Position numbers and translations under genes: made by a program. Of a stretch of DNA of 64,000 nucleotides, positions 1 through 64,000 are shown one piece after another. The stretch is from an uncultured delta proteobacterium (GTDB lineage Bacteria; Desulfobacterota; Syntrophia; Syntrophales; UBA2185). The number at the start of each line of letters is the position of its first letter. Within the stretch, counting starts at the first letter, position 1. The notes under the pieces are model-generated. The model saw only the letters and a list, made by a program, of their open reading frames with translations. It searched no databases and was not told the origin of the DNA. The stretch is from contig CAVOID010000011.1 of the NCBI GenBank assembly GCA_963695875.1, forward strand, positions 64,001 through 128,000. The letters run 5' to 3'.

Positions 1-50
1 GGAACTATACCATGAATGAGTTCCGGGCCGGAATCATTAAGAAAGAGTAA
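1..50 (+). CDS. 3' end of an upstream gene, possibly the hydantoinase A/oxoprolinase partner subunit (partial)
   Basis: Open frame NYTMNEFRAGIIKKE ending at TAA 48-50, directly before the AGGAG RBS of the hydantoinase B gene; identity inferred from context only. Confidence 0.35.
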   Translation, partial: NYTMNEFRAGIIKKE

Positions 51-65
51 AAGGAGAATCCCGCC

Positions 66-2123
66 ATGCCTGTCAGCCGACAGCAACTGCTCGACTGGAT
101 CAAGCCGGAAAAACCGACCGTTGAGGAACTCGATTGCCTCCGGGCCCTGAAGCCCGGTGATTATGAAATTTACTCCGAGAAACTGAACATGATCCTTGAT
201 GAAGCGGCGGAGGTATTCGTTAAGACCGGTGTTTCCTCCATGCTTCATTCCGGCGACCTGGTGGTGGGTCTTTACACCGCCGCGGGCGACATGGTTGCCG
301 CTTCGTGCGGCACTTATCTCCACGCCGTAACTGCCCAGTTGCCGATCAAGTATATCCTCCACGCCTTCCGTAACGAGCCCAGCGTGGGCATCCGCGAGGG
401 CGATATTTTCTACTGCAACGACGGGCTTTATGGAGGCATTCATAACCCGGACCAGATCGCCATTATGCCCATCTTCTTTGAGAACGTGCTGATTGCCTGG
501 TCCTGTGCCGCCGTCCACCAGCCGGAGACCGGGGCAACCGAACCAGGCGGCATGCCTGCATCGGCAAAGAGCCGTCACCATGAGGGCATGAAGCTCTCAC
601 CTATCAGGATCGGCGAGAACTACCAGCTGCGGGCGGACCTGATGGAGATGATGGAGAACATGATCTCCCGGGCCCCGCGGATGCAGGTCATCGACGTACG
701 TGCGCGGGTAACCGCTGCCGACCGGATAAGGGTTCGGACTCAGGAACTGGCGGCTACAGCGGGCGCCCGCCTGCTTACCGGCCTGTTCCGCCAGATGCTC
801 ATCAACTCCGAGGAAGGAGCCCGCAAGCGAATTCGCGGCTGGTGTGACGGTACCTACCGGGCCGTCTCATTCGCTGATACTCTCGGGACGGTGGAATCGC
901 TGATCAGGACAATGCTCGCCATAATTAAACAGGGTGAAGAGCTGACCTTCGACTTCACCGGGACTTCCCCGGAAAACGAAGGGCCCGTCAACGCTTTTGC
1001 CCACATCACCGCGGCACACATGGCCATCTATCTGTACGCATATGCCTTCCATGATCTGCCGATCAGCTCCGGCACCTTTGCCCCGCTGAAGTTCATCGTG
1101 CCTGCAGGGTCACTCCTCAACGCCAGTCCGGAGGCGGCCATCTCCCAATCGGTCTATGCCTGCTACCAGGTCACCGTGCTGGCACCGATCGTCTTCAGCA
1201 AGATGATGTATGCGAGCGCACAACGGAATCTGGTGACGGCCGGAGCCGGCAATAACCATACCGTACCCTTCATTTACGCGGGCATCAACCAGTACGGGGC
1301 AAGGGTAGCCGACTTGCTGGCTTACCCTTTCAACGCCGAGGGAGGCGGGGCCAGGTCCGATATGGATGGCGTGGACTGCTACGGCTTTCCTTACGCCCAC
1401 TATGGCCGTGGGCCGGACGTGGAGGATGTGGAAAACGAGACGATGTTTCTCCACCTCTTTCAGAACATCTTGTCCGACAGCGGCGGGATCGGCAAGTTCC
1501 GGGGCGGTACGGCAGTCCAGACCATGCTCCTGCTCTACCACACACCACGCGTAGCCGTAAGCACCATGGGCATCACGACCCGGGTCGCGGTGGGTCAGGG
1601 TCTCTTCGGCGGCTATCCGCCGGATATCGTGCCCGGCATACAGGTGGCAGGGAGCAATACCCTGGAACTGATGAAAGCAGGAGCGGAACTACCCCGGGAC
1701 AGCAGGGAACTGGCAGCTAGATGCAGCATCGCGGGGACATACAGCTTTGAGCGGACGGCGCGTCCGAGCCGCATGCTCTCCAAGGGCGACCTGATCACCG
1801 CCATCGGTTCCGGCGGCAGCGGCTACGGCGACGTGCTTGAAAGGGATCCCGAATTGGTCGCCGCAGATGTCCGCTCCAGCCGCGTGTCCCGCTGGTCAGC
1901 CGAGAATGTTTACCGGGTTGCCATCGACGGAAAAACCGGCCTCGTCGATCAGAAACAAACCGCACGGCTGCGGGAGGAGGAGCGGCAGGCCCGCCTGGCA
2001 CGGGGGATGTCCTTCGAGGAGTTTATGAAAGACTGGAGCACCCTCAAACCGCCGGCGGACATGCTAGGCTTTTACGGTAACTGGCCCGATGCCTCACCCA
2101 ACAGGCTGATCATGCGTCTCTAA
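66..2123 (+). CDS. Hydantoinase B/oxoprolinase family protein (acetone/acetophenone carboxylase large-subunit-like)
   Basis: 685 aa; motifs GDIFYCND..GGIHNPD, VHQPETG, EG..LSP, DSGGIGKFRGG, GGSGYGDVLERDP. Confidence 0.9.
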   Translation: MPVSRQQLLDWIKPEKPTVEELDCLRALKPGDYEIYSEKLNMILDEAAEVFVKTGVSSMLHSGDLVVGLYTAAGDMVAASCGTYLHAVTAQLPIKYILHAFRNEPSVGIREGDIFYCNDGLYGGIHNPDQIAIMPIFFENVLIAWSCAAVHQPETGATEPGGMPASAKSRHHEGMKLSPIRIGENYQLRADLMEMMENMISRAPRMQVIDVRARVTAADRIRVRTQELAATAGARLLTGLFRQMLINSEEGARKRIRGWCDGTYRAVSFADTLGTVESLIRTMLAIIKQGEELTFDFTGTSPENEGPVNAFAHITAAHMAIYLYAYAFHDLPISSGTFAPLKFIVPAGSLLNASPEAAISQSVYACYQVTVLAPIVFSKMMYASAQRNLVTAGAGNNHTVPFIYAGINQYGARVADLLAYPFNAEGGGARSDMDGVDCYGFPYAHYGRGPDVEDVENETMFLHLFQNILSDSGGIGKFRGGTAVQTMLLLYHTPRVAVSTMGITTRVAVGQGLFGGYPPDIVPGIQVAGSNTLELMKAGAELPRDSRELAARCSIAGTYSFERTARPSRMLSKGDLITAIGSGGSGYGDVLERDPELVAADVRSSRVSRWSAENVYRVAIDGKTGLVDQKQTARLREEERQARLARGMSFEEFMKDWSTLKPPADMLGFYGNWPDASPNRLIMRL

Positions 2124-2149
2124 GAACCATCCCACAGGAAACAAGAACG

Positions 2150-3010
2150 ATGGGGAAAACCCGCTTCCAAGACTTGATCGCCCATGGTCCACTCTTCATA
2201 CCCCGCTGGGGCAGCTACCTCGGCCGGTTAGAGCAGCGACCGACACCTGAGATCTTCGAAAATCCGGTACGGCTGTGCATGGCCCTCCGACGGACACAGC
2301 AACTCTTCGCCCTGAACGCAATTTGCATCGACCTGTCCGCGGAACGGATCATCTGTTCGCATCCATTGAAGATGAATGAACCTCGGAGTGATTTTGAGGT
2401 CATGCTGGAGGCTTATCGAGGACTCAGCCGGATCATCGAACCTGCAGTCGGGCTTTTCTCGTATATACCGGGACCGGGAAACTTGAGCCGGGCGATTGTC
2501 CGGCCGGCTTCACTAACAGAAACTGCATGGTTCGAGCGGTGTCGTGATACCGTATTTTCCCTCATACGTCACCTGGGCGAGGCAAACATCTTTACTGCGG
2601 TTTTCATCGATGAGGGCATGATTAATACAACGGATTTCTCCGCCGGTCACTGCCGGACTCTCCGGGCGATTTTCAATCTCCTTACCTTCTATGAATTGGC
2701 GGTGATGTTGATCAGGCAGGCGCCGCCGGATGAGGAAGCGGCTCAATCCGGGATCGAAGAGTTGAACCCTACAGCCATCGTATTCCAATCCGACCGGACA
2801 ACAGTCGCGAAGAACCCGGCATTCACAGGGTTAACAGGCCGGGCCATCTCTCCGGGACTCCTTACAAGCGGCAACGACGTTGCAGTCAGGACAATCTCTG
2901 ATATGCTCGAACATGGGGTTGCCATCATTACCACTGCCGGCGAAGTTCCCCCGAATGTGGAACCCCGAACTATTCATGCTTTCAGCCGACACATTCGTGA
3001 TCATACCTGA
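2150..3010 (+). CDS. Hypothetical protein, divergent URO-D/MtaA-like TIM-barrel
   Basis: 286 aa; IPGPG motif and C-terminal ITTAGEVPPNVEPRTIHAF resemble URO-D/methylcobamide methyltransferase family ends. Confidence 0.45.
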   Translation: MGKTRFQDLIAHGPLFIPRWGSYLGRLEQRPTPEIFENPVRLCMALRRTQQLFALNAICIDLSAERIICSHPLKMNEPRSDFEVMLEAYRGLSRIIEPAVGLFSYIPGPGNLSRAIVRPASLTETAWFERCRDTVFSLIRHLGEANIFTAVFIDEGMINTTDFSAGHCRTLRAIFNLLTFYELAVMLIRQAPPDEEAAQSGIEELNPTAIVFQSDRTTVAKNPAFTGLTGRAISPGLLTSGNDVAVRTISDMLEHGVAIITTAGEVPPNVEPRTIHAFSRHIRDHT

Positions 3011-3012
3011 TA

Positions 3013-5374
3013 TTATTTCTCCAGGGCAATCTTCAAGACCTCAAGCATTTCATCGACAAAGTAAAATTGAATGTCCTTCTGGACCTTATGGGGAATGTCC
3101 ACTAAATCCTTCTTGTTCCATTTAGGCAGGATTAATGTTTTAATGCCGGCGCGGTGGGCCGCCAGAACCTTTTCCTTAATACCCCCGACAGGAAGCACAA
3201 GCCCACGCAAAGTAATTTCACCGGTCATGGCGAGGTCGTCCTTGACCTTCCTCCCGGTAAGAAGCGACGCCAGGGCCGTGAGCATGGTGACACCTGCCGA
3301 TGGTCCGTCCTTGGGAATAGCACCGGCCGGTACATGGATATGAATATCATTCTCTTCAAAAAAATCGACGTTGATACCGATATCTCCTGCATTTGACCGG
3401 ATAAAACTTAAGGCAGCTGCTGCCGATTCCTTCATTACTTCGCCCGAGCTGCCCCGTCAATGTCAGAGCTTTTTTCCCTTTCATGGCCGTAGCTTCGACA
3501 AAGAGGATATCGCCGCCTGTCGGTGTCCAGGCAAGGCCTGTCGCCACACCCGGTTTGGATGTTCTTGCGCTGACTTCCGAAATAATGCGGATGGGGCCCA
3601 GATATTTGTGCAGATCCTTAACCTTGATGAAAGCATTTTTCAGATCCCCTTCGGCCACCATGCTCGCTACTCCCCGGCATACGGTGCCGATCTCCCGTTC
3701 AAGATTTCTCAGGCCGGCTTCCCGCGTATATCCTGAAATGATCTGATTGATTGCCGCTCTCGTAAAGCTTATCTGTTCTGAAGAAAGACCGTTGGCCGAT
3801 ATCTGTCTGGGGATAAGATACCGCTCGGCAATCTTGACCTTCTCATCCTGTGTGTAGCCGGGAAGCTCGATAACTTCCATCCTGTCACGCAGTGCCGGAG
3901 GGATCGTATCCAGGATATTCGCAGTGGTAATGAATATGACGTGGGAGAGATCAAACGGTACATCCAGATAATGATCCATAAAAGAATAATTCTGCTCCGG
4001 ATCGAGTACTTCAAGGAGCGCTGAGGATGGGTCTCCCCGGAAATCGCTGCCGACCTTGTCTATTTCATCCAGGACAAATACAGGATTATTAGATTCCGCC
4101 CTTCTGATGCCTTGAATAATGCGGCCCGGAAGGGCTCCCACGTATGTGCGGCGGTGCCCGCGGATTTCTGCTTCGTCCCTCACACCTCCGAGAGCAATGC
4201 GCACAAATTTACGGCCCAGGGCATGGGCGATGGAAAGGGCCAGGGAAGTCTTACCTGTGCCGGGAGGTCCTGCAAAACACAGGATCGGTCCTTTTGAATC
4301 GGGCTTCAGCTTCCGCACGGCAAGGTACTCCACGATACGCTTTTTGGGTTTTTCTAGCCCGAAATGGTCTTCATCCAGTGTTTTTCTCGCCTTTTTGATA
4401 TCAAGAATATCTTCCGTACTTTCAGTCCATGGAAGGGCTGTCATCCAGTCCAGGTAAGTGGACGACACTGTGTATTCAGCGGAAGACGGATGCATACGGG
4501 ACAGGCGCTCCAGCTCGCGAAGAGCTTCTTTTTTTGCTTCTTCCGGAAGATTTTTTTTCTCTATCTTGGCGCGGTATTCGTCGACTTCAACCTTTGTTTC
4601 ATCCGTCTCTCCCAATTCCTGCTTTATCGCTTTGAGCTGTTGACGGAGGTAGTATTCACGCTGAGTTTTATCTATATCATCCTTTATCTGGGACTGGATC
4701 TTGCTGCCCAATTCAAGAATCTCCACCTGGTGATTTATGAGGCGAGTGACTTCTCTCAGACGCTGTTTAACGTCGATTATTTCCAGGATATTCTGTTTTT
4801 CTTCCGCCGTGGCATTTATGATGGATGCAATTACGTCAGCCAATACACCGGGAGAAGTGATAGACTTGGCCATAGTACCGAACTCTTGAGGCAAAACCGG
4901 TGACAGCTTGACCATCTTTTCAAACAGCCCGGTAAGATTTGTCATAAGCGCCTCTACCTCTATATCCTTTTCCACTACATCTTCCACAACCTCCACCCGT
5001 GCCTGAGAATATGACTTGCCCTCTACAAATTCTACAATTTTACATCTGCTGATACCCTGAACAAGAAGATTTGCCCCACTGTCCCCTACTTTTGCCATCC
5101 TCAGGATCACAACAATCGTCCCCACGTTATAAAAATCCTCATGTCTGTCTTTGACCTCTAATGGCGGTTTCTTGGACATGACGAGTCCGATGATACGATC
5201 CGCAGCCATCGCCTCATCGACGAGGGTAATAGAATGCTCACCGATAACCTCCAGCGGAAATACCATATTCGGAAAGACTACAATGTTAAATAAAGGCATG
5301 ATAGGCAAGATATCCGGTATGTTAAGAGTTTTTAATTCCTCGGGCGGTTTCTGATCCGGCATATAAACCTCCAA
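3013..5374 (-). CDS. lon: ATP-dependent Lon protease (frameshift near 3440)
   Basis: LON N-domain, Walker [23 protein letters not shown]-terminal PKDGPSAG catalytic Ser in ORF 3013-3435. Confidence 0.95.
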
Positions 5375-5420
5375 AATGGATTTACTGGTTGAACTATATT
5401 AAATGAATCATATAGTGTGA

Positions 5421-5858
5421 TTAGTCTTCCAGAATAGGTATCCTACGGACTTTATCCAAAGGCAACTTAGCCATCCAGATTTGCAGAAGCCCATCCGTAT
5501 ACGTTGCTTTAACCGAATCGGTATCAACGGGATAGGGAAGAGTAAGTTTTCTTTCAAAATATCCGTATGTGATTTCAGCCAGGTGATATCTTGTATTTCC
5601 CGTAACCGGCTTTTCCCGCTTTCCATAAATTCTCAGCACCCTCTGATCAATCTCCAAAAACAGATCCTCCCTTCGGGCACCTGCAATATCGACCAATATC
5701 ATGATCTCATCAGGAGATTCATAAATATCCACCTGAGGCCTCCATACATTTTGATAAACGGCAAAAGTTGAGTTAAGCAACCGGAACATCTCATCGAAAC
5801 TTCGTCGAAATTCGGAATCAATACCTCCGAGACCATCTGAAAATCTTATTTTTATCAT
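5421..5858 (-). CDS. Hsp20/alpha-crystallin small heat shock protein
   Basis: WRPQVDIYE, YGYFER, ATYTDGLL motifs; upstream of lon. Confidence 0.9.
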   Translation of the reverse strand: MIKIRFSDGLGGIDSEFRRSFDEMFRLLNSTFAVYQNVWRPQVDIYESPDEIMILVDIAGARREDLFLEIDQRVLRIYGKREKPVTGNTRYHLAEITYGYFERKLTLPYPVDTDSVKATYTDGLLQIWMAKLPLDKVRRIPILED

Positions 5859-6124
5859 TTTCGTCTCCTGTATATTGACGGTAAGTAATGCTGTCTATTG
5901 TAATTAAAGTTAGCACTAATAAACACATTTTGTAAAGAATTTCTATACCACAAGCGCAATGATCGTTTCCCTTCATTTTTACCTGGCATCATGATATATA
6001 ATTCGACCTGTTCAACAAATGACTCTTTGAAACATACGTGATGGAGTGCCGTCACAAAAAATATTGAAATCCTTCCTGCCTCCACTTTGCTGAAGGGAGG
6101 ATGGGGGATTTTTTGAGGTCTCCT

Positions 6125-6679
6125 ATGCTTCTCAAACCCTGGACTATTATTTCAAGCCGCGTTGACAAATCTTACCGGGTTTTCAACCTGCGCGCCGATC
6201 GTGCCTGTTCGCCACGCACAAACCAGACGCATGATTTTTATGTTCTGGAGTCTCCGCCATGGGTCAACATCATCCCCCTGACACCAGAGAACGATGTTGT
6301 ATTAATCCATCAGTACCGCCTTGGCATTCGAGATATTACTCTGGAGATTCCCGGCGGACTTGTTGAAGACTCCGACTCACCCGAAGAGGCAGCCCGCCGT
6401 GAACTGTGGGAAGAAACAGGTTACCGCGAAGAAACGCTTATCCCGCTTGGCGCTATACATCCTAACCCGGCTATTCAAAATAATCTTTGCTATACATTCC
6501 TTGCCAGGAATGTACTCCCCATGGGACAACAGAATCAGGATGAACGCGAGGACATCGAAGTGGTTCTCCGTCCACTTTCAGAGATTCCCCGGCTGATTAG
6601 AGAGGGAATGATTACCCATGCCCTGGTCATTGCGGCATTTTACCGCTTTTATATGGAGTATCTGCCGGACATGAAATGA
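6125..6679 (+). CDS. NUDIX hydrolase (ADP-ribose pyrophosphatase-like)
   Basis: Nudix box GLVEDSDSPEEAARRELWEETGY; start 6125 or 6101. Confidence 0.9.
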   Translation: MLLKPWTIISSRVDKSYRVFNLRADRACSPRTNQTHDFYVLESPPWVNIIPLTPENDVVLIHQYRLGIRDITLEIPGGLVEDSDSPEEAARRELWEETGYREETLIPLGAIHPNPAIQNNLCYTFLARNVLPMGQQNQDEREDIEVVLRPLSEIPRLIREGMITHALVIAAFYRFYMEYLPDMK

Positions 6680-8413
6680 AAACAGAACAAGACAGAAGTG
6701 TGGTCGACGTCATCAAGAATCGCATTCAGGCAGCGCGGGGGGAAATCGAGCCTGATCTGATCTTGAAGGGCGGCATGGTAATCAATGTATTTTCTCACGA
6801 GGTCATAGAGGCAGATGTGGCCATCTATGATGGTGTCATCGTGGGACTCGGAGCATACGAAGGAGCCAGGACCGTCGACGTAAAAGGACAGTACATCTGC
6901 CCCGGCTTTATCGATGGGCATTTCCACATTGAAAGTACCATGCTTTCACCGCCTGAACTTGCCAAGGCAGTCCTTCCCCGCGGAACCACCGCAATCAGTT
7001 GCCGATCCGCATGAGATTGCCAACGTACTGGGAAAGAAAGGCATCCGGTACATCATGGAGAGCAGCCGAGGTCTTCCTGTAGATTTTTATATCATGCTGC
7101 CTTCATGTGTTCCTGCAACCCATCTGGAAACTTCCGGAGCTCATTTATCCCGTGAAGATCTGATAACTTTCACGGGCGAGCGGCGTGTTCTGGGCCTTGC
7201 GGAAATGATGAATTACCCCGGGGTTATAACAGGTGTAAACGACGTGTTGGAAAAGATTACAGCCTTCTGCGATATGGTTAAGGATGGTCATGCCCCCCTT
7301 CTTACCGGCAAAGACCTCAATGCCTATATTACCGCCGGGCTTCGTTCGGATCATGAATGTACCGGGCTTTCGGAAGCCAGGGAAAAAATGAGGCTGGGTA
7401 TGCATATCATGCTCAGGGAGGGAACCCAGGAAAAAAATTTGAAAGCTCTTCTGCCACTTGTTTCACCGGCCACAGTGGGGCAATGTTCAATGGTTTCCGA
7501 TGACCTCCATCCCCATGATCTCTTGCACAGGGGCCATTTGAATCATCTGGTCGACATGGCCATAAATTATGGCATCGATCCCATCCTTGCCGTCATTATG
7601 GTTACACTCAGCACGGCCCGTTTCTTCGGCTTAAAGGATCTCGGTGCCGTGGCCCCTGGCTATCAGGCCGATCTGCTGATACTGTCGTCACTCAGACCAG
7701 TGGAAGTACAGACCGTCATAAAGAATGGGCATATCGTCTGCGAAGGTGGACACTATACCGCTCCTATACGACAACAATCCCCGATGGATTACCTGACTGC
7801 CATGAACATCAAGCCTTATGGTCCGGATTCATTCGTCATACCTGAAAAAGGTGAGTTTATTCGTGTAATCGGCATGATCAAAGACCAGATAATCACAAAG
7901 AGCGCTGTTACAAAGGCCCCCATAGAAAACGGGGTCGTGGTATCAGATATCCAAAAGGATTTAATCAAAATTGCTGTTATTGAGCGTCATCATAACACGG
8001 GAAACATCGGGCTCGGTATGGTTCATGGATTCGGTTTAAAGCAAGGCGCCCTTGCTTCATCTATTGCCCATGACTCCCATAACATCATATCTGTGGGATG
8101 CAATGATCCGGATATGTATAAAGCAGTCAAGACCGTGGAAACTATGGGAGGAGGCCTTGCCGCCGTCAAAGACGGAGAGGTTCTGGCAAGGCTTCCGCTT
8201 CCGATTGCCGGACTCATGTCTGAGTTGCCTCTCAAGCAAGTAGCTCATAACCGGAAGGAAATGATACATGTCTCGAGGTATTTAGGTTGTCATTTAAAAG
8301 AACCTTTTATGGCCCTTTCCTTCCTGGCATTGCCTGTCATCCCGGCGTTGAAAATTACAGATAAAGGACTGGTTGATGTAACACAATTTATACATGTACC
8401 ATTGTTTGTATGA
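6676..8413 (+). CDS. ade: Adenine deaminase (frameshift near 7000)
   Basis: PGFIDGHFHIES, ADPHEIANV, GLAEMMNYPG, SDHEC, AHDSHN. Confidence 0.93.
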
Positions 8414-8670
8414 GGTTGACCCTCCCATCTGTCCCGGAAGTTGTCCTGAGTCTGTTATAGGATGCCAGTCTTCATAGGTAGCATATACCTATCATTGTTC
8501 TTCTATTTTATCCTCATTGCCTTCTGTAGATCAGCGCATTACTCTGCACTTATATTCACGAACATAAAAGTGAATTTCTATTAAACATCTAAATATACGC
8601 GGGTGTCATCACTTTAGTAGGACAATGGATTCTTAGAGCTTAGAGTCTTAATTATAATGGGGAGGAAGAT

Positions 8671-9192
8671 ATGGAAATCGAAGGGAAACGAATTGTCTTA
8701 CTGGTAGAAGACCGCTATCAGGTTTTGGAACTGTGGTACCCGCTGATCAGGCTCCGGGAGGCCGGAGCCGAGGTGACAGTGGCGGGCCCGGAGGGTGGGA
8801 GTGTTTACAAAAGCGGTCAGGGCTATGAAATCACAGCCGATGCTTCTGCTCGCAGCATCGGGATTCAGGAATATGATGCGATAATTGTTCCGGGTGGATA
8901 TGCCCCCGATTTAATGCGGCGCAATCCTGCGATGGTCGCACTCGTGAGGGATGCATATGATCAGGGTAAAGTGGTGGCGGCTATCTGTCATGCCGGTTGG
9001 ATGCTGGCTTCGGCTGGCATCGTTCGAGGTAAGCGGGTTACCAGCTTCTACAGCATAAAGGATGATATGATCAACGCCGGAGCAATCTGGCTGGATGAAC
9101 CTGTCGTCTGTGACGGCCGGATCATAACTTCGCGCAAACCCGAAGATCTGCCTTTCTTTTGCCGTGAGATTATCTCCGCACTCTCGAAATGA
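8671..9192 (+). CDS. PfpI/DJ-1 family protein (type 1 glutamine amidotransferase fold)
   Basis: VPGGYAPD, AAICHAGW nucleophile elbow, ITSRKPEDL. Confidence 0.9.
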   Translation: MEIEGKRIVLLVEDRYQVLELWYPLIRLREAGAEVTVAGPEGGSVYKSGQGYEITADASARSIGIQEYDAIIVPGGYAPDLMRRNPAMVALVRDAYDQGKVVAAICHAGWMLASAGIVRGKRVTSFYSIKDDMINAGAIWLDEPVVCDGRIITSRKPEDLPFFCREIISALSK

Positions 9193-9364
9193 AGCCGGCA
9201 AACTTAAAGATGAGCAAAATGAATCAAGCGGCAGAGTTGTCATAGAAGAACCGGCTGCCGCGGATTCACTTTGATAATAACTCTTTACCCGGTGTAATTA
9301 ATGCGGAGAAAAGAACCAATCGGATCTTGTGGATAAAGTGCTATTGTATGTAAGGAGGTTTCAA

Positions 9365-9973
9365 ATGGCTGCAAATAAACAAAGAGGTCTATTCCTGACC
9401 CGGTTCAGAATATACTTCCTCTCTATTTTCCTGATTGTGGCATTTCATCCTTCTGATTCCTCAGCCGTAACCTACAGGTGGATAGACTCGAGTGGTACAA
9501 TACACTTGTCAGACAACCTTGATGATGAATCCACTACATACCAGCGCGATTTTGAAATCGTAACGGAACTGCAGGAAACGGGCAGACAAACAATAATCCC
9601 TTTTGAAAGAACAGCATCGGGGCTGGTAGTAGTCAATGCTGTACTGAATGGCGACGTGAAAGTGAGACTGGTTTTTGATACAGGGGCCAACCTTGTCGTT
9701 ATAACCGAGGACATATCAAAAAAATTGCATCAAGATGCATCCCCCGGGGATAAGGTCGTAAAACTTTACACCAACTGTGGAGAAGTCGAAGGTCGGTCTT
9801 TTGTAATTAATAAAATTGAACTGGGAAGCGCACAGAAAGAAAATGTCCGGTCCGTTGTTACTTCCAACAATTATTCCCTCAGCGGCTTCGATGGTCTGCT
9901 CGGTCTTAGCTTTTTAGGAGATTTTAGAGTAACAGTAGACTATCAAAACGAGAGGATCGTCATAGGTAGATAA
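9365..9973 (+). CDS. Secreted retropepsin-like aspartic protease with N-terminal DUF4124-like domain
   Basis: Signal peptide, YRWIDSSGTIHLSD, catalytic FDTGA, GLLGLSFL. Confidence 0.8.
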   Translation: MAANKQRGLFLTRFRIYFLSIFLIVAFHPSDSSAVTYRWIDSSGTIHLSDNLDDESTTYQRDFEIVTELQETGRQTIIPFERTASGLVVVNAVLNGDVKVRLVFDTGANLVVITEDISKKLHQDASPGDKVVKLYTNCGEVEGRSFVINKIELGSAQKENVRSVVTSNNYSLSGFDGLLGLSFLGDFRVTVDYQNERIVIGR

Positions 9974-10268
9974 GATAAATAAGAGGTTGACTCGACGAGA
10001 TGAAGAATCCCGGACGTGTATTACGTGTGGACCGTCTTCATAGGAGATGATGTTCCGGATGATTTCCGAAGCCTTTGTAGAAAATTCCGACAGAGCGCTT
10101 TAAATGCTGGCGATTTCGCGGCCATTTTCCCTTGACACGCAACATACTTTTCCTTACACTTCCCAAAAAGAAAAACTAGATCCTGTCAAAAATAAATTGC
10201 CAAGCGTCTTTTGGATGAGAGATCGTCTAAAAGGTGTCTTTTCGTTTCCATGAAAGTGAGGACAAGAA

Positions 10269-11540
10269 ATGCCCGCTTTTTTCAATAAATTTTTCAGGAA
10301 TCTTTACAAAAAAAAGCCTGCAAAGAATATAGGTCCGGACAAGAAGATTATGATGGATGGGCAAGGGACGATGTCCTACCCGGGAGGTATGAATTATGTG
10401 GGAGAATGGAAAAACGGCAAGTGGGATGGGCAGGGTACACTGAGCTATCCGGGTGGATTGCGTTATGCGGGGGAATGGAAGAACAACAAAATGGATGGTC
10501 AAGGAACTATGACCTTCCCTGACGGTGCACAATATACCGGTCAATTTAAGAACGGTGAGTTCAGCGGACAGGGGGCCATGATGTTTTCCAGCGGGAAAAA
10601 ATATACAGGTGAGTGGAAAGATGGTGAGCCTAATGGTCATGGTACCATGGCGTTTCATGACGGTGCACAATATATAGGTCAGTTTAAGAATGGTGAATTA
10701 GATGGACAGGGAACCATAACCTTCCCCGATGGCAAGACCTATGTGGGACAGTTTAAGAATAATCTCTTTCATGGGCATGGCACGATGTCTGGTGATGATG
10801 GCACACATTATGTCGGGGAATGGAAGGATAATAAGAGAGAAGGGCGGGGAGTTTTGACCTCCCAGGACGGTAGAACATATACCGGGCAGTTCAGAAATGA
10901 TGAGTTAAATGGAGCTGGAACTCTTACAAATCCCAGCGGCAAAAAATATGTAGGGCATTTTAAAGATGGCAAAAAGAATGGAAAAGGGAATTTAACCCTG
11001 TCCGATGGCACTGAATACGTCTGTGAATGGAAGAACGATATGATGGAAGGAAAGGGCACGATAAAGTTTTCAGACGGCAAAACATATGAAGGCCAATTCA
11101 AAGATGGTAAAATGAATGGACATGGGATGTTAACTTTTTCCGACGGAAGAAAATATACCGGACAATTTAAGGATGGAGTTTTGGAAGGACAGGGACTTGC
11201 CAAATTTCCAGACGGTAAATCGTATGTAGGTCAGTGGAAAAACAGTATGTTTGATGGACAGGGGACGATGACATATCCGGATGGTGGGGAGTATATAGGA
11301 CAGTTTGAGAACGGTATGCCTCATGGACAAGGAACAATGACCAGGCCCGACGGTCAATACGTGGGCCAGTTTAAGAACGGAAAGAAAAATGGACAAGGTA
11401 CGATGACTTTTACTAACGGGACGAAATATGCGGGTCAGTTTAAGAATGATGATTATCACGGGCAGGGGACATTAATACTTCCCACCGGCGAAAAATATGC
11501 GGGCGAATGGAAGAACGGCAAGTTTACGGAAGTCAATTAA
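10269..11540 (+). CDS. MORN repeat protein
   Basis: Nearly the whole 423 aa consists of ~23-aa repeats YxGxF/WKNGxxxGQGTxTFxDGxx. Confidence 0.9.
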   Translation: MPAFFNKFFRNLYKKKPAKNIGPDKKIMMDGQGTMSYPGGMNYVGEWKNGKWDGQGTLSYPGGLRYAGEWKNNKMDGQGTMTFPDGAQYTGQFKNGEFSGQGAMMFSSGKKYTGEWKDGEPNGHGTMAFHDGAQYIGQFKNGELDGQGTITFPDGKTYVGQFKNNLFHGHGTMSGDDGTHYVGEWKDNKREGRGVLTSQDGRTYTGQFRNDELNGAGTLTNPSGKKYVGHFKDGKKNGKGNLTLSDGTEYVCEWKNDMMEGKGTIKFSDGKTYEGQFKDGKMNGHGMLTFSDGRKYTGQFKDGVLEGQGLAKFPDGKSYVGQWKNSMFDGQGTMTYPDGGEYIGQFENGMPHGQGTMTRPDGQYVGQFKNGKKNGQGTMTFTNGTKYAGQFKNDDYHGQGTLILPTGEKYAGEWKNGKFTEVN

Positions 11541-11704
11541 CTCATAATAGCAGCAGTCATGTTCTTTCCCCAATCTTCATTTCTTTAGTTTTATCAAAAT
11601 CTCATTATAGTGGTCCGTTGCAAAGAATATTGAAATTCATCCTCTGCCAAAGGTTTCTACAGAAGGGGTAAATGAGGATGAGTGGGGATTTAGGAAGCAG
11701 CAGT

Positions 11705-12517
11705 TTATTCATGAGCCTTACTATAACCCGCCTTGAGGGCCTCTGCTTCCGAATTAAATGAGATGCGGTGATAAGACTTGACTCTGTCGTAATACTTCAT
11801 ACCAGGCAGGTGATATCGCTTGCTGTCCCGGTTTCCAATTACCTTTGCTTTTCCCGGTGAATGGGGGTCATTCCGGGCTTGGGTCCCTGATTCTTTCGTA
11901 CTATTGTCACGCTCTACCGATACAAAACTACCGGATGGTGTGGGTATAGGACTATCCCCTGAACTGCCGGGAGCCCATATCGGTGAAGGCTCCGTTTTTA
12001 CTACAACAACCGAAGACATGCGGTCGTTTCTTCCATAAGGAACTTCCTTCCCTGTATACTTGGATGTGGATATTTTCTGACCTTCGGTAGCTTCTTCTTT
12101 TGGTGGCAGCACGAGGATGCAGAGAGAAAGAACGGCAATAACCCCAATGACAATGCTTAGCCCAAAAATGCCTCGGATAGTGCGCTTTTTTAAAAGTTGC
12201 TTTTCCCCGGCTGTTTGTTCAAAAGATGCATTTCCCCCCGAGAAAAGGGATAACTGGGGCCAATGCTCCGTTTGATGATTTTGACCGGATTGAGTTTGAT
12301 AGCGCCTCAGAACATGCTTTTCATTTAGCCTCAAATATGCGGCATACTTTCTTAAATATTCTGCAATAATCTTTGGATGAGGAAATGAACTGAAATTATC
12401 ATCTTCCAAAGCTAAAATCGAAGGAATGCTGATGCCTGTGGAGTGAGAAATCTCTTGTAGTGATATAAGGCGTGATTCCCTCTTTCTTTTCAAATACTGA
12501 CCAAGAGTCTCTTCCAT
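11705..12517 (-). CDS. RodZ-like XRE-HTH membrane protein with a small C-terminal Ada-metal-binding-like domain
   Basis: N-terminal HTH (TLGQYLKRKRE...ALEDDNF), one TM helix, C-terminal IGNRDSKRYHLPG...FNSEAEALKAGY. Confidence 0.7.
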   Translation of the reverse strand: MEETLGQYLKRKRESRLISLQEISHSTGISIPSILALEDDNFSSFPHPKIIAEYLRKYAAYLRLNEKHVLRRYQTQSGQNHQTEHWPQLSLFSGGNASFEQTAGEKQLLKKRTIRGIFGLSIVIGVIAVLSLCILVLPPKEEATEGQKISTSKYTGKEVPYGRNDRMSSVVVVKTEPSPIWAPGSSGDSPIPTPSGSFVSVERDNSTKESGTQARNDPHSPGKAKVIGNRDSKRYHLPGMKYYDRVKSYHRISFNSEAEALKAGYSKAHE

Positions 12518-12740
12518 TAATCACCGAAGACTGTTTTTATTAAGCGCTTTTATTTTTTGCAGGTTGATTATAGTTAGTATGAAATGTTGAGTCAAAAGAA
12601 AAAAAGGGCAAGATACAGTATTTCGTTTTTGATAACTAATGAAGACGATTATATAAATTCCTAATCCTTGAAGTTGGAGAATCCGTTAAATCCGTCTCGA
12701 TATGTCTATATCGGGATGGATAACAGACAAGAATCTACTG

Positions 12741-14342
12741 TTAGATCTCTTTGACATCTTTCGTCAATTTTAATCTCCCATTTTTGATCATGGATTCCTT
12801 GTTTTTTTCTATCCATGAAATCATGTATTCGCTTTTCTTCATCTTCAGCAGCAAATTTGCCAAGGCTGCCTTTTTTGCATCGAAGTCATGGGAATCCAAT
12901 TTCCCTCTTTCCTTAAACTTCACTATTATGAAGCTCCCATTGACATAATAGACGTTATCCGGATTAGGGTTCTTTTCAGAAATTTGTAAGAGGGCATTAC
13001 TCATATCCTTGGAAAAGCCGATTTTCGGTATGGTGTAACCGGGTAGAAAGAGCCCTGTTTCTTCTATCTTAAGCCCTTTTTCCTGAGACATTTTTTGCAG
13101 TGTCTCCCCCTTCTTAAGACGCTCAAGGATGACTTCAGCGTCCTTTTTGCACAGGCGCATGGACTCTCCTTCTATAAATTGCTTTTCAACCTCCTTTTCA
13201 ATTTCATTTAAGCCCGGGATGTAAGAAGGTTTTCTGGCAATGAGTTTCAGAACGTAGTACGATTTGTCGTCTGAAAGGACAGAACTGAGTTCATCCGTTT
13301 GAAGGCTGAAGGCAACTCTGGCAAAGTCTTTGACCTGGCTGAATTCCTGAGGGATATTTTTTGAATTGAATAGACTCGTAGTGTTGATCTTAAATCCGTT
13401 TTGTCTGGCGTAATCGTCAAAATTTTCTTTTTGATAAATTTCGTCATGGGCTTTCTTTGCTTCTTCGGCGGCAATTTGCCTGCTGCGAGCCTGCTTTAAT
13501 TCGGCGATGATCTTATCTTTTACTTCGGATAAGGCAGCCGCTTTCCCCCCCTTTTTCATGAAGTTATCTTTGCGACGGTCATAGTATTCGACCACATCTG
13601 TGTCAGATACCTTCACGGAGGACAAAAAATGCTGCCCTGAAAAGGATATATACTTTATCTGAATCTGTTCCGGAACGCGGAAATCATCTCCATGTTCTTT
13701 CAGGTATGATTCCAGGTCAGCAAGGCGCGGACTGACCATGCTTTTACAATTCTTTGGCGAAAGGCTCAGATAGCTTATGTTTATTTTCTCGTTCTGAAAT
13801 CGGTACAGATCATAAACTTCTTTATCTGAGACCTTAACGGCTCCCTGGATTAGATCTTCCAGTTTTGCCATGGTCAACATCATTCTTTGAGCATCTTCAA
13901 AATCAGCTGGAGTCATCTTGTTGTAACGCAAGACCTGGTTATAAATCTTTTCGTCAAAAACACCTGCTCTTTGAAAAGCAGGGTTAGCAAGGATAGACGC
14001 CTTAACTTCATCCTCGGTAACCTGTATATTAAGTTCCTTTGCATTTTGAAGGATAACGGCCTGATTAATGACGTCATCGTATGCCTGTTGCTTAAGATCG
14101 AGGCTCTTAAGAATATCATCGGTAAGGACACCCCCGTATTGCTGCCGATAGATTTCAACAAGATTCTGGTATTTCCTTTGAAACTCAATGTATGGAATGG
14201 CCTTACCATCAATAATGGCGATGGTTTCAGCCTGATGTCTTCCACGTGTTGTGCCAAAATACAAGACGAAAACAAAAATAATCATTCCTAGCAATACAAT
14301 CATCAGCCAATGTCTGGCGTGCTTCCGCATTAGTTCAAGCAT
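12741..14342 (-). CDS. PpiD-like periplasmic chaperone (SurA N-terminal domain)
   Basis: MLELMRKHA + TM helix, NPAFQRAGVFD SurA_N motif, degenerate parvulin region. Confidence 0.8.
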   Translation of the reverse strand: MLELMRKHARHWLMIVLLGMIIFVFVLYFGTTRGRHQAETIAIIDGKAIPYIEFQRKYQNLVEIYRQQYGGVLTDDILKSLDLKQQAYDDVINQAVILQNAKELNIQVTEDEVKASILANPAFQRAGVFDEKIYNQVLRYNKMTPADFEDAQRMMLTMAKLEDLIQGAVKVSDKEVYDLYRFQNEKINISYLSLSPKNCKSMVSPRLADLESYLKEHGDDFRVPEQIQIKYISFSGQHFLSSVKVSDTDVVEYYDRRKDNFMKKGGKAAALSEVKDKIIAELKQARSRQIAAEEAKKAHDEIYQKENFDDYARQNGFKINTTSLFNSKNIPQEFSQVKDFARVAFSLQTDELSSVLSDDKSYYVLKLIARKPSYIPGLNEIEKEVEKQFIEGESMRLCKKDAEVILERLKKGETLQKMSQEKGLKIEETGLFLPGYTIPKIGFSKDMSNALLQISEKNPNPDNVYYVNGSFIIVKFKERGKLDSHDFDAKKAALANLLLKMKKSEYMISWIEKNKESMIKNGRLKLTKDVKEI

Positions 14343-14489
14343 TCTATATTTCCTCACTTGTATTTTAGGCAAAAACTTGTAGTACAGCCCCCTGTAAAAT
14401 GCAATAACTTTTTAAAAAGTCATTGATTGTGCAAATGAAATACTGTATAAATTATATCCTTATGACACAATGACAACTATGATTACTGA

Positions 14490-15557
<1,068 letters not shown>

Positions 15558-15735
15558 TTTTACGCCCTTTCAGAATATCTTATTTTTAAAAAATATGATC
15601 AAGTACGAGTTGGCATTTATGTCTATGGGGAGAGATCTTGCAAATTTCCCGAAAATTTATGTATCTTACATAGAGGACGGACTTGTGGGATGATCTCCCG
15701 GTTGGAGTCACCGTCTATATCCTTTCAGGAGACAG

Positions 15736-16564
15736 ATGTTATTCCCTAAAAAATATCGATCAGTTATGATAGCATGTCTCTTGGTCGTTATCTCTCTCAT
15801 CTTATTATCCTATAGTGTTAGACAGCCGTCCAAAGTCGGTTTTTTCAGAAGGCTGGTGCTGGAAACTGCAGCTCCGTTAGCAAATATAATAACCGTTTCC
15901 TTCGAAGGGCTTAAAGAGGCATGGAACAGGTATATATTTCTTGTAGGACTGGAAGAGGAAAACAGGCGCCTGAAAAAGGGAAATGCATTGTTGACACAGG
16001 AAACAATTCAGTATCGGGAAGGGTATCTTGAAGGAATACGCTTACAAAAGCTCCTCACACTCAAAGAAAGAGTCAACTATCCTACAATTACCGCGAGGGT
16101 CATTGCCAGAGACCAGACATCTATAATCAAGACAATATTAATTAATAAGGGAACTTCCCATGGTCTGAGAGTCGATTTGCCGGTTTTAGCTGACCAAGGG
16201 CTTAGTGGGAAGGATTGTTGAAGCATCCTCGCATGTGTCAAAAATTTTACTTCTCATAGATGAAAGCAGTAATATAGATGCGCTTGTTCAGGAGAACAGA
16301 ATCCAGGGAATTCTGCAAGGCGCTGGCTCACTGGGGTGTTCTTTGAAATACGTTTCAAAAACGGAAACTGTTAATGTTGGAAATATTGTCATTTCTTCAG
16401 GTCTTTCCGGTCTCTTCCCTAAGGGTTTGCTCCTTGGCTCCGTGAAAAGTGTGGATAAAACCGATAGCGGATTATTTCAGAAGGTTGATGTCGCACCATT
16501 CGTTGATTTTGCCAGGCTTGAAGAAGTGATGGTGATTGTATTGAATAAGGATGATGAAAGTTGA
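15736..16564 (+). CDS. mreC: Rod shape-determining protein MreC (frameshift near 16205)
   Basis: TM + coiled coil, INKGT..G, SSGLSGLFPKGL; operon position. Confidence 0.9.
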
Positions 16565-17074
16565 TCAATTATATTTTGGTACCTCTTTTTTCATTAATAT
16601 CTGATAGTTTTCCAGATGATGGTCTCTGATATCATGCTCTTTGGGAAAATAGGGGTGGAGCTATCCCTAATATTGGTAGTATATATAGGATTTCGACTCG
16701 ATATAATAAGAGGAGGAATCTTAAGCTTAATCATCGGCTTTTTACGCGACTGTATAACCTTTTCAATTTCCGGACTTTATACCCTGCTGTATGTAATTAT
16801 ATTTTTAATTTCAATGCTTGCTTCTTACAGGATTCCTCCTGGAAAGCCAGCATTCATCATGATTTTTACCTTGATGTGTGCGTTGTTTGAAGGCATAATA
16901 ATTGCTTTATTTTATCCTTTATTATATGGGGCAGACATATCACCCCATACTTTACTGTTTTATATACCACAGGCATTGATTGTCAGTGGCCTTAGCCCAA
17001 TATTATTCAGGGCTTTCAATCGGATCGAGGTAGTATTGAATGGCAGACATGAACGGCCAGTTAAACGGATATGA
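16561..17074 (+). CDS. mreD: Rod shape-determining protein MreD (5' frameshift)
   Basis: Hydrophobic multi-TM protein between mreC and mrdA. Confidence 0.75.
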
Positions 17075-18943
17075 ACCTGGCGAATTCAGGAAAAGGTTCA
17101 AGATAGCATTTGCCGTCGTGTCTATTATGCTATCTTTTCTAATTATGAGAATGTGGCATCTTCAGGTCATCAGGGGGGATGAATTAAGGCAGAGATCAGA
17201 AAATAACAGCGTACGCCTGAGAAAAATTAAACCATTGAGGGGGTTGGTTCTGGACACCAACGGCCACGTTCTTGTGGATAACCAGCCATCCTTTGACATT
17301 ATGTTTGTGCCGAATCGTGCCAAAAACATCAATGATGTGGCATACAAATTAAAGACTCTATTAGCTGCAAGAGACATGGAACTTTCGACGGACATAGCTC
17401 CTTTGGGAAAGAGAAGGTGGTTCCCACCGGTAAAACTTGAAAAAAACATTAGTATGGAAAAACTGGCTATCGTTGAAACCCATGCTCCTGATCTGCCAGG
17501 TGTAACCGTCGAGGTGGTTCCCATCAGACAATACATTCGTGGAGAAATGTTGGCTCACGTTATTGGTTATACTGGTGAGATTAGTCCGGAGGAATTAAAA
17601 AAAGACGCCAACGGCAGTTTAAGCGTCGGTGACATTATAGGCAAAGACGGCTTGGAGAAATATTTGGATCAATACCTCAAGGGTAAAAGTGGAGCGGAAC
17701 AGGTCGAAGTCAATGTTCTCGGCAAAGAAGTTAAAATTATTGGCAAAATCGATCCAGTTTCCGGATATAATGTGGTTCTTACCATCGATTCATTTCTGCA
17801 GAAGATCGCCTGGGATGCCCTAAAAGATAAAGCCTGGTTCCGTTGTTGTTATGGATCCCCGTGACGGTGCCATTCTTGCACTCGTCAGCTCACCATCCTT
17901 TGATCCAAACCTCTTCAACGGAGGGATTTCTTTTGAAGATTGGGACAATTTGTCGAATAATCCGTCACATCCAATGGGAAACAGGGCTATCTCTGGTCAA
18001 TACCCCCCTGGTTCTACATACAAACTCGTTGTGGCAGCAGCTGCCCTTGAAGAAGGATTAATTACTCCAGATACATCTTTCAACTGTAATGGGGCTTTCG
18101 AACTCGGTAACAGAACCTACAAATGCTGGCAAAAACATGGTCATGGTCGTGTCAATCTTCATCGAGCTATTGTTGAATCCTGTGATGTATATTTCTACAA
18201 TGTCGGCAAGTTAGTCGGCGTTGACAAGTTAGCCGAGTATGCCCGAGGCTTTGGGTTGGGACAGCTAACGGGAATTGATCTTCCCCGGGAAAAGAGCGGC
18301 CTTATCCCGACTAAAGAGTGGAAACAGTCAAAATTCGGAGAGGCATGGCAGATGGGTGAAACTATTTCGATTTCCATCGGGCAAGGGTTCGATCTTGTTA
18401 CTCCGATACAACTGGTGAATGCGTACTCTGCATTAGCCAATGGAGGAACTATTTACAAACCCCGGATTGTCAAGAGGATCGAAATGGCAGATGGCCGGGT
18501 TTTAAAGATCATTTGAACCTGAACAAAAAAGCAGGATCCCTATCAGTCAGAAGAACATAGATATTTTAAGTTATGCCTTCTGGGGTGTGGTTAATGAAAA
18601 GGGAGGGACAGGTTATGCTCTGAAGAGAAAAGAGGAGGATGTCTGTGGAAAAACGGGTACCGCCCAGGTTGTCGGTCTGCCGGACGATGACAAAGCCCGC
18701 AAGAGGAAAATAATTTCCGCGAAATTCAGAGATCACGCCCTATTTGTGTGCTTCGCACCGTACAAAAACCCGGAAATAGCAATCGCTGTTATCGCTGAAA
18801 ATGCCGGTCATGGGGGGTCTGCGGCTGCTCCTATAGCAAGAAAGATTATAGATGCCTACTTTGAACGTAAAAATTCAGAACATAAAAAAAGTCAGCCACT
18901 TGTGGCAGTCAGCCCAAGATCGCAAGCAGGTGTTTACAGATGA
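17040..18943 (+). CDS. mrdA: Penicillin-binding protein 2 (two frameshifts)
   Basis: PPGSTYK (SxxK), SCD (SxD variant), KTGTAQ spread over three ORFs. Confidence 0.92.
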
Positions 18944-20049
18944 AATTTGATCGCCGGTTATTCTTCAATTTTGATTGGACCCTGCTCGTTCTCGTACTGG
19001 CTATCAGTTTCATCGGTCTGTTGAACATTTACAGTACGGGTTACAGCCTGGATAATTACAGGCAGGAAACCCTTTATATCAAACAGACTCAATGGATAAT
19101 TATTGGCCTTATATTAATGGGGATTGTCATTTGTATTGATTATCGATTCATCTCTCGATTCGCCTATGTCTTCTATGCGATCTCTATCATACTGCTGCTA
19201 GTGGTTTCATTCTACGGGTATACTACCCACGGGTCTCAACGCTGGATTGTCATAGGAGGATTTTTTTTCCAGCCATCAGAGTTGGTAAAATTGACAATCA
19301 TCATCGCACTGGCAAAATATTTTGACGACCACATGATAGAAAGAAGTTACAGGCTAAGAGAGCTGTTTATACCTTTTTTTATCGTATTGATCCCTGTTCT
19401 GTTTATCTTGAAGCAACCCGATCTTGGCACTGCTTAATGCTTCTTTTAATTGTTTTATCCATAACTTTTTTTATTGGTATACAATGGAGATCGCTGTTCT
19501 TGGCTTTTGCAGTGGCGGCTGTGCTGGTTCCCATTTCCTGGCTTCTTTTAAAAGATTATCAAAAGGAAAGGATCATGACCTTTTTCAGACCCGGAGAGTG
19601 ATCCACTCGGTTCAGGATATCATATTATTCAGTCCATAATTGCCGTCGGTTCAGGAGGCATCTTTGGTAAAGGTTATTTGAAGGGAACACAGACACAATT
19701 GAAATTTTTGCCGGTACAGCAAACAGATTTTGTGTTCTCTGTTTTTGCTGAAGAGTGGGGGTTTCTGGGGGGACTAATTCTGATGATTATGTTTCTCGTA
19801 CTGATATTGTGGTGTTTGAAAATTGCATTACATTCGAGGGATCTTTTGGGAATGCTGATATCCTTTGGCGTGACAATGCTAATCTTCTGGGAGGTATTCA
19901 TAAATATCGGGATGGTATTGGGTATGCTTCCTGTCGTAGGCATTCCTCTGCCATTCTTAAGTTACGGAGGTTCTTCAATGGTTGTCTTGATGACAGCCAT
20001 GGGATTGTTGCTGAATGTCAGCATGAGGAGGTTTATTCTTCACCCATAA
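18940..20049 (+). CDS. rodA: Rod shape-determining protein RodA (frameshifted)
   Basis: QPSE, KQPDLGTA, TDFVFSVFAEEWG, LPFLSYGGSS SEDS motifs. Confidence 0.92.
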
Positions 20050-20230
20050 TTATTATTAGAATCATCTCCGAAAAAGTTGCCAGTATTTTCAGGATTCAAG
20101 GGGTAAGGTCGTAGAAGGATCAAGTGGAATGGTTCAAACACTTGAACCCGCAGAATCCTTTTTACGACCGAATAGGAGAAGAACGCATTATATTAATAAC
20201 TAAAGATGCAGAGCACCAGGGGGCTCGATA

Positions 20231-20588
20231 ATGTCAAACAAGAAAAAAGATGAAGAAGTTAAGGCCTTTCTTGGAAAAGGAGCAGAATTCACCGGGAAAT
20301 TAATATTTAAAGGAACTGTCCGCATTGACGGTGACTTCAATGGTGAGATATTTGGCGGGGGGACCTTAGTGGTAGGTGAAGGCGCACATGTTGAAGCTGA
20401 TATAAACGTTGAAAGCATTCGTGGTCAGTGGAGACGTGCATGGACAGATCGAAGCTAATGGAAGGATTGAAATTTATCCGCCAGGACGAGTCTTGGGAAA
20501 TATAAAAACACCTATTTTCATAGTAAAAGAGGGGGCCATTTTTGAAGGAACTTCCAAGATGGACGATAGCAAATCAGAAAAATATTAA
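20231..20588 (+). CDS. Bactofilin (polymer-forming cytoskeletal protein; frameshift near 20420)
   Basis: FLGKGAEFTGKLIFKGTVRIDG beta-helix; downstream frame GRVLGNIKTP..VKEGAIFEG. Confidence 0.85.
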
Positions 20589-20840
20589 AGTTGATAGTAA
20601 ATCCAGACTGTTATTAAAAAAAGAGATGTATGAACGAACACGATAAAACCACATTCAGCCAAAAAATACTTGACATTAACCGAGAGTTGTGATTAGAAGG
20701 CCGCGATTTTTAAACTCATACTTTGGGGTTCTTGAGGTTGCTCGTGTACAAAGTTCATATCACAGAATTTCATGGATATTTCTCAAAAAAAGACTCTTCA
20801 GAAGCTTTTTGTGATCAAAAAATCGCTTTAAATAGGACGG

Positions 20841-20881
20841 AACCGGGTGGATGAATTCTGTTCTTCCACTCGGTTTTTTTT
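20841..20881 (+). terminator. Intrinsic terminator-like hairpin upstream of the atp operon
   Basis: AACCGGGTGGA...TCCACTCGGTT stem followed by a T-run. Confidence 0.55.
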
Positions 20882-20915
20882 GAATTTCAAGGTAACTTTA
20901 GTGTGAGGTATAATA

Positions 20916-21348
20916 GTGATCAGCATTGATTATACAATATTGGATCCAGATGGCTAATTTCCTTGTCTTGATTTTTATTTTAAATCTTCTCCTCTACAAG
21001 CCAATTTTAGGCATAATAGATAAAAGAAAGAAACAGATACAGGATACCGAAGAAGAAATCAAGCGCCTCAATCAGATGGTTGGAGAAAGAATGGCGGCCT
21101 ATGAAGAGAAGCTGCGCCTGGCAAAGATGGAGGCTTTAGAGAAAAAACTTGAAATCATGAAGGAAGGGGCCGAACAGGCAAAAAGCTTCATCGATGCAGC
21201 CAAAGGCGAGATTCCCGGTATGATGGAAAAGTTTCATGGGGAGATAAATAAGGAAGTTAACGAGGCCAAGACGCATTCTGACCGATCAGTCCCGGAGTAA
21301 TATCTGTCGAGATTGCCGAGAAATTGTTGGGAAGGAGTCTCCACATGA
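20916..21348 (+). CDS. ATP synthase F0 subunit b' (frameshifted)
   Basis: GTG start ISIDYT.WIQMANFLVLIFILNLLLYKPI; coiled coil; ends EIAEKLLGRSL. Confidence 0.85.
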
Positions 21349-21957
21349 TAAAATGGTTTTCGAAGAAGCTATTCAAACGCTCGTCATTTACGTTATTTTC
21401 TTTTATCTGTCCTGCTGATTATTCTGACCTGTGCGGTTACTTATGCATCGGAAGCCGGAGGGGAAGAGTCTCATACGAAAACTTTGATTGATTTTGGCTG
21501 GAGGATGCTTAATTTTGCCATCCTGGTCTGGTTCCTTTACTGGGTCGCAGCAAAAAAAATCAAGGAGTTTTTCTTCGAAAGACGTCAAAATATAAAGGCT
21601 AACATCGAAGAGACCATAGCTGAAAAAGAAGAGACAGAAAAGAAGTTCAAGGAATACTCTGCAAAGCTGGATAAGGCCACTGAGGAAATAAACAACATCT
21701 TCGAAATGATAAAAGCCCAGGGCTTGGTAGAGAAGGAAAAGATCATTGAAGACGCCAAAATTGCAGCCGAAAAGATGAAAGAAGACGCGCAGGCGCGAAT
21801 GGAACAGGAACTCAAAGCCGCAAGAAATCAATTAAGGGCAGAAGCTGCTCAGCTTTCCGTGGAGATGGCTGAAGAGCTTCTGAAGAAAAATATAACTCCG
21901 GAACATCACGATTATATGGTGAAAGACTATTTAGATAAGGTGGTGAAAAAACATTGA
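21345..21957 (+). CDS. atpF: ATP synthase F0 subunit b (5' frameshift)
   Basis: WRMLNFAILVWFLY TM + coiled coil. Confidence 0.88.
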
Positions 21958-22499
21958 TCAGCAGCAATATTGCAAAGCGTTATGCCCGGGCATTTTTTGA
22001 GATAGCCAGGGAAGATGGACTCTATGAAAAGTATTACCATGAATTGACGCTATTTTCTTCCATTGTCAAGGAAAACAAAGATCTCAAGGATTTATTATTA
22101 AATCCTGTTTTTGATCAGGCCGAAAAAAGAGCCGTTGTAGATTCGCTTCTGAAAAAGGTTGATATATCAAATATAACGGCAAATTTTTTAAGACTGCTGG
22201 TTGATAAACGAAGAATTGGTATTCTGCCCGATATAGAAAGTTGTTACCGGAAATTAATGGACGATGCTCTGAGAAAAATCAGGGTTGATGTCAAGACAGC
22301 TTTCCCATTGTCCGCCGAATTATCCGCAAAACTTCAGAAACGCATGGAAGAATTAACCGGCAGAAAAGTAGAAATGGCAGTTTCAGAAGATGCCTCATTG
22401 TTGGGTGGTATTGTCGTCGGTGTAGGGGATACGCTATACGATGGAAGTATAAAAACTCAACTGCATAATATTAGGAATCTCTTAGGGGAGGAAATATAG
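21954..22499 (+). CDS. atpH: ATP synthase F1 subunit delta
   Basis: IAKRYARAF, LLGGIVV..GD..YDGS. Confidence 0.93.
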   Translation: MISSNIAKRYARAFFEIAREDGLYEKYYHELTLFSSIVKENKDLKDLLLNPVFDQAEKRAVVDSLLKKVDISNITANFLRLLVDKRRIGILPDIESCYRKLMDDALRKIRVDVKTAFPLSAELSAKLQKRMEELTGRKVEMAVSEDASLLGGIVVGVGDTLYDGSIKTQLHNIRNLLGEEI

Positions 22500-22502
22500 A
22501 GC

Positions 22503-24019
<1,517 letters not shown>

Positions 24020-24072
24020 GGAATTGAGAGCATTCTGATAAATAGATCACATACTTAAAGAAGGAAGTATTA

Positions 24073-24948
24073 ATGGCCGCACTAAAGGACATTAGAAGAA
24101 AAATAGTTGGAGTAAAAAAAACAAAGCAGATCACCAGAGCCATGAATATGGTGGCCGCCTCGAAACTGAAAGCTGCTCAGTTGAGGATGGAGAATTTTCG
24201 TCCCTATGCGATTAAATTCATGGATGTACTCAGCAGCCTGGCGCTACGTGTGGACGCGGAAACGCACCCCCTCTTAGCCGTCCGGGAACCGAAAAGAATC
24301 AGGGTAATCTGTATGACCTCCGACAGGGGTCTGTGCGGAGGTTTCAATACCAATTTGATTAAGGCAACAGAGAGATTCATTCGGGACAAGGCCAGGGAAG
24401 GTAAAGAGGTTGAATTAATTGCCGTAGGGAGGAAAGGGAGAGACTATTTCAGAAAAAAGCAGAAACTCATTAACCAGTGGTCGGATGTCTTCGGAAAGTT
24501 CGACATAACCCTTGCCGTAAAAATTTCCGATGAAATCATACCTTCTTTTGTACGGGAGGAGTATGATGAATTGTACGTTATATACAACGAATTCAGAAAC
24601 ATAGCAGTACAAAGGCCCTCAGTCGTGAGGCTGTTCCCTTTGCCTCCGATCGGGAAGGACGAAGATGTGGATCCAAACAAGAGAATAGAATACATATATG
24701 AACCTTCTGATGAAATTTTGCTGGAAAAGCTCCTTCCCATGTATGTTCATGTTCTGGTCTTCAGAGCTCTCTTGGAAACATCCGCCGGAGAAAACGGCGC
24801 ACGAATGGTTGCGATGGATAACGCCACAAAGAATTGCGAGGAAATGATCCAGAACCTTACATTAAGAATGAATAAAGCAAGACAGTCTGCCATTACGGCT
24901 GAGCTGATGGATATTGTCGGCGGTACAGAGGCCCTGGCAAAGAGTTAA
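24073..24948 (+). CDS. atpG: ATP synthase F1 subunit gamma
   Basis: QITRAMNMVAASK, SDRGLCGGFN, ARQSAITAEL. Confidence 0.97.
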   Translation: MAALKDIRRKIVGVKKTKQITRAMNMVAASKLKAAQLRMENFRPYAIKFMDVLSSLALRVDAETHPLLAVREPKRIRVICMTSDRGLCGGFNTNLIKATERFIRDKAREGKEVELIAVGRKGRDYFRKKQKLINQWSDVFGKFDITLAVKISDEIIPSFVREEYDELYVIYNEFRNIAVQRPSVVRLFPLPPIGKDEDVDPNKRIEYIYEPSDEILLEKLLPMYVHVLVFRALLETSAGENGARMVAMDNATKNCEEMIQNLTLRMNKARQSAITAELMDIVGGTEALAKS

Positions 24949-24966
24949 AAAAGTTAAGCACTATAG

Positions 24967-26818
<1,852 letters not shown>

Positions 26819-26831
26819 GGACGCGAATAGA

Positions 26832-27398
26832 TCAAACGCAAGAAAGCCAGGAGTTGAGAAATGAATATCTCTTTTCACTCCTGGCTTTTTTATTTCTATA
26901 ATAGCCTGTCTTTATTCCTTCGTTACATGCAACGCTGATATCTACGACCTCAAAGTCCCGTGTACCTCCCGGAGTTCTTACGCTCACTTCATCACCAACG
27001 CATTTTCCGATCAATGCCTTACCGATGGGCGATGTGACAGAAATCCTATTCTCATTCACATCTGATTCAAACGGTCCGACAAGCTGATACTTAATGCCGC
27101 TTCCGGTGTTGATATCTTCAATAGTGACTGTTGATCCGAAGACCACCTTGTCGCACGTTAGACCATCGAGACTTACAATATATGACATGGAAAGATTATT
27201 TTCGAGTTCCTTAATCCTTCCTTGTAAAAATGATTGCCTCTCTTTGGCGGCTTGATACTCCGCATTCTCAGTTATATCCCCGTGTGCTCTTGCTACTTCA
27301 ATATCCCGTATATTTTCCGGTAAAGAGACCGTTTTAATATATTCCAGCTCCTTCTTAAGCTTCTCAAATCCTGATTTCGTAATAGGTATTTTTTTCAT
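26832..27398 (-). CDS. greA: Transcription elongation factor GreA (true stop probably earlier, near 26920)
   Basis: ARAHGDITENAEYQAAKE, ISVTSPIGKALIG. Confidence 0.93.
   Translation of the reverse strand: MKKIPITKSGFEKLKKELEYIKTVSLPENIRDIEVARAHGDITENAEYQAAKERQSFLQGRIKELENNLSMSYIVSLDGLTCDKVVFGSTVTIEDINTGSGIKYQLVGPFESDVNENRISVTSPIGKALIGKCVGDEVSVRTPGGTRDFEVVDISVACNEGIKTGYYRNKKARSEKRYSFLNSWLSCV
26843..26891. terminator. Probable bidirectional intrinsic terminator between atpC and greA
   Basis: AAAGCCAGGAGT...ACTCCTGGCTTT stem followed by a T-run. Confidence 0.7.
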
Positions 27399-27576
27399 AA
27401 TTTCTCCTTGTGCCGGCGCCATCCTGTAATAACGAAAAATGACTTCTAATAAAGAAATCAGCCGGTGTCAAGAGAGATTTACCAAGTGCGTCAGCGGATT
27501 TGTGAATGTCTTGCTATGCCTTCATAAGTATGCTAAAATATAATTCTTTAATGAGTATATTAAAATTTATCGGCAG

Positions 27577-28581
27577 ATGATACGTCCTATGCTTGACGGG
27601 CATAATAGAGAGATTAACTACCTGAGAGTTTCTATCACAGACAGATGCAACCTTCGGTGCAACTACTGTATGCCGAGGGAAGGAATATCTCAAATCGGAC
27701 ATGACGATATCCTGAGGTATGAAGAAATATTGAGGATCGTTCGTGTCGCCGTTGGTATGGGAATCAGTAAGGTCAGAATAACCGGCGGCGAGCCTCTGGT
27801 GAGGCGCGGTGTCGTTGATTTTATTTCTTCACTCGCATCCCTGAAAGGTCTGAGTGATATCAGCCTGACAACCAACGGGACACTTTTAGAAGCTTTTGCC
27901 GCCAAACTCTTTGCTGCAGGCATGAAAAGGATCAACATCAGCCTCGATTCTCTCAACCCGGAGAAATACGCCCATATAACAAGAGGCGGTGACCTAAGCA
28001 ATGTGCTGGCTGGTATCGCAGAAGTCCACAGACTGGGTTTCGCGCCGATTAAAATCAATACTGTGGCCATAAAAGGCTTCAACGAAGATGAAATACTAGA
28101 CTTCGCAAAACTCAGTTTCCTTAAACCCTACCAGATCAGATTTATCGAATTTATGACCATAGGACATGCTGCCCTCGATTCTGGTAATCAGTATTTATCC
28201 AATGCGGTCATCAGGGAAATCATCAACCGGCGCTACCATCTAGAAGCCGTCAATGGCAAAAGGAATGCCATGGATGGGCCGGCGCAGATATACAAGATTG
28301 CTGAGGGTGCAGGAGAGATAGGTTTTATAAGTCCCTTAAGTCACAAATTCTGTCATGCATGCAATCGACTCCGGCTTACAGCGGATGGGCGCCTCAGGAT
28401 ATGTCTGCTGTCAGACGAAGAAGTCGATCTGCAAAGACCGCTGCGGAGTGGTTGCAGTGACGCGGACCTGACAGATCTCATAAAAACGGCAATAAGCCAA
28501 AAACCATTACAGCATGATATTTCCTGTGATGAAGGTCATAGAAAGAAGTGCATGACGGACATGTCTTACATCGGAGGTTGA
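27577..28581 (+). CDS. moaA: GTP 3',8-cyclase MoaA
   Basis: CNLRCNYC radical SAM motif, FCHACNRLR, C-terminal IGG. Confidence 0.95.
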   Translation: MIRPMLDGHNREINYLRVSITDRCNLRCNYCMPREGISQIGHDDILRYEEILRIVRVAVGMGISKVRITGGEPLVRRGVVDFISSLASLKGLSDISLTTNGTLLEAFAAKLFAAGMKRINISLDSLNPEKYAHITRGGDLSNVLAGIAEVHRLGFAPIKINTVAIKGFNEDEILDFAKLSFLKPYQIRFIEFMTIGHAALDSGNQYLSNAVIREIINRRYHLEAVNGKRNAMDGPAQIYKIAEGAGEIGFISPLSHKFCHACNRLRLTADGRLRICLLSDEEVDLQRPLRSGCSDADLTDLIKTAISQKPLQHDISCDEGHRKKCMTDMSYIGG

Positions 28582-28598
28582 TATGAAATGGGGGGTAT

Positions 28599-29375
28599 TT
28601 GATGGTCTTCAACGATGAAGCAATCGCCGGATCCTACGATGACTGGCTTAAATCACCCATTGGTCGATATATTGACGGGAGAGAAAAGAGTCTGATTCTT
28701 GACCTTATCGCACCCAGAGTAGGTGAAAAAGTTTTAGATGTGGGATGTGGAACGGGTGAACACCTACTCCTTTTCATGAAAAAAGGCTGTGACATCACAG
28801 GAGTTGAGCCATCACCCTATATGTTGGATATTGCTAAAAAGAAGCTGGGAAGTAGAGCGGATCTTTACATGGGAAAAGCTGAAGAATTGCCTTTCTCCGA
28901 TAATGAATTCGATATCGTTACCTTGATCAGTTCCCTCGAATTCTTGGATGATCCTCAGAAGGCGATATGTGAAGCTATCAGGGTATGCCGGGGAAGGATC
29001 TTCCTGGGTGGGACAAACAGATTGTCCGTAGTAGGGACACGCTGGAAGTATGACCAGCTGGTCTGTCAATCCTTATATAAAAGCGCCCGGTTTTTCCATA
29101 TCGGCCAGTTAATCGGCATGGTCAGGAACCAGCTTCAGGGTGTCCGTACCCAGTGGGGGAGCGTGATCTTCCTGCCCTATCGATGGTATTCATTTGCGAC
29201 CGGTATTGAGGAGATGATCCCCATTATGAAAAATCCCTTTGGTGCCTTTTTAGGCATGTCATTTCCTGTGACCTTTACCTACAGGGCACTTCAGGATGTT
29301 ATCAGGGAACCATTCAAAATGGAGCCGCAGAGAAGACAGCCGGCCCCCGGCATTGTGAGGGAGATAAGGAAATGA
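28599..29375 (+). CDS. Class I SAM-dependent methyltransferase
   Basis: VLDVGCGTG, AEELPFSDNEFD. Confidence 0.88.
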   Translation: MMVFNDEAIAGSYDDWLKSPIGRYIDGREKSLILDLIAPRVGEKVLDVGCGTGEHLLLFMKKGCDITGVEPSPYMLDIAKKKLGSRADLYMGKAEELPFSDNEFDIVTLISSLEFLDDPQKAICEAIRVCRGRIFLGGTNRLSVVGTRWKYDQLVCQSLYKSARFFHIGQLIGMVRNQLQGVRTQWGSVIFLPYRWYSFATGIEEMIPIMKNPFGAFLGMSFPVTFTYRALQDVIREPFKMEPQRRQPAPGIVREIRK

Positions 29376-30382
29376 CGCGGGAAGCAATGCTTTATGAAAA
29401 AATAGAAGACAATCAGGTAAGATGTTACCTCTGTGCGCACCATTGCAGGATTAAACAGGATAAGCGGGGCATTTGCGGGGTCAGGGAGAACAGAAGCGGA
29501 ATTCTTTACAGCCTCGTCTATGGGAAGCTGATCGCAGAAAATGTAGATCCTGTCGAAAAGAAACCCCTCTTTCACGTATATCCGGGATCAAAGTCATTTT
29601 CCATCGCGACGGTAGGCTGCAATTTTCGCTGCATATTCTGTCAGAACCATGAAATCTCCCAGATACCGAGGGAAAACGGGAGAATCATGGGAAGGGACAC
29701 TACCCCTGCCGATGTTGTGGAGAGAGCCCTGGATACAGGATCAAGAACCATTTCATATACCTACACAGAGCCGACTATATATTTTGAATTTGCTTATGAA
29801 ATTGCAATGATTGCCACCGCGAAAGGACTGAAAAATGTCTTTGTAACAAACGGATTCATGACGCAAGAGGCTCTCGAGACGATATCGCCATATCTCCATG
29901 CGGCAAATGTCGACCTGAAATCATTCAGTGATGATTTTTACAAGAAGAGATGTGGGGCGCGTCTCCAGCCGGTTCTTGATAGTTTGAAAAAGATGAAATC
30001 GCTGGGTATCTGGGTGGAGATAACCACTCTTTTGATTCCCACCCTAAATGATGGTGATGACGAGCTCCGGCAGATCGCTGAATTCATTTACTCACTGGGT
30101 GCGGAAACCCCGTGGCATATAAGTCGTTTTCATCCCCAGTATCAACTAACCGAGATACCATTGACGCCCGCAGCAGCAATCCACAAGGCCGTTGAAATAG
30201 GGAAGGCGAGTGGATTGAAATACATATACAGCGGCAATATCCCGGGAGATGAAGGTGAAGATACCAGATGTTCAAGCTGCGGTGAGCACCTCATAGACCG
30301 CTACGGTTTTTACATCGAAAGGCTTAATCTGAAAGGAACAAACTGCCCCCGGTGCAATACCCCGCTTGACGGAATATTCTAA
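29372..30382 (+). CDS. amrS: AmmeMemoRadiSam system radical SAM enzyme
   Basis: CYLCAHHC N-terminus, DPVEKKPL, CNFRCIFCQN, YTYTEPT. Confidence 0.9.
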   Translation: MTREAMLYEKIEDNQVRCYLCAHHCRIKQDKRGICGVRENRSGILYSLVYGKLIAENVDPVEKKPLFHVYPGSKSFSIATVGCNFRCIFCQNHEISQIPRENGRIMGRDTTPADVVERALDTGSRTISYTYTEPTIYFEFAYEIAMIATAKGLKNVFVTNGFMTQEALETISPYLHAANVDLKSFSDDFYKKRCGARLQPVLDSLKKMKSLGIWVEITTLLIPTLNDGDDELRQIAEFIYSLGAETPWHISRFHPQYQLTEIPLTPAAAIHKAVEIGKASGLKYIYSGNIPGDEGEDTRCSSCGEHLIDRYGFYIERLNLKGTNCPRCNTPLDGIF

Positions 30383-30598
30383 AAAGGTGCAGTCTTCTGG
30401 TGTCTCGTTTAAGCCGTGTTACCCCGAATCTGATATTTTCATGTACAGCGGAAAGTCATTTATAGAATCTAAGGCGGTAGATACGCTGTATGAAAAAAAG
30501 CTTTATCAGATAGTGGAAAAGTGAACATTACTGTTCTGGATGCATGGTATCTTTCTTAGAAGAAGTTCTTCATGGTCTATAGAGATGCGTCCCCCGAT

Positions 30599-30853
30599 TC
30601 AGCAGGAATCCTCCCAATCCATGTCGTTGTCGTCATACGACCGTGACAGGACTTCATGGGCCTTATCCCGTAAGCTTTCAGGAACCATCACCTTCACTTC
30701 ACCAAGGCCATCAATCGTGATTGCGTAAATAGCTCCGACAGCTTCATATTTCAATCTAGTGGGGATGCCTTCTGTTTCCAGTCTTCCTACAACAATGTTT
30801 GCATTGGTCATGCCCGATGCTCTATATACTACTTCCCATTTTTCCTCATTCAT
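30599..30853 (-). CDS. DUF2007-like putative signal-transducing protein
   Basis: ANIVVGRLETEGIP...GEVKVMVP pattern. Confidence 0.7.
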   Translation of the reverse strand: MNEEKWEVVYRASGMTNANIVVGRLETEGIPTRLKYEAVGAIYAITIDGLGEVKVMVPESLRDKAHEVLSRSYDDNDMDWEDSC

Positions 30854-31129
30854 GGCTATATCCAATTTGGTTCTTCTCCAATTCAGTTGCAAAGAGGGTT
30901 CAAGTACTCGCTTTCCAGTCACTTTATAAATGCATTGATAACCTTTCCGCTTCTCCCAGATTTTACCATACTTCCTTCAATTGCCAATATTAATATAACC
31001 CAACTCTTATAATTTTTGTCAGATATTTAAATTTTGTAACCCTGAATATACCAGCAATTTTTCAGAGATAAACCATATTTTTATACCACTTTTGCCAATA
31101 TGGACAAAATATCAAAAGTTGATTGATCG

Positions 31130-31175
31130 ATACCATATATTGTGGTCAACAATTTAAAGATACATTTAGTTGTAT
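31130..31175 (+). promoter_or_regulatory. Candidate tandem NrdR-box-like operators upstream of smc
   Basis: ATACCATATATTGTGG and ATACATTTAGTTGTAT, 30 bp apart, resemble the consensus acaCwAtATaTwGtg. Confidence 0.4.
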
Positions 31176-31243
31176 TTTTTCTTTACAAGGCACATATATT
31201 TTGTTAGTATTCATAAAATTTAATTTCCACTGGATAGTAAAAA

Positions 31244-34200
31244 ATGAGGCTGAAGAGACTGGAAATAACCGGGTTTAAATCTTTCCGGGATAAGATTATC
31301 ATAGATTTTTCTAAAGGGATATCTGCTGTCGTAGGCCCTAACGGATGTGGCAAGAGCAATATCGTTGATGCAATCCGCTGGGTGATGGGCGAACAGAGGG
31401 TCAAAACGTTGCGCGGGAAAAAGATGGATGATGTCATCTTTCACGGTGCTGAAAATGCAGCCCCCGTTAGTATGACAGATGTAACGATGATCTTGGACAG
31501 TAACGGTCGTAAGTTCCCCGGGACGTATGACGAATGCAGCGAGGTTATGATTTCGAGGAGGCTCTTCCGGGAAGGTGAAAGCGAATACACGATAAATAAA
31601 GTGCCCTGCAGGCTGATCGATGTCAGGGACTTCTTCATGAGTACAGGAACCGGAGTAAGAACATACTCTCTCGTGGAACAGAACAGCGTTGCCAATCTCG
31701 TTGAGGCGAAACCTGAAGAGAGAAGGCAGTTTATTGAAGATGCTGCGGGCATATCGAAATATAAAGTCAGAAAAGAAGCGGCTTCCCGGAAGATGGAAGC
31801 AACAAGGCAAAACATAGTCCGCTTGAATGATATTATCAGAGAGGTAAAATCTCAACTCAATGCGGTGTCACGGCAGGCCAAAAGGGCGGAACAGTACAAA
31901 GCACTAAAGAAGGAGATCAAAGAGGCGGAACTGACACTGGCACTTCAGACGTATGTGGAATTATCAGGGCAGAAGGAAGCACTTGGGCAAACGCGTGACG
32001 ATCTTAGCAAAAGAGATATGGAAGTGAGGACGGACCTGAATGAGCTTGAGGCTTCAATCGAAGGGATAAAGGCAGAGGTCCTCGAAAATGAAACGTCCGT
32101 TTCAGAATGCCAGGAAAAACTCTATGACATCAGAAACTCGATCAACATCAAGGAACAGGGGATAGAACATCTTAAAGATAAAATAAAAGATATAGCCTCA
32201 CAAAAACTGAAAAACCACTCAGAAGTAGAATCACTCCGTTTTAGGCAGGAGAACTTGAGTAAAGAGGCGGAAACCCTAAGCGTATTGGCGGGTAAATCCG
32301 GTGAGGAGATTCAAAATGTAAGAAATAGTGTCCTGCAAAACCAGACGGCACTTGAAGAACACAGGGTAATGGCCAAATCCATTCACGTGGAACTTGAGGC
32401 AAAGAAGGTAGCGTTTATCGAAATTGTTACGGAAAAGGCGAGGTTAAGAAATACTCTGACCGGTTTCACAAAGGGAATTGATGATATAAGGAAAAGAATA
32501 GAGAGGGACATCAGGGAAATAAATGAAAACAAGGAAAGACTTGCTGCTACTCATAAAAATCTCGATCATTTGAGATCAGGGTTAAAAACGGATGAGGAAA
32601 CACTCGACCGTCTAGGGGATAAAGGAAATACTGTCTCCGATGAGCTTGAACAAGCGAAATATGATCTGCAGATGATTGACGAAAACATCTCAGAAAAAAA
32701 GGAAGCGGCGGGAAGAAAATCGTCGCGGCTTTCGTCCTTGAGAGAGTTACAGGAAAACTATGCCTGGTGCAGTGAAGGTACAAAGTCCATTATGAAAGCA
32801 GAGAAGGTCAATAACCTCGAAATACTGCCCCGCGAAACTTTCCTGGGGTTAGTTGCAGATGTTCTCGATGTTCCAAAGGATTACGAAACAGCTGTTGAGG
32901 CTGTCCTGGGGGAGAAGCTCCAGTATATAGTGGTTAAAAGTCAGAAAGACGGTGTAAAAGCAATCGACTATCTGAAGAGTTCTTCCTTAGGCAGGGGGAG
33001 CTTTGTCCCCCTTGAAGTCAGAAATCAGGTTCTGGGCTCTGAGGCAGAGCATCTCAAGGGAGCAGTCAGGCTCATTGACATGGTCAATGTTCATCAAGGC
33101 TTCGAAAAAATAGCCGATTATCTGCTGGGGGATGTCTTATTAATACCGAACCTTGTGAGCGGCATTTCCCTCTGGGAGCGAAACGGCTTCAGGGGTACGT
33201 TCGTTACATCGGAAGGAGACGTCATAAATCCACACGGAGTGTTAACAGGTGGAAGCAGAACGAACGGAGAGAAAAGTCTTCTCCGTATTAAGCGGGAGAT
33301 CGCCGAACTGGAAGATGAGGTTAATCAGTTAAATGCATTGCTTGAGGAGGAAGCTGAAAAGAAAAAAGAAGCAGCATCGCTTATACAGCAATGGGAAGAA
33401 GAATTGCTCCAGCTGAGATCGGAAATCCGTGATCTTGAGCTTCGAGTCAACGGCATGCGAAAAGATGTTGAGAGATATGAGTCTGAAATAAAAGGGATTG
33501 AGCAGAGGATAAAAATCATCGATTTCAGTTGTGAGAATCTTCAGTCAGAAGAAGAGAGTACTTTAGAAGAAATCAACAAGATGAAGGAAGCTATCGTCTC
33601 TTCCGAAAGTGAAGAAGAAAAAATCAACCATGCTATATCTTCCCTCCAGGAAAAATGGGATACACTGAGGGTGAAGGTAGAGGAGCAGGAAGAATGTCTT
33701 ACAAGGGAAAAGATTCATCTGGCATCCCTTGAAGAGAAGAGAAATGCCGACCTCAAGGCTATAGATAGATTGGAAGCTGACAGGACAAATACGGTACGTG
33801 AAATCGATGTTAGAATGAAGGATCTAATGCAGAGTGAAAATGAAGTTGAGGATATAACCAATCAAATCTCGGCTGAACAGGACCTCCTTGAACGGCTGTC
33901 CTCGGATCATGAAGATATTGAAGGGATCCTCTCGGAGATGAAGAGATCACAGCAGGAAAGGGAATATTTATTGAGAAACCGGGAGACGGATCTCAGAGAG
34001 GTTAAAAAAGCCCTTGACCAGCTAGTCAAGGAATCCAGTGACCTGGAGATGGAATATCGCGAGTTATCTTTCCAGATGGATAGCTTGAGAAAGGGTATTG
34101 AGGGAAAATACTACATGGATTTGGAGGCATTGGTCCCCGAATTTCAGCGACTCGATGAACCGGACATAAAGGAATTAAGCAGCAAACTCGATAAAAACAG

Positions 34201-34810
34201 ACAATTCGTGGAAAATTTCGGTGAAGTAAATCTGTTGGCACTCAGTGAATATGAACAGTTGAAAGAGCGTTTTGATTTTCTTACGGGTCAGGTTTCAGAT
34301 CTTAATGCTTCTATGGATGCACTCCAGAGGACAATAACAAAAATAAATAATGAATCCCGAAAGCGGTTTGCGGAGACCTTTGAGGCGGTCAATAAATGTT
34401 TCAGGGAGGTGTTCACCAGAATATTCCCAGGCGGCAAGGGTGAACTGAGACTGACAGATAGCGAAGACCTGCTGGAAACAGGTGTGGACATCGATATTCT
34501 GATTCCCGGAAAACGTGCGCAGAGTATAAGTCTATTATCCGGTGGTGAAAAGTCCCTCGCTGCCATTGCATTGATTTTTGCTATCCTGTTATATCGACCG
34601 GTGCCCTTCTTAGTCTTAGATGAGGTAGATGCCGCTCTTGACGATGCAAACATATCTCTTTTCAATAACCTTGTTAAAGATATCTCGGCAGATTCTCAGA
34701 TAATCATGGTTACCCACAACAAACGTACCATGGAGGTTGCCGAATATCTGTTTGGCATTACCATGCAAAAACAGGGTATTTCAACCATGGTATCCGTAGC
34801 CCTCAACTAA
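31244..34810 (+). CDS. smc: Chromosome segregation protein SMC
   Basis: GPNGCGKSN, coiled coils, hinge, LSGGEK, LDEVDAALD. Confidence 0.97.
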   Translation: MRLKRLEITGFKSFRDKIIIDFSKGISAVVGPNGCGKSNIVDAIRWVMGEQRVKTLRGKKMDDVIFHGAENAAPVSMTDVTMILDSNGRKFPGTYDECSEVMISRRLFREGESEYTINKVPCRLIDVRDFFMSTGTGVRTYSLVEQNSVANLVEAKPEERRQFIEDAAGISKYKVRKEAASRKMEATRQNIVRLNDIIREVKSQLNAVSRQAKRAEQYKALKKEIKEAELTLALQTYVELSGQKEALGQTRDDLSKRDMEVRTDLNELEASIEGIKAEVLENETSVSECQEKLYDIRNSINIKEQGIEHLKDKIKDIASQKLKNHSEVESLRFRQENLSKEAETLSVLAGKSGEEIQNVRNSVLQNQTALEEHRVMAKSIHVELEAKKVAFIEIVTEKARLRNTLTGFTKGIDDIRKRIERDIREINENKERLAATHKNLDHLRSGLKTDEETLDRLGDKGNTVSDELEQAKYDLQMIDENISEKKEAAGRKSSRLSSLRELQENYAWCSEGTKSIMKAEKVNNLEILPRETFLGLVADVLDVPKDYETAVEAVLGEKLQYIVVKSQKDGVKAIDYLKSSSLGRGSFVPLEVRNQVLGSEAEHLKGAVRLIDMVNVHQGFEKIADYLLGDVLLIPNLVSGISLWERNGFRGTFVTSEGDVINPHGVLTGGSRTNGEKSLLRIKREIAELEDEVNQLNALLEEEAEKKKEAASLIQQWEEELLQLRSEIRDLELRVNGMRKDVERYESEIKGIEQRIKIIDFSCENLQSEEESTLEEINKMKEAIVSSESEEEKINHAISSLQEKWDTLRVKVEEQEECLTREKIHLASLEEKRNADLKAIDRLEADRTNTVREIDVRMKDLMQSENEVEDITNQISAEQDLLERLSSDHEDIEGILSEMKRSQQEREYLLRNRETDLREVKKALDQLVKESSDLEMEYRELSFQMDSLRKGIEGKYYMDLEALVPEFQRLDEPDIKELSSKLDKNRQFVENFGEVNLLALSEYEQLKERFDFLTGQVSDLNASMDALQRTITKINNESRKRFAETFEAVNKCFREVFTRIFPGGKGELRLTDSEDLLETGVDIDILIPGKRAQSISLLSGGEKSLAAIALIFAILLYRPVPFLVLDEVDAALDDANISLFNNLVKDISADSQIIMVTHNKRTMEVAEYLFGITMQKQGISTMVSVALN

Positions 34811-35006
34811 GGAGCCGTGAGCTGCCAATAGAGTTTGTCACTGAATGACAGAACGCTTCTTGTAGTCAATAAATCAGCGATGAAGATTGATGTGCGTATA
34901 GCAAATACTAATGTGCATAGTTGCTAATGGGACTAATTTATTGAATTCTGGATGAAGGTGCAAAGTCTTGACAGTAAATTCTCCGTACATGAAGAGTGTG
35001 CCTATT

Positions 35007-35056
35007 TTCCTGAAGTCAACACCCGCGCTTGTAATTAAAACATTGCAGATTACAGG
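35007..35056 (+). repeat. ~50-bp imperfect direct repeat, copy 1
   Basis: ttcctga-agtcaacacccgcgcttgtaattaaaacattgcagattacagg aligns to 37362-37412. Confidence 0.8.
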
Positions 35057-35268
35057 CTAATCTTCAGCACAAATCAGCGCAAGAGTTTTCGTTAATTGTA
35101 CTATATAGTAAGTAGAGGGAAGTGAAAATTGCTGTCTTGACGCTGGGAGGGCGGCATGGTCGAAGCCAAGAGCGACTTTCTCAGAGCACCCTAGGGTTGA
35201 GATGGCCTTTGTTTTCGAGGAATTAATATGGTAACGGTATTTTTTTTATTTAAGAGAATGCCCTAGAG

Positions 35269-35698
35269 TTATTTAAATTTCTTTATAATTTCTTCTTTAA
35301 TTTTGTTAGGGGGAATATTTTTATCATGTAATCTTTTTGTTAAGAGGGCCTCCTCTTGACATATCATTCACCCCGCCCCATGCTTATCAATAAAACAATC
35401 TAAAAGATTTTCATGACCATAAGCACTCACATTCGCAGAAACAAGGCACCTTTGAGAGAATTTCAGGAATATCCTTTGCTATCTGGTAAGCCTCTTTAGC
35501 CTTTCCTTTAAAAAGGTTGGGATCAAGAGTTTCCGGTAATCCAGTTTTTGGGTTGATTGCCTTTTCTTTCATAATCTTAAAAGCTTCTGGATTTGCTTCC
35601 TGTGCTATGGCTTTAGAACCTTCTGTAGTAATCATCGTTAGGAAAAAGACGAGCAGTAGAAGCATAAAAATTGAATGATGCATTTTATTTTCAACCAT
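35269..35698 (-). CDS. CYCXC/PCYCGC-type secreted (seleno)protein with UxxC; one frameshift near 35425
   Basis: Signal peptide, AYQIAKDIPEILSKVPCFCEC, then in shifted frame AYGHENLLDCFIDKHGAG-TGA(35368-70)-MICQEEAL...KKFK*; SECIS-like hairpin 35342-35357. Confidence 0.8.
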
Positions 35699-35842
35699 TA
35701 TTTACACCCTCTTTTCAATTGATCTCAAATCTTTAAATGAACCCCGTACACACTTGTACGTACAAGTCGTAATTCCAATATCGGCAGAATCATAGACCTG
35801 ATCCGACTCTTTATGCTGTGGACATTACGTGGTGCTGTGTTC

Positions 35843-36007
35843 TCAGGCCGGCTTGATCATCTTTTTTACTTTCTGCTCGGTGATGGCCATATTGTGGCTT
35901 TTCTTCGCATGTTGAATGGCTATCGCAACGAGTTCTTTTTCGTCATGGCTCTTCCCGGAGAAGTTGCATGGTGCGGGACACTCTATCTTTTTCATCTGCT
36001 CTGCCAT
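35843..36007 (-). CDS. DUF1059-like small metal-binding protein (54 aa, not in ORF track)
   Basis: MAEQMKKIECPAPCNFSGKSHDEKELVAIAIQHAKKSHNM...; GAGGT RBS; Cys/Cys/His/His pattern. Confidence 0.75.
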   Translation of the reverse strand: MAEQMKKIECPAPCNFSGKSHDEKELVAIAIQHAKKSHNMAITEQKVKKMIKPA

Positions 36008-36383
36008 GGTTGTTACCTCAATGATTTAAATTTTTATATTCGTCACCATAAAACCTGTCTTGTAAATAAGCATGTACCTGATTTTCGATGCTCCATTCTC
36101 CTAGTTACTCCGCTGATTGATTAAATCGCCATTTCGGTTTTCCGGCTACCAACCGCCTCTTGAGCGACTTTGATGTTTCATCAAGTCTTCTTCTAGGCAT
36201 ATAATACAGCCTCGATATCTTCCTGTTGTCAGTAAATGTCACTTCAATAAGAATTATCACCCGTTCATCCAGAAATGATCACCTGCGGAAGGGATCAATT
36301 CCTATAACATCCTCAATTACATTATGATAACCACTTTTCAGGTAGTATTGAGCGTGTATTAATCACCCCACATCGCTTCAAGT

Positions 36384-36695
36384 TTATTGGATGATCTTCG
36401 GTTTCCCTTCGATCGGGGAGTCGTGTTTGGCCAGATCCTCTGCAATCTTATCAATACTGGTTTTTGTGTCGTCGAATTTTACCATGACTTCATGAGTGAA
36501 TTGGTTCGCATCATATTGCAGTACCCCTGGGATTTCCTTCAGGGCAATACCTACCCTGCTAGCCGTGTCCGGTCATTCGCATCCTGGGACCACTATCTTG
36601 ACAATTCTTTCAGCAGCAAAAATGGTTTGTGACGCAATGAGCAGTAACACTACACTGAAAATACAGATCATAAGGTAATATTTCTTGTGCTTCAT
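36384..36695 (-). CDS. Secreted HMA (MerP/CopZ-fold)-like selenoprotein with CxU motif (103 aa, not in ORF track)
   Basis: AGGAG RBS; signal peptide; IVKIVVPGCE-TGA(36573-75)-PDTASRVGIALKEIPGV...VMVKFDDTKTSIDKIAEDL; SECIS-like hairpin 36540-36558. Confidence 0.8.
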
Positions 36696-36760
36696 GCGAA
36701 ATCTCCTCAGTATAAGGGGGTTAGATTATAAAGATGTCTCTCTACATTTACATCTATATT

Positions 36761-37222
36761 TTATTTCTCGAAGAACAATTCGTCCTCAATCTTGATGCAT
36801 CCGATGACACTCTGGGCGGCGGGGCAACGAGTGATATAGTTTGAGAAGCACTCTTTCGCATCGGCCATCTTTTCCTCAGTTACTTTCAGGTGGTATTTAA
36901 CACGGATGGTTGTGATCTTAAGGACTCCATTGACATTCTCGATGTCTCCTTCCACATCGGCCCAGTAAAGAGGTTCCGGGGTGGGAATCTTTTTTCCGGC
37001 CATCACCGTGGCCAGCGTCCCCATCATTCACCCTGCTGTCGCTGCAACAATATGATCAAGTGTTGCCGCATGCTCCTTTTCCGGCTCGACTTTGTAAAAC
37101 TTCATGATCCCACCGTGGACACCATAATAGACCGGTTCCGAAAATCCCTCAATCATCGCTCTCCGGGTCGGTCCTTTTTCCCTGACGATTTTAATTCGTG
37201 ATGTATGAACAACTTCTCCCAT
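36761..37222 (-). CDS. OsmC-like (seleno)protein, Sec at residue 65
   Basis: ORFs 37028-37288 and 36761-37027 are in frame and joined by TGA 37028-30 (HIVAATAG-U-MMGTL) at the first OsmC Cys; second Cys in TRCPAAQS; SECIS-like hairpin 36996-37015. Confidence 0.85.
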
Positions 37223-37361
37223 ACTAACCCTCCTTGGTCTTTTCCCACATAATAACTTAGCAGAAGGGTATTTACAACAAAATCCCACACAAATATGCCA
37301 TTATCCTGACAGGTCGTCAGATTTATTTGACCAAGACTGTCATTGGGGTGTTGAGACGTGC

Positions 37362-37412
37362 TTCCTAAAAGTCAACACCCGCATTTCTGATTAAAACATT
37401 GCTGATTACAGG
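37362..37412 (+). repeat. ~50-bp imperfect direct repeat, copy 2
   Basis: ttcctaaaagtcaacacccgcatttctgattaaaacattgctgattacagg. Confidence 0.8.
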
Positions 37413-37508
37413 AGGTACGGATCATATTGCGGTTTATAGTTGTTCGACAACAAAATTGACTTTTGTAAACTAATCATATAATGTAATTGAAAAATTAAAT
37501 ATTGATCT

Positions 37509-37587
37509 GGGGTTCAGAGACTATTCTCTGGAGGAATACGGTAAGTTGGTCGGGCCGCCACTGTTTAAAACAGTTGGCGGCTTTTTT
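37509..37587 (+). promoter_or_regulatory. nhaA-I (Li+-I) riboswitch-like RNA with overlapping intrinsic terminator
   Basis: GGGG-hairpin(TCAGAGA/TCTCTGG)-...GGTCGGGCCGCC; terminator GCCGCCACTGTTT-AAAACAGTTGGCGGC-TTTTTT; upstream of a cation transporter. Motif identity recalled, not searched. Confidence 0.7.
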
Positions 37588-37689
37588 ATATTATGCCATT
37601 TTTACCCTCTCACCTTCATTCGTATGCAAGTAGATAAATACAGAAAATATGACTGAACCTAATAACTTATTGCGGGGAGATTATCGTGT

Positions 37690-38163
37690 ATGAAAGCAAA
37701 AGATTTGATGGTACCTGTTTATGATTATCTTAGGCCCGACAACAGTATCAGGGAAGCTGTCAATCTTCTCAGAACCGCTATACGGGGGAAAAATAAGTTT
37801 GGCGTTATGGGCTTATCCGTACTTGACGAAAAGGGGAAGCTTGTGGGGATGCTTTCCATGACGGACATTCTCAAGGCGGTCTACCCTTCCTACATGTCCA
37901 TGATGAATTTAGGTGAATTTACATGGGACGGAATGCTGGAGTCCCTCGCCAGGCAAGCGGGGGAAAGAAAGGTAAAAGACCTCATGACCAGTCCTGTGGT
38001 TACCGTTCACGAGGATGATCCTCTCATGGAGTGCGTGGACCATTTATTGAAAAACAACGTCAGAAGGATGCCTGTTCTGAATAAAGAGGGTAAAGTTGTC
38101 GGGATGATATACTTGAGAGATATATTCTTTGCCGTCACAAAGGCGATGTTAGACGAGAATTAA
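37690..38163 (+). CDS. CBS domain pair protein
   Basis: MKAKDLM, VLDEKGKLVGMLS, VKDLMTSPVVTV, RRMPVLN. Confidence 0.9.
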   Translation: MKAKDLMVPVYDYLRPDNSIREAVNLLRTAIRGKNKFGVMGLSVLDEKGKLVGMLSMTDILKAVYPSYMSMMNLGEFTWDGMLESLARQAGERKVKDLMTSPVVTVHEDDPLMECVDHLLKNNVRRMPVLNKEGKVVGMIYLRDIFFAVTKAMLDEN

Positions 38164-38175
38164 CAGAGGTGAAAA

Positions 38176-39546
38176 ATGACGCAGGAAGTCGTCGCTGCTT
38201 CAAATCAGATCGTTATGGGACCGGCGTTCTGGATTGCGACATCAATTTTTATTCTTGCTTACGCCCTGATCGTATTGGAGAAGATCCATAAGACCACCAT
38301 TGCTATCTTCGGGGCGGCCCTGATGATTGTTCTGGGCATTGTAACCCAGGACGATGCATTCCATTCGACCGAACTGGGAGTTGATTGGAACGTGATCTTT
38401 CTCCTCGTAAGCATGATGACCATTATCAATATCATGAAGCCTACCGGTGTGTTTGAGTACATCGCTATCAAGAGCGCCAAGGCGGCAAAGGGGAAACCGT
38501 TTATGATCATGGCGATATTTTCTGTTGTGACGGCTGTTCTCTCGGCTTTTTTGGACAATGTCACGACGGTGCTCCTGATCGCTCCGGTAACGCTTCTCAT
38601 CTGCCAGGCACTTGGAGCTTGATGTCGTCCCATTTCTCATTACGGAGGCCTTGCCTCCAACATCGGCGGGACGGCAACCCTCATCGGCGACCCGCCGAAC
38701 ATCATGATCGCCTCGAAGGCCCAACTGGACTTTATGGCATTCATTTACCATCTGACGCCGGTCATTATCATTACCATGATCATATATATCATTACCCTGA
38801 AGCTGATATTCGGAAAAAGACTGACAGTAAGAGAGGACTTGCGGCAGCGTGTCATGGCCATGGATGAAAACGAAGCGATTAAAGATCCGGTGCTCCTGAA
38901 AAAATCCCTTGTTGTCCTGGCGGTGACGATGACGGGATTTGTCTTCCATGGGATGCTCCATTTGCAGCCTGCAACGATTGCCTTTGTCGGTGCTGGGCTA
39001 CTTCTCCTGGTTTCCGGGATCAAAGAACCTCATCACATACTTGCCGAGGCGGAGTGGGGAACTCTCTTTTTCTTCATAGGGCTGTTCATTATCATCGGAG
39101 GAGTCATCAAGGTCGGCCTCATCAAGTGGCTGTCCATTCAGGTATTGGAGATTACCCAGGGAAACATGTTCGCTACGAGCATGGTCGTCATGTGGTTTTC
39201 CGCATTTGCCTCGGCAATTGTCGATAATATTCCCTATGTGGCTACCATGAACCCGTTGATCATCGATATGGCGAAACAGCTCTGGCCGAATCTTTCCGGC
39301 ACTGAGCTTTTACATCATCCGGATTTAATGCCTGTCTGGTGGTCGTTGGCACTTGGCGCATGTCTGGGCGGAAACGGAACGGCCATTGGAGCCTCCGCCA
39401 ATGTTATTGTCGTCGGCATGGCGGAGAGGATGGGCTATCCCATATCGTTCAAGAAGTTCATGCTCTACGGGATGCCGTTTATGATCCAGACAGTTATTAT
39501 CAGCATGATTTATGTCTGGCTGAGGTATTATGTGTTGAATATTTAA
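38176..39546 (+). CDS. ArsB/NhaD family ion transporter (frameshifted near 38620-38660)
   Basis: SAFLDNVTT, NIGGTATLIGDPPN, SAIVDNIP, LGGNGTAIGASAN. Confidence 0.9.
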
Positions 39547-39628
39547 ATTGGGTCAATATCAAAGATGAGAACATAATTGAAAGTAATATGTAGAAGATAT
39601 GATAAAAGAATAGACGGAGGCTTACGGA

Positions 39629-39811
39629 ATGAAAATTCAAGAGATTCGTGAGATTGCGAGGGCACAGGGTGTTAATGCGCTCATTGGTCGAACCAAGCAG
39701 GATATAATCCGTGATATTCAGATCAGTGAAGGCAATTCACCGTGTTTTCGGACTAAAAATGCATGTGAGAACGATTGTTTGTGGAAAAGGGACTGCATAC
39801 TCAACAAATAA
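39629..39811 (+). CDS. Small SAP/Rho-N-like protein with Cys-rich C-terminus
   Basis: MKIQEIREIA...KQDIIRDIQISEGNSPCF...C...CLWKRDC. Confidence 0.7.
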   Translation: MKIQEIREIARAQGVNALIGRTKQDIIRDIQISEGNSPCFRTKNACENDCLWKRDCILNK

Positions 39812-40189
39812 ATTTACGTTTCGCTTTAATTAATCGGCATTCAGAACTATGGATTCTGGAGTGCTATCAGAGACTACAGTTCAAATGGTAATCTTCACTC
39901 CAATTTCAAAAATGAAAGTTACTGCTTTGTAGGTGTAGCAAATGCTATCCTTTTTATCTCGTTCTTCCTGAAGTCTTGTTTTTCTAATTCAGCCAATATA
40001 TTCATTATTTCATATGGTAAACATTATTTATTCCACAATGAAAGATGCCGGTAGGCTAACCGTCATTATGCAGGAGGTACTCACGATTCTAAGATATTTC
40101 GAGGGTTGTAATCATATTATTCCCGATTGTCATATCACGGCGAATGTTTATAAAATATTATGGGTCATATTTTACTGAAAGGAACGTTT

Positions 40190-40708
40190 ATGAAAGCAAC
40201 CTTTAAGTGGCTTGTTCATTTTTTTCTGATATGCAGTCTCCTCTTCATTTATTCTTTTCCGAATGCTGCGAGGGCAGAGCAGATCACTAATGTAGTGGAG
40301 AGCGACCAAGCTGACGATTTTACCCTGCAAGATTTGAATGGGAATGACGTCAGTCTGAGCGATTATAAAGGGAGAACGGTCATTCTATTATTCATGACTA
40401 CATGGATTCGCGACTGCTGGAAGGTGATCCCTCATATGAAGGAAATATATGCTCACTATGATTCAAAAGGTCTGGCTATTTTTAATATTGATATCATGGA
40501 ATCAAGAAAAAAGGTGGCGCACTTTTCAAAAGAATACGACATCCCCTATCCAACTCTTTTGGATGAAGATGGAAAACTCTCTCTCAAATACGGGGTTTAT
40601 AGCGTGCCAGTCGTGGTTCTGATCAACGGTGAAGGCCGGATCATCTGTTGGAATTGTTCGTCGCTAGACAAGCTGCTGGAGAAACAATTCGAAATGAAGC
40701 AGAAGTAA
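40190..40708 (+). CDS. TlpA/redoxin family thioredoxin-fold protein with atypical active site
   Basis: DFTLQDLNG..VSLSDYKG, FMTTW-IRDC, YGVYSVP, C-terminal CWNC. Confidence 0.8.
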   Translation: MKATFKWLVHFFLICSLLFIYSFPNAARAEQITNVVESDQADDFTLQDLNGNDVSLSDYKGRTVILLFMTTWIRDCWKVIPHMKEIYAHYDSKGLAIFNIDIMESRKKVAHFSKEYDIPYPTLLDEDGKLSLKYGVYSVPVVVLINGEGRIICWNCSSLDKLLEKQFEMKQK

Positions 40709-40778
40709 CAGCAAAATATTTTGTCCATACCGAATTTTGCTCTAATCTTGTTCTCACTAATATAAGGAGGGTAAAAAG

Positions 40779-41147
40779 ATGATTAGTATCAAGATGGGGA
40801 AAATGAGCGGTTTGGTTTACATATTGCCGGTCATGTTTATGATCATTCTGCTGACTTCCTGTGCGACAATGGGCAAGGCTTATCATAAATATTTAATGAA
40901 AGGCAGCATCATAGAAACCTCGGACGATGGTGTGTACCTCTGCATTGGTACAAGAGACGGTGCAAAAGTAGGTCAGGAGTTCGATGTCTACAAAATCATC
41001 ACAATCTCACATGCTAGGTCGACGTTCCAAAGAGTACATGCAGGAAAGGTAAAGATCACGGAAATTGTTGATGAGCACTTTGCAAAAGCAAAGGTTATTT
41101 CCGGTAAAGCAGAAAAGAATGACATTGTGGAATTATCCGCACCTTAA
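40779..41147 (+). CDS. Hypothetical lipoprotein (FlgT C-terminal-like beta-barrel)
   Basis: Lipobox LTSC; VYLCIG..DGAKVGQEFDVY...GKVKITEI. Confidence 0.6.
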   Translation: MISIKMGKMSGLVYILPVMFMIILLTSCATMGKAYHKYLMKGSIIETSDDGVYLCIGTRDGAKVGQEFDVYKIITISHARSTFQRVHAGKVKITEIVDEHFAKAKVISGKAEKNDIVELSAP

Positions 41148-41230
41148 TGTGCGATTCAGATTGTTGGAGAAGATGCAAAACCACGTTTTAGATATCTACT
41201 TTTATCTTTAAAAAGGAAAGGAGGCAAATT

Positions 41231-41806
41231 ATGTACTTGAAAGTAAAGAAAATATTTTTGGGGTCAGTCATACTGCTTTTTGTTCTGTCCGTGGCTGTTG
41301 CTACTGCCCAGCAGAGTGCTCCTGCCATCAGCGGTCAAGATCAACAGTTGGTGAATGAGCTGAAAGGCAAAAATGGAAAACAGGCGATGGAACTGGCTTA
41401 TCAATGGAAGCAGACGAATATCGATGTTGTGAGTTTCGTGACCCCAGATGCAGTCCATTTCAAGTTCAAAGATGGAACGGAGAAAGAAGTACCCCTGCCG
41501 GCGGATCAAATGGTCGTATCCATCGCTCCATACATCAATAAGACTCACCCGTGTTCGACGCACTATATGTCGAAGTGCGACGGAGAACTGAAGAATACAC
41601 CCGTAAAGGTCAAGGCCGTAACCGCCCAAGGCAAGGTACTGATCAACAAGACGATTAAAACACCCTATTACGGTTTTATCGATCTCTGGCTACCAAGAGA
41701 TCAGGAGATCAATCTGTTCGTAAGCGCCATGGGTAAGAAAGCAACGGGAAAAATATATACATATAGAAACAGCAAGACCTGCGATACCACACTGAAGCTC
41801 GAATAA
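41231..41806 (+). CDS. CueP-family periplasmic metal (copper)-binding protein
   Basis: Signal peptide; VSIAPYINKTHPCSTHYMSKCDGEL, GFIDLWLPRD, KTCDTTLKL. Confidence 0.8.
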   Translation: MYLKVKKIFLGSVILLFVLSVAVATAQQSAPAISGQDQQLVNELKGKNGKQAMELAYQWKQTNIDVVSFVTPDAVHFKFKDGTEKEVPLPADQMVVSIAPYINKTHPCSTHYMSKCDGELKNTPVKVKAVTAQGKVLINKTIKTPYYGFIDLWLPRDQEINLFVSAMGKKATGKIYTYRNSKTCDTTLKLE

Positions 41807-41937
41807 TGAGACCCGTTTTTATGAAGTGGCTGGCCGGGAAACGCGAATTGATGTTGAAGATAAAGTCGTTTGTTGGCAGGGAAAAGGAACAAGCGATTAT
41901 ACACTTGAGCAATGCCGTTTCGCGTGCCACACTCGTG

Positions 41938-42827
41938 ATGAGTCGAATAGCCAAAACAATATACGGCAGGCTGAGAAAAATTGTAAAAGACTTGAGCGGC
42001 GTCGTTTCCAGCGGATATCCGTATTACAGGCATTCGCTGCCGGTGCGCATTATGCACTGGAGCAATGTTGTTTTGCTTGCCATACTCCTGATGAGCGGTC
42101 TCAATATTTTCAACGCCCATCCGGCGCTCTACTGGGGCAAGTCAGTCTTACAGCGGCGTTCCCCCCGTATTGGAGTTGCGGGGCAAAGAAGACGATGAAG
42201 GAGAAATCTCCGGCGTCACCCGCATCTTCGGCCACGAATTCGATACAACCGGATTCCTCGGCGCCTCCAGAGACGCGGCGGGAGAATTAACCGAACGTGG
42301 CTTCCCATCCTGGCTTACCATACCCGACTGAGCGATGGCTTGCCATGGCGCGGCGCTGGCACTTTTTTATCGCCTGGCTGCTCGTGGTAAACGGCATCAC
42401 CTTTGTGACCTACTCCATTGTGAGCAGGCATTTGCATCGTGATCTTGTTCCCACGAGGCAGGATTGGCGTTCGATAGGCAGATCGATTATCGATCATCTG
42501 CGCTTTCGACATCCCACAGGCGAGGCGGCCAAGCACTACAACGTACTGCAGAAATGCGCCTATCTGGTGGTGATCTTTTTCCTTCTCCCCCTGATGATCC
42601 TGATGGGACTGGGTATGTCGCCGGCGCTGGACGCATTGTTCCCCGGCTGGGTGGATATCTTTTCCGGCCGACAATCCGTAAGGACGATCCATTTCGTTGT
42701 CGCCTGGGCGCTGGTGCTGTTCGTGATCATTCACGTGTTTATGGTAATCGTCAGCGGCTTCTGGAACAACCTTCGCTCGATGATTACAGGATACTACAGG
42801 ATCGAATCGGAGGCGGATCATGAGTGA
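41938..42827 (+). CDS. Cytochrome b/b6-domain membrane protein (YdhU-like); frameshifted, start uncertain
   Basis: YRHSLPVRIMHW, SGLNIFNAHPALYWG, RRWHFF, YNVLQKCAY, RTIHF. Confidence 0.8.
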
Positions 42828-43596
42828 TGACAACAAGCTCACCCGGCGTAGTCTCATGACGCGCCTTCTTGCCGGCGCAAGCGTAGTGGTGCTTAGCGGC
42901 TGCGAAAAACTTTCGGAAACCACCTGGTTTCCCAAGGTGTTGGGTTTAGGCGAAAAGGCTACGTATAAAATTCAAAGGCTGGTCCTGCCGCGCAAAGCGA
43001 TGGCGCAGGAATTCACAGAAACCGACCTGTCACCGCAATTCCGCAGCAACGGGACATCAATGCCGAATAATCCAACATACATGGCGCTGGCAGCCAAAGG
43101 ATTTACGGACTATCGCCTCGAGGTGGGCGGTCTGGTTGAACGGCCCATGACTTTTTCGCTTGCCGACATTCGAAAGTTTCCCAGTCGCACCCAGATAACG
43201 CGCCATGATTGCGTTGAGGGGTGGAGCGCAATAGGCATGTGGAAGGGGGCGCGCCTCAGCGCGCTGCTCGAAGCAGTACATCTGAAGCCCAATGCCCGTT
43301 ATGTCGTTTTCCACTGCGCAGACCCGATGGAAGAAGATGGCAGCTCCCCCTATTACGAGAGCATCGACCTGGAAGACGCTTTTCACCCGCAGACGATACT
43401 CGCTTATGAACTGAACGGCAAACCATTGCCAATCCAGAACGGCGCACCGCTTCGCTTGCGATTGGAGCGGCAGCTTGGCTACAAAATGGCGAAGTATGTC
43501 ATGCGCCTTGAAATCGTCGAAGATTTTTCCGGGATAGCCGGGGGGAAAGGGGGTTACTGGGAAGACCAGGGATACGAGTGGTATGCCGGCATCTAA
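42820..43596 (+). CDS. Molybdopterin-dependent oxidoreductase (sulfite oxidase/MsrP-like), Tat-exported
   Basis: TRRSLM Tat motif, HDCVEGWS, NGAPLRL, GYKMAKYV, GYWEDQGY. Confidence 0.88.
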   Translation: MSDDNKLTRRSLMTRLLAGASVVVLSGCEKLSETTWFPKVLGLGEKATYKIQRLVLPRKAMAQEFTETDLSPQFRSNGTSMPNNPTYMALAAKGFTDYRLEVGGLVERPMTFSLADIRKFPSRTQITRHDCVEGWSAIGMWKGARLSALLEAVHLKPNARYVVFHCADPMEEDGSSPYYESIDLEDAFHPQTILAYELNGKPLPIQNGAPLRLRLERQLGYKMAKYVMRLEIVEDFSGIAGGKGGYWEDQGYEWYAGI

Positions 43597-43910
43597 GAAG
43601 TCCTGACAATAACACGGAGGATAGTTTCAAGAGCATCATCAACGGGTCAGGAATAGGGACATCCTTTACATATTTACATTTGCAAAATGGATCATATGAT
43701 TCTTCATGATCTATCTCAATCCCGCGGGTGAATCAAAACCGCGCCAACAATCCACAATGTAGAGCATTTCAATCGATAATCTTCATTATCCACTTCATGG
43801 TGATGTTCACACTTTGTAGGTGCTATACGTAACAAAATGGTGATTGCAACTTAGGTTTATTAGGTTCATCATCTATCTGTATTTCCTATTGAATCACAGG
43901 AAAGGAGATA

Positions 43911-45080
43911 GTGATGGACCAGATGGCCATAGAAAATTGCAGTATCGTTTCAGCGAAAGAATCCCTGCCGGAATTTGGAATCAATGATCGACAGGCAGGG
44001 TTTCTCCCATCCATTATTTTACCCGAGATCTATAGAGGAAAATCAGGGAAGGTAGTTTATCCTGCGTACACGCAGGAGGCAAAAGCTCTTCACTGGGCAT
44101 TGGATCGCCTTGCAGGCTGGGAATTGCCGGGCAAAGAGCATGTTGAGGAATATTTTCGGAGCATGTATCGGCGGAACTTCCGACCGAGGACATACGCCAG
44201 TGCTCTGACTGCTATTTACGACTTCCTCACCGGTGTCAGGGATTCGGGAAAGACCTGTCTGGAAGAGATCACCAAGCGTGACATTGAAGCTTTTATTGAA
44301 CATGAGCAGGATCGCGGTTTGATGCTATCGACGGTGCGGACGAAACTGCACTGCGTCAATGCTTTTTTGGGTTATGCGATTGACGCAGGGGTTGTCAGCG
44401 CTGATGTCCTGGCAAGAAGGATTCGCCTGAAAAAGCCCGAGACATTGCCGCGGGCCATGGATCCGGACGATGTGAAGCAATTACTCTCCGTTATCGATAA
44501 TCCGAGAGACCGGGCCATGATCATGGTTCTTTTACGGACGGGGATGAGAATCGGCGAGCTGCTCAACACCAAGATGCAGGATCTTCACCTCAGGGATCGC
44601 AGGATTGATATTTACGAGGGAGAAAAGAACCGGCTAGGGACGGGTTGTTTATCTCAGTGATGATGCGATGAGTGCTTTGAAGGCATGGCTCAAGATGAGA
44701 GACGCCTCATAAGGAGTTTCTCTTTTACGCCACAGGGCAGGAAAAGCATGTCCTATAGTACGGCCCATCTTATCTTTGAACAGTATCTCACGAAAGCCGG
44801 TCTTACCCATAAGGGGTATTCCCTTCATGCGCTTCGGCATACCTTTGCCAGTGAGCTTCTCAATGCCGGCATGCGGATCGAGTGTCTTCAGCCGTTGATG
44901 GGGCATACCTCTCTGGATGTGACACGGCGCTATGCCCGGCTCACGGACAAGACCAGGGAGGAAGAGTACTTCAGAGCCATGACGATTATAGAAAGGGGGG
45001 AGATTGATGGCCATTACCGATGCGATCATCAGGTACAGGCGTTTCTTGAAGAGAAGGAACGTCTCACCGAATACCGTTAA
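43911..45080 (+). CDS. Tyrosine recombinase A (frameshift near 44640)
   Basis: LLRTGMRIGE, GEKNR, HALRHT, LMGH, TRRYA catalytic set. Confidence 0.88.
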
Positions 45081-45901
45081 GAACTATTTGAACGGCCTGA
45101 AACATTTTGTTCTCTGGCTTGATGTGCCGATCGAGGAAGCCACATACCGGAAGATTATTGCGTATATGGATTATCTCGCTCGGCAAACGGTTAAAGCCAA
45201 AGACGATCAACTGTTATCTCAACAGCGTATGTCAGTTTTATCACTACCTCTCGGAAGAAGAGGAAGTCCCGATCGTCAACCCGGTGAAGAAGCCGAATAT
45301 CATGAAGCTCCCCAGGGGACTTCCCAAGCATCTGAAAGACGAGCAGATAGAGATCCTCTTCAAGAATCTGAAAGGGCCAAGGGATCGAGCCATGTTCATG
45401 ATTATGCTCCGATGCGGATTACGGGTGGAAGAAGTGGCCCATCTTTCCCTCGGCAACATTGATCTTAAACGCAGAATCCTGCTTATCCAGGACGGCAAGG
45501 GCGCCAAGGATCGGATTGTCTATATCAGCAACGATGCCCTTCCTGCTCTCCTGGAATATCTCAGGGTGAGACCGGCAAATAAAGTAAAAAAGGTCTTTCT
45601 GGTAGAGAAAGGGCCTCTTACCGGACAGCCTATATCCATTCGCGGCATCCAGAAACGGATGGAATATTATGCCCGCAAAACAAACCTGAGAATCTCCTGT
45701 CATCATCTTCGCCATACGATGGCCACACAGATGTTGAATGCCGACACCGATCTCTCTACGATCCAGGATCTCCTGGGGCACAACTCCATCAGAACAACGC
45801 AACGTTACTGCCGGATATCAAACCCGAAAGTACGAAGGGATTACTTCAAAGCCATGGAGGTCATCATGCAACGAACGGCTGGCAACCCAGATAATCCTTG
45901 A
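45007..45901 (+). CDS. Tyrosine recombinase B (frameshift near 45180)
   Basis: CGLRVEE, GKGAKDR, HHLRHT, LLGH, TQRYC; overlaps recombinase A by 74 nt. Confidence 0.88.
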
Positions 45902-46231
45902 CGAAAGAACAAAACTATGAAATCTTAAACACAACTTAACACATTAATATCAATAGGAAATACAGATTATGTTACGTATAGGTAGGTGAACTAACAACAA
46001 CCCCCGTTTTACCGCTTCCTTCCTATTATTCACGAATCGCCAACCTAAATGAAGATGGAGGGTTTCAACCCGTAATCGTTCATGTTGTTTAATTAATTAT
46101 TATGATATGAATTATAGAAATCTATACTTTCGGTTCTGTGAGAGCTTGGGGCCTCCCAGAGTATCTAGGCGTCTATCTCGGTTGGCGATCCGTAGCCGCA
46201 CCATATATTAAAAACAATAGCAGTTTAAGTT

Positions 46232-46857
46232 ATGAAGATTTTTAATAAAATATTAAGCTATAAAGATAAATATAATCTTAAGAAAAAATTAGTTGAAATA
46301 GAAAAACAAATAGATCACACCTATAAGCCAGCCAAGGATATTTGTTTGTCAATTGTGCAGGCAGCAGAAAATTGTAAGCTGATTTTAAGAACAGACTTGG
46401 GTTTTGAAGATAAAAAGAAAAAGACCTTGCTGAAATGTTGGTATTTTATGAGTACCTTTATTTTTTCATACATCTAACACTAAGATTAGCATTTGGTAAA
46501 TTTACAGAAACACAAATAAAGAAATTGCGAGAATATATGGGGCCGGTAATTGTTGGCGCCGCAATTGATTCATACACAATGGATTGGCCAAAAGATTTGA
46601 AAGAAGGTGTGAAAAAAGAATTTTATGACAAATTAAACCAGGCTGAGCTTGAATATTCAGAGTGCAAGGTTATATTAGACAGGGATAGACCATTTTCCGA
46701 TAATGCTCTGTTTACTAAATTAGCAAAAAATATAACAGAGCTTACGGGACATAATAATAATCCGTTAAAGATAGTAGAAATAATATTAACATCAATAGAA
46801 GAATATGCGAAAATGGATTTGAATAAGTTAGTAGATGAGGCAGCAAACACATTATAG
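46232..46857 (+). CDS. AT-rich hypothetical protein (frameshift near 46430)
   Basis: Two overlapping ORFs (46232-46477, 46435-46857) separated by an A-run; no recognisable motif. Confidence 0.55.
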
Positions 46858-46973
46858 CAAGGCAGTCGACCGGGCAGCCTCATAGCCGCCGATGAGTTTA
46901 GTCGTGTATTTCAAGTCGTAATCATCGGTAGAATATCATCACATGAATTAAGGACTTGTAGATACCGTTCTTG

Positions 46974-47943
46974 TCAAGCGAAAATTGGCTTATAATTTGG
47001 ATCATACATTTTCCCGGATTTCAGGACTCCAAAGATAACGTGAACCAGTTTCCGCATAATCGCACAGACAATCACTTTCCCATTTTTGCCTTTATCTTTT
47101 AGGCGGTTATAAAAAGCGATCATAACAGGATTGCATTGAATCGATACCAATGCCGGCATGTACAGGGCTTTCCTGAGCCGTGCATGTCCGATTTTGCATA
47201 ATCTGGGTTTGCCTTTAATAGATGATCCTGAGAGCGTTTCCTTCGGTGCGAGTCCGATGAATGCCACCATTTCACGAACATGGTTGAATTTTTCCAGATC
47301 ATCTAATTCTGCCAGGATGTGAGGAATGGTTACCTTACCAATAGCGGGAATAGAATCCAGCAAATCCTTTTTCCGTTTAAGATTTGGATTTTGTCCTATC
47401 AGATCGGCAATTTGTTTTCTGATTTTTTCAATCTCCTGATCCAAATAAGCGATATGTTCTTTGATCAAAAGAGATGACAGATTCATGTGCCGTGCTGATC
47501 CGATTCTTCTCCTGGCTTCGCATGTCGATCAGGCTATCAACCCGTCTGACCAGAGCTCTCAGGGATCTGATCTCCGGTGAAGGTGGAATCCATGCACCTG
47601 GTTTCATAGCCAGACAGAACCGGGCAATCAAGGCGGCATCAAGCTTATCCGTCTTGGTGCGAATCAGTTCACTCTGAGCAAATCCCTTGATCCGGGCGGG
47701 ATTGACAATGCTGACAATGTGGCCGGCTTCATGAAGATAGATCGCCAGATCCTCTCCATAGTTGCCCGTGGCTTCCAGACAGGCATGGACCTTTTGAATT
47801 CCCTGTTTCTCAAGCCAGAGCCTCAACGTCTCAAAACCTTCTGCCGAATTCTTGCAGGTCTTATGTTTTGTCTTCCCATCTACAAGAAGTGCGGCATCGA
47901 ATTTCTGTTTCGCAATATCTATCCCAAGAACCGATACTGACAT
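46974..47943 (-). CDS. IS110 family DEDD recombinase/transposase (frameshift near 47470)
   Basis: LGIDIAK, CLEATG, KTDKLDA (RuvC-like DEDD); SGSS catalytic Ser; LRKALYMPA, MRKL. Confidence 0.93.
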
Positions 47944-47985
47944 ATAAATACCCCTCTTAAATAAATATTACCCTTCAGTAAAATA

Positions 47986-48161
47986 GCTTCGTTCGAATCA
48001 ACCTTGCAAGTGCAAACTCATTCCCATCTGAGAAGGTTTATGATACCGTACGAGTTATTGAACAAAGCAGTGGGAAGAGGATCTACTCTACAAACCATGC
48101 TCTCTGGCATCAGGTGAAACACAGATTCACTCCTCCCATTTTACCCCGGCGTCCCAGGGTA
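47986..48161 (-). ncRNA. IS110 bridge RNA (5' stem, target-binding loop, donor-binding loop)
   Basis: LTG GTTTCACCT (48112-20), RTG TTGTAG (48088-93), LDG ACGGTATC (48042-49), RDG GCAAG (48003-07); closing stems TGGGAGGAG/CTCTTCCCA and GCTTTGTTC/GAACGAAGC. Confidence 0.85.
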
Positions 48162-48289
48162 GTTTATAACATTCATTAATCCATAAGAACACAAGGTGTA
48201 GCCGAGCAGTCATCCGGAACTTAATTCAGCAATATACATCGAGCAAAGTTTTAATCATCGCAGTTTATTCGTTCCAATACTTGAAATTT

Positions 48290-48398
48290 TATATTAACTC
48301 AGTTAATCAGAATCGTTGTCGCTTTGACAGATGTGTGGAGATGAGGAAGAAAAAAATCCTTGAGCTGCATATAATGTAGCCGTCGAAGATTATCATTG
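48290..48398 (+). pseudogene. HigB-like toxin remnant
   Basis: Frame ends AYNVAVEDYH* (DYH* C-terminus typical of HigB) immediately upstream of higA; no intact start; 5' limit approximate. Confidence 0.5.
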
Positions 48399-48410
48399 AA
48401 AAGGATTATT

Positions 48411-48728
48411 ATGAGAACACGAAAAAGACCGCCATCTCATCCGGGATCGATTCTCAAGCTTCATTACTTGGACCCGTCAGGAATCAGCGTTACAGATCTT
48501 GCGAAGGATCTGAGATTGTCGAGAAAAACAGTATCCAAAATATTGAACGAACGTGGCGCTGTGACAACGGATGTTGCCTTGCGGTTGTCCAGAGCGTTTG
48601 ATACTACTCCTGAATTATGGTTGAACCTTCAGAGAAATTACGATCTCTGGCATACGGCGAATGAAACGACTGATTGGCAGGCAATAAGACCTATACTTGA
48701 AAATTGCACATGTAAGCGCATAAGGTGA
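48411..48728 (+). CDS. higA: HigA family addiction-module antitoxin
   Basis: PSHPGSIL, HTH, ALRLSRAFDTTPELWLNLQRNYDLW. Confidence 0.88.
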   Translation: MRTRKRPPSHPGSILKLHYLDPSGISVTDLAKDLRLSRKTVSKILNERGAVTTDVALRLSRAFDTTPELWLNLQRNYDLWHTANETTDWQAIRPILENCTCKRIR

Positions 48729-48857
48729 GATTTAACCGCCGCGCGACCCATTGAAGCGGAGAGCTAATAAGACTGATTAAAAAGATGTATAAATTTTTTA
48801 CTAAATAGAGATGATCAAGCATATCAACCCGGATTGACAATTACGCCTTATCTCATT

Positions 48858-49551
48858 ATGAAAAAATTACTCTGTTTTGCCCATCGCGGCGCGTCAGGTC
48901 ATGAACCGGAAAATACATTACTTGCAGTAGAAAAAGCCATCGTCCTGGGCGCTGACTGGATCGAAGTGGATGTGTATGCCGTGGAAGGTGAGTTGATCGT
49001 CATCCACGATGAAAGGCTCGAACGCACGACAAACGGCACCGGCTGCGTGATGGATAAGACATTGGCATACCTTCGATCCCTTGATGCGGGCAAAGGCCAG
49101 CGCATTCCCACCCTCCGCGAAGTATTCGATTGTGTTGATCGCAGAGTCGGAATAAATGTTGAGCTGAAAGGCCCTGATACAGCCGGTTTGGCAGTTTCTC
49201 TAATTGATGAGTATGTAAGTCATAAGGGCTGGAATTACGATACAGTTTATTTTATCCTCGTTCAGTCACCGCGAGTTAATAAAGGTTAAGAAACTCGATC
49301 CTTACATAAAGATCGGTATTATTATAGGCGGTCGCCACCGACGATATAAAAAATTGACCCGGCAATTGGCCACCTATTCTGTACACCCCCACATTGATCT
49401 CGTGACTGCAGAATTCATAACAGACGCACATCAGCGTGGTCTCAAAGTGTTTGTCTATACAGTAAATCACCCTGACGATATCGCACGATTGGAAGCAATG
49501 GGAGTTGACGGGATATTCACAGACTTTCCCGAACTTGTCACCAAGAGATGA
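48858..49551 (+). CDS. Glycerophosphodiester phosphodiesterase (frameshift near 49250)
   Basis: AHRGASGHEPENTL, IEVDV, HDERL, NVELK, YTVN, GIFTDFP. Confidence 0.9.
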
Positions 49552-49573
49552 TATCTCTGCAAAGGATTCGTAT

Positions 49574-49683
49574 TGCCATTTCGAGCCCTCGCATTCGCTG
49601 AGGGGAGACTCATCGTATGGATGAATCTTGATAAATATTTCTCCCGGAGTTTACCCTGAGTAAACCGAAGGGTCGATATGACA
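49574..49683. repeat. Imperfect inverted repeat, REP/MITE-like
   Basis: tgccatttcgagccctcg...gagactc vs reverse complement of gagtttaccctgagtaaaccgaagggtcgatatgaca. Confidence 0.45.
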
Positions 49684-49799
49684 TGGTGGGTCGAGATTAT
49701 CTTTGGAACAAAAAAAACCGCCGCAGCCATATAACCTCGAAGGAAGAAGAGATTTCTATGACTGCGACGGGGGGGTGTCAAAAAGCGAAGCGGTTACTA

Positions 49800-50606
49800 C
49801 TACTTCTTACCGAACAGCTTCGGCGTATTTATATCAAGCTGGATGGTCCATTTCCATGCACCGTTGAGGTTTGAGTCATTAAACCATACTGGCCCGGTCA
49901 GAAGGGATATGTCTTTGGTGAAATAGTAATAAAGACCAACGCCTCCTCCTCCGATAGCATTATTGCCGGAAGCATAGTCAGCCGCAAGGACAAGCCTGTT
50001 AAACTCATTGCCTTCCTTGTCCTTCACCGACCAAAATCCACGATCGAATGCGACCATAAAGCCAACATTTTGATTATCTCCGGTAAGGCTGTTTTTCAGC
50101 ACTGAACTGTTCCCTATGTATGGTCCTGCGGAAAGCCTGCATCCGATAATGGGTATAGTCTTACCGATCACCCCATACACAATATTCTGGTTGGTGCCAT
50201 TACTTTGGCCTTCATCATTTGCCTTGGTCCCGACATTGAAGATTCCCACTTGTAGAGCTGGCGCACCCTTAAATAGAGCATCTTCCGGAGCACCGATCTT
50301 GGCATTAAAAAACCATGGAAAATCGGAAGGCTGCAAATAGTCTGCCCCTATCTCCATTTGAATTTTTTCAAAGGGAAGCACTCCAATGGTAAGCCCGGCG
50401 TCCGTCGGGAAGGAATGGGGGTTGCTTCCTTCGTCGGTATTTTTGTTAACAGTGAAGTAGTTGTCCACGCCTATATGAAGAACACCGAAAGGCTGGATGT
50501 CCGGGGTCATTGGTGTCCAGAAGGTCGTTGAAGGGGTCGTATGTCCAATACCGGACAACAGAAACAATAATAAAAAACTCATTACCACCATTTTTGCAAA
50601 TTTCAT
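49800..50606 (-). CDS. Hypothetical exported, probably outer-membrane beta-barrel protein
   Basis: Signal peptide; alternating hydrophobic beta-strands rich in aromatics and Gly. Confidence 0.6.
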   Translation of the reverse strand: MKFAKMVVMSFLLLFLLSGIGHTTPSTTFWTPMTPDIQPFGVLHIGVDNYFTVNKNTDEGSNPHSFPTDAGLTIGVLPFEKIQMEIGADYLQPSDFPWFFNAKIGAPEDALFKGAPALQVGIFNVGTKANDEGQSNGTNQNIVYGVIGKTIPIIGCRLSAGPYIGNSSVLKNSLTGDNQNVGFMVAFDRGFWSVKDKEGNEFNRLVLAADYASGNNAIGGGGVGLYYYFTKDISLLTGPVWFNDSNLNGAWKWTIQLDINTPKLFGKK

Positions 50607-50683
50607 TATTAGCTCCTTTCTAGATATAAAATATTTCCATCGTAAAACAGTGCCAGATAATTCTCACTTCTAATATGTAGTTA

Positions 50684-50699
50684 ATCAAAAGACATGCCA
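50684..50699 (-). promoter_or_regulatory. Candidate sigma-54 (-24/-12) promoter
   Basis: TGGCAT-GTCTT-TTGAT vs TGGCAC-N5-TTGCW, ~80 bp upstream of 50606. Confidence 0.35.
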
Positions 50700-50990
50700 T
50701 AAAGGATGATCACTGATATTTAAAATAACTATCAGATAATATTATGCTTTTTTCTTTTGTTATATTGGATGAAAAATTAGAATAAAGTACATAAATGTCT
50801 ATTACCACACTGAAGACAACGAAATTGTGTTACATTTGTGTTACACTTATTAAATGATTTATTTTTTTTGCTTGAAAATTAATTCATGAATTCCTATATG
50901 TGATATTCACCTTTCTTCATGTAGGTTCGGCGAGGTATTAAAAATAGTTCAAATAGTTGCAATAAGAAATATTACGCAGAGGAAAGACCT

Positions 50991-51611
50991 ATGGCAAAGC
51001 AAGGCAAGACTGTCCATCTACAAAAAGGAGACGCCCTGTCGGTAACGGATATGCAGAATGATTTTTTGCCGGGAGGGGCTCTTGGCGTTCCTGATGGGGA
51101 CAAGATTATTCCTTATGTGAATCGTGCTGTAGCGTTATTTAAAAAAAACAGCCTCCCGATTTTTTTCACCCGGGACTGGCATCCGCCCGATCATTGCTCC
51201 TTTAAAGACCAGGGAGGGCCATGGCCTCCCCATTGCGTTCAAAATACAGCAGGCGCCGATTTTTCCTCCGAACTGAATATTCCGAAAGGATCCACCATCA
51301 TATCGAAAGGCTCGGAGAAGGATAGTGAGCAATACTCAACATTGGGGGGACGGGATGCAGATGGCAATACGGAGAACGGTCTAATGAAAAAATTAGGGAT
51401 CAGGAGGATATTTATCGCCGGTCTTGCTACCGATTATTGTGTGCTGAATTCCGTAAAGGATGCACTGGCCGAAGGCTACGAAGTTTATGTTCTAACCGAT
51501 GCGGTCCGCGCCGTGGATGTAAACCCGGGTGACGGGGAAAGAGCACTGGAAGAAATGATTCGGGCGGGAGCGAAAACTATAACGTCTGAAGAGCTTCGAG
51601 AAAGAAAATGA
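50991..51611 (+). CDS. pncA: Nicotinamidase
   Basis: DMQNDFLPGG, DWHP, WPPHCVQ, GLATDYCV. Confidence 0.9.
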   Translation: MAKQGKTVHLQKGDALSVTDMQNDFLPGGALGVPDGDKIIPYVNRAVALFKKNSLPIFFTRDWHPPDHCSFKDQGGPWPPHCVQNTAGADFSSELNIPKGSTIISKGSEKDSEQYSTLGGRDADGNTENGLMKKLGIRRIFIAGLATDYCVLNSVKDALAEGYEVYVLTDAVRAVDVNPGDGERALEEMIRAGAKTITSEELRERK

Positions 51612-52946
51612 ACCTATTAACCAGCCCGCTTTTGACCGATCTTTACCAGTTGACCATGATGCAGGGGTATGTGGACAGGGGTATGCACGAAGAGGCGGTC
51701 TTTGAGTTTTATGTCCGCAGCCTGCCAAAAGCCCGCGGTTTCCTCGTATCGGCCGGTCTTGAAACGCTGCTTACATATCTGGAAGGTTTGCGATTCTCTG
51801 AAGAGGAACTAAAATACATTGCAGGTACGGGCAGGTTTTCGAAAGCCCTCTTGGATTACCTGGCAAAATTCCGCTTCCGCGGTGATGTTTACGCCATGCC
51901 GGAGGGGACGGTCTTTTTTTGAAAATGAACCTGTGGTGCGCGTTGTCGCCTCCATGCCGGAGGCGCAACTCATCGAGACCCGCCTGATTAACATCCTGCA
52001 TTTCGAGATCCTTATTGCAAGCAAAGCGGCCCGTTGCATCTTAGCAGCGGACGACAGGGCCATTCTGGTTGATTTCGGACTGCGACGGGCGCATGGTGCT
52101 GAAGCAGGCCTCCTGGCGGCCCGTGCCTCATACATTGCCGGATTTGCAGGGACGTCAACCGTATTGGCAGAATCCCTCTTTGGGATACCGATATCCGGAA
52201 CGATGGCCCATTCCTATGTTGAGGCTCATGAAAATGAATTGGAGGCGTTTCTAAGTTTCGGCGAGTCAAATCCTAATAATACAACCCTTCTTATTGATAC
52301 GTACGATGTCCACAAAGGTGCAGAAAAAGCAGTTGAGGCGGCAAAAAAACTAAAGGAAAGAGGAATAAATGTTCGCGCTGTGCGCCTCGATAGCGGTGAT
52401 TTGCTTGCCCTGTCAAAGGATGTCCGCCAGATCCTTGACCGCGGTGGTTTGACAGACGTCCGTATCTTCGCCAGCGGCAATCTTGATGAATACCTCATCT
52501 ACGATCTAATGTCCCAGGGAGCGCCGATTAACGGCTTTGGCGTAGGCACGAAGCTCGACACCTCCGAAGACGCGCCATACCTTGAATGTGCCTACAAACT
52601 AATGGAGTATGCGGGCACGCCCAGATTCAAAAAATCACAGGGAAAAGCCACCATCCCGGGACGCAAACAGGTCTTTCGCGAGTTCAAAGATAAAATGATG
52701 ATCAGGGATATTTTGACTACTGAAGGAGATGAGGCAGAGGGTGTCCCTCTTATTGAGAAGGTAATGAGCGGCGGCCGGAGGATATCCTGGCCTAAGGGTT
52801 TAAAAGAGATTGCAATGTATACCCGATCACAATTGAAATCTTTGCCTTCGCATTTCAAGGCCCTGGAAACAAAACCCGCGTATCCCGTTAAAATCTCTCC
52901 CGCGTTATCCAGACTCAAAAAAGAAATCGAGCGGCAGGAACGTTAA
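51608..52946 (+). CDS. pncB: Nicotinate phosphoribosyltransferase (frameshift in T-run near 51915)
   Basis: LLTDLYQLTM, DFGLRRAHG, GTMAHS, LIDTYD, RLDSGD. Confidence 0.92.
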
Positions 52947-52964
52947 TAAAATTTCCTTCCCGGT

Positions 52965-54570
52965 CTATTTCTTTAAGTGACGCTGCAATGCCGCGTTAAT
53001 AAATTTACTGAACAGCGGATGGGGGTCAGTCGGCCGTGATTTAAATTCGGGATGAAACTGGCATCCCAGAAACCACGGGTGGTCTTTGATCTCCACAATC
53101 TCAACCAGACGGCCGATCGGGAGATGTTCCTGTAATATGGAGCCCCTTTTCCACAAGGATATCCCTGAATTTGTTGTTTACTTCATAGCGATGTCTGTGT
53201 CTTTCACTGATTTCACTGATACCGTAAGCATCAAAGGCGAATGATTCATTCTCTAAAAGGCAGCTATAGGCCCCCAGTCTCATGGACGCGCCCATTTCCG
53301 TAATACTCCTCTGCTCGGGCAGAAAATCGATCACCGGATACGGTGTCTCCTGGTCAAATTCGGAACTGTTTGCTTTTTCAAGGTTGCACACATGCCGGGC
53401 AAATTCCACAACGGCAAGCTGCATCCCCAGACAAATGCCGAAATACGGGATGCGATGCTCACGGGCATATTGAATAGCGGTAATCATCCCCTCGATGCCC
53501 CTCTCTCCGAATCCGCCGGGTACAAGGATGCCGTCGGCACCGTCCAGATGGTGGTCGAGTCCTTCCTTTTCAATCTTTTCCGAATCGACGAAACGCAGGT
53601 TTACCCGGCAGTTGTTGGCGATGCCCCCATGCACCAAAGCCTCATTCAGGCTCTTGTAGGAATCAGTCAGGTTTACATACTTGCCCACTATGGCGATGCG
53701 CACTTCATTGGTGGGATGCTTAATCTTACTTACCACTTCCTCCCATGCCTCGAAGTGGGGCCGGCCTGTCCATATGTTTAAGAGTTCTACAATCTTTTCA
53801 TCCACTCCCTCTTTATGAAAAACGAGGGGCACTTCGTAGATGCAGCTTACATCCTTTGCCGTAAATACGGCAGCGACTTCTACATTGCAGAAAAGAGCAA
53901 TTTTAGCCTTGATATCTTCCGAGAGAAAATCTTCCGTGCGGCACAACAGGATATCCGGCTGAATACCGATTTCGCGCAGGGCCTTGACACTGTGCTGGGT
54001 CGGTTTTGTTTTAACTTCCCCGGCAGTCTTAATGTAAGGGACCCAAGTCAGGTGGATGAATATGGCGTTTTCCTTTCCTGCTTCATTGCGAAATTGTCTG
54101 ATCGCTTCCAGGAAGGGCAGGCTCTCAATATCCCCGACAGTTCCACCGACTTCAATGATAGCAACATCGAAGCCGCTGGCACAGCTCTTGATAAAATCTT
54201 TGATTTCATCGGTAACATGAGGGATAACCTGCACCGTCTTTCCCAGATAGTCACCCCTCCTTTCTTTTGTAATCACTGAAAAATATACCTGACCTGATGT
54301 TAGGTTGTTGCATTTCCCCATCCGGGTAGAGGTAAACCGTTCATAGTGCCCCAAATCCAGATCTGTTTCCGCACCGTCATCGGTCACAAAGACCTCGCCG
54401 TGCTGAAAGGGGCTTAGTGTTCCCGGATCGACATTAATGTATGGATCCAGCTTTTGATTGGTAACCCTGAGACCCCGGCATTCAAGAAGGGCTGCCATTG
54501 AGGCTGCCGCCAGTCCTTTACCGAGGGAAGAAAGAACACCACCGGTTACAAAAATAAATTTTGTCTTCAT
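52965..54570 (-). CDS. pyrG: CTP synthase (3' frameshift)
   Basis: [35 protein letters not shown]. Confidence 0.96.
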
Positions 54571-54633
54571 TGCTACTCCTTATTGTCCCCCTCTGGAGGG
54601 GGTGCAGGGGGAGGTTCTATACTTTTCCTTACT

Positions 54634-57600
54634 TTACGTACGAGAGTTGCTTCTGCCCTCTTCTACAGATTTTCTTATCTGACCGGCAATTACCTCTGCC
54701 GGTTCACCTAAAAGAACTCCGGTAGAAATGGTTTCCAGATAAAGGTCATCCCATGGGAGATTGTATTCGTTTATGATATTGCGGATGTCGTTATACTGGT
54801 AGCCCAAGACCTCTTTCTTTTCCTTCACAGAAAGTGCATCGTTAAATTCTATATGGATCAGAAGCAGGTTCTGTACGCCTCCCCTGTCTCCAAGAAGGGG
54901 AATAATGATTATGGAAGCGCTGTCAGATTTTCCCCGGCCTACGTAAATATGGCCGGTACTTACAATTGTCCTTTTGGTTCCCATCAAAAAATTCGAGCTT
55001 TCAGCCCTTGATTTCATCTTAAGGGAAATGCCCCCACGTTTCCCGATCTTAATTGTTGAGGTATCCACAGGATTTCCTTCAACGTCCAGGTTATTTATAT
55101 CATAGAGTGTATAACCGCTTATGGTGGCAATGGCCGGTTGAATCCTCGTTATAGTCAATACATTTTTGGTGACAAGGGATTTCATGGAAAATTCCAGTTC
55201 CCGCAAGAGGTTGAAGATAATACCCCGGATAGGCTGATCCTTTCTGCTCGTTCCGACTGTCACTGTTTTGGCCTGATGTCTGATAGCATCAATCGGTCTG
55301 GAAAGTTCATCTATGGAATGGCCGATAGAAATGTCAAGGAGCTCTATCGGAGAGGAAAGGCCCTCTTCTCTCTTGAAATCGCGCCAGTAGTCTTCGAGCG
55401 GCAGCTTCCCGGCGGCATACTTAAGAAGAAGAACTATATCGGATATCGTATTCACACTGGTGAACGAGAAGGCTCCATCACCCCTTTTTTGATTGAACTC
55501 GGTCGAAAAGTCCCTGACTATTCTCCGGTAATTTCTGTCAGCAATTCTTTCGTAAATGGAATAGCTCTTCTTTTCATGCTCCGACATTATCTGATTAAGC
55601 TGGCTTCTGAATTCCCTCAGAAACACGGCATCTTCGTTAATACTGCAGGCAGCATAATAACCCCATAGATGCCCGGCCAGGGTATTGAGGATTACCGGCA
55701 GGGGCATTGGTGCTCTGGGTATCTCAATCACCGCATCGGCAACGCTGTTGAACCGATCATCTCCCTCATCGGCAAAAACGACGACCCCTGCCCTGTGGGC
55801 CTTGAAGATTGCCACATCTTTTACAATGTCACCTGTTACGGTTTCCGGACTACCGGCAGCACAGACTATGATGAGGGGTTCAGCAGACAGGTCAATGTGC
55901 TTCTTGTTTTCTATAAAATCCGATGATATCGTCTTATAACAGAGCTCGCTCAACTTGATCCTGATTTCATCGGCTGCCGCCTTGTTAGGCCCGCTTCCTA
56001 CGACAGCCCAGTACTTCCTCTGCTTTGCCAGCCGCTCGACGGATTGGCTGATCTGCCCTCTTTTCTCAATGACCCTGTTCATCATGTTAGGCGCCTGTTC
56101 CAGGTTGAGAAGTTCATCGGCGATAACATCATCGGAGACATTCTGAAGAAGCTGGGCCAAGCACAATGCCAGGACGTGACCGGCTACGACCTGGGAGTAG
56201 AAAGCCTTGGTTGAAGCCACAGACATCTCAATGTCCCTGCCGTCACTCGTGTAAAAAACACCGTTTGCCTTGCTGGTTATGTCGGACTGCCTCCTGTTGA
56301 CAATGGCGATGACCGTCGCGCCCCTTTCCGCGGCCATTGCTACGGCACGATTGGTGTCCGTCGTTGTACCAGACTGTGTTATGGGGATTACCAGGGTATC
56401 TTTCAGGTCATCCTCCAGAAAAAATCCGCTCAGCTCGGATGCAACTTTGGCTTCAATTATGATGTGCGTTCCTTTAAGATATCTTGTGAGGCCGTCGGTA
56501 ACCGCCTCACCCGCAATAGCAGCGGTGCCGTGACCTATGACGATTATCTTCCTGATGTCACCGTGGGTGAGGGCATGTCTGAATTTTTCCGGTATAATGT
56601 CCTCGCCAAGATTGAATATAACTGAATATCTCCCATTTTCTTTTTTTAAGATTCTGTACTTGCCGCGTAATGTCTTTTTTACTGAAAGTGTCGATTCGGA
56701 GATTTCTTTCAGGAAATAGTGCGGATTCTCACCCCGATCGATATCACGGGTGGTGATTTCCGCTTTCTTTACGGAATCAGCTCCCATACTCAACGCCGAT
56801 CCGTCATAGAAAAGGGCTTTAATCCCCGAAACACCCCCTTGCGAGTCTTGGTCAAGGATGAAGATCTGGCCTGACGTTTCAGGGGCATCAGGCGTGGCTG
56901 GTCTTTTCACCGTCCATTTTAAGAAAAAACGGGGTCCCTTCTACAAGACCGTAGAGTTCTGATGAAAATATATACTGGTCAGGGGCAATGCCTACATAAA
57001 TAGATTGGCCGCTCCCCTTGAGGGCAAGAAATATTTTCCCGGGCTCCGTATTACTGACCATGGCAATGGCATGGGAGCCTTCAAAGTCATTCACGGCCAA
57101 TCTGAACGCCTCCGCCAGATCATGCCCCTCTAACAGATGCTTTTCGATTTGCAGGGGAATGATCTTCGTATCCGTCGTAATATGCGAAGCAATAAGGTCT
57201 CCCCCTTTCTCAAGGTCATTTCGAAGGGATTGATAATTATCGATGTCCCCATTAAGAACAACGCTGATGACCCAGTTTCCCTCGCCGTAAAAGGGGTAGG
57301 GTTTTTTGATTTCGGGCCACGTCGCGCCCTGAGGGGCGATATTTCTGCCAAGGGTAAAATTATTGACCGGATGGCAGTTATCGTCAGTAATGGAACCTAC
57401 CGATGCCCATCTTGTATGGGATATGAATGTCTCAAAATCCGTCTTCTTGTCCGGCAAATTCGTAGAATATACGATCCTGGGATATAAATTTCCTCAGGTC
57501 CCGGACATTTTGACCCAGTTCACCGATGATGGAAGATGTCTTATATACAAAAGACAGAGCAGTTCCTTTGCCCTGCGAATTGTTCGATAGTCGGGTTTCA

Positions 57601-58433
57601 GAGGAAATACAGATAGAACCGTTCTGCAAATCACAGGCCTTGATTCTCTTTGAAAAATCTTCGTACAGGCCTTTCTCTTTGAGTACCTTCAAAATCTCCT
57701 CAAGGGCAGCGCCGTTACGGAATGTTAAATGATATCTGGATGCCGGCTGAATCCCGTCCCCTGACCTCCAGCCTGTCGATACAATTCAGGAGAAAATTGA
57801 TCTTCTTATATTTCTTAAATAGCTCCGGGGATATTTCATCGACTCCACCTGCACCCGTCAACCTTACAATTCTGCCGACATTATCGAGAATGTCTTTTTC
57901 AAGACCCCATATAATATCCTTCATCAGGATATGCCTGCTGTTTATCGTTTCCATGTCGCCTGTTGAAAAGTTGCCGGCGTTTTCTTCAAGGCACTTTTCC
58001 TCTTCACCAAAAAATGCCTTCATTTCTTCAGCAAAGTCTGAAAGTTGCAGGGTCTTGTGGGGATTGAAAAAAATGTCCTGGAAGACAATATCTGTCTTTA
58101 ACTTAAGAATTGCTTCTTCCATCTCCACCAAATACTCATCACCGCCCAGACTCTGAGCCGGTGTGATGGCGCCGGAAAGCAGCGCCTTCATTCCATTGTT
58201 CCTGATTTCCCTGAAGAGCCGGATAAGCTTTTCAATAAGATCACGCCCCTCATTCTTTTCACTCCCCTTTATGGTCAGGATACCGGCAAACCCGCAGCAA
58301 ACTGACATCAGGAATCAAGGGGAAGAAAACAATCGAGTACGGTGACGCTTTATGTACATCGATCCCAATATATATCTTCCATTTCTTTAAATAACTAATT
58401 GGTCTTAAGTACCATCTGTTTAAACATACTCAT
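54634..58433 (-). CDS. Large atypical GlmS-like protein (class II glutamine amidotransferase + SIS domains), several frameshifts
   Basis: CCGFAGI, LEVRGRDSAG, SHTRWASVG, LNGDIDNY, ITQSGTTTDT, SVASTKAFY; ends AKTVTVG plus extra C-terminal domain; start approximate. Confidence 0.8.
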
Positions 58434-58460
58434 ATACGGTTTATAGTTCCTTTCAATTCC

Positions 58461-59729
58461 TTATGCCGCCGTTATCTGAAAGATGGCATATGGTCTAATG
58501 CTGCATTGGTGACATGATCCACAATATTTTGCAGCCAGGCCGTCCCCAGGACTGATGCATCTTTGTCCAAGGCCCTGTATGACTTTTATGTAATCGTTAT
58601 TATCCTTGATTCTGTCATGAATTATCCTGACAAATTCATCCCGGTTTTTCAGATCAACGGTCTTTTCCATGCCTTCGGTAAAAGTTGCCTCAAGCTTTGG
58701 CCAATTTTCTCTGAATTCCTTCTTTTGCCTGAAAAGACTTTCCTTTCCTTCTTTCCTCAAAACATTAACACCCAGTTCAATGGACATTTCCATTTTTTCA
58801 GAGAGGATTTTGAATCTTTTCAATCTCTCCTCAATGGCAATTTCCAGCTTATCCATTGCCCCGGCATACAGTTCGGAACCCATATCCTGGATCTGGAAAA
58901 ATGCTCGTCGGACATGGAAGTACCACTGTCTGAGGGCTAAGAGGTTGGCAAGGTAGCAGATGTTGTTATAGACCCGGTGCTTAATGTTTCCGTAAGAGCC
59001 TGCATGAAAGAAGTTTTCACTCGCGGTAGCTTCTTTTTCGGCAACAAGCCTCCCCATTTCAGTACAGTCCCTCCGGCAAACTGTTCCCGCAGCAATGACG
59101 GTACCATAGCCGATTCTGACAGGGCCAACCATGCCTCCCTGACCTCCCAGAAAAATAGGCGGTTGGTTAAGCATGACTCCTCTGGGGACATCGCCGATAA
59201 GAGAAGGTGTGGCTTTATCCTGATGCGGTGTATAATTGAAATGTATATATGAACTGCCCACTTCGCTGTGATTTTTCCGGCTTGTTCCGCCTGCCATTAA
59301 ACAGTCACAAAAGTTAATGAGGCTGCCGAGCGTCACAAATGGGAAAAGGATGGTTTGCTTTAGTCCGACTGTATGATTTGCATTCGCCTCTTCTTCTAAT
59401 ATGCATCCTTCCCTGACCTGCGCACCACTTGCCACATTCGCCTTTTCAAGAAAGACCGATGATTTGAAAAATCCCCCTTTCAGTTCCACATGTGGTCCAA
59501 TCTGGCAATCAACGATGGTGGCCGGCGCTTCATATCCCAGGTTTGTCCCCTGAGAAATCAAGGTTTTTGCCCCATAAATCCTGGTTCCGGGATAAAGTTT
59601 TACACCGGCACTGGAAATTCTGTCGAGGTTTATTTCATCTCCGATGTCTATAGAAAAAGGGTTGGGAATATTGACCCCCTTTTCCATCAGTTCAAGCACT
59701 TTATCTGACAAATTATTTCTTGTTTTCAC
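58461..59729 (-). CDS. GlmU-related left-handed beta-helix protein (UDP-GlcNAc pyrophosphorylase-like)
   Basis: KGVNIPNP, hexapeptide-like segments, TLGSLINFCDC; adjacent to the GlmS-like gene. Confidence 0.65.
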   Translation of the reverse strand: MKTRNNLSDKVLELMEKGVNIPNPFSIDIGDEINLDRISSAGVKLYPGTRIYGAKTLISQGTNLGYEAPATIVDCQIGPHVELKGGFFKSSVFLEKANVASGAQVREGCILEEEANANHTVGLKQTILFPFVTLGSLINFCDCLMAGGTSRKNHSEVGSSYIHFNYTPHQDKATPSLIGDVPRGVMLNQPPIFLGGQGGMVGPVRIGYGTVIAAGTVCRRDCTEMGRLVAEKEATASENFFHAGSYGNIKHRVYNNICYLANLLALRQWYFHVRRAFFQIQDMGSELYAGAMDKLEIAIEERLKRFKILSEKMEMSIELGVNVLRKEGKESLFRQKKEFRENWPKLEATFTEGMEKTVDLKNRDEFVRIIHDRIKDNNDYIKVIQGLGQRCISPGDGLAAKYCGSCHQCSIRPYAIFQITAA

Positions 59730-60027
59730 ATTTGATGCCGAGTTTGGCCATTTTTTTCTGGAATGTATTTCTGTTGATTCCGAGGTAATTGGCTGCTGAA
59801 CTTTTCACATTACCGTTACGTTCGAGGGCAATCCGGAAAAGACTCCTTTCAAACATGGCTAATACGTCTTCGTATAATCTGCTTTTTCTTTTTTTTCCAT
59901 CACCGGCCGAACAGAGGAGCGTAGCAATGTCTCTGAGCCTCTTTTCTATAGTCTCTTCAACAATGGAAGACGGCTTTGCCTGAATTCGTTCATCCACAAC
60001 TATAGATTCTTGTTTTTTGCGTTTCAT
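59713..60027 (-). CDS. Fis-family HTH protein
   Basis: FERSLFRIALERNGNVKSSAANYLGINRNTFQKKM. Confidence 0.8.
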   Translation of the reverse strand: MKRKKQESIVVDERIQAKPSSIVEETIEKRLRDIATLLCSAGDGKKRKSRLYEDVLAMFERSLFRIALERNGNVKSSAANYLGINRNTFQKKMAKLGIKCENKK

Positions 60028-60070
60028 AATAGCCGGGAACCCTTTCTTGATGCTTTATTGTGAAGAGTGC

Positions 60071-60589
60071 TTAAGAGGAAAACAATTTAATAGCTATAAT
60101 TCCTGCGAGGACTAATGCTGTAAACCATGTCATGACGATATCTGATATATTTTTTACAGGATGTTCAATCTGTTTCCTGACTTCTTCTTCCACTTTTTCC
60201 TTGTCCATGTGGTCGGCAACATCCCGGACCAGAGTGGAGAATTTTTCATATGCATTAGAAATGATATAGAATCCCTTTACTGTAGTCAACAGGAGATATA
60301 CTCTTTTTCGGAGGATCAAAGCGCCGACATGTGTGATATCTTCCCAGCGGAGTTCCTTATTTCGCAGGAATTTCCTGATCATAATGCCCTGATCTCCCGT
60401 TAGCACCTTCCGGGACAGGGATTCAAAAAAAACACAAAGAACAGGTATAAAAATGACGGAGAGCGCGATCTTTTCTAAATTAGAACTTCTCAGGTAGAAA
60501 GAAAGTAGAAGAAGAAAAAAAAGAAGAATAAAATCAATAGAAAAAGAAAATAAAAACGATCTTCTAATCTTATAAATGTTTTGATACAT
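60071..60589 (-). CDS. Membrane protein with bacterial PH-like domain
   Basis: Two TM helices, GIMIRKFLRNKELRWEDI, C-terminal TM. Confidence 0.6.
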   Translation of the reverse strand: MYQNIYKIRRSFLFSFSIDFILLFFLLLLSFYLRSSNLEKIALSVIFIPVLCVFFESLSRKVLTGDQGIMIRKFLRNKELRWEDITHVGALILRKRVYLLLTTVKGFYIISNAYEKFSTLVRDVADHMDKEKVEEEVRKQIEHPVKNISDIVMTWFTALVLAGIIAIKLFSS

Positions 60590-60634
60590 GTTATGCTTTA
60601 AAGGCAGTGTAATACTAACCTGCCAGCCTCTCAT

Positions 60635-61114
60635 TCATACATCTCTGACAAAGGAACCGCTTTTACCGCCATGCTTTGAGATTAATTTGATGTCGGTAAG
60701 TACGATTTTTTTATCTGCAGATTTACACATATCGTAAATTGTCAGGGCTGCCACACTGACAGCCGTCATAGCCTCCATCTCCACGCCAGTTCTGCCCACA
60801 TTTTTCACTCTTGCTTCAATGGTAATTTCACCCAGATCTGCATTACTTGTAAAGGCGATGTCAACACCGGTCAGTTCTAAAGGATGGCACATAGGAATCA
60901 TTTCGCTTGTCTTCTTGGCTGCCATGATTCCTGCAATCTTTGCGACACCGAAAACATCACCCTTGGGTATTTCTCCCTTCTCGATGAGAGACAATGTATC
61001 CCGGCTCATCAGAACCTTCCCCTGTGCAACCGCTTCCCTTGAGGATGCCTTCTTTGCCGTCACATCAACCATCCTGGCCTTGCCCTTTTCATCAATGTGG
61101 GAAAATTTGGTCAT
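60635..61114 (-). CDS. moaC: Cyclic pyranopterin monophosphate synthase MoaC
   Basis: ARMVDV, IPMCHPL, TGVEMEAM, IYDMCK, KHGGKSG. Confidence 0.96.
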   Translation of the reverse strand: MTKFSHIDEKGKARMVDVTAKKASSREAVAQGKVLMSRDTLSLIEKGEIPKGDVFGVAKIAGIMAAKKTSEMIPMCHPLELTGVDIAFTSNADLGEITIEARVKNVGRTGVEMEAMTAVSVAALTIYDMCKSADKKIVLTDIKLISKHGGKSGSFVRDV

Positions 61115-61280
61115 GCGTACTCCTGAACCAGGTCGTGAGAAATTATGCCGAAATTAGCATAGCCCCTTTCCTTAAGTCAAGAACGTTAAACAAAACTTTT
61201 AGGAAAGAAATTCCTTGCTATAAGAAGACTTATTTTATAGTATTTTCGCCCACTCACAGAAAATATCCTTTTCCATTACT

Positions 61281-61465
61281 TTAACAGGTTGTTGAAAAAC
61301 ACCTGTTTAAAAGCTGTTCAAAAATGCTTAGATGTAAGGCGCGCGGAAAACCGAATCACGAGGCGTATATAGATAGAAATACGGTGAGTGATAAGGTTTT
61401 GTGGCGCAACGCAGCAGACGCCGTCCCCGCAAAGGCGGGGATCAGCGTTTTTCAACAGCTGCTAA
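61281..61465. mobile_element. MITE-like non-autonomous element
   Basis: Terminal IR ttaacaggttgttgaaaaac / gtttttcaacagctgctaa around ~145 bp of non-coding sequence. Confidence 0.6.
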
Positions 61466-61486
61466 GAAAGTTTTCAGGAGCACTGT

Positions 61487-63016
61487 TTGATTGTAAAGAC
61501 AATAAGCAGCACTGTGATCGGCATAGATTCGTATCCAGTTGATGTGGAAGTGGATATCTCACCGGGCCTTCCTCAATTTTCTATAGTAGGACTCCCTGAT
61601 ACCGCAGTCAAGGAAAGTAAAGACAGGATCAAGGCTGCGATAAAAAATTCCGGCTACAGATTCCCCAGGAACCACGTTACCGTAAATCTGGCGCCTGCCG
61701 ACATTAAAAAAGAAGGTACCGGCTTTGATCTTCCCATTGCGGTAAGTATTTTGACAGGAGAAGCCTGTATTGAGGCAGAAGACCTTCTTGATTACACATT
61801 CATCGGAGAATTGTCTTTGGATGGAAGCGTCAAGGGAGTTGATGGTGTCCTTTCAGCCGCCCTTCTGGCAAACGAAATGGGGAGAAAAGGTATCATTATG
61901 GCAAGAGAAAATGCCGCTGAAGCGGCCATGGTGGAGTTTATCAGTGTCATACCTGTCGATACCCTTTCCGATGTAGTCGAATTTCTTAATGGCAGGAAGG
62001 CGATAGAGCCGTTAACGCTTGATGTAGCTGACATATTCGACAAATGTCTAAAATATCCTTTTGACTTCAGCGAAATTCGAGGACAGGAACATGCAAAAAG
62101 AGCCTTAGAAGTTGCCGCAGCCGGAGGCCATAATATTATCATGATCGGTCCTCCGGGTTCGGGGAAGACAATGCTTGCCCAGCGACTCTCGACTATACTT
62201 CCCGAAATGACTTTCACCGAAGCAATAGATGTTACGAAGATATTTTCCGTGGCCGGGCTGTTCAATAAAAGGGGCACCATTCTAGGGACAAGGCCGTTTC
62301 GGTCTCCTCACCATACGATTTCAGATGCCGGGCTTGTGGGAGGAGGTCACACCCCCAGACCGGGGGAAATCAGCCTTGCTCATCATGGGGTGTTGTTCCT
62401 CGATGAACTGCCGGAATTCAAGAGAAATGCCCTCGAGGCATTAAGACAACCTCTGGAGGATGGACATGTAACAATCACGAGGTCTTCCGTAACAGCCACT
62501 TATCCGTCAAGATTTATGCTCGTGGCGGCAATGAACCCCTGTCCATGCGGCTATTACAGCGACCAGACAAGGGTATGTCGATGTACACCGCAACAGATCC
62601 GACAGTACCAGGCAAGGATATCGGGGCCTCTTTTAGATCGAATAGATATTCACATCGAGGTCCCCTCTGTCAGGTATAAAGATCTCACGGGAAAGTCTTC
62701 CGGTGAATCCTCCGGTGCTATCAAGGAAAGAATAGAACGGGCAAGATTTATACAAAAAAAGAGGCTTGAGGGCCAGGACACGCAATTCAATGCCCGGATG
62801 TCCGACAAGCTGATTAAAGTGTTTTGTGACATCGATGAGGATTCTCAGAAGCTTATTGAGATGGCCATAGAAAAACTTGGGCTCTCAGCCCGGGCCTATA
62901 CCAAGATATTAAAAGTGGCCAGAACCATTGCTGATCTCGAAGAGGAAGATAAAATACTATCCAGCCATGTGGCCGAAGCCATTCAGTATAGAAACCTTGA
63001 TAGAAAGATGATTTGA
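61487..63016 (+). CDS. comM: YifB/ComM Mg-chelatase-like AAA+ ATPase
   Basis: IVGLPD, VNLAPAD, GPPGSGKT, FRSPHH, FLDELPEF, NPCPCG. Confidence 0.92.
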   Translation: MIVKTISSTVIGIDSYPVDVEVDISPGLPQFSIVGLPDTAVKESKDRIKAAIKNSGYRFPRNHVTVNLAPADIKKEGTGFDLPIAVSILTGEACIEAEDLLDYTFIGELSLDGSVKGVDGVLSAALLANEMGRKGIIMARENAAEAAMVEFISVIPVDTLSDVVEFLNGRKAIEPLTLDVADIFDKCLKYPFDFSEIRGQEHAKRALEVAAAGGHNIIMIGPPGSGKTMLAQRLSTILPEMTFTEAIDVTKIFSVAGLFNKRGTILGTRPFRSPHHTISDAGLVGGGHTPRPGEISLAHHGVLFLDELPEFKRNALEALRQPLEDGHVTITRSSVTATYPSRFMLVAAMNPCPCGYYSDQTRVCRCTPQQIRQYQARISGPLLDRIDIHIEVPSVRYKDLTGKSSGESSGAIKERIERARFIQKKRLEGQDTQFNARMSDKLIKVFCDIDEDSQKLIEMAIEKLGLSARAYTKILKVARTIADLEEEDKILSSHVAEAIQYRNLDRKMI

Positions 63017-63743
63017 TATAAAAGAGGTGCGTCATATCATGATTGCAAATTCGATAATCTAATTAAAACTAAACAGTTTTAAAGAAATAATTCTCTGATA
63101 CTATGACAAACATAGCATGACGTGTTCGGCATAGACAAAGCCGGGGGATTTTGAGTTTTATCCGATCCAAAATTCATGATAAATAGGAATAGCTTTCCCT
63201 ATTTATCAGTCTTTAATTTCAATGAAAGGATGACGCCTCTGCCGCTGAAGTCCCCGTATAGCGGCGTGAAATCTATATCATGGGTATCTTCACCAATTCG
63301 GTAATCTTTAACATATTGAGCCTCTTTATTTTCATACTTTCGTCAACAATTTTTGTTAAGCTGCCCTTGAAATAGTCAGAAAATTCATAGCCGATGGTAA
63401 TATTCTTGCTTCTGAGCCATTGTTTTCGCTAATTCTGCCATGGTTTCACTCTCCATTATCGTATCCTTAAATGTCTTCAAGTTTGTCTGTGAATTTTATT
63501 TTCAACCAGATCTTCAGAATATCCCGATTGTCGTTTTATCCTCGGACTTCTTAGAGGAGGAAAAGCATATTTATCAGTTCACCATGAAAAATGTGGTCTC
63601 TAAGCCGCGTAAATACTGATAAGTGCTCTTTGAAAAGTTCTATTTGTCGGGAGGAATAACTAAATCAAAAGTTGACTTCTATATATGGAACATATAAGAA
63701 AATACCAATTGTATCTTCCATCCCCTGAACAGGAGGTCGCCCT

Positions 63744-64000
63744 ATGGGAAAGAACCTTAAGAGACTAAATCCGGGTGCGGAGACAAAGCCGACACATGCC
63801 CTTGAGGAGAAATTTCGTTTTCTGGCGGCAATTGTCCAGTCATCTGAAGACGCCGTCATCGGCAAAGATCTCAAAGGCACCATCACAAGCTGGAACCCGG
63901 CTGCGGAAAGAATGTTCGGGTACAGCGAGAGGGAAGCGCTCGGCAGACCCATCTCTATCCTCGGACCACCAGACCGCGTCGACGAGTTCAAAGAGATTAT
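63744..64000 (+). CDS. PAS-domain sensor protein (partial, runs off the window)
   Basis: [44 protein letters not shown]. Confidence 0.8.

Follow-up and report, generated by a model that had tools for sequence, protein, structure and literature searches.

Three neighboring selenoprotein genes in a Syntrophales genome, probably united by the shuffling of accessory modules

Three apparent selenoprotein genes and one further small gene lie side by side on the minus strand of a 64,000-nt stretch of DNA from an uncultured Syntrophales bacterium ("the window" below means this whole stretch). Do they form a single functional module, or did they come together by other means? The original prediction described four co-oriented genes, encoding OsmC-like, HMA, DUF1059 and CYCXC proteins, and proposed a selenium-based periplasmic metal-handling or redox module. 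All four genes are present in the block at 35269..37222, a variable region behind smc (Table 1), and the closest homologs are found in MAGs of Syntrophales. The last three genes, HMA, DUF1059 and CYCXC, are spaced 377 and 145 nt apart. The host genome is called G000 here, and contigs C3, C4, C6, C7, C9, C11, C12 and C15 belong to it; its completeness is 82.6%, and most of the relative genomes compared are fragmented MAGs. The reading we favor, with a probability of roughly 0.7, is that the three selenoprotein genes are genuine and were joined to one ordinary small gene by the shuffling of accessory modules.

Table 1. Features of the four-gene block and its boundaries, in window coordinates.
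Feature	Position	Strand	Remarks
Left boundary motif	35006..35059	minus	TTGAAA-like box, 35 nt, TTCAGGAA box; 16.9 bits; one copy of the 44-bp direct repeat
Exported CYCXC/OS_HP4 selenoprotein gene (UxxC)	35269..35698	minus	frameshifted as assembled
CYCXC SECIS-like hairpin	35342..35357	minus	35/35 homolog contexts pass the hairpin rule
Sec codon of CYCXC gene	35368..35370	minus	second frame; TGA 54/54
DUF1059 small protein, 54 aa	35843..36007	minus	C-x3-C...H-x4-H; PF06348 26.1 bits (cut-off 21.1)
Middle boundary motif, between HMA and DUF1059	36219..36272	minus	12.6 bits, a weak score alone
Exported MerP/CopZ-fold HMA selenoprotein, 103 aa	36384..36695	minus	metal loop C39-E-U41
HMA SECIS-like hairpin	36540..36558	minus	stem begins 14 nt after TGA
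Sec codon of HMA gene	36573..36575	minus	in-frame TGA
OsmC/Ohr-fold selenoprotein, 153 aa	36761..37222	minus	U65 at first catalytic Cys position; C134
OsmC SECIS-like hairpin	36996..37015	minus	7-bp stem; 6-nt loop starting 19 nt after TGA
Sec codon of OsmC-like gene	37028..37030	minus	TGA in 80/80 homologs (best 80 of 152 confirmed)
Sigma-70-like promoter match upstream of osmC	37249..37277	minus	consensus match only
Right boundary motif, upstream of osmC	37361..37415	minus	14.0 bits; other copy of the 44-bp direct repeat

Selenocysteine codons and their decoding

The TGA codons of the OsmC-like, HMA and CYCXC genes lie where they had been placed and are almost certainly selenocysteine codons. 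The claim that all three are in frame holds for OsmC and HMA, but the CYCXC TGA is out of frame with its start codon as assembled. TGA is kept in every one of the best 80 of 152 confirmed OsmC-like loci, in which U65 and C134 are also invariant; across the order, 84 of 91 OsmC-like matches carry it, and the gene is present in 84 of 339 genomes. HMA matches occur in 215 of these 339 genomes, with one TGA in 136 of the 150 matches listed, a count that leaves 108 weaker matches outside. For CYCXC, all 54 metagenome loci in which the column is present have TGA (55 loci, one cut short). Cys variants at the same column, a check that the original prediction had asked for, were found for all three genes. 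Five full-length OsmC-like matches contain no stop, and the one checked has TGC (G054); HMA variants have TGT (L058, L255) or a CxC loop (P0143, P0144, P0147, P0150); and among 30 CYCXC loci sampled from the phylum, the 15 in which the pattern could be parsed have Cys in 10 cases and TGA in 5.

The three hairpins are exactly as described, with stems that begin 12, 14 and 10 nt after the TGA (OsmC, HMA and CYCXC). Their match to bacterial SECIS geometry was borne out when a simple hairpin rule of our own, rather than bSECISearch, was applied to the contexts downstream of TGA and Cys codons: 68 of 70 distinct OsmC, 35 of 35 CYCXC and 40 of 43 HMA TGA contexts pass, compared with 14 of 402 true TGA stops, 45 of 510 Cys codons and none of three Cys homologs, among them the G054 homolog of the OsmC-like gene. 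A GG-containing loop is present in the window hairpins but is not conserved, since homolog loops often have one G at position 1 or 2. In 12 close copies of the HMA hairpin, 95% of cells are paired, with no two-sided change. As for the decoding machinery, selA and selD of G000 score over the model cut-offs, selD carrying a TGA of its own, and tRNA-Sec (selC) is present. The selB gene is frameshifted, lying in two overlapping frames (C9 79843-81742), and is intact in three of three relatives. Two genome-wide screens of our own for Sec genes missed known cases and were too noisy for a selenoproteome count. A Sec reading was rejected for the TGA of DUF1059, which acts as a true stop and has a TAA behind it in G002.

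Standard gene callers miss these genes, as had been expected: an OsmC fragment and the CYCXC homologs end at the TGA in protein databases. The 64-aa OsmC fragment heads a protein cluster of 120 members; among 40 of these, 4 are named, three as "hypothetical protein". The HMA and OsmC-like Sec subfamilies, for all the genomes that they reach, escape the curated models and appear in annotation as hypothetical fragments, and the selenoproteomes of these syntrophs are therefore under-counted.

The length of the CYCXC gene, 430 nt, is 1 mod 3. The first 91 codons reach the C-x-C-x-C motif, and the remainder, including the TGA, lies in the next frame, because one extra base near 35426, upstream of the TGA, shifts the frame by +1. 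Homologs consist of 109 aa, Sec and about 32 aa; those at 88% identity run in frame up to the TGA, and close DNA homologs, including two related contigs, do not have the base. The two halves of the window gene score 49.4 and 59.4 bits against NF041379 (positions 2-38 and 41-90), each below the cut-off of 90 and with a sum of 108.8, and both the C-x-C-x-C and U-x-x-C motifs are present. Of 101 orthologous genes in the G000 assembly, 26 fall into more than one frame, a few of these being repeat artefacts. Comparison with same-genus loci gave 41 isolated one-base indels, 33 of which are insertions in G000, and 25 of these insertions are non-homopolymer. Because the base near 35426 belongs to this class of single-base insertions it is probably an error, and the frameshift would most likely have arisen in assembly. 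Elsewhere in the window, a gene at 24982-26573, which we take to be ATP synthase beta-subunit-like, ends in a shifted frame; like the split selB, this is typical of the assembly.

Gene order and the boundary motif

The proposal of a selenium-based periplasmic metal/redox module is not supported: the four-gene order was not found in any other genome searched, the genes have different nearest relatives, and two of the products are cytoplasmic. None of 80 osmC loci, 69 of which have at least 1.5 kb of downstream sequence, holds HMA or CYCXC within 4 kb; a single locus holds DUF1059, upstream, and another (L077) has one weak HMA-profile match in a 238-codon frame. Likewise, none of 55 CYCXC loci, 30 of them with at least 1.2 kb upstream, holds osmC or a small HMA gene, the ten HMA-profile matches there being long frames, at least nine of them the P-type ATPase. 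Both osmC and HMA are listed for 47 genomes, mostly fragmented MAGs, and in none are they within 50 kb of each other; they lie on different contigs in 43 and at distances of 57 kb to 2.2 Mb in 4. The flanks of osmC, however, were read directly. Across 61 relatives, G000 and one weak match are all that the NF041379 profile gave, and a DNA search of the family's 21 other genomes yielded no CYCXC.

Nucleotide identity to G002 varies along the region, from 86% at the smc end, which is the core level, to 96% for osmC, 88% for DUF1059 and 79% for HMA. Copies of osmC in another family match it at 95-97% identity, GC content is 0.35 in CYCXC versus 0.49 in osmC, and G000 holds unlinked second copies of osmC, HMA and DUF1059, the last on contig C12 at 96% identity. 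On this evidence the parts of the block have different histories, which speaks for a mosaic origin. Sec-OsmC also occurs in four records (L089, L104, L118, L123; 79-89% identity) that bear the titles Dehalococcoidales, Dehalococcoidaceae, Hyphomicrobiales and Nitrospirota, reflecting either transfer or mis-binning.

A 44-bp direct repeat brackets the block, and its two copies, together with a weaker one in the middle, are instances of a bipartite intergenic motif of about 55 bp. The motif has 102 matches in the genome, often in co-oriented runs, versus 1 and 5 in shuffled sequence. Homology to relatives stops at the right end of the motif, at 37366-37370 (L070, L077, X2, X5), at 36225 (G002, G000:C7, X7) and at 35014 (L077), the last locus resembling this region of the window but with osmC as the sole gene between the outer motifs. 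Because homology stops at the motif at all three places, the block reads as two units. Under this scheme osmC-HMA and DUF1059-CYCXC would be separate units, each delimited by the lineage-specific motif, that were joined recently in the lineage. A genome-wide breakpoint test gave a weak result, with 6 of 34 near-site alignment ends at most 10 nt from a motif end (249 ends in total), and the motif lies upstream in only 4 of 80 osmC and 2 of 55 CYCXC loci. G000 has six tyrosine recombinases, none linked to the motif; a search for IS91-type transposases gave no match anywhere, controls included.

Contigs of related strains, which are small-share DNA contigs of metagenomes, preserve parts of the arrangement. 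The osmC-HMA junction occurs in X1, X2 and X7 (three runs from three studies), and the DUF1059 leader is linked to CYCXC in L155, L163 and X7. In run X1, short pieces at about 90% identity together take in all four genes and bridge two junctions, and the whole block may therefore exist in another strain; none of the related-strain contigs spans all of it. Decay is also seen in these strains: beside CYCXC, L155, L163 and X7 have lost part or all of DUF1059, and HMA is broken off at 36578 in X2.

Several features of the surroundings deserve mention in their own right. Further motif copies lie at window 39964 and 46019 (minus strand) and throughout the genome, for example at C7 13-55 kb and at C11 218-244 kb, in co-oriented runs with 0.5-3 kb between copies. 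Hexamers like those of the sigma-70-like match upstream of osmC occur in several relatives. No Rfam family was found inside the block; outside it, an nhaA-I RNA motif at 37510-37562 (plus strand; score 42.9, Rfam gathering score 37) precedes two genes, one for a CBS protein and one for an ArsB/NhaD-type permease with a frameshift (37690-39546), a pair with a 77% copy on C4. Window 40160-43596 encodes a ResA/TlpA-like protein with the motif W-I-R-D-C (first Cys missing), a CueP over its cut-off, and a pair of cytochrome b561 and molybdopterin oxidoreductase with a 92% copy on C6. At 43875-45967, two tandem tyrosine recombinase genes, the first broken, lie between perfect 18-bp inverted repeats.

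Alternatives to shuffling

The co-location of osmC, HMA and CYCXC is not wholly random. At 12 of 12 other C-E-U HMA loci of the family examined, a Sec peroxiredoxin or Sec rhodanese gene lies within about 1.6 kb, although this count left out G014:C84 and its loci are kin, amounting to about two or three arrangements. Selection or a common pool of genes might thus hold Sec genes together. Selection could favor a flexible pairing of an exported C-x-U HMA protein with an interchangeable Sec redox enzyme, be it a secreted peroxiredoxin, a rhodanese or, in the window, OsmC, with Sec genes kept in small mobile islands for shared regulation or for co-transfer among Sec-competent hosts. This idea, which we regard as doubtful, would also fit a second group of three Sec genes in G000, within 2.7 kb on C15 (rhodanese, HMA, rhodanese), a terminator-like hairpin that follows osmC in two relatives and is replaced by the HMA leader in the window, and the co-located unrelated selenoprotein genes reported in section 9 of PMC13188914. 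However, independent events are few and the backbone of the tree has weak support (26-49). An order-wide CxxU HMA orthologue (L053-L069, L265-L271) sits among housekeeping genes (yggS, maf and a manC-like mannose-1-phosphate guanylyltransferase), none of three C-G-U copies of another family has a Sec neighbor by our own motif patterns, OsmC is cytoplasmic whereas HMA is exported, and HMA breaks off in one related contig, as described above. Equally speculative is the proposal that small selenoprotein genes pass among Syntrophales in cassettes bounded by sites, and that an exported C-x-U HMA gene is repeatedly paired with a Sec redox enzyme. If this cassette reading were true, it would imply a modular Sec metal/redox defence in a mercury-methylating syntroph, with the block caught in assembly.

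A dedicated four-gene periplasmic module based on selenium, recent, restricted to the lineage and possibly linked to mercury, seems improbable. Co-orientation, the two exported proteins of metal-binding type, the coverage of all parts by X1, the host hgcA and the CopA-type ATPases ahead of CYCXC elsewhere (see below) speak for it; against it stand the lack of a conserved order in any genome searched, the boundary motif and 377-nt gap that split the block, the deletions of DUF1059 beside CYCXC, and a block that holds no transporter or regulator. It is very improbable that errors of the assembly produced the arrangement or some of the TGAs. G000 does contain many single-base insertions, one of them in CYCXC, but independent contigs bridge the HMA-osmC junction and the middle motif, and for the TGAs such an origin is ruled out by TGA at the same columns in independent genomes. 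Shuffling of accessory modules remains the reading that we prefer, and the adjacency of selenoprotein genes in a single genome is a warning against reading it as a pathway.

Other HMA loci gave observations of their own. The C15 group (L209, 37534-40252) consists of a rhodanese (C-T-U), a C-E-U HMA paralog and a second rhodanese (C-K-U), and its HMA-rhodanese part recurs in G014 and G019. Directly behind HMA in G002 (L206, 5895-6464) lies a peroxiredoxin gene, split at its TGA, with a T-P-V-U motif and a signal-peptide-like start; the same peroxiredoxin, below NCBIfam cut-offs, follows HMA in L042, L044, L045, L047, L049, L050 and L214.

Probable functions and comparison with known systems

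We infer that the OsmC, HMA and CYCXC proteins each work on their own. The original prediction was right in counting two exported members: N-terminal hydrophobic stretches occur in HMA and CYCXC only, with best 11-residue hydropathies of 3.4, compared with 1.7 and 0.75 in the others. The OsmC protein has no signal peptide and is cytoplasmic. It scores 38.7 bits against PF02566 (cut-off 27.5), and its model (pLDDT 87) matches OsmC and Ohr structures in a fold search; a sequence search of solved structures gave no match. In Ohr/OsmC chemistry, the first catalytic residue attacks a peroxide or oxidised sulfur and a second Cys resolves the intermediate. By analogy, the most likely substrates of the OsmC/Ohr-fold protein are organic peroxides or oxidised sulfur, which U65 would reduce, with C134 as the resolving residue.

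The HMA protein has a signal-peptide-like start and scores 25.7 bits against PF00403 (cut-off 24.8). Its model (pLDDT 81) has a ferredoxin-like fold, with MerP (1osd) as best match. Sec in the metal loop of a fold that matches MerP makes soft-metal binding in the periplasm the likeliest role, and on this modeled structure the protein would most likely bind Cu(I) or Hg(II) via C-x-U as a periplasmic buffer or chaperone; a redox role is conceivable. The host is likely a mercury methylator, since its hgcA (G000:C3 25574-26566) scores over the cut-off, and a mercury link of the block is conceivable. A periplasmic protein of MerP fold whose metal loop is Cys-x-Sec makes a candidate for Cu or Hg capture in an hgcA host.

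The CYCXC product is Cys/His-rich and predicted to be exported. In a more distant lineage, its gene lies behind a CopA-type ATPase in 14 of 55 loci, behind a cysteine-synthase-type PLP enzyme in 27 of 55, and before a DegP-like protease in 20 of 55. This copA-cysK-CYCXC-degP context points to copper stress, which by analogy the exported protein most likely serves. Three loci (L169, L183, L202) have the order copA, cysteine-synthase-like gene, Sec CYCXC, DegP-like gene and SHOCT, and this arrangement is the better candidate for a real CYCXC pathway.

That Sec-containing OsmC-like and CYCXC proteins are known individually, as had been stated, is correct. The window CYCXC protein resembles its family (NF041379/PF13798; UxxC in Table 1 of PMC13188914) in its C-x-C-x-C and U-x-x-C motifs, in the alternation of Cys and TGA, and in that its two halves match the model end to end; it differs in being frameshifted, in its longer exported N-terminus and in lying outside the copA-cysK-degP context. 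With the catalogued OsmC-like selenoprotein (PF02566, UxxT; PMC13188914 and the available part of PMC1088965), the window OsmC shares the OsmC/Ohr fold, Sec at the first catalytic Cys and a second invariant Cys, but its motif is U-M-M-G-T. Against NF041052 (cut-off 95) it scores only 13.9 bits and its Cys homolog 24.4, and by these scores it is a separate Sec subfamily, apart from NF041052.

The HMA protein shares with single-domain MerP/CopZ proteins (TIGR02052; 1osd, 1afi) a signal peptide, the ferredoxin-like HMA fold and the place of the metal loop. However, it scores 39.1 bits against TIGR02052 (cut-off 92.55), has C-x-U rather than CxxC, and adjoins no mer genes. Its Sec-containing relatives are NF041115 and the MerT/CopZ fusion NF045683; in place of the UxxU of NF041115 it has C-x-U. 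This loop form occurs in the family of the window and in one other, with C-x-x-U elsewhere and Cys forms of C-x-C or CxxC. Exported C-x-U/CxxU HMA proteins fall below every NCBIfam 20.0 cut-off and are absent from Table 1 of the review PMC13188914; a word search of the accessible text of PMC13326102, PMC12013277 and the SAO preprint, with supplements (BSepDB, GOS) outside its scope, did not find the family. The available part of PMC2398784 has two selenoprotein sequences named "Mercuric transport protein MerP", given with no motif or domain, which could belong to it. Within the catalogues covered (NCBIfam 20.0 and Table 1 of PMC13188914, supplements aside), an exported Cys-x-Sec MerP-like protein is therefore missing.

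At the level of the whole block, two comparisons can be drawn. In integrons, small gene units are held as cassettes between short recombination sites, the attC sites. The window resembles them in its co-oriented short sites between small gene units and in homology that ends at one end of the site; it differs in that the motif has no attC-type core or long hairpin, no recombinase is linked to it, and the units have promoter-like leaders of their own.

PMC13188914, which lists CYCXC (UxxC) and OsmC-like (UxxT) proteins, also describes operons of unrelated Sec genes. The SAO is a nine-gene neighborhood with transporters found in more than 50 species (available part of bioRxiv 10.1101/2022.07.06.499078; PMC13188914, section 9), whereas the window block has neither conserved order nor a transporter, and no recurrence of one gene set in one order over many genomes, as in operons of the SAO and Tso type, was found for it. 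What it shares with the SAO and Tso operons is unrelated selenoprotein genes side by side, with a metal-binding flavor.

Follow-up and report, generated by a model that had tools for sequence, protein, structure and literature searches.

An IS110 element and a two-recombinase element share a dispersed repeat as landing site in an uncultured Syntrophales genome

Site-specific tyrosine recombinases act at short sequences: Cre/loxP-type sites have inverted arms around an asymmetric spacer, an arrangement like the 12-7-12 circular junction proposed below, and Tn554 inserts at a short core. Tn554 and its actinobacterial relatives carry two adjacent tyrosine recombinases and insert site-specifically, according to the sections of PMC3414803 on which we draw. 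IS621, in the part of its published description used here, has a bridge RNA with a target loop and a donor loop, the same architecture as that of the IS110 element described below. Elements of the IS1111 family target integron attC sites (ISKpn4, ISPst6) or the ends of Tn21-family transposons (IS4321/IS5075), as stated in the portion of PMC11187229 consulted. The locus analyzed here brings an IS110 element together with a small element encoding two tyrosine recombinases, the duo element; a literature search found no published description of such two-recombinase duo elements.

Three copies of one motif in the window

The window is the whole stretch of 64,000 nucleotides that was analyzed. Its sequence contains three occurrences of the 9-mer TTGTAGGTG, one split by the IS110 element, one split by the duo element and one empty at 39927, just as the earlier note had described. 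This 9-mer is the core, and the most strongly conserved part, of a non-coding repeat of about 90 bp, which we call the pad. The features of the three sites are as follows.

39868–39935, plus strand: left arm of the empty pad, where motif M (TTCAAATGGTAATC) precedes the core by about 40 nt and TTGTAGGTG follows at 39927–39935 (nhmmer left-arm profile, E 3.5e-12, and sequence)
39929–39970, plus strand: 42-bp unit of the empty pad, GTAGGTG-TAG-CAAATGC-..-CTTCCTG (right-arm profile, E 4e-9)
39936–39947, no strand assigned: palindrome TAGCA-AA-TGCTA (TAGCAAATGCTA), private to one pad copy (sequence)
43759–43822, plus strand: pad left arm and left core copy (GTAGGTG, 43816–43822) at the duo insertion (nhmmer, E 1.4e-4)
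43823–45981, plus strand: duo element, class 1, 2,159 bp (PF00589 and SAM-like domains)
45982–45988, plus strand: right core copy (GTAGGTG, 7 bp); the pad right arm beyond it (AACTAACAAC..CTTCCTTCCT) is diverged (sequence)
46902–46961, plus strand: left arm of the IS110-occupied pad, with ..CTTGT-AG as its last bases (nhmmer, E 1.3e-6)
46962–48193, minus strand: IS110-family element (PF01548, PF02371)
47944–48193, minus strand: bridge-RNA region of the IS110 element (guides located, consensus fold)
48196–48260, plus strand: right flank of the IS110-occupied pad, first GTGTAGCC.. and further on CTTAATTCAGCAATATACAT.., resembling by eye the tail of the empty pad at 39975–40040

The left flank of the IS110 element reads ..GGACTTGT-AG, the element begins at 46962 (ATACCG..) and ends with ..GAACACA at 48193, and AG-GTGTAGCC follows; removal of the element with one AG restores CTTGTAGGTGTAGCC. 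The layout at the duo element is ..CACTTTGTAGGTG|CTATACGTAACA..(43823–45981)..TGTTACGTATAG|GTAGGTGAACT, and removal of the element with one 7-bp repeat restores TTTGTAGGTGAACT. Both restored sites are those previously claimed. The unoccupied 13-bp copy of the IS110 site, TTGTAGGTGTAGC at 39927–39939, is also as claimed: it is exact, and it is the sole intact copy in the 2.86-Mb assembly. The palindrome that had been noticed after the empty site does exist at 39936–39947, but it belongs to that copy alone; the consensus of the other pad copies at this position is TAACAAATACTA.

The earlier note had proposed counting TTGTAGGTG genome-wide against expectation. The count was 26, compared with 9–12 expected under Markov orders 1–4, a 2.2- to 2.9-fold excess, and 15 of the 26 copies lay outside any open frame of at least 100 aa. 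Within the window there were two intact copies (0.29 expected) in addition to the copy split by IS110. Because 5 of 100 shuffles of the window also reached two copies, the window taken by itself leaves some place for chance; however, the genome-wide excess is mostly intergenic, the same junctions recur in many genomes, and an empty site exists in a relative. The cross-genome junctions refute a chance occurrence of the 9-mer, and we give virtually no credence to its having arisen three times in one window by accident.

Target recognition by the two elements

Judged by its sequence, the window element is assigned to the IS110 group of the IS110 family, of the bridge-RNA type. Its transposase frame, 47943 to 46974, is interrupted near 47467 by one additional base, which leaves parts of 171 and 170 aa; the two halves match PF01548 (DEDD_Tnp_IS110, 2e-27) and PF02371 (Transposase_20, 2.4e-24) in Pfam; another copy in the same genome, C6, is uninterrupted and encodes 322 aa. 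The AG (= CT) core is present at both window junctions (46960–46961 and 48194–48195). All seven full copies, from this genome and five relatives, have flanks of the form ..CAC-CT|..|CT-AC(A/T)(A/T).., and the distinct left junctions read CACCT in 17 of 18 cases and CATCT in one. The CT core is common to donor and target, and there are neither terminal inverted repeats nor a target duplication. The element was found in 17 of 41 genomes.

A consensus fold of nine copies of the IS110 5′ region gave two stem–internal loop–hairpin modules. The first has the target guides in its internal loop; the second is the donor loop with ACGGTATCA, which matches the element's own end ACGGTAT-CT. Only 3 of the 57 pairs show double changes, and the fold is therefore supported mostly by energy and by its likeness to that of IS621. 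In the target loop, the left guide GTTTCACCT (48112–48120) and the right guide TTTGTAG (48088–48094), both on the minus strand, read TTTGT-AG-GTGAAAC. The two guides would read the two strands around the CT core, and the element would integrate between TTTGT-AG and GTGAAAC-type flanks. Against AGTTCAC-CT-ACAAA, the restored site of the duo element, the left guide matches at 7 of 9 positions and the right guide at 7 of 7, in agreement with the match previously reported.

The right guide exists in two versions. TAAGTAG accompanies ACTTA (C6 and L007) and TTTGTAG accompanies ACAAR (L001, L003, L005 and L006), so that guide and flank correspond in 6 of 7 full copies, L002 being the exception; this association is drawn from seven related copies, too few for statistics. 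The guides of C6 match its site at 9 of 9 and 7 of 7 positions. For five of eight left-guide variants, an exactly matching 4-mer occurs in the right arms of the pads (34 pad entries with 18 distinct 4-mers); one of the 34 entries (CCGT) is spurious, having been read from the IS110-occupied site. Compared copy by copy, the left guide and the flank agreed at 35 of 72 comparisons in the four variable positions (31.3 expected), a non-significant excess, reached in 1393 of 10000 shuffles of guides among copies; tracking of the flank by the guides of individual copies is thus weak. The window site itself has 3 mismatches in 14 to the element's own guides, and the genome contains seven sites with one mismatch.

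The duo element ends in perfect 12-bp terminal inverted repeats, CTATACGTAACA and TGTTACGTATAG. Its first recombinase gene extends from about 43914 to about 45030 and its second from about 45007 to 45901; an intact relative encodes recombinases of 364 and 297 aa with a 4-nt overlap, and on its coding strand an intact copy has two ORFs of at least 80 aa only. Both proteins are nearest the XerA, XerC and XerD models of NCBIfam, yet fall below their cut-offs. The family is widespread, with 211 relatives and element sizes of about 2.1–2.5 kb.

The earlier note would have been contradicted by duo copies at unrelated sequences and a motif at chance frequency; instead, other class-1 copies insert at the GTAGGTG core, and the motif is above chance. 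GTAGGTG stood at the right end of 11 full class-1 elements in public MAG records. Among all distinct right-end junctions in relatives it was exact in 12 of 32 and had one mismatch in 3 more, and among distinct left junctions it was present in 4 of 8, with the variants GAGGATG and GAAGGTG in 2. The right core copy is constant, and the left one varies (GAGGATG, GAAGGTG, CAAGGTG). In one relative, L206, an empty counterpart of the duo site was found, with both flanks contiguous and joined at GTAGGTA. The sub-classes carry the 7-bp cores GTAGGTG, CTTCCTG, CAAATAC and CTTGCCA. A search for a circular junction or excision product of the elements revealed none. We suggest that the duo element circularizes to a lox-like site consisting of a 12-bp arm, GTAGGTG and a second 12-bp arm, that the two Xer-like recombinases would exchange strands across the 7-bp overlap with the GTAGGTG of a pad, and that this exchange would leave GTAGGTG on both sides of the element. 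Motif M may also have a role in duo targeting.

The coincidence of the two crossover points, together with the guide match to the restored duo site, is the sole support for the mechanistic link that the earlier note had entertained, in which one element uses the machinery of the other, for example a bridge RNA that also guides the tyrosine recombinases. However, any pad copy would be expected to give such a guide match. Neither element lacks a part that its kind requires, the IS110 element having a full bridge RNA and the duo element its own core and recombinases; the two occur separately in many genomes; and different cores, without an IS110 element nearby, serve the other duo classes. We saw no evidence for such a link and consider it highly improbable.

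The pad as a shared docking site

A typical pad consists of the motif TTTCAAnnnGTAATC, about 35–40 variable bases and (T)TTGTAGGTG, commonly followed by TAACAAATACTATCCTTTTTATCTCGTTCTTCCTG. An nhmmer search of this genome for the left arm gave 13 sites at E<0.01, four of them occupied. Of 22 genomes in the family, 20 contain the pad; across the order, the core-plus-unit pattern was found in only 6 of 121 genomes sampled, and the pad is lineage-restricted. In relatives, the left-arm profile recognized the flank of only 3 of 5 IS110 copies and, in public MAGs, of only 6 of 10 class-1 duo copies; the joined sequence from MAG L135, an eleventh row, gave no hit. In L135 the IS110 and duo elements lie side by side within a single pad copy. 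The proposal of a dispersed landing motif used by an RNA-guided and a protein-guided element thus holds across genomes, beyond the window.

The further description of the motif as REP-like fits the pad in that it is dispersed, intergenic and present in many copies. It does not fit in structure, because the pad is not a hairpin: folded as single-stranded DNA it was no better than shuffled sequence in five folds (z +0.45, +0.73, −0.18, −1.97 and −2.05), an Rfam search gave no match, and the palindrome occurs in one copy. A REP/REPIN hairpin was accordingly rejected as an identity for the pad.

We conclude that the pad is a natural shared docking site for mobile DNA. From what is shown here (the anatomy of the elements and their junctions, an unoccupied site, repeated occurrence in other genomes and the fold of the RNA), we put at roughly two in three the probability that two unrelated elements have independently specialized on the pad, each by its own chemistry. 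The IS110 cut (AG) would fall inside the 7-bp overlap of the duo element because both aim at the same invariant bases, and not because one depends on the other. Since either insertion splits the full site of the other element, the two probably compete for empty pads. We assume here that the pad is a harmless host repeat.

An alternative is that the pad belongs to the duo life cycle, as a non-autonomous partner or as a scar, built up over time, in which att cores of several duo classes are preserved; the IS110 element would then have evolved to hit the attachment site of another mobile element, as IS1111-type elements do at attC and Tn21 ends, for which the part of PMC11187229 seen here offers a precedent. 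The family-consensus 42-bp unit holds three class-specific cores (GTAGGTG, CAAATAC and CTTCCTG), and homology blocks between pad copies begin or end at cores, with about 29 hits starting at query positions 86–95 and about 30 at 120–125 by eye. In 10 of 32 junctions, C10 of this genome among them, a truncated right end of a duo element is joined to a pad tail at CTTCCTG. By eye, motif M resembles the subterminal duo sequence GTAACAAAATGGTGATTG and lies about 32–48 nt from the core, to the left for class 1 and to the right for class 2; class 3 inserts in an M-like motif. Pad-like left arms also lie beside class-1 elements in MAGs labelled as other orders. However, 18 pad copies compared with 24 duo interiors showed no similarity at E<=0.01 (blastn-short), and the best local alignments reached z of only 3.8–4.1. 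Full class-2 elements lack a pad unit on the left flank, and pads occur where no duo recombinase was found (G016 and the closed genome G007), the overall counts being 20 of 22 family genomes for the pad and 7 of 22 for the first recombinase. We regard this alternative as unlikely; the weak similarities between pad and duo ends (z up to 4.1) may leave room for a common origin.

A further reading, to which we give a low probability, is that the pad is a dedicated multi-tenant docking module, with nested attachment cores for at least three duo classes, a guide-programmed IS110 site and perhaps a group II intron site. It might persist as a safe harbor that spares genes and is favored by the host, or as a non-autonomous element mobilized in trans by duo recombinases through recognition of motif M plus a core. 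If so, the elements would vary their cores and guides so as to divide a single landing strip among themselves and to compete for it.

The neighborhood of the pads recalls a cassette system, integron-like but not an integron, in whose recombination sites both elements would land: three pads in the same orientation are found within 7 kb, plus-strand genes precede each of them, and the segments between the pads (an MsrQ/MsrP-like pair, an HTH gene and a multi-copy 60-aa gene) are found at unrelated places in relatives. In L053 a group II intron adjoins a pad, reminiscent of the attC-targeting introns described in the part of PMC3001079 drawn on here. Against this, the best match to the IntI model TIGR02249 in this genome (82.6% complete) was 82 bits, below the cut-off of 265; the pad forms no hairpin; and the similarity of the MsrQP module to two relatives does not stop at pad cores but 16 nt beyond the stop codon on one side and within the upstream gene on the other. 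The absence of a fold signal and the boundaries of this one compared module led us to reject an attC identity for the pad, and a cassette system of this kind seems very unlikely.

Significance and comparison with known systems

On the preferred reading, of independent specialization, two solutions to the same problem, that of finding a safe, repeated genomic place, would have converged on the same few base pairs, one through RNA guides and the other through protein recognition. The convergence is seen in many uncultured anaerobes of peat and sediments. It provides a natural system for measuring how a bridge-RNA recombinase and a tyrosine-recombinase transposon compete for a target, with natural diversification in at least eight left-guide variants and at least four classes of carried 7-bp core. 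The duo elements, being small and carrying their own target-matching core, may be of interest as compact integrases.

With IS110 elements of the IS621/ISPpu10 type, as far as the published accounts drawn on here describe them, the window element shares the DEDD and Transposase_20 domains, an upstream non-coding region folding into target and donor loops, the CT core, the lack of inverted ends and of duplication, and a multi-copy intergenic repeat as target. It differs from them, within the same accounts, in that its target is not a hairpin-forming REP and is also a tyrosine-recombinase attachment site, and in that guides and occupied sites often differ by 2–3 bases. The IS1111 family offers, in the part of PMC11187229 used, the same situation of an RNA-guided DEDD element in a tyrosine-recombinase site or in the sequence of another transposon. 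The element described here, however, is of the IS110 type, with the non-coding region upstream and without subterminal inverted repeats, and the other user of its site is a small autonomous two-recombinase transposon rather than an integron, no IntI having been found.

The duo element resembles Tn554 in having two tyrosine recombinase genes side by side in the same orientation and in inserting site-specifically, and it resembles RIT elements in its small size and its composition of overlapping tyrosine recombinase genes only (both from the sections of PMC3414803 available). It was not assigned to the Tn554 family, since it has two ORFs only and lacks TnpC, since its proteins, both of Xer size, are without a long N-terminal extension, and since it has perfect 12-bp inverted ends within about 2.1–2.5 kb in all. 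Nor is it a RIT element, which has three recombinase genes and not two; the host range also differs, duo elements being found in MAGs labelled as Syntrophales/Smithella-type and other anaerobes. Finally, in contrast to Cre/loxP, the duo site is part of a transposon-like element whose integration targets are copies of the spacer in the chromosome.

Occupied and empty sites in the window

Bases 64001-128000 of contig C11, in an assembly of 2.86 Mb and 16 contigs, make up the window. The earlier note had described two unrelated mobile elements in one sequence motif and an empty third copy, and every element of that observation was confirmed in the sequence. The three sites are as follows:

39927-39939: empty site, the uninterrupted 13-mer TTGTAGGTGTAGC, the sole intact copy of the 13-mer in the assembly
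43823-45981: two-recombinase ("duo") element, 2,159 bp, with perfect 12-bp inverted ends (CTATACGTAACA / TGTTACGTATAG) and two tyrosine-recombinase genes
46962-48193, minus strand: IS110-family element, with DEDD_Tnp_IS110 (2e-27) and Transposase_20 (2.4e-24) on its two half-frames

The left junction of the IS110 element reads ..CTTGT-AG/ATACCG.. and the right junction ..GAACACA-AG/GTGTAGCC. AG (CT on the element strand) is thus present at both junctions as a core dinucleotide; removal of the element restores CTTGTAGGTGTAGCC. The duo is flanked on both sides by GTAGGTG (43816-43822 and 45982-45988), and its removal restores TTTGTAGGTGAACT.

The window contains two intact copies of the 9-mer that includes GTAGGTG, against 0.29 expected, and an additional copy is split by the IS110 element. 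The motif had been proposed to be dispersed, and this held genome-wide: 26 copies were counted against 9.0–11.6 expected from Markov models of order 1–4, and 15 of the 26 had no covering open frame of at least 100 aa. The excess arises because the motif is the core of a larger, roughly 90-bp non-coding repeat, which we call the pad. The match noted between the IS110 guides and the restored duo site (7/9 and 7/7) was correct as to its figures; any pad copy would give the same.

Single-base frame changes split both duo recombinase genes and the transposase gene of the window IS110. Two other features in the window are also frame-split:

41826-42290 / 42297-42827: cytochrome b561 gene
46232-46477 / 46435-46857: small ORF pair

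Metagenome contigs were one base shorter at 44635, 45177/45178, and 47467, the same places as frame breaks, and the breaks are therefore possibly assembly errors; they may represent indel errors of the long-read assembly rather than decay or pseudogenes. Twenty public metagenome runs from peat, sediment, and soil contained no more than 0.27 of the sampled words. Four peat and freshwater-sediment runs (X1, X2, X3, and X6) were compared with the window as contigs only. The contig pieces broke off at element borders, as did the pieces 45963-46958 and 48194-48484. Contig depth, summed over 43823-45981 and 46962-48193, exceeded flank depth by a factor of tens to hundreds. The border stops and high depth fit abundant multi-copy elements in those communities, although contig data cannot show excision. 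Among the joints listed, none spanned an entire element, which does not count against such joints.

The pad repeat

The layout of the pad was determined by BLAST of the flanks against the same genome and from 40 copies fetched from relatives. Motif M, with the consensus TTCAAnnnGTAATC, occupies about −48 to −35; variable bases, TT, GTAGGTG, and, in most copies, TAACAAATACTATCCTTTTTATCTCGTTCTTCCTG follow. A search of the genome with a left-arm profile gave 13 sites at E<0.01, four of them occupied: by the two IS110 copies, by a 76-bp IS110 stub on contig C7, and by the duo. Empty-pad DNA was matched in 20 of 22 family genomes. Among 121 genomes sampled across the order, the core-plus-unit pattern (at most 3 mismatches) was found in 6, of which 5 belong to this family; a reversed control pattern gave 2 hits.

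The pad does not behave as a structured element, and the earlier note's term REP-like did not hold in the structural sense. Rfam searches of the region and 15 pad loci returned no family except a group II intron at one locus (L053), and five single-strand folds of the pad had z values from +0.73 to −2.05. The short palindrome reported after the empty copy is present at 39936-39947, but it is private to that pad copy. A small gene was also considered and rejected: short frames over the core vary in length and frame, the opposite strand is without a long ORF, and no conserved reading frame was found across the pad. A promoter and terminator scan gave counts equal to those of shuffles, with nothing at the pads.

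Three observations concern pad variants and neighbors. An alternative right arm, GTAGGTG..CAATAACC..ATTTCATTTTTTCATTGC.CGCCCTTGAGCATAACGGG, is conserved across genomes (C3:333155 and C11:223728 in this assembly; L054, L125, and L019 elsewhere), and its opposite strand has a roughly 20-codon frame through the core that starts MKYAGYCLHLQ. Upstream of the empty pad, a 60-aa gene (39629-39811) that matched no Pfam family has several copies in relatives, including two on one contig of genome G001. A 90-bp stretch with an M-like motif (40071-40161) lies upstream of a thioredoxin-like gene and recurs upstream of an MsrQ-like gene in genome G002 (81% identity); from the stretch to MsrQ, this genome carries 1.6 kb more than G002 does, with thioredoxin-like, lipoprotein-like, and CueP genes.

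Proposed target recognition by the two elements

A second IS110 copy, on contig C6, is 90.7% identical to the window copy and has an uninterrupted 322-aa transposase. Seven full copies were compared, drawn from this genome and five relatives, and all lie at ..CAC-CT/element/CT-AC(A/T)(A/T)..; distinct left junctions end in CACCT in 17 of 18 cases and in CATCT in the other. When folded, the 200 nt at the start of nine copies give two modules, each of stem, internal loop, and hairpin, which is the design described for IS621, with a target loop and a donor loop. In the first loop, GTTTCACCT lies 5′ and TTTGTAG 3′; the second loop contains ACGGTATCA, which matches the element's own end, ACGGTAT-CT. 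In IS621 the left guide has the sequence of the left target's top strand, core included, and the right guide pairs with the core together with the right target. Read by this rule, the guides of the window copy would program the site TTTGT-AG-GTGAAAC (pad orientation).

Three comparisons are evidence that these predicted guides matter. The guides of the C6 copy match its own site at 9/9 and 7/7 positions; two versions of the right guide accord with flank type in six of the seven full copies; and five of eight left-guide variants have an exact cognate arm among 18 distinct arm variants from 34 pad entries (the CCGT entry is spurious, having been read from an IS110-occupied site). Two results point the other way. 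When left guide and flank were compared copy by copy at four variable positions, 35 of 72 matched versus 31.3 in shuffles, which is not significant; and the site of the window copy has 3 mismatches in 14 to the guides of that copy, with seven one-mismatch sites, several of them pads, elsewhere in the genome.

The stub on C7 (C7:38248-38323) is a 76-bp IS110 5′ end that stops exactly before the left-guide bases, with a pad left arm attached; relatives have similar stubs, of IS110 positions 1–74. A deletion running from the insertion site to the guide-coding DNA, whose sequence resembles the target, could have produced it.

An intact relative of the duo (L034) encodes proteins of 364 and 297 aa from genes overlapping by 4 nt, both scoring best against XerA/XerC/XerD models, under the cut-offs. 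In a scan of public genomes the first recombinase had 211 relatives, from which 80 loci were retained. Most of their titles named Syntrophales/Smithella-type MAGs, and some named Thermodesulfovibrionales, Nitrospira, and others. Of the kept loci, 68 were analyzed for inverted ends: 26 had CTATACGTA-type (or CTGTACGTA-type) ends, and in 42 an inverted repeat was absent or unrelated. By their 7-bp flank repeat, 24 of the 26 fell into four classes, with 2 left unassigned: GTAGGTG (class 1), 11; CTTCCTG (class 2), 6; CAAATAC, 4; and CTTGCCA, 3.

Distinct right-end junctions of the duo family (n = 32)
GTAGGTG, exact: 12
GTAGGTG, one mismatch: 3
CTTCCTG, exact: 10
CTTCCTG, one mismatch: 1
CAAATAC or CAAATGC: 2
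Other: 4

The 8 distinct left junctions comprised GTAGGTG (4), its variants (2), CAAATAC (1), and an unrelated sequence (1). Within a class the right core copy is constant and left copies differ (GAGGATG, GAAGGTG, CAAGGTG); the core is therefore carried by the element, and the left copy reflects the target. In a closed relative genome the left and right flanks of the window duo are contiguous around GTAGGTA, an empty site. From tyrosine-recombinase chemistry, the element would form a circle with 12-bp inverted arms around the 7-bp core, and an exchange of strands at that core with a similar sequence in the pad would account for the flanking GTAGGTG repeat. At locus L126 (3264-3290), a degenerate second duo left end (CTATAAGTAACAATTC) directly follows the right core copy of a full duo, which suggests tandem or serial insertions at one core.

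Several elements in one pad

The IS110 cut (AG) lies within the duo overlap, probably because the invariant center of one repeat is the target of both elements. At locus L135 a full IS110 and a full duo adjoin in a single pad copy (..GTAG/IS110/..ACAAG-GTG/duo/GTAGGTG..). The left-arm profile detected 6 of 10 class-1 duo flanks in public MAGs and, for IS110 in relatives, 3 of 5 flanks. The mechanistic link offered as an alternative in the earlier note was not upheld: on our reading neither element needs the other, and each is complete for its own kind. They are also found separately: 7 of 22 family genomes had a detected duo recombinase, 17 of 41 genomes had IS110, and 20 of 22 had the pad; these relatives are kin, and such counts are not independent events. 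Other duo classes have cores other than GTAGGTG. That the motif is shared stood, both elements lying at one repeat; competition is likely, because each insertion splits the full site of the other element and empty pads would thus be contested.

Another kind of element was seen near the core. A group II intron (RF02003, 87.5 bits) occupies positions 187-356 of L053 (G013:C66), starting about 8 nt right of TTGTAGG, and in another relative, at L061 position 153, an intron-like GTGCGCC.. follows CAAATGGTAA inside motif M. Besides IS110 and the duo, the group II intron may therefore also use the pad.

The main rival reading is that the pad is part of the duo family's own cycle, and that IS110 therefore hits another element's attachment site, a behavior known for IS1111-type elements, which target integron attC sites and Tn21 ends (PMC11187229). 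Three duo cores (GTAGGTG, CAAATAC, and CTTCCTG) are nested within a 42-bp pad unit, which favors this reading, as do mosaic breakpoints among pad copies: matches begin or end at the first and third cores, and by eye against an empty-pad query about 29 started at 86–95, about 30 started at 120–125, and about 21 ended at 127–136. Pad tails are joined to truncated class-2 right ends, for example on contig C10. Judged by eye, motif M stands left of the core in class 1 and right of it in class 2, at a distance of 32–48 nt. However, pads occur in genomes with no detected duo recombinase, and derivation of the pad from the duo interior found no match by blastn-short and z values of at most 4.1 in local alignments. 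A reading as integron-like cassettes was rejected: no integrase was found in the genome and no hairpin in the pad, and the one case compared had no module boundary at a core.

Searches of a literature largely confined to non-subscription journals returned no account of this two-recombinase build or of an IS110 element sharing its site.

Follow-up and report, generated by a model that had tools for sequence, protein, structure and literature searches.

In the window, the 64,000-nt stretch of DNA analyzed here, an element of 2159 bp occupies positions 43823-45981 between two copies of the heptamer GTAGGTG. The left copy (43816..43822, + strand), a candidate crossover region, forms the last bases of a repeat module termed T2, and the right copy (45982..45988, +) is the candidate carried spacer of this element lineage. 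Next to these 7-mers lie the terminal core sites, the arms of an inverted repeat matching at 15/16 positions (43823..43838, +, and 45966..45981, -), and further inside is a second pair of arms (43875..43892, +, and 45950..45967, -) complementary at all 18 positions. The first 11-12 bases of the left core hardly varied among 43 distinct left ends. On the right, related ends elsewhere in the genome diverged exactly past 45981, 23 right ends with GTAGGTG had differing contexts beyond it, and four public sequencing runs yielded contigs of related elements, in which five loose ends fell at 45988. The arrangement of inverted repeats with a flanking 7-mer was found once in the window and in none of six shuffles of it. 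A sequence-only reading of this DNA had already described the terminal and inner inverted repeats, adjacent at the right end and separated by about 40 bp at the left; both pairs are confirmed, but the right arms overlap by 2 nt and the left separation is 36 nt. This gap is filled by a predicted σ70-type promoter (43844..43872, +; -35 TTGCAA, 17 nt, -10 CATCAT), and the left inner repeat follows the -10 box and precedes the ribosome-binding site. Since -35 and -10 boxes spaced by 16-18 nt, with the inner repeat directly downstream, were present in 35 of the 43 distinct left ends, the asymmetry of the ends is most simply explained by a promoter. To judge from its position, the left inner repeat is probably a second binding site and an autorepression operator.

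The element contains two overlapping tyrosine recombinase genes on the + strand, A (43914..45080) and B (45007..45901, overlapping the end of A). Protein A consists of a variable N-terminal extension, a core-binding domain and a catalytic domain, and is 332-400 aa long in intact relatives. Protein B is 297 aa long in close relatives and 293-351 aa in the family when called from the first start codon. Among the 53 rows of the complete-copy table in which both ORFs are intact, the catalytic residues R212, K238, H304, R307, H330 and Y339 of A were invariant (53/53), as were R139, K164, H232 and R235 of B, while H258 and Y267 of B were found in 52/53. Alignment of the window copy with three intact relatives revealed four extra single bases, three in gene A (44636, 44704 and 44734) and one in gene B (45177). 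These bases were absent from the contigs of related elements in the four public runs. As a result, H-R-H-Y of A do not share the frame of R and K, and the N-terminal domain of B is out of frame. The genes and the complete R-K-H-R-H-Y sets reported by the sequence-only reading are thus real, and all six residues can be read in each protein, but neither gene is an intact ORF and neither set lies in one frame. Elsewhere in the window, a frameshift interrupts the CTP synthase gene close to its end, and the reading frame changes within 6 of 16 other conserved genes, indicating that the assembly is indel-prone. Frame-split genes, including those for CTP synthase and an IS110 transposase, are located at 53101-54570 (-), 51608-52946, 38176-39546 and 46974-47943 (-). 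The four frameshifts of the window copy are probably assembly errors. Because four in 2.1 kb exceed the background of the assembly, the copy may nevertheless be dead.

Comparison with other genomes showed that the window element is one copy of a widespread 2.1-kb family. The table of complete copies had 57 rows, one of them a duplicate, leaving 56 distinct insertions of 2046-3346 bp (median about 2150 bp). Element DNA matched 24 of 61 related genomes (E 0.001) and 51 of the 301 genomes of the order (1e-30), and a profile of protein A matched 17 of the 401 genomes of the phylum. When one genome per species was scanned, 56 loci were obtained, distributed among Syntrophales, Smithella, Desulfobacterales, Thermodesulfovibrionales and unclassified Deltaproteobacteria, which makes the host a Syntrophales-type bacterium. 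Searches for close relatives were negative on plasmids, where the best matches were 24-34% identical, and in viral contigs, where full-length matches were at most 31% identical among the 80 loci listed. Within its own genome the window copy had no second full copy, only truncated right ends. Three right ends belonging to other duo lineages stand alone at G000:C4:122338-122525, C10:11826-11865 and C7:about 42912-42935, cut short on their inner side and each next to the 7-mer of its lineage.

Two outcomes had been named beforehand as refuting a cargo-free transposon of two recombinases: a third gene in the homologs, and boundaries that vary among copies. Neither was observed: in lineages with protein identities of 43-100%, the boundaries at both ends agreed to the base, and a third recombinase was found in 0/56 distinct complete copies. 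No ORF of at least 100 aa followed gene B in these copies, the sole exception being L079, and lowering the floor to 80 aa (37 rows) added only one ORF, of 83 aa. In L079 (L079:2117-3280), a 387-aa cargo gene without a Pfam match lies between gene B and the right end.

These counts also bear on the proposal that the element is a deletion derivative of a RIT or Tn554-type element that has lost its third gene. RITs do have tandem recombinase genes that overlap and inverted repeats at their termini, in the available text of PMC3414803, and unequal flanking 6-7-mers occur in Tn554 and SEs, in that of PMC10214605. However, neither a third recombinase nor a TnpC-sized gene was present in the 56 copies, and A has one core-binding domain, not two. 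In the phylogeny that the sequence-only reading had proposed, A and B each formed a clade (support 100/100) and were grouped as sisters with moderate support (85/82), apart from RitA, RitB, RitC, an actinobacterial Tn554-like pair, IS91-linked integrases and XerC/XerD. RitA/B/C in this tree are three plasmid trios labelled by gene order and size, and its Tn554 side is the actinobacterial pair only; a query with that pair returned no staphylococcal TnpA. The duo proteins were 22-34% identical to all references. A deletion origin is therefore largely refuted, and we give it next to no probability. With the NCBIfam models for XerC, XerD and XerA, the duo proteins scored at best 117-208 bits, all below the cut-offs of 220-335. 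The host genome has its own XerC and XerD, and the duo genes are multicopy and patchily distributed. The predicted fold of A is a single core-binding and catalytic unit with a disordered N-terminus of 50 aa (pLDDT 72 for the alignment-based model, 44 from the single sequence), and the nearest folds were XerA, Tn1549 Int, IntI and XerH.

A profile search also detected about 15 protein clusters of 600-700 aa that contain two recombinase units. In the tree, the halves of these fused proteins joined the duo proteins in a group of 49 rows (SH-aLRT 93). One fused gene is the only gene in a unit of 2066 bp (L245:1422-3487) that has terminal repeats of its own but no equal 7-mers at its flanks. In one other phylum, the fused form was found in 1 of 301 genomes. 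Examples of fused two-unit recombinases, with chains of 640-700 aa, are P0138, P0153, P0161, P0169, P0173 and P0200.

Further copies and an empty site, which the sequence-only reading had proposed to look for, were both found. Two elements in genome G019 (L006 and L027) were identical over 2156 bp and lay at unrelated sites. In genome G190, complete copies numbered at least six and fell into two types; four of these copies differed from one another by 2-10 bases. Within 10 kb of this genome (L306, G190:C21:39800-51000), three duo elements with two spacer types were observed. The empty site (L098) has both flanks of the window copy contiguous around a single 7-mer, GTAGGTA. In a metagenome contig (L038), a right end, a 7-mer and a left end were followed by a complete element, and the 7-mer at this joint equaled that at the right flank of the element. 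This is the order of ends expected for the circle junction proposed from the window copy, and the L038 joint may represent a circle or a tandem dimer; it may also be an assembly product. It was the one true right-left junction among nine matches in a scan of metagenomes with the junction pattern. The other eight were two elements beside a core-like target, two left ends beside one, and four palindromes. No right-to-left joint was present among the joints listed in contigs of the four public runs. In the palindromes (L032:1092-1118, L034:1913-1939, L039:780-828 and L040:1669-1695), the duo core surrounds a 7-mer and no recombinase gene lies close by; they are possibly relics.

The direct repeat of GTAGGTG around the element had been noted from the window alone. 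The repeat is present, but the comparison with other copies speaks against a duplication. Four spacers dominated the 72 left and 88 right ends, namely CTTCCTG, GTAGGTG, CACCTAC (the reverse complement of GTAGGTG) and CAAATAC, and the 7-mer was fixed per lineage. If it were an ordinary target-site duplication, generated by staggered cuts at a preferred sequence, equal 7-mers would be expected as they were seen at 47/56 copies, together with a single 7-mer at the empty site. The remaining 9/56 copies, however, had unequal 7-mers with up to four differences and the lineage 7-mer kept at the right end, the L038 junction carries a 7-mer, and the element encodes no DDE enzyme, so that we regard a duplication as very improbable. 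The 7-mer instead looks like a crossover or overlap sequence shared by element and target.

The positions of the deviating bases bear on how such an overlap would be used. Deviating left ends differed at positions 1-5 in 8/9 cases and deviating right ends at positions 6-7 in 5/5 (Fisher p 0.003 from a hand-sorted table, in which ends of unknown lineage and four ends at a third core are left out; as the copies are related and kin are not independent, this value overstates the difference). Mismatched left ends kept as few as 2-3 matching bases. This distribution suggests that mismatches are tolerated only away from the element end and that homology is kept beside it. Right-end deviations, all single mismatches, could be later mutations. 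When only complete copies with unequal 7-mers and a known lineage are counted, the deviation was at the left end in 6/7 and one was reversed (binomial p 0.125). Elements of G190 that share 85% identity in both proteins had 7-mers differing at 5/7 bases, and each 7-mer had its match at the sites of its own element; the tree also shows two origins of CACCTAC. Both observations favor a spacer carried by the element over read-out of the target by the proteins. Because the spacers are mostly congruent with the protein tree (4 changes, minimum 3), a protein preference may contribute.

The sites occupied by the elements were not random. A profile detected 104 non-overlapping repeat-module sites in the host genome (E below 0.1) and none in the reversed genome. 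The modules of this non-coding junction repeat are of two kinds: T1 is CTTCCTG, 37 nt, then TTTCAANCGGTAATC, and T2 is TTTCAANCGGTAATC, about 34 nt, then GTAGGTG. The window element is located at the 7-mer of a T2 module (43761..43815, +; profile match 43761-43832, E 3e-8), and homologs of the 43761-43815 site without an element were found on contig C8 of the same genome and in six related genomes. Beyond a 26-nt linker on the other side lies a decayed T1 module (46009..46082, +) with a weak profile match (E 0.43) and the motif at the expected distance. Further modules in the window are T2 at 39873-39945, T1 at 39954-40027 and T2 at 46903-46974. A T1-T2 pair in the window brackets a six-gene block with genes for redoxin, CueP, cytochrome b561 and molybdopterin oxidoreductase. 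Right of the element, between T1 and T2, is an orphan block of low GC (46232-46857, about 0.30) that contains a 140-aa ORF without a Pfam match.

With a motif matrix built from the repeats of the window genome, the motif was detected at a fixed distance on the expected side in 54/60 duo flanks and on the other side in 5/58 (5% threshold); counted per main spacer, the motif-bearing flanks were 13/16, 13/13, 24/27 and 4/4. The description of the locus as a transposon holds, with the correction that insertion is site-selective and not random. The exact T1 pattern occurred 3-42 times per genome in 21 genomes carrying the family, 87 and 105 times in two others, and 0-4 times in controls. Dense repeat arrays were seen in L361, L362 and L365. 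No Rfam match was found for the repeats in 43.5 kb. In 17 T1 sites, no pair of covarying arms of the attC type exceeded shuffled sequences and the folding z score was about -1, and an attC-like (integron) hairpin for T1 was rejected.

Given this preference, the duo recombinases might themselves build and reshuffle the junction-repeat arrays, the element being the mobile integrase of a cassette system. Several features would fit such a role: duo ends adjoin both terminal 7-mers of the repeat, four ends (L008, L024, L095 and L119) adjoin an apparent third, central core, and short relics of the duo core form linkers between repeat modules (L316 and L313). The repeats, moreover, form polarized arrays around one to several genes, with 55 neighbors on the same strand versus 8 on the opposite strand and 93 versus 33 for the ORFs between them. 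On the other hand, genome G054, which is 98% complete, has 105 exact T1 patterns without a duo DNA match; none of its three core-pattern matches is a duo end, and no duo-like protein was found there among the five recombinase loci read of 12 matches. Conversely, G049 has a full element and no exact T1 pattern, and the repeat arms resemble the duo core only weakly. Since G054 has 105 repeats and no duo element, targeting of the repeats is likelier than building them, and we consider the cassette-enzyme role unlikely. Across five repeat-rich genomes, no shared recombinase family was found among 30 loci read of 82 matches. Most likely, the duo elements exploit a repeat system that is run by something else.

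Taken together, we think it probable that the element is an autonomous, IS-sized tyrosine recombinase transposon that carries a 7-bp spacer and targets pre-existing junction repeats. The promoter inside the left end would drive two co-translated Xer-like recombinases, which would bind the terminal core sites and join the right end to the left end across the 7-bp spacer, producing a circle. The circle junction would then recombine with a degenerate chromosomal core site, whose weak arms read outward about WARTC.W.AA, provided that the carried and target 7-mers share homology, at least 2-3 bases beside the exchanged strand. We infer the final step from the chemistry of tyrosine recombinases: a single strand would be exchanged at the homologous side, and the reaction would be finished by replication or repair. 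The targets would be repeats already present at junctions between variable gene blocks, with lineages locked on different 7-mers of the repeat. A more far-reaching reading, which we offer as a doubtful but conceivable extension, makes the duo a minimal integrase of two proteins, directed to its target by a 7-bp spacer that it carries and that can be exchanged. Its family would then provide the enzyme still lacking for an undescribed integron-like system of gene shuffling, built from double-stranded core sites that number at least 100 per genome in some Syntrophales. Sister elements have both recombinases fused in one polypeptide.

This is a real minimal tyrosine recombinase transposon that has apparently not been described. 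In agreement with the suspicion that such elements are poorly described, our search of mostly open-access literature, ISfinder and TnCentral lying outside it, found no published description of a two-recombinase element. RIT, BIM and Tn554-like pairs are described in Van Houdt 2012 (PMC3414803), Smyshlyaev 2021 has no duo subgroup in its available text (PMC8138268), and Idola 2023, likewise in the text available, surveys five groups of tyrosine recombinase transposons (PMC10214605), beside which the duo would be a sixth, smaller architecture. Duo elements have been missed because their proteins are annotated as XerC/XerD. According to the accessible parts of these studies, transposition of RIT and GInt was not reproduced in the laboratory (PMC10214605), and circles of RIT could not be established in Nielsen 2017 (PMC5737581). 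Because its ends are exact, its spacer is defined and its target is known, the duo makes the movement of multi-recombinase elements testable with two genes. If the carried 7-mer sets the target, the element would offer a compact insertion tool. The duo also marks where crossovers fall within a large system of repeats in the accessory DNA of syntrophic bacteria.

As far as the accessible text of the cited papers goes, RITs are the closest in layout, being cargo-free sets of overlapping simple tyrosine recombinases with catalytic motifs and terminal inverted repeats, present in several copies per genome (PMC3414803; PMC8138268). They differ in having three genes in about 3.5 kb, whereas all 56 duo copies have two in 2.1 kb; the duo proteins fall outside RitA/B/C, and the duo has a defined 7-bp overlap and target repeat. 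SE and GInt elements share with the duo two catalytic tyrosine recombinases and short imperfect terminal repeats, and in SEs the spacer of the element is found at the right junction and that of the target at the left, a fingerprint and footprint that the duo 7-mers may resemble (PMC10214605). In contrast to the duo, however, the SEs of that survey require IntA, Tfp, IntB and Srap, use 6 bp, have a median size of 15.7 kb with cargo, occur in Gammaproteobacteria and copy their left flank, while the right-end 7-mer of the duo is constant within a lineage (PMC10214605). The SE/GInt core genes Tfp/GinC and Srap/GinD were absent from complete duo copies. Tn554 also combines tandem tyrosine recombinases with a 6-7-base footprint, and some actinobacterial pairs lack TnpC, but one Tn554 partner exceeds 600 aa whereas both duo proteins are Xer-sized (PMC3414803; PMC10214605). 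The duo further differs from Tn554 in its near-perfect terminal repeats, its separation from the clade of the actinobacterial pair and its lack of tnpC. XerC/XerD resemble the duo as two paralogous simple recombinases with only a core-binding and a catalytic domain; the duo is distinguished from them by scores below all NCBIfam cut-offs and by its location on a mobile unit beside the XerC and XerD of the host. IS1202 and ISAba32 use DDE chemistry. They are likened to the duo by their behavior, as compact insertion sequences that home to recombination-site-like repeats (xrs/pdif) bounding gene modules, but in the part of that report available their insertions lie at a distance of 5 bp from the site and come with a true duplication of 5 bp (10.1101/2022.12.17.520857), whereas the duo element would recombine at the 7-mer itself.

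What the first reader, a model, noticed from the sequence alone, without database searches (positions are those of the whole stretch)
46960..48195. IS621-like element with a fully readable bridge RNA programmed for a distinct target
Seen: joining the ends gives donor ACGGTAT-CT-TGTG and empty target GCTACAC-CT-ACAA. The 5' non-coding end (47986-48161, ~176 nt) has a 5' hairpin and two loops. The target loop carries GTTTCACCT (7/9 match to GCTACACCT) and TTGTAG (exact complement of CTACAA). The donor loop carries ACGGTATC (exact) and GCAAG (pairs CTTGT with one G-T wobble). TTGACA overlaps the stop codon in the right end. Established: this is the IS621 bridge-RNA architecture. Inference: a natural ortholog with programmed target GTTTCAC-CT-ACAA, here inserted at a 2-mismatch site.
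Basis: partly seen in the sequence, partly recalled or inferred. Interest (0 to 1): 0.75.

Follow-up and report, generated by a model that had tools for sequence, protein, structure and literature searches.

The report
RNA-guided transposon aimed at host repeat
This is a small jumping gene of a known RNA-guided kind whose predicted guide RNA spells out both its own ends and its landing site; in these sediment bacteria it lands at one fixed spot of an unexplained repeated DNA signal, and its guide letters differ between hosts in step with that signal.

Summary
Window 46960-48195 (minus strand) is an IS621-type IS110 element with CT cores, donor ACGGTAT-CT-TGTG and empty target GCTACAC-CT-ACAA. 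Its recombinase matches IS621 (E=1.9e-84). Its bridge RNA has compensatory base pairs, and guides covary with flanks across Syntrophales orthologs (0 of 10,000 shuffles). Refinements: the '2-mismatch' site is one G:U wobble plus one mismatch, the commonest state in this family. The right donor guide continues past a 2-nt bulge. The frameshift was not seen in 8 runs' contigs and a second copy in this genome is intact, so it is likely an assembly slip.

New here: 43 of 48 ortholog insertions lie 34-36 nt from a GATTAC-N3-TTGAAA box of a dispersed, gene-module-bounding host repeat whose own enzyme is unknown. Where the repeat core changes (CACCTAC to CTCCTAC or CATCTAC), the guide changes too. 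An IS1111-type element and a two-tyrosine-recombinase transposon also sit at fixed distances from that box. Whether the box helps targeting directly, or only marks safe sites, is untested. Verdict: new member of a known kind, with an interesting target.

The parts
46960..48195 (-). IS110 (IS621-type) element including both CT cores (48194-48195, 46960-46961)
46974..47943 (-). Recombinase gene (DEDD PF01548 + PF02371), split by one extra T at 47467-47470; D9, E57, D99, D102 present, and the serine aligning to IS621 S241 is S238 in the intact C6 copy
47986..48160 (-). Predicted bridge RNA (ends not measured): 5' hairpin 48143-48160, target-binding module 48072-48137, donor-binding module 47986-48068
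48112..48120 (-). Left target guide GTTTCAC-CT
48088..48093 (-). Right target guide TTGTAG (pairs CT-ACAA)
48042..48049 (-). Left donor guide ACGGTATC
48003..48011 (-). Right donor guide AC-[TT bulge]-GCAAG, predicted to pair discontiguously with CTTGTGT
   Evidence: discontiguous pairing described in PMC11208160
48001..48002 (-). Donor-loop handshake guide GT (complement of target positions 6-7, AC)
46972..46977 (-). TTGACA -35 box overlapping the stop codon; after circularisation it would lie 17 nt from TG-n-TCTTAT (4 of 6 to TATAAT) in the left end
   Evidence: the promoter is inferred
48196..48202 (-). Left target GCTACAC (host DNA)
46956..46959 (-). Right target ACAA (host DNA)
46908..46923 (-). 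Distal box GATTACGACTTGAAAT of the host repeat, 36 nt after the core
43823..45981 (+). Neighbouring two-tyrosine-recombinase element with inverted ends, flanked by CACCTAC on both sides (another user of the same kind of site)
46016..46077 (-). Two-box unit (box ... CAGGAAG) of the host repeat
39880..40020 (-). Unoccupied full repeat site (two-box unit, GCTACAC-CT-ACAA, distal box)

Best explanation
This is an IS621-type IS110 element whose predicted bridge RNA carries guides matching its own ends and its landing site, and which likely inserts by bridge recombination at the CT inside the CACCTAC core of a dispersed host repeat. Shown by sequence: ends, cores, guides, RNA pairing, guide-flank covariation, the fixed position 34-36 nt from the repeat's box, and guides that differ between hosts in step with the core. 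Inferred from IS621 biochemistry: excision makes a circle whose joined ends form a promoter; the recombinase binds the RNA and exchanges strands at CT. Inferred: the guide evolved to read this repeat core because it is an abundant intergenic site. The link to the distal box likely arises mainly because core and box are parts of one site and insertions elsewhere are lost, not because the recombinase reads the box. This copy is likely intact in the cell (assembly slip), or else dead and served in trans by the intact C6 gene.
For: Recombinase: NF033542 243 bits over cut-off 140; IS621 structure 8WT6 E=1.9e-84 with catalytic residues aligned. RNA structure. Covariation after correcting two self-insertions: left 250 matches vs 225.5 shuffled (48 pairs), right 155 vs 137.6 (44 pairs), 0 of 10,000 each; the same on one row per RNA cluster (36 and 32 pairs). 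Handshake guide changes with guide position 7 in 4 of 52 RNAs, 3 with the matching flank. L110 and L118 inserted into their own left-guide DNA. G032: 23 of 26 free box-linked cores read CTCCTAC, none CACCTAC, and its guide reads GTTTCTC-CT. G063: 2 of 2 read CATCTAC, guide GTTTCAT-CT. Best-matching intergenic sites in this genome are already mostly box-linked: 9 of 14. The extra base was not seen in contigs of 8 runs, and 34 of 43 ortholog ORFs are full length.
Against: Box linkage of insertions (43 of 48) exceeds every background tried: 20 of 200 guide-matched sites, 18 of 66 intergenic, 8 of 15 intergenic with up to 2 mismatches; within genomes 3 of 5 vs 2 of 26 and 5 of 5 vs 8 of 24. Guide positions 1, 2 and 4 pair Watson-Crick in only 16, 24 and 23 of 43 copies, looser than IS621 in E. 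coli. No activity, circle or RNA end was observed. Orthologs are kin, so shuffle counts overstate significance. The core-variant result rests on two hosts; three other hosts gave no strict sites.
Confidence: 0.6

Rival explanations
1. Same element and guides, but insertion is also gated by the distal box: a protein bound to the near-palindromic ATTWC-N5-GWAAT box would bend, open or recruit at a fixed distance, making up for loose guide pairing.
For: Offsets are tight: 34 (1), 35 (13), 36 (29). An unrelated IS1111-type element has its best box at one offset in 11 of 11 junctions (8 above 10 bits). The tyrosine-recombinase pair has the box about 50-51 bp from its end, on either side of the box, in 15 of 30 junctions, with varied 7-mers at the crossover. 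A second layer of target recognition is reported for ISPpu10 (10.64898/2026.03.19.712850; abstract and Discussion read).
Against: A fixed offset follows automatically if core and box are one site. 5 of 48 insertions score below threshold. The two self-insertions used left-guide DNA. No box-binding protein was found. Backgrounds come mostly from one genome and cannot separate choice from survival.
Confidence: 0.3
2. The IS110 itself spreads and homogenises the core-plus-box arms by half-match or target-to-target recombination, so the repeat core follows the guide and not the reverse.
For: Left and right arms are shuffled exactly at CACCT (C6 versus C5 site). Left-end fragments stop at the target loop and run into target right arms (C7 fragment, L017, L019). 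Half-match recombination is reported for IS621 (10.64898/2026.08.31.748434; abstract only).
Against: Most repeat units are box-CAGGAAG units (60 at E<0.01) that the guide does not match. The repeat is found in genomes where this IS was not found (e.g. G005, G008, G013). The tyrosine-recombinase pair uses both cores.
Confidence: 0.08
3. The guide matches are chance or the element is not a bridge system.
For: Guides are short; no Rfam match; no DNA-level match in E. coli genomes.
Confidence: 0.02

Closest known systems
IS621 of E. coli (IS110 group) and its bridge RNA (PMC11208160; PMC11208158)
   Same: DEDD plus serine domains, about 46% identity (counted by hand from the alignment); non-coding left end with 5' stem-loop and two loops; CT core; 9-nt left target guide; discontiguous right donor guide; handshake guides; target ends in CCTAC; lands in a dispersed intergenic repeat.
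   Different: Host is Syntrophales; the left target differs; the target repeat is not a hairpin (median z 0.2); natural sites mismatch the guide more often; sites lie at a fixed distance from a distal box.
ISCro4/IS622 recombinase (PDB 9T56)
   Same: Equally close protein match (E=8.1e-84).
   Different: Its RNA and target were not compared here.
ISPpu10 (10.64898/2026.03.19.712850)
   Same: IS110 whose natural sites share a feature beyond guide pairing.
   Different: There the feature is an adjacent stem-loop with tested function; here it is a distal sequence box with no fold and no test.
IS1111-attC group and IS4321/IS5075 (as cited in PMC11187229)
   Same: IS110-family elements that aim at recombination sites or ends of other mobile systems.
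   Different: The host site here is undescribed, is not an attC-type hairpin, and has no known enzyme.
Tn554 / SE elements (PMC10214605), for the neighbouring recombinase pair
   Same: Two tyrosine recombinases, inverted ends, a short carried spacer at the junction.
   Different: No third or fourth gene seen; 7-bp spacer; position fixed relative to the box. Membership not tested further.

Membership tests
IS110 family, IS110 group (IS621 type) | N-terminal DEDD domain PF01548 and C-terminal PF02371 with conserved serine | tested here: met
   gene split in the window, intact on C6
IS110 family, IS110 group (IS621 type) | Long non-coding end upstream of the gene; ends not inverted repeats | tested here: met
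   252-nt left end versus 14-nt right end; the two ends are not complementary by inspection
IS110 family, IS110 group (IS621 type) | Short shared core, scarless junctions | tested here: met
   CT at both ends in the window, on C6 and in nearly all orthologs; homologous unoccupied arms exist
IS110 family, IS110 group (IS621 type) | 5' stem-loop plus two stems with internal loops | tested here: met
   5' hairpin weakly conserved
IS110 family, IS110 group (IS621 type) | Four guides pairing target and donor, covarying across orthologs | tested here: met
IS110 family, IS110 group (IS621 type) | Promoter formed at the circle junction | tested here: inconclusive
   TTGAC conserved in all 53 right ends found; -10 weak here, canonical TATAAT in L028; no activity data
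IS110 family, IS110 group (IS621 type) | Circular intermediate, expressed RNA, RNA-dependent recombination | not testable with these tools
   Only contigs were available; no junction join listed
Integron attC site (for the target repeat) | Bottom-strand hairpin, variable length, linked integron integrase | tested here: not met
   No folding signal in 51 sites; near-fixed 58-nt length; integrase not found in G000, G007, G013, G014, G016, G019
IS91 oriIS end (for the target repeat) | Motif lies downstream of intact Y2 transposase genes | tested here: not met
   Absent downstream of the intact genes among 30 loci; abuts only truncated genes
REP / RAYT system (for the target repeat) | Near-identical GC-rich palindrome after GTAG, linked Y1 transposase | tested here: not met
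   No palindrome; the one Y1 gene has no site closer than about 2.5 kb

The most novel reading that the evidence does not exclude
A protein-bound, non-folding DNA box in Syntrophales acts as a shared landing beacon that positions three unrelated recombinase types (an IS621-type bridge recombinase, an IS1111-type one and a tyrosine-recombinase pair) at a fixed distance. Bridge recombination would then have a natural host-factor gate on top of RNA guidance, and the guide RNA is naturally reprogrammed to follow host-specific variants of the site.
Probability: 0.25. Interest if true: 0.75.

Novelty: new member of a known kind. Interest (0 to 1): 0.42.

Why it matters
The element itself is one of thousands of bridge-RNA orthologs. 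Its value is as a natural experiment: about 50 copies give natural guide swaps in all four guides and the handshake position, and a guide that tracks host variants of its target. It also gives a handle on an undescribed gene-module repeat of Syntrophales, by showing which base three mobile elements use. If the distal box proves to gate insertion, it would be a new specificity layer for bridge recombinases, which are being developed as genome-editing tools.

Tried and rejected
Rfam scan: no match. E. coli genome blastn: no match, so the IS621 RNA could not be aligned. Target as IS91 oriIS: suggested by decayed Y2 fragments in three arms, rejected. Target as attC-like hairpin or classical integron: rejected. 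Target as REP with RAYT: not supported. Tyrosine-recombinase pair as owner of the repeat: close homologs in only 9 of 61 genomes and not found in the repeat-richest G054 and G032 at E<=1e-40; an end fragment does occur in G032 (L215). Small C5 recombinase as owner: 5 of 61. Box as IHF site or promoter: considered from recall only, not tested; the consensus scan of 46800-48400 found no promoter. Read laying: only contigs, so no RNA level, strand, ends or circle; related elements occur along the whole length in 4 RNA and 4 DNA runs, which is not evidence of expression. Survey for further CTCCTAC hosts: 6 of 201 genomes, only G032 with more than 2 sites. Guides of the IS1111-type element were not resolved. 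One search failed on a script error and was rerun. In one search three or four donor ends were mis-parsed; L149 was read from the printed context and L028.

Full report
1. Observation. The element runs 46960-48195 including both CT cores. A second copy on contig C6 is 90.7% identical over the full length and starts and ends at the same bases with other flanks; a 77-nt left-end fragment lies on C7. 19 of 61 related genomes hold a match. Record titles of protein relatives name mostly Syntrophales and unnamed deltaproteobacteria.

2. Recombinase. The two ORFs carry PF01548 and PF02371. The intact C6 protein passes the IS110 RNA-guided transposase model (243 bits, cut-off 140). It aligns to IS621 (E=1.9e-84) with D9, E57, D99, D102 and S238 on the catalytic positions (numbering counted by hand, correcting my note). 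The split is one extra T in a T-run. Contigs in each of 4 DNA and 4 RNA runs leave out one base there; these are other populations, not this genome's reads. 34 of 43 parsed ortholog ORFs are full length. The assembly is indel-prone: both neighbouring recombinase genes and a GDPD gene are split while a relative's pair is intact, and 10 of 50 assessed gene rows change frame (rough, some rows repeat a locus). An assembly slip is likely; a real private frameshift is not excluded.

3. Bridge RNA. On 34 aligned left ends, an explicit structure of a 5' hairpin, a target module and a donor module is 96.7% paired, with 12 pairs changed on both sides (0 of 500 shuffles; slid controls 42-53% paired). The structure was drawn from these sequences, so it leans towards them. 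The guides lie in the open loops. The right donor guide extends past a 2-nt bulge: AC-TT-GCAAG with donor CTTGTGT in 32 RNAs, and AT-NN-GCAAG with donor CTTGTAT in L027, L028 and L149. This fits the discontiguous pairing described for IS621 (PMC11208160). TTGAC is kept in all 53 right ends found; the -10 partner is weak here and canonical in L028.

4. Guides versus flanks. Of 76 loci, I parsed the 60 closest plus the two genome copies and left out 16 distant ones; L140 (mis-anchored), L119 (duplicate) and loci cut by contig ends were dropped. L110 and L118 had inserted into their own left-guide DNA (82-83-nt duplications), so their outer flanks were used. Left guide: 250 matches versus 225.5 shuffled (48 pairs). 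Right guide: 155 versus 137.6 (44 pairs). 0 of 10,000 shuffles reach either, also with one row per RNA cluster. Kinship inflates these. Examples: the C6 copy (AAGTAG/CTACTT), L105 (TGAAAG/CTTTCA), and L102, L113 and L116, where guide position 7, flank and handshake guide all change (handshake rule from PMC11208158). Against strict programming: in 43 complete copies the non-Watson-Crick count over 11 positions is 0:2, 1:8, 2:16, 3:10, 4:6, 7:1. The window site has one wobble and one mismatch. Flank drift after insertion may add to this.

5. What the target is. The empty site belongs to a dispersed repeat: a core WCACCTAC followed by a box GATTAC-N3-TTGAAA (24 sites at E<0.05), and a 58-nt unit of box plus CAGGAAG (60 sites at E<0.01). 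Units sit every 0.6-3 kb, mostly just past genes of the opposite strand. The strict two-box pattern occurs in 30 of 61 genomes (18 of 21 in the family; reversed control 0). Earlier scan notes describe the same repeat with no enzyme. A box matrix built from 51 non-IS sites scores above 7 bits in 43 of 48 distinct ortholog right flanks, at offsets 34-36. Backgrounds: 0.5% of random windows, 1.2% of shuffled flanks, 20 of 200 guide-matched sites; intergenic only, 18 of 66 and 8 of 15; and 9 of 14 with an empirical target matrix. The scan window was chosen after seeing the data and applied equally to all sets. A few background sites lack the box only because another element separates it. Within genomes, by strict pattern: 3 of 5 copies versus 2 of 26 free cores (p=0.02) and 5 of 5 versus 8 of 24 (p=0.01), not corrected for coding sites.

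6. The guide follows the host's core variant. In G032, 23 of 26 free box-linked cores read CTCCTAC and none CACCTAC; its element's guide is GTTTCTC-CT and its flank ATTTCTC-CT. In G063 both free sites read CATCTAC, and the guide is GTTTCAT-CT. Three further hosts gave no strict sites, and no other CTCCTAC-rich host was found among 201 genomes. The result therefore rests on two hosts.

7. Other users of the site. An IS1111-type element (two copies in this genome) sits within a few bases of the same core; 11 of 11 junctions in relatives have their best box at one offset, 8 above 10 bits. A two-tyrosine-recombinase element in the window (43823-45981) is flanked by CACCTAC on both sides. Among 30 junctions (one false hit dropped), 15 have the box about 50-51 bp from the end and 2 more within 4 bp of that; 10 of the other 13 are one end type with CACCTAC or TACCTAC, the end that faces away from the box where both ends are known. 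The box-side 7-mer is CAGGAAG (7), CACCTAC (5) or another (5). That element thus seems to be placed by the box and not by the 7-mer. It is not found in the repeat-richest genomes, so it is a user and not shown to be the owner. oriIS, attC/integron and REP readings of the repeat were tested and rejected.

8. Mechanism. Most likely ordinary bridge recombination (inferred from IS621) with a guide tuned to the repeat core; box linkage would then follow from site composition plus loss of other insertions (0.6). A box-bound factor that assists insertion is the main rival (0.3). Sequence alone cannot separate choice from survival.

9. Literature. Seen: PMC11208160 (abstract and Results through donor programming); PMC11208158, PMC11187229, PMC8138268, PMC13181058, PMC10214605 and 10.64898/2026.10.21.760802 (passages); 10.64898/2026.03.19.712850 (abstract, Discussion); 10.64898/2026.08.14.744561 and 10.64898/2026.08.31.748434 (abstracts). 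Targeting of repeats, attC sites and transposon ends, and natural reprogramming, are all in print. Eight searches listed no paper on this Syntrophales repeat or on box-positioned IS110 insertion; only listings were seen for most. No supplements were read; the ortholog target tables of PMC11208160 may already hold this family. Labels such as IHF, TnsD-like target selection and Tn916 coupling sequences are recalled, not from a call.

10. Verdict. Real and correctly read; new member of a known kind; interest 0.42, carried by the target site and the guide tracking, not by the element.

Noticed in passing
window 43823-45981: Two-tyrosine-recombinase element with inverted ends whose relatives insert about 50-51 bp from the repeat's box, on either side, and abut both repeat cores (CACCTAC, CAGGAAG) or other 7-mers; the cores could be its footprints. 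A lead for the repeat's unknown enzyme, though it is not found in the repeat-richest genomes.
   Followed up: partly
G000 C11:223982-225675 and C7:29993-31686 (L228, L243): IS1111-type element in the same core, opposite orientation, at a fixed offset from the box, with variable flanks; its guides were not resolved.
   Followed up: partly
L110:2165-2247, L118:752-835: The element inserted into the DNA encoding its own left target guide, leaving 82-83-nt duplications of the left end.
   Followed up: yes
G000 C7:38247-38323; L017; L019: Left-end fragments that stop at the target loop and run straight into a target right arm, like internal deletions.
   Followed up: partly
G000 C6:21429, C7:38323, C3:436006; L048; L052: One right-arm family is fused to a truncated IS91-family Y2 transposase gene, cut just after the RYYG motif, in several places and genomes.
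   Followed up: partly
G000, e.g. C5:74588, C5:158574, C7:92411, C9:116006: A separate palindromic repeat (GGTAG-N6-CTACC type) also contains ACCTAC but lacks the box; I did not check whether any ortholog inserts there.
   Followed up: no
L109/L110 (G061) and L101: The IS110 sits at the junction of the tyrosine-recombinase element in other genomes (nested use of one site).
   Followed up: partly
window 41898-43676: This gene module is repeated at 92% identity on contig C6 (7944-9720), near repeat units.
   Followed up: no
L198:1593-3576: Intact version of the recombinase pair (387 and 297 aa) in relative G014.
   Followed up: partly
L097, L105: Close orthologs on short contigs binned as Bacteroidia/Bacteroidales lack the box-linked flank or have a retargeted right guide; host jump or mis-binning.
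   Followed up: no
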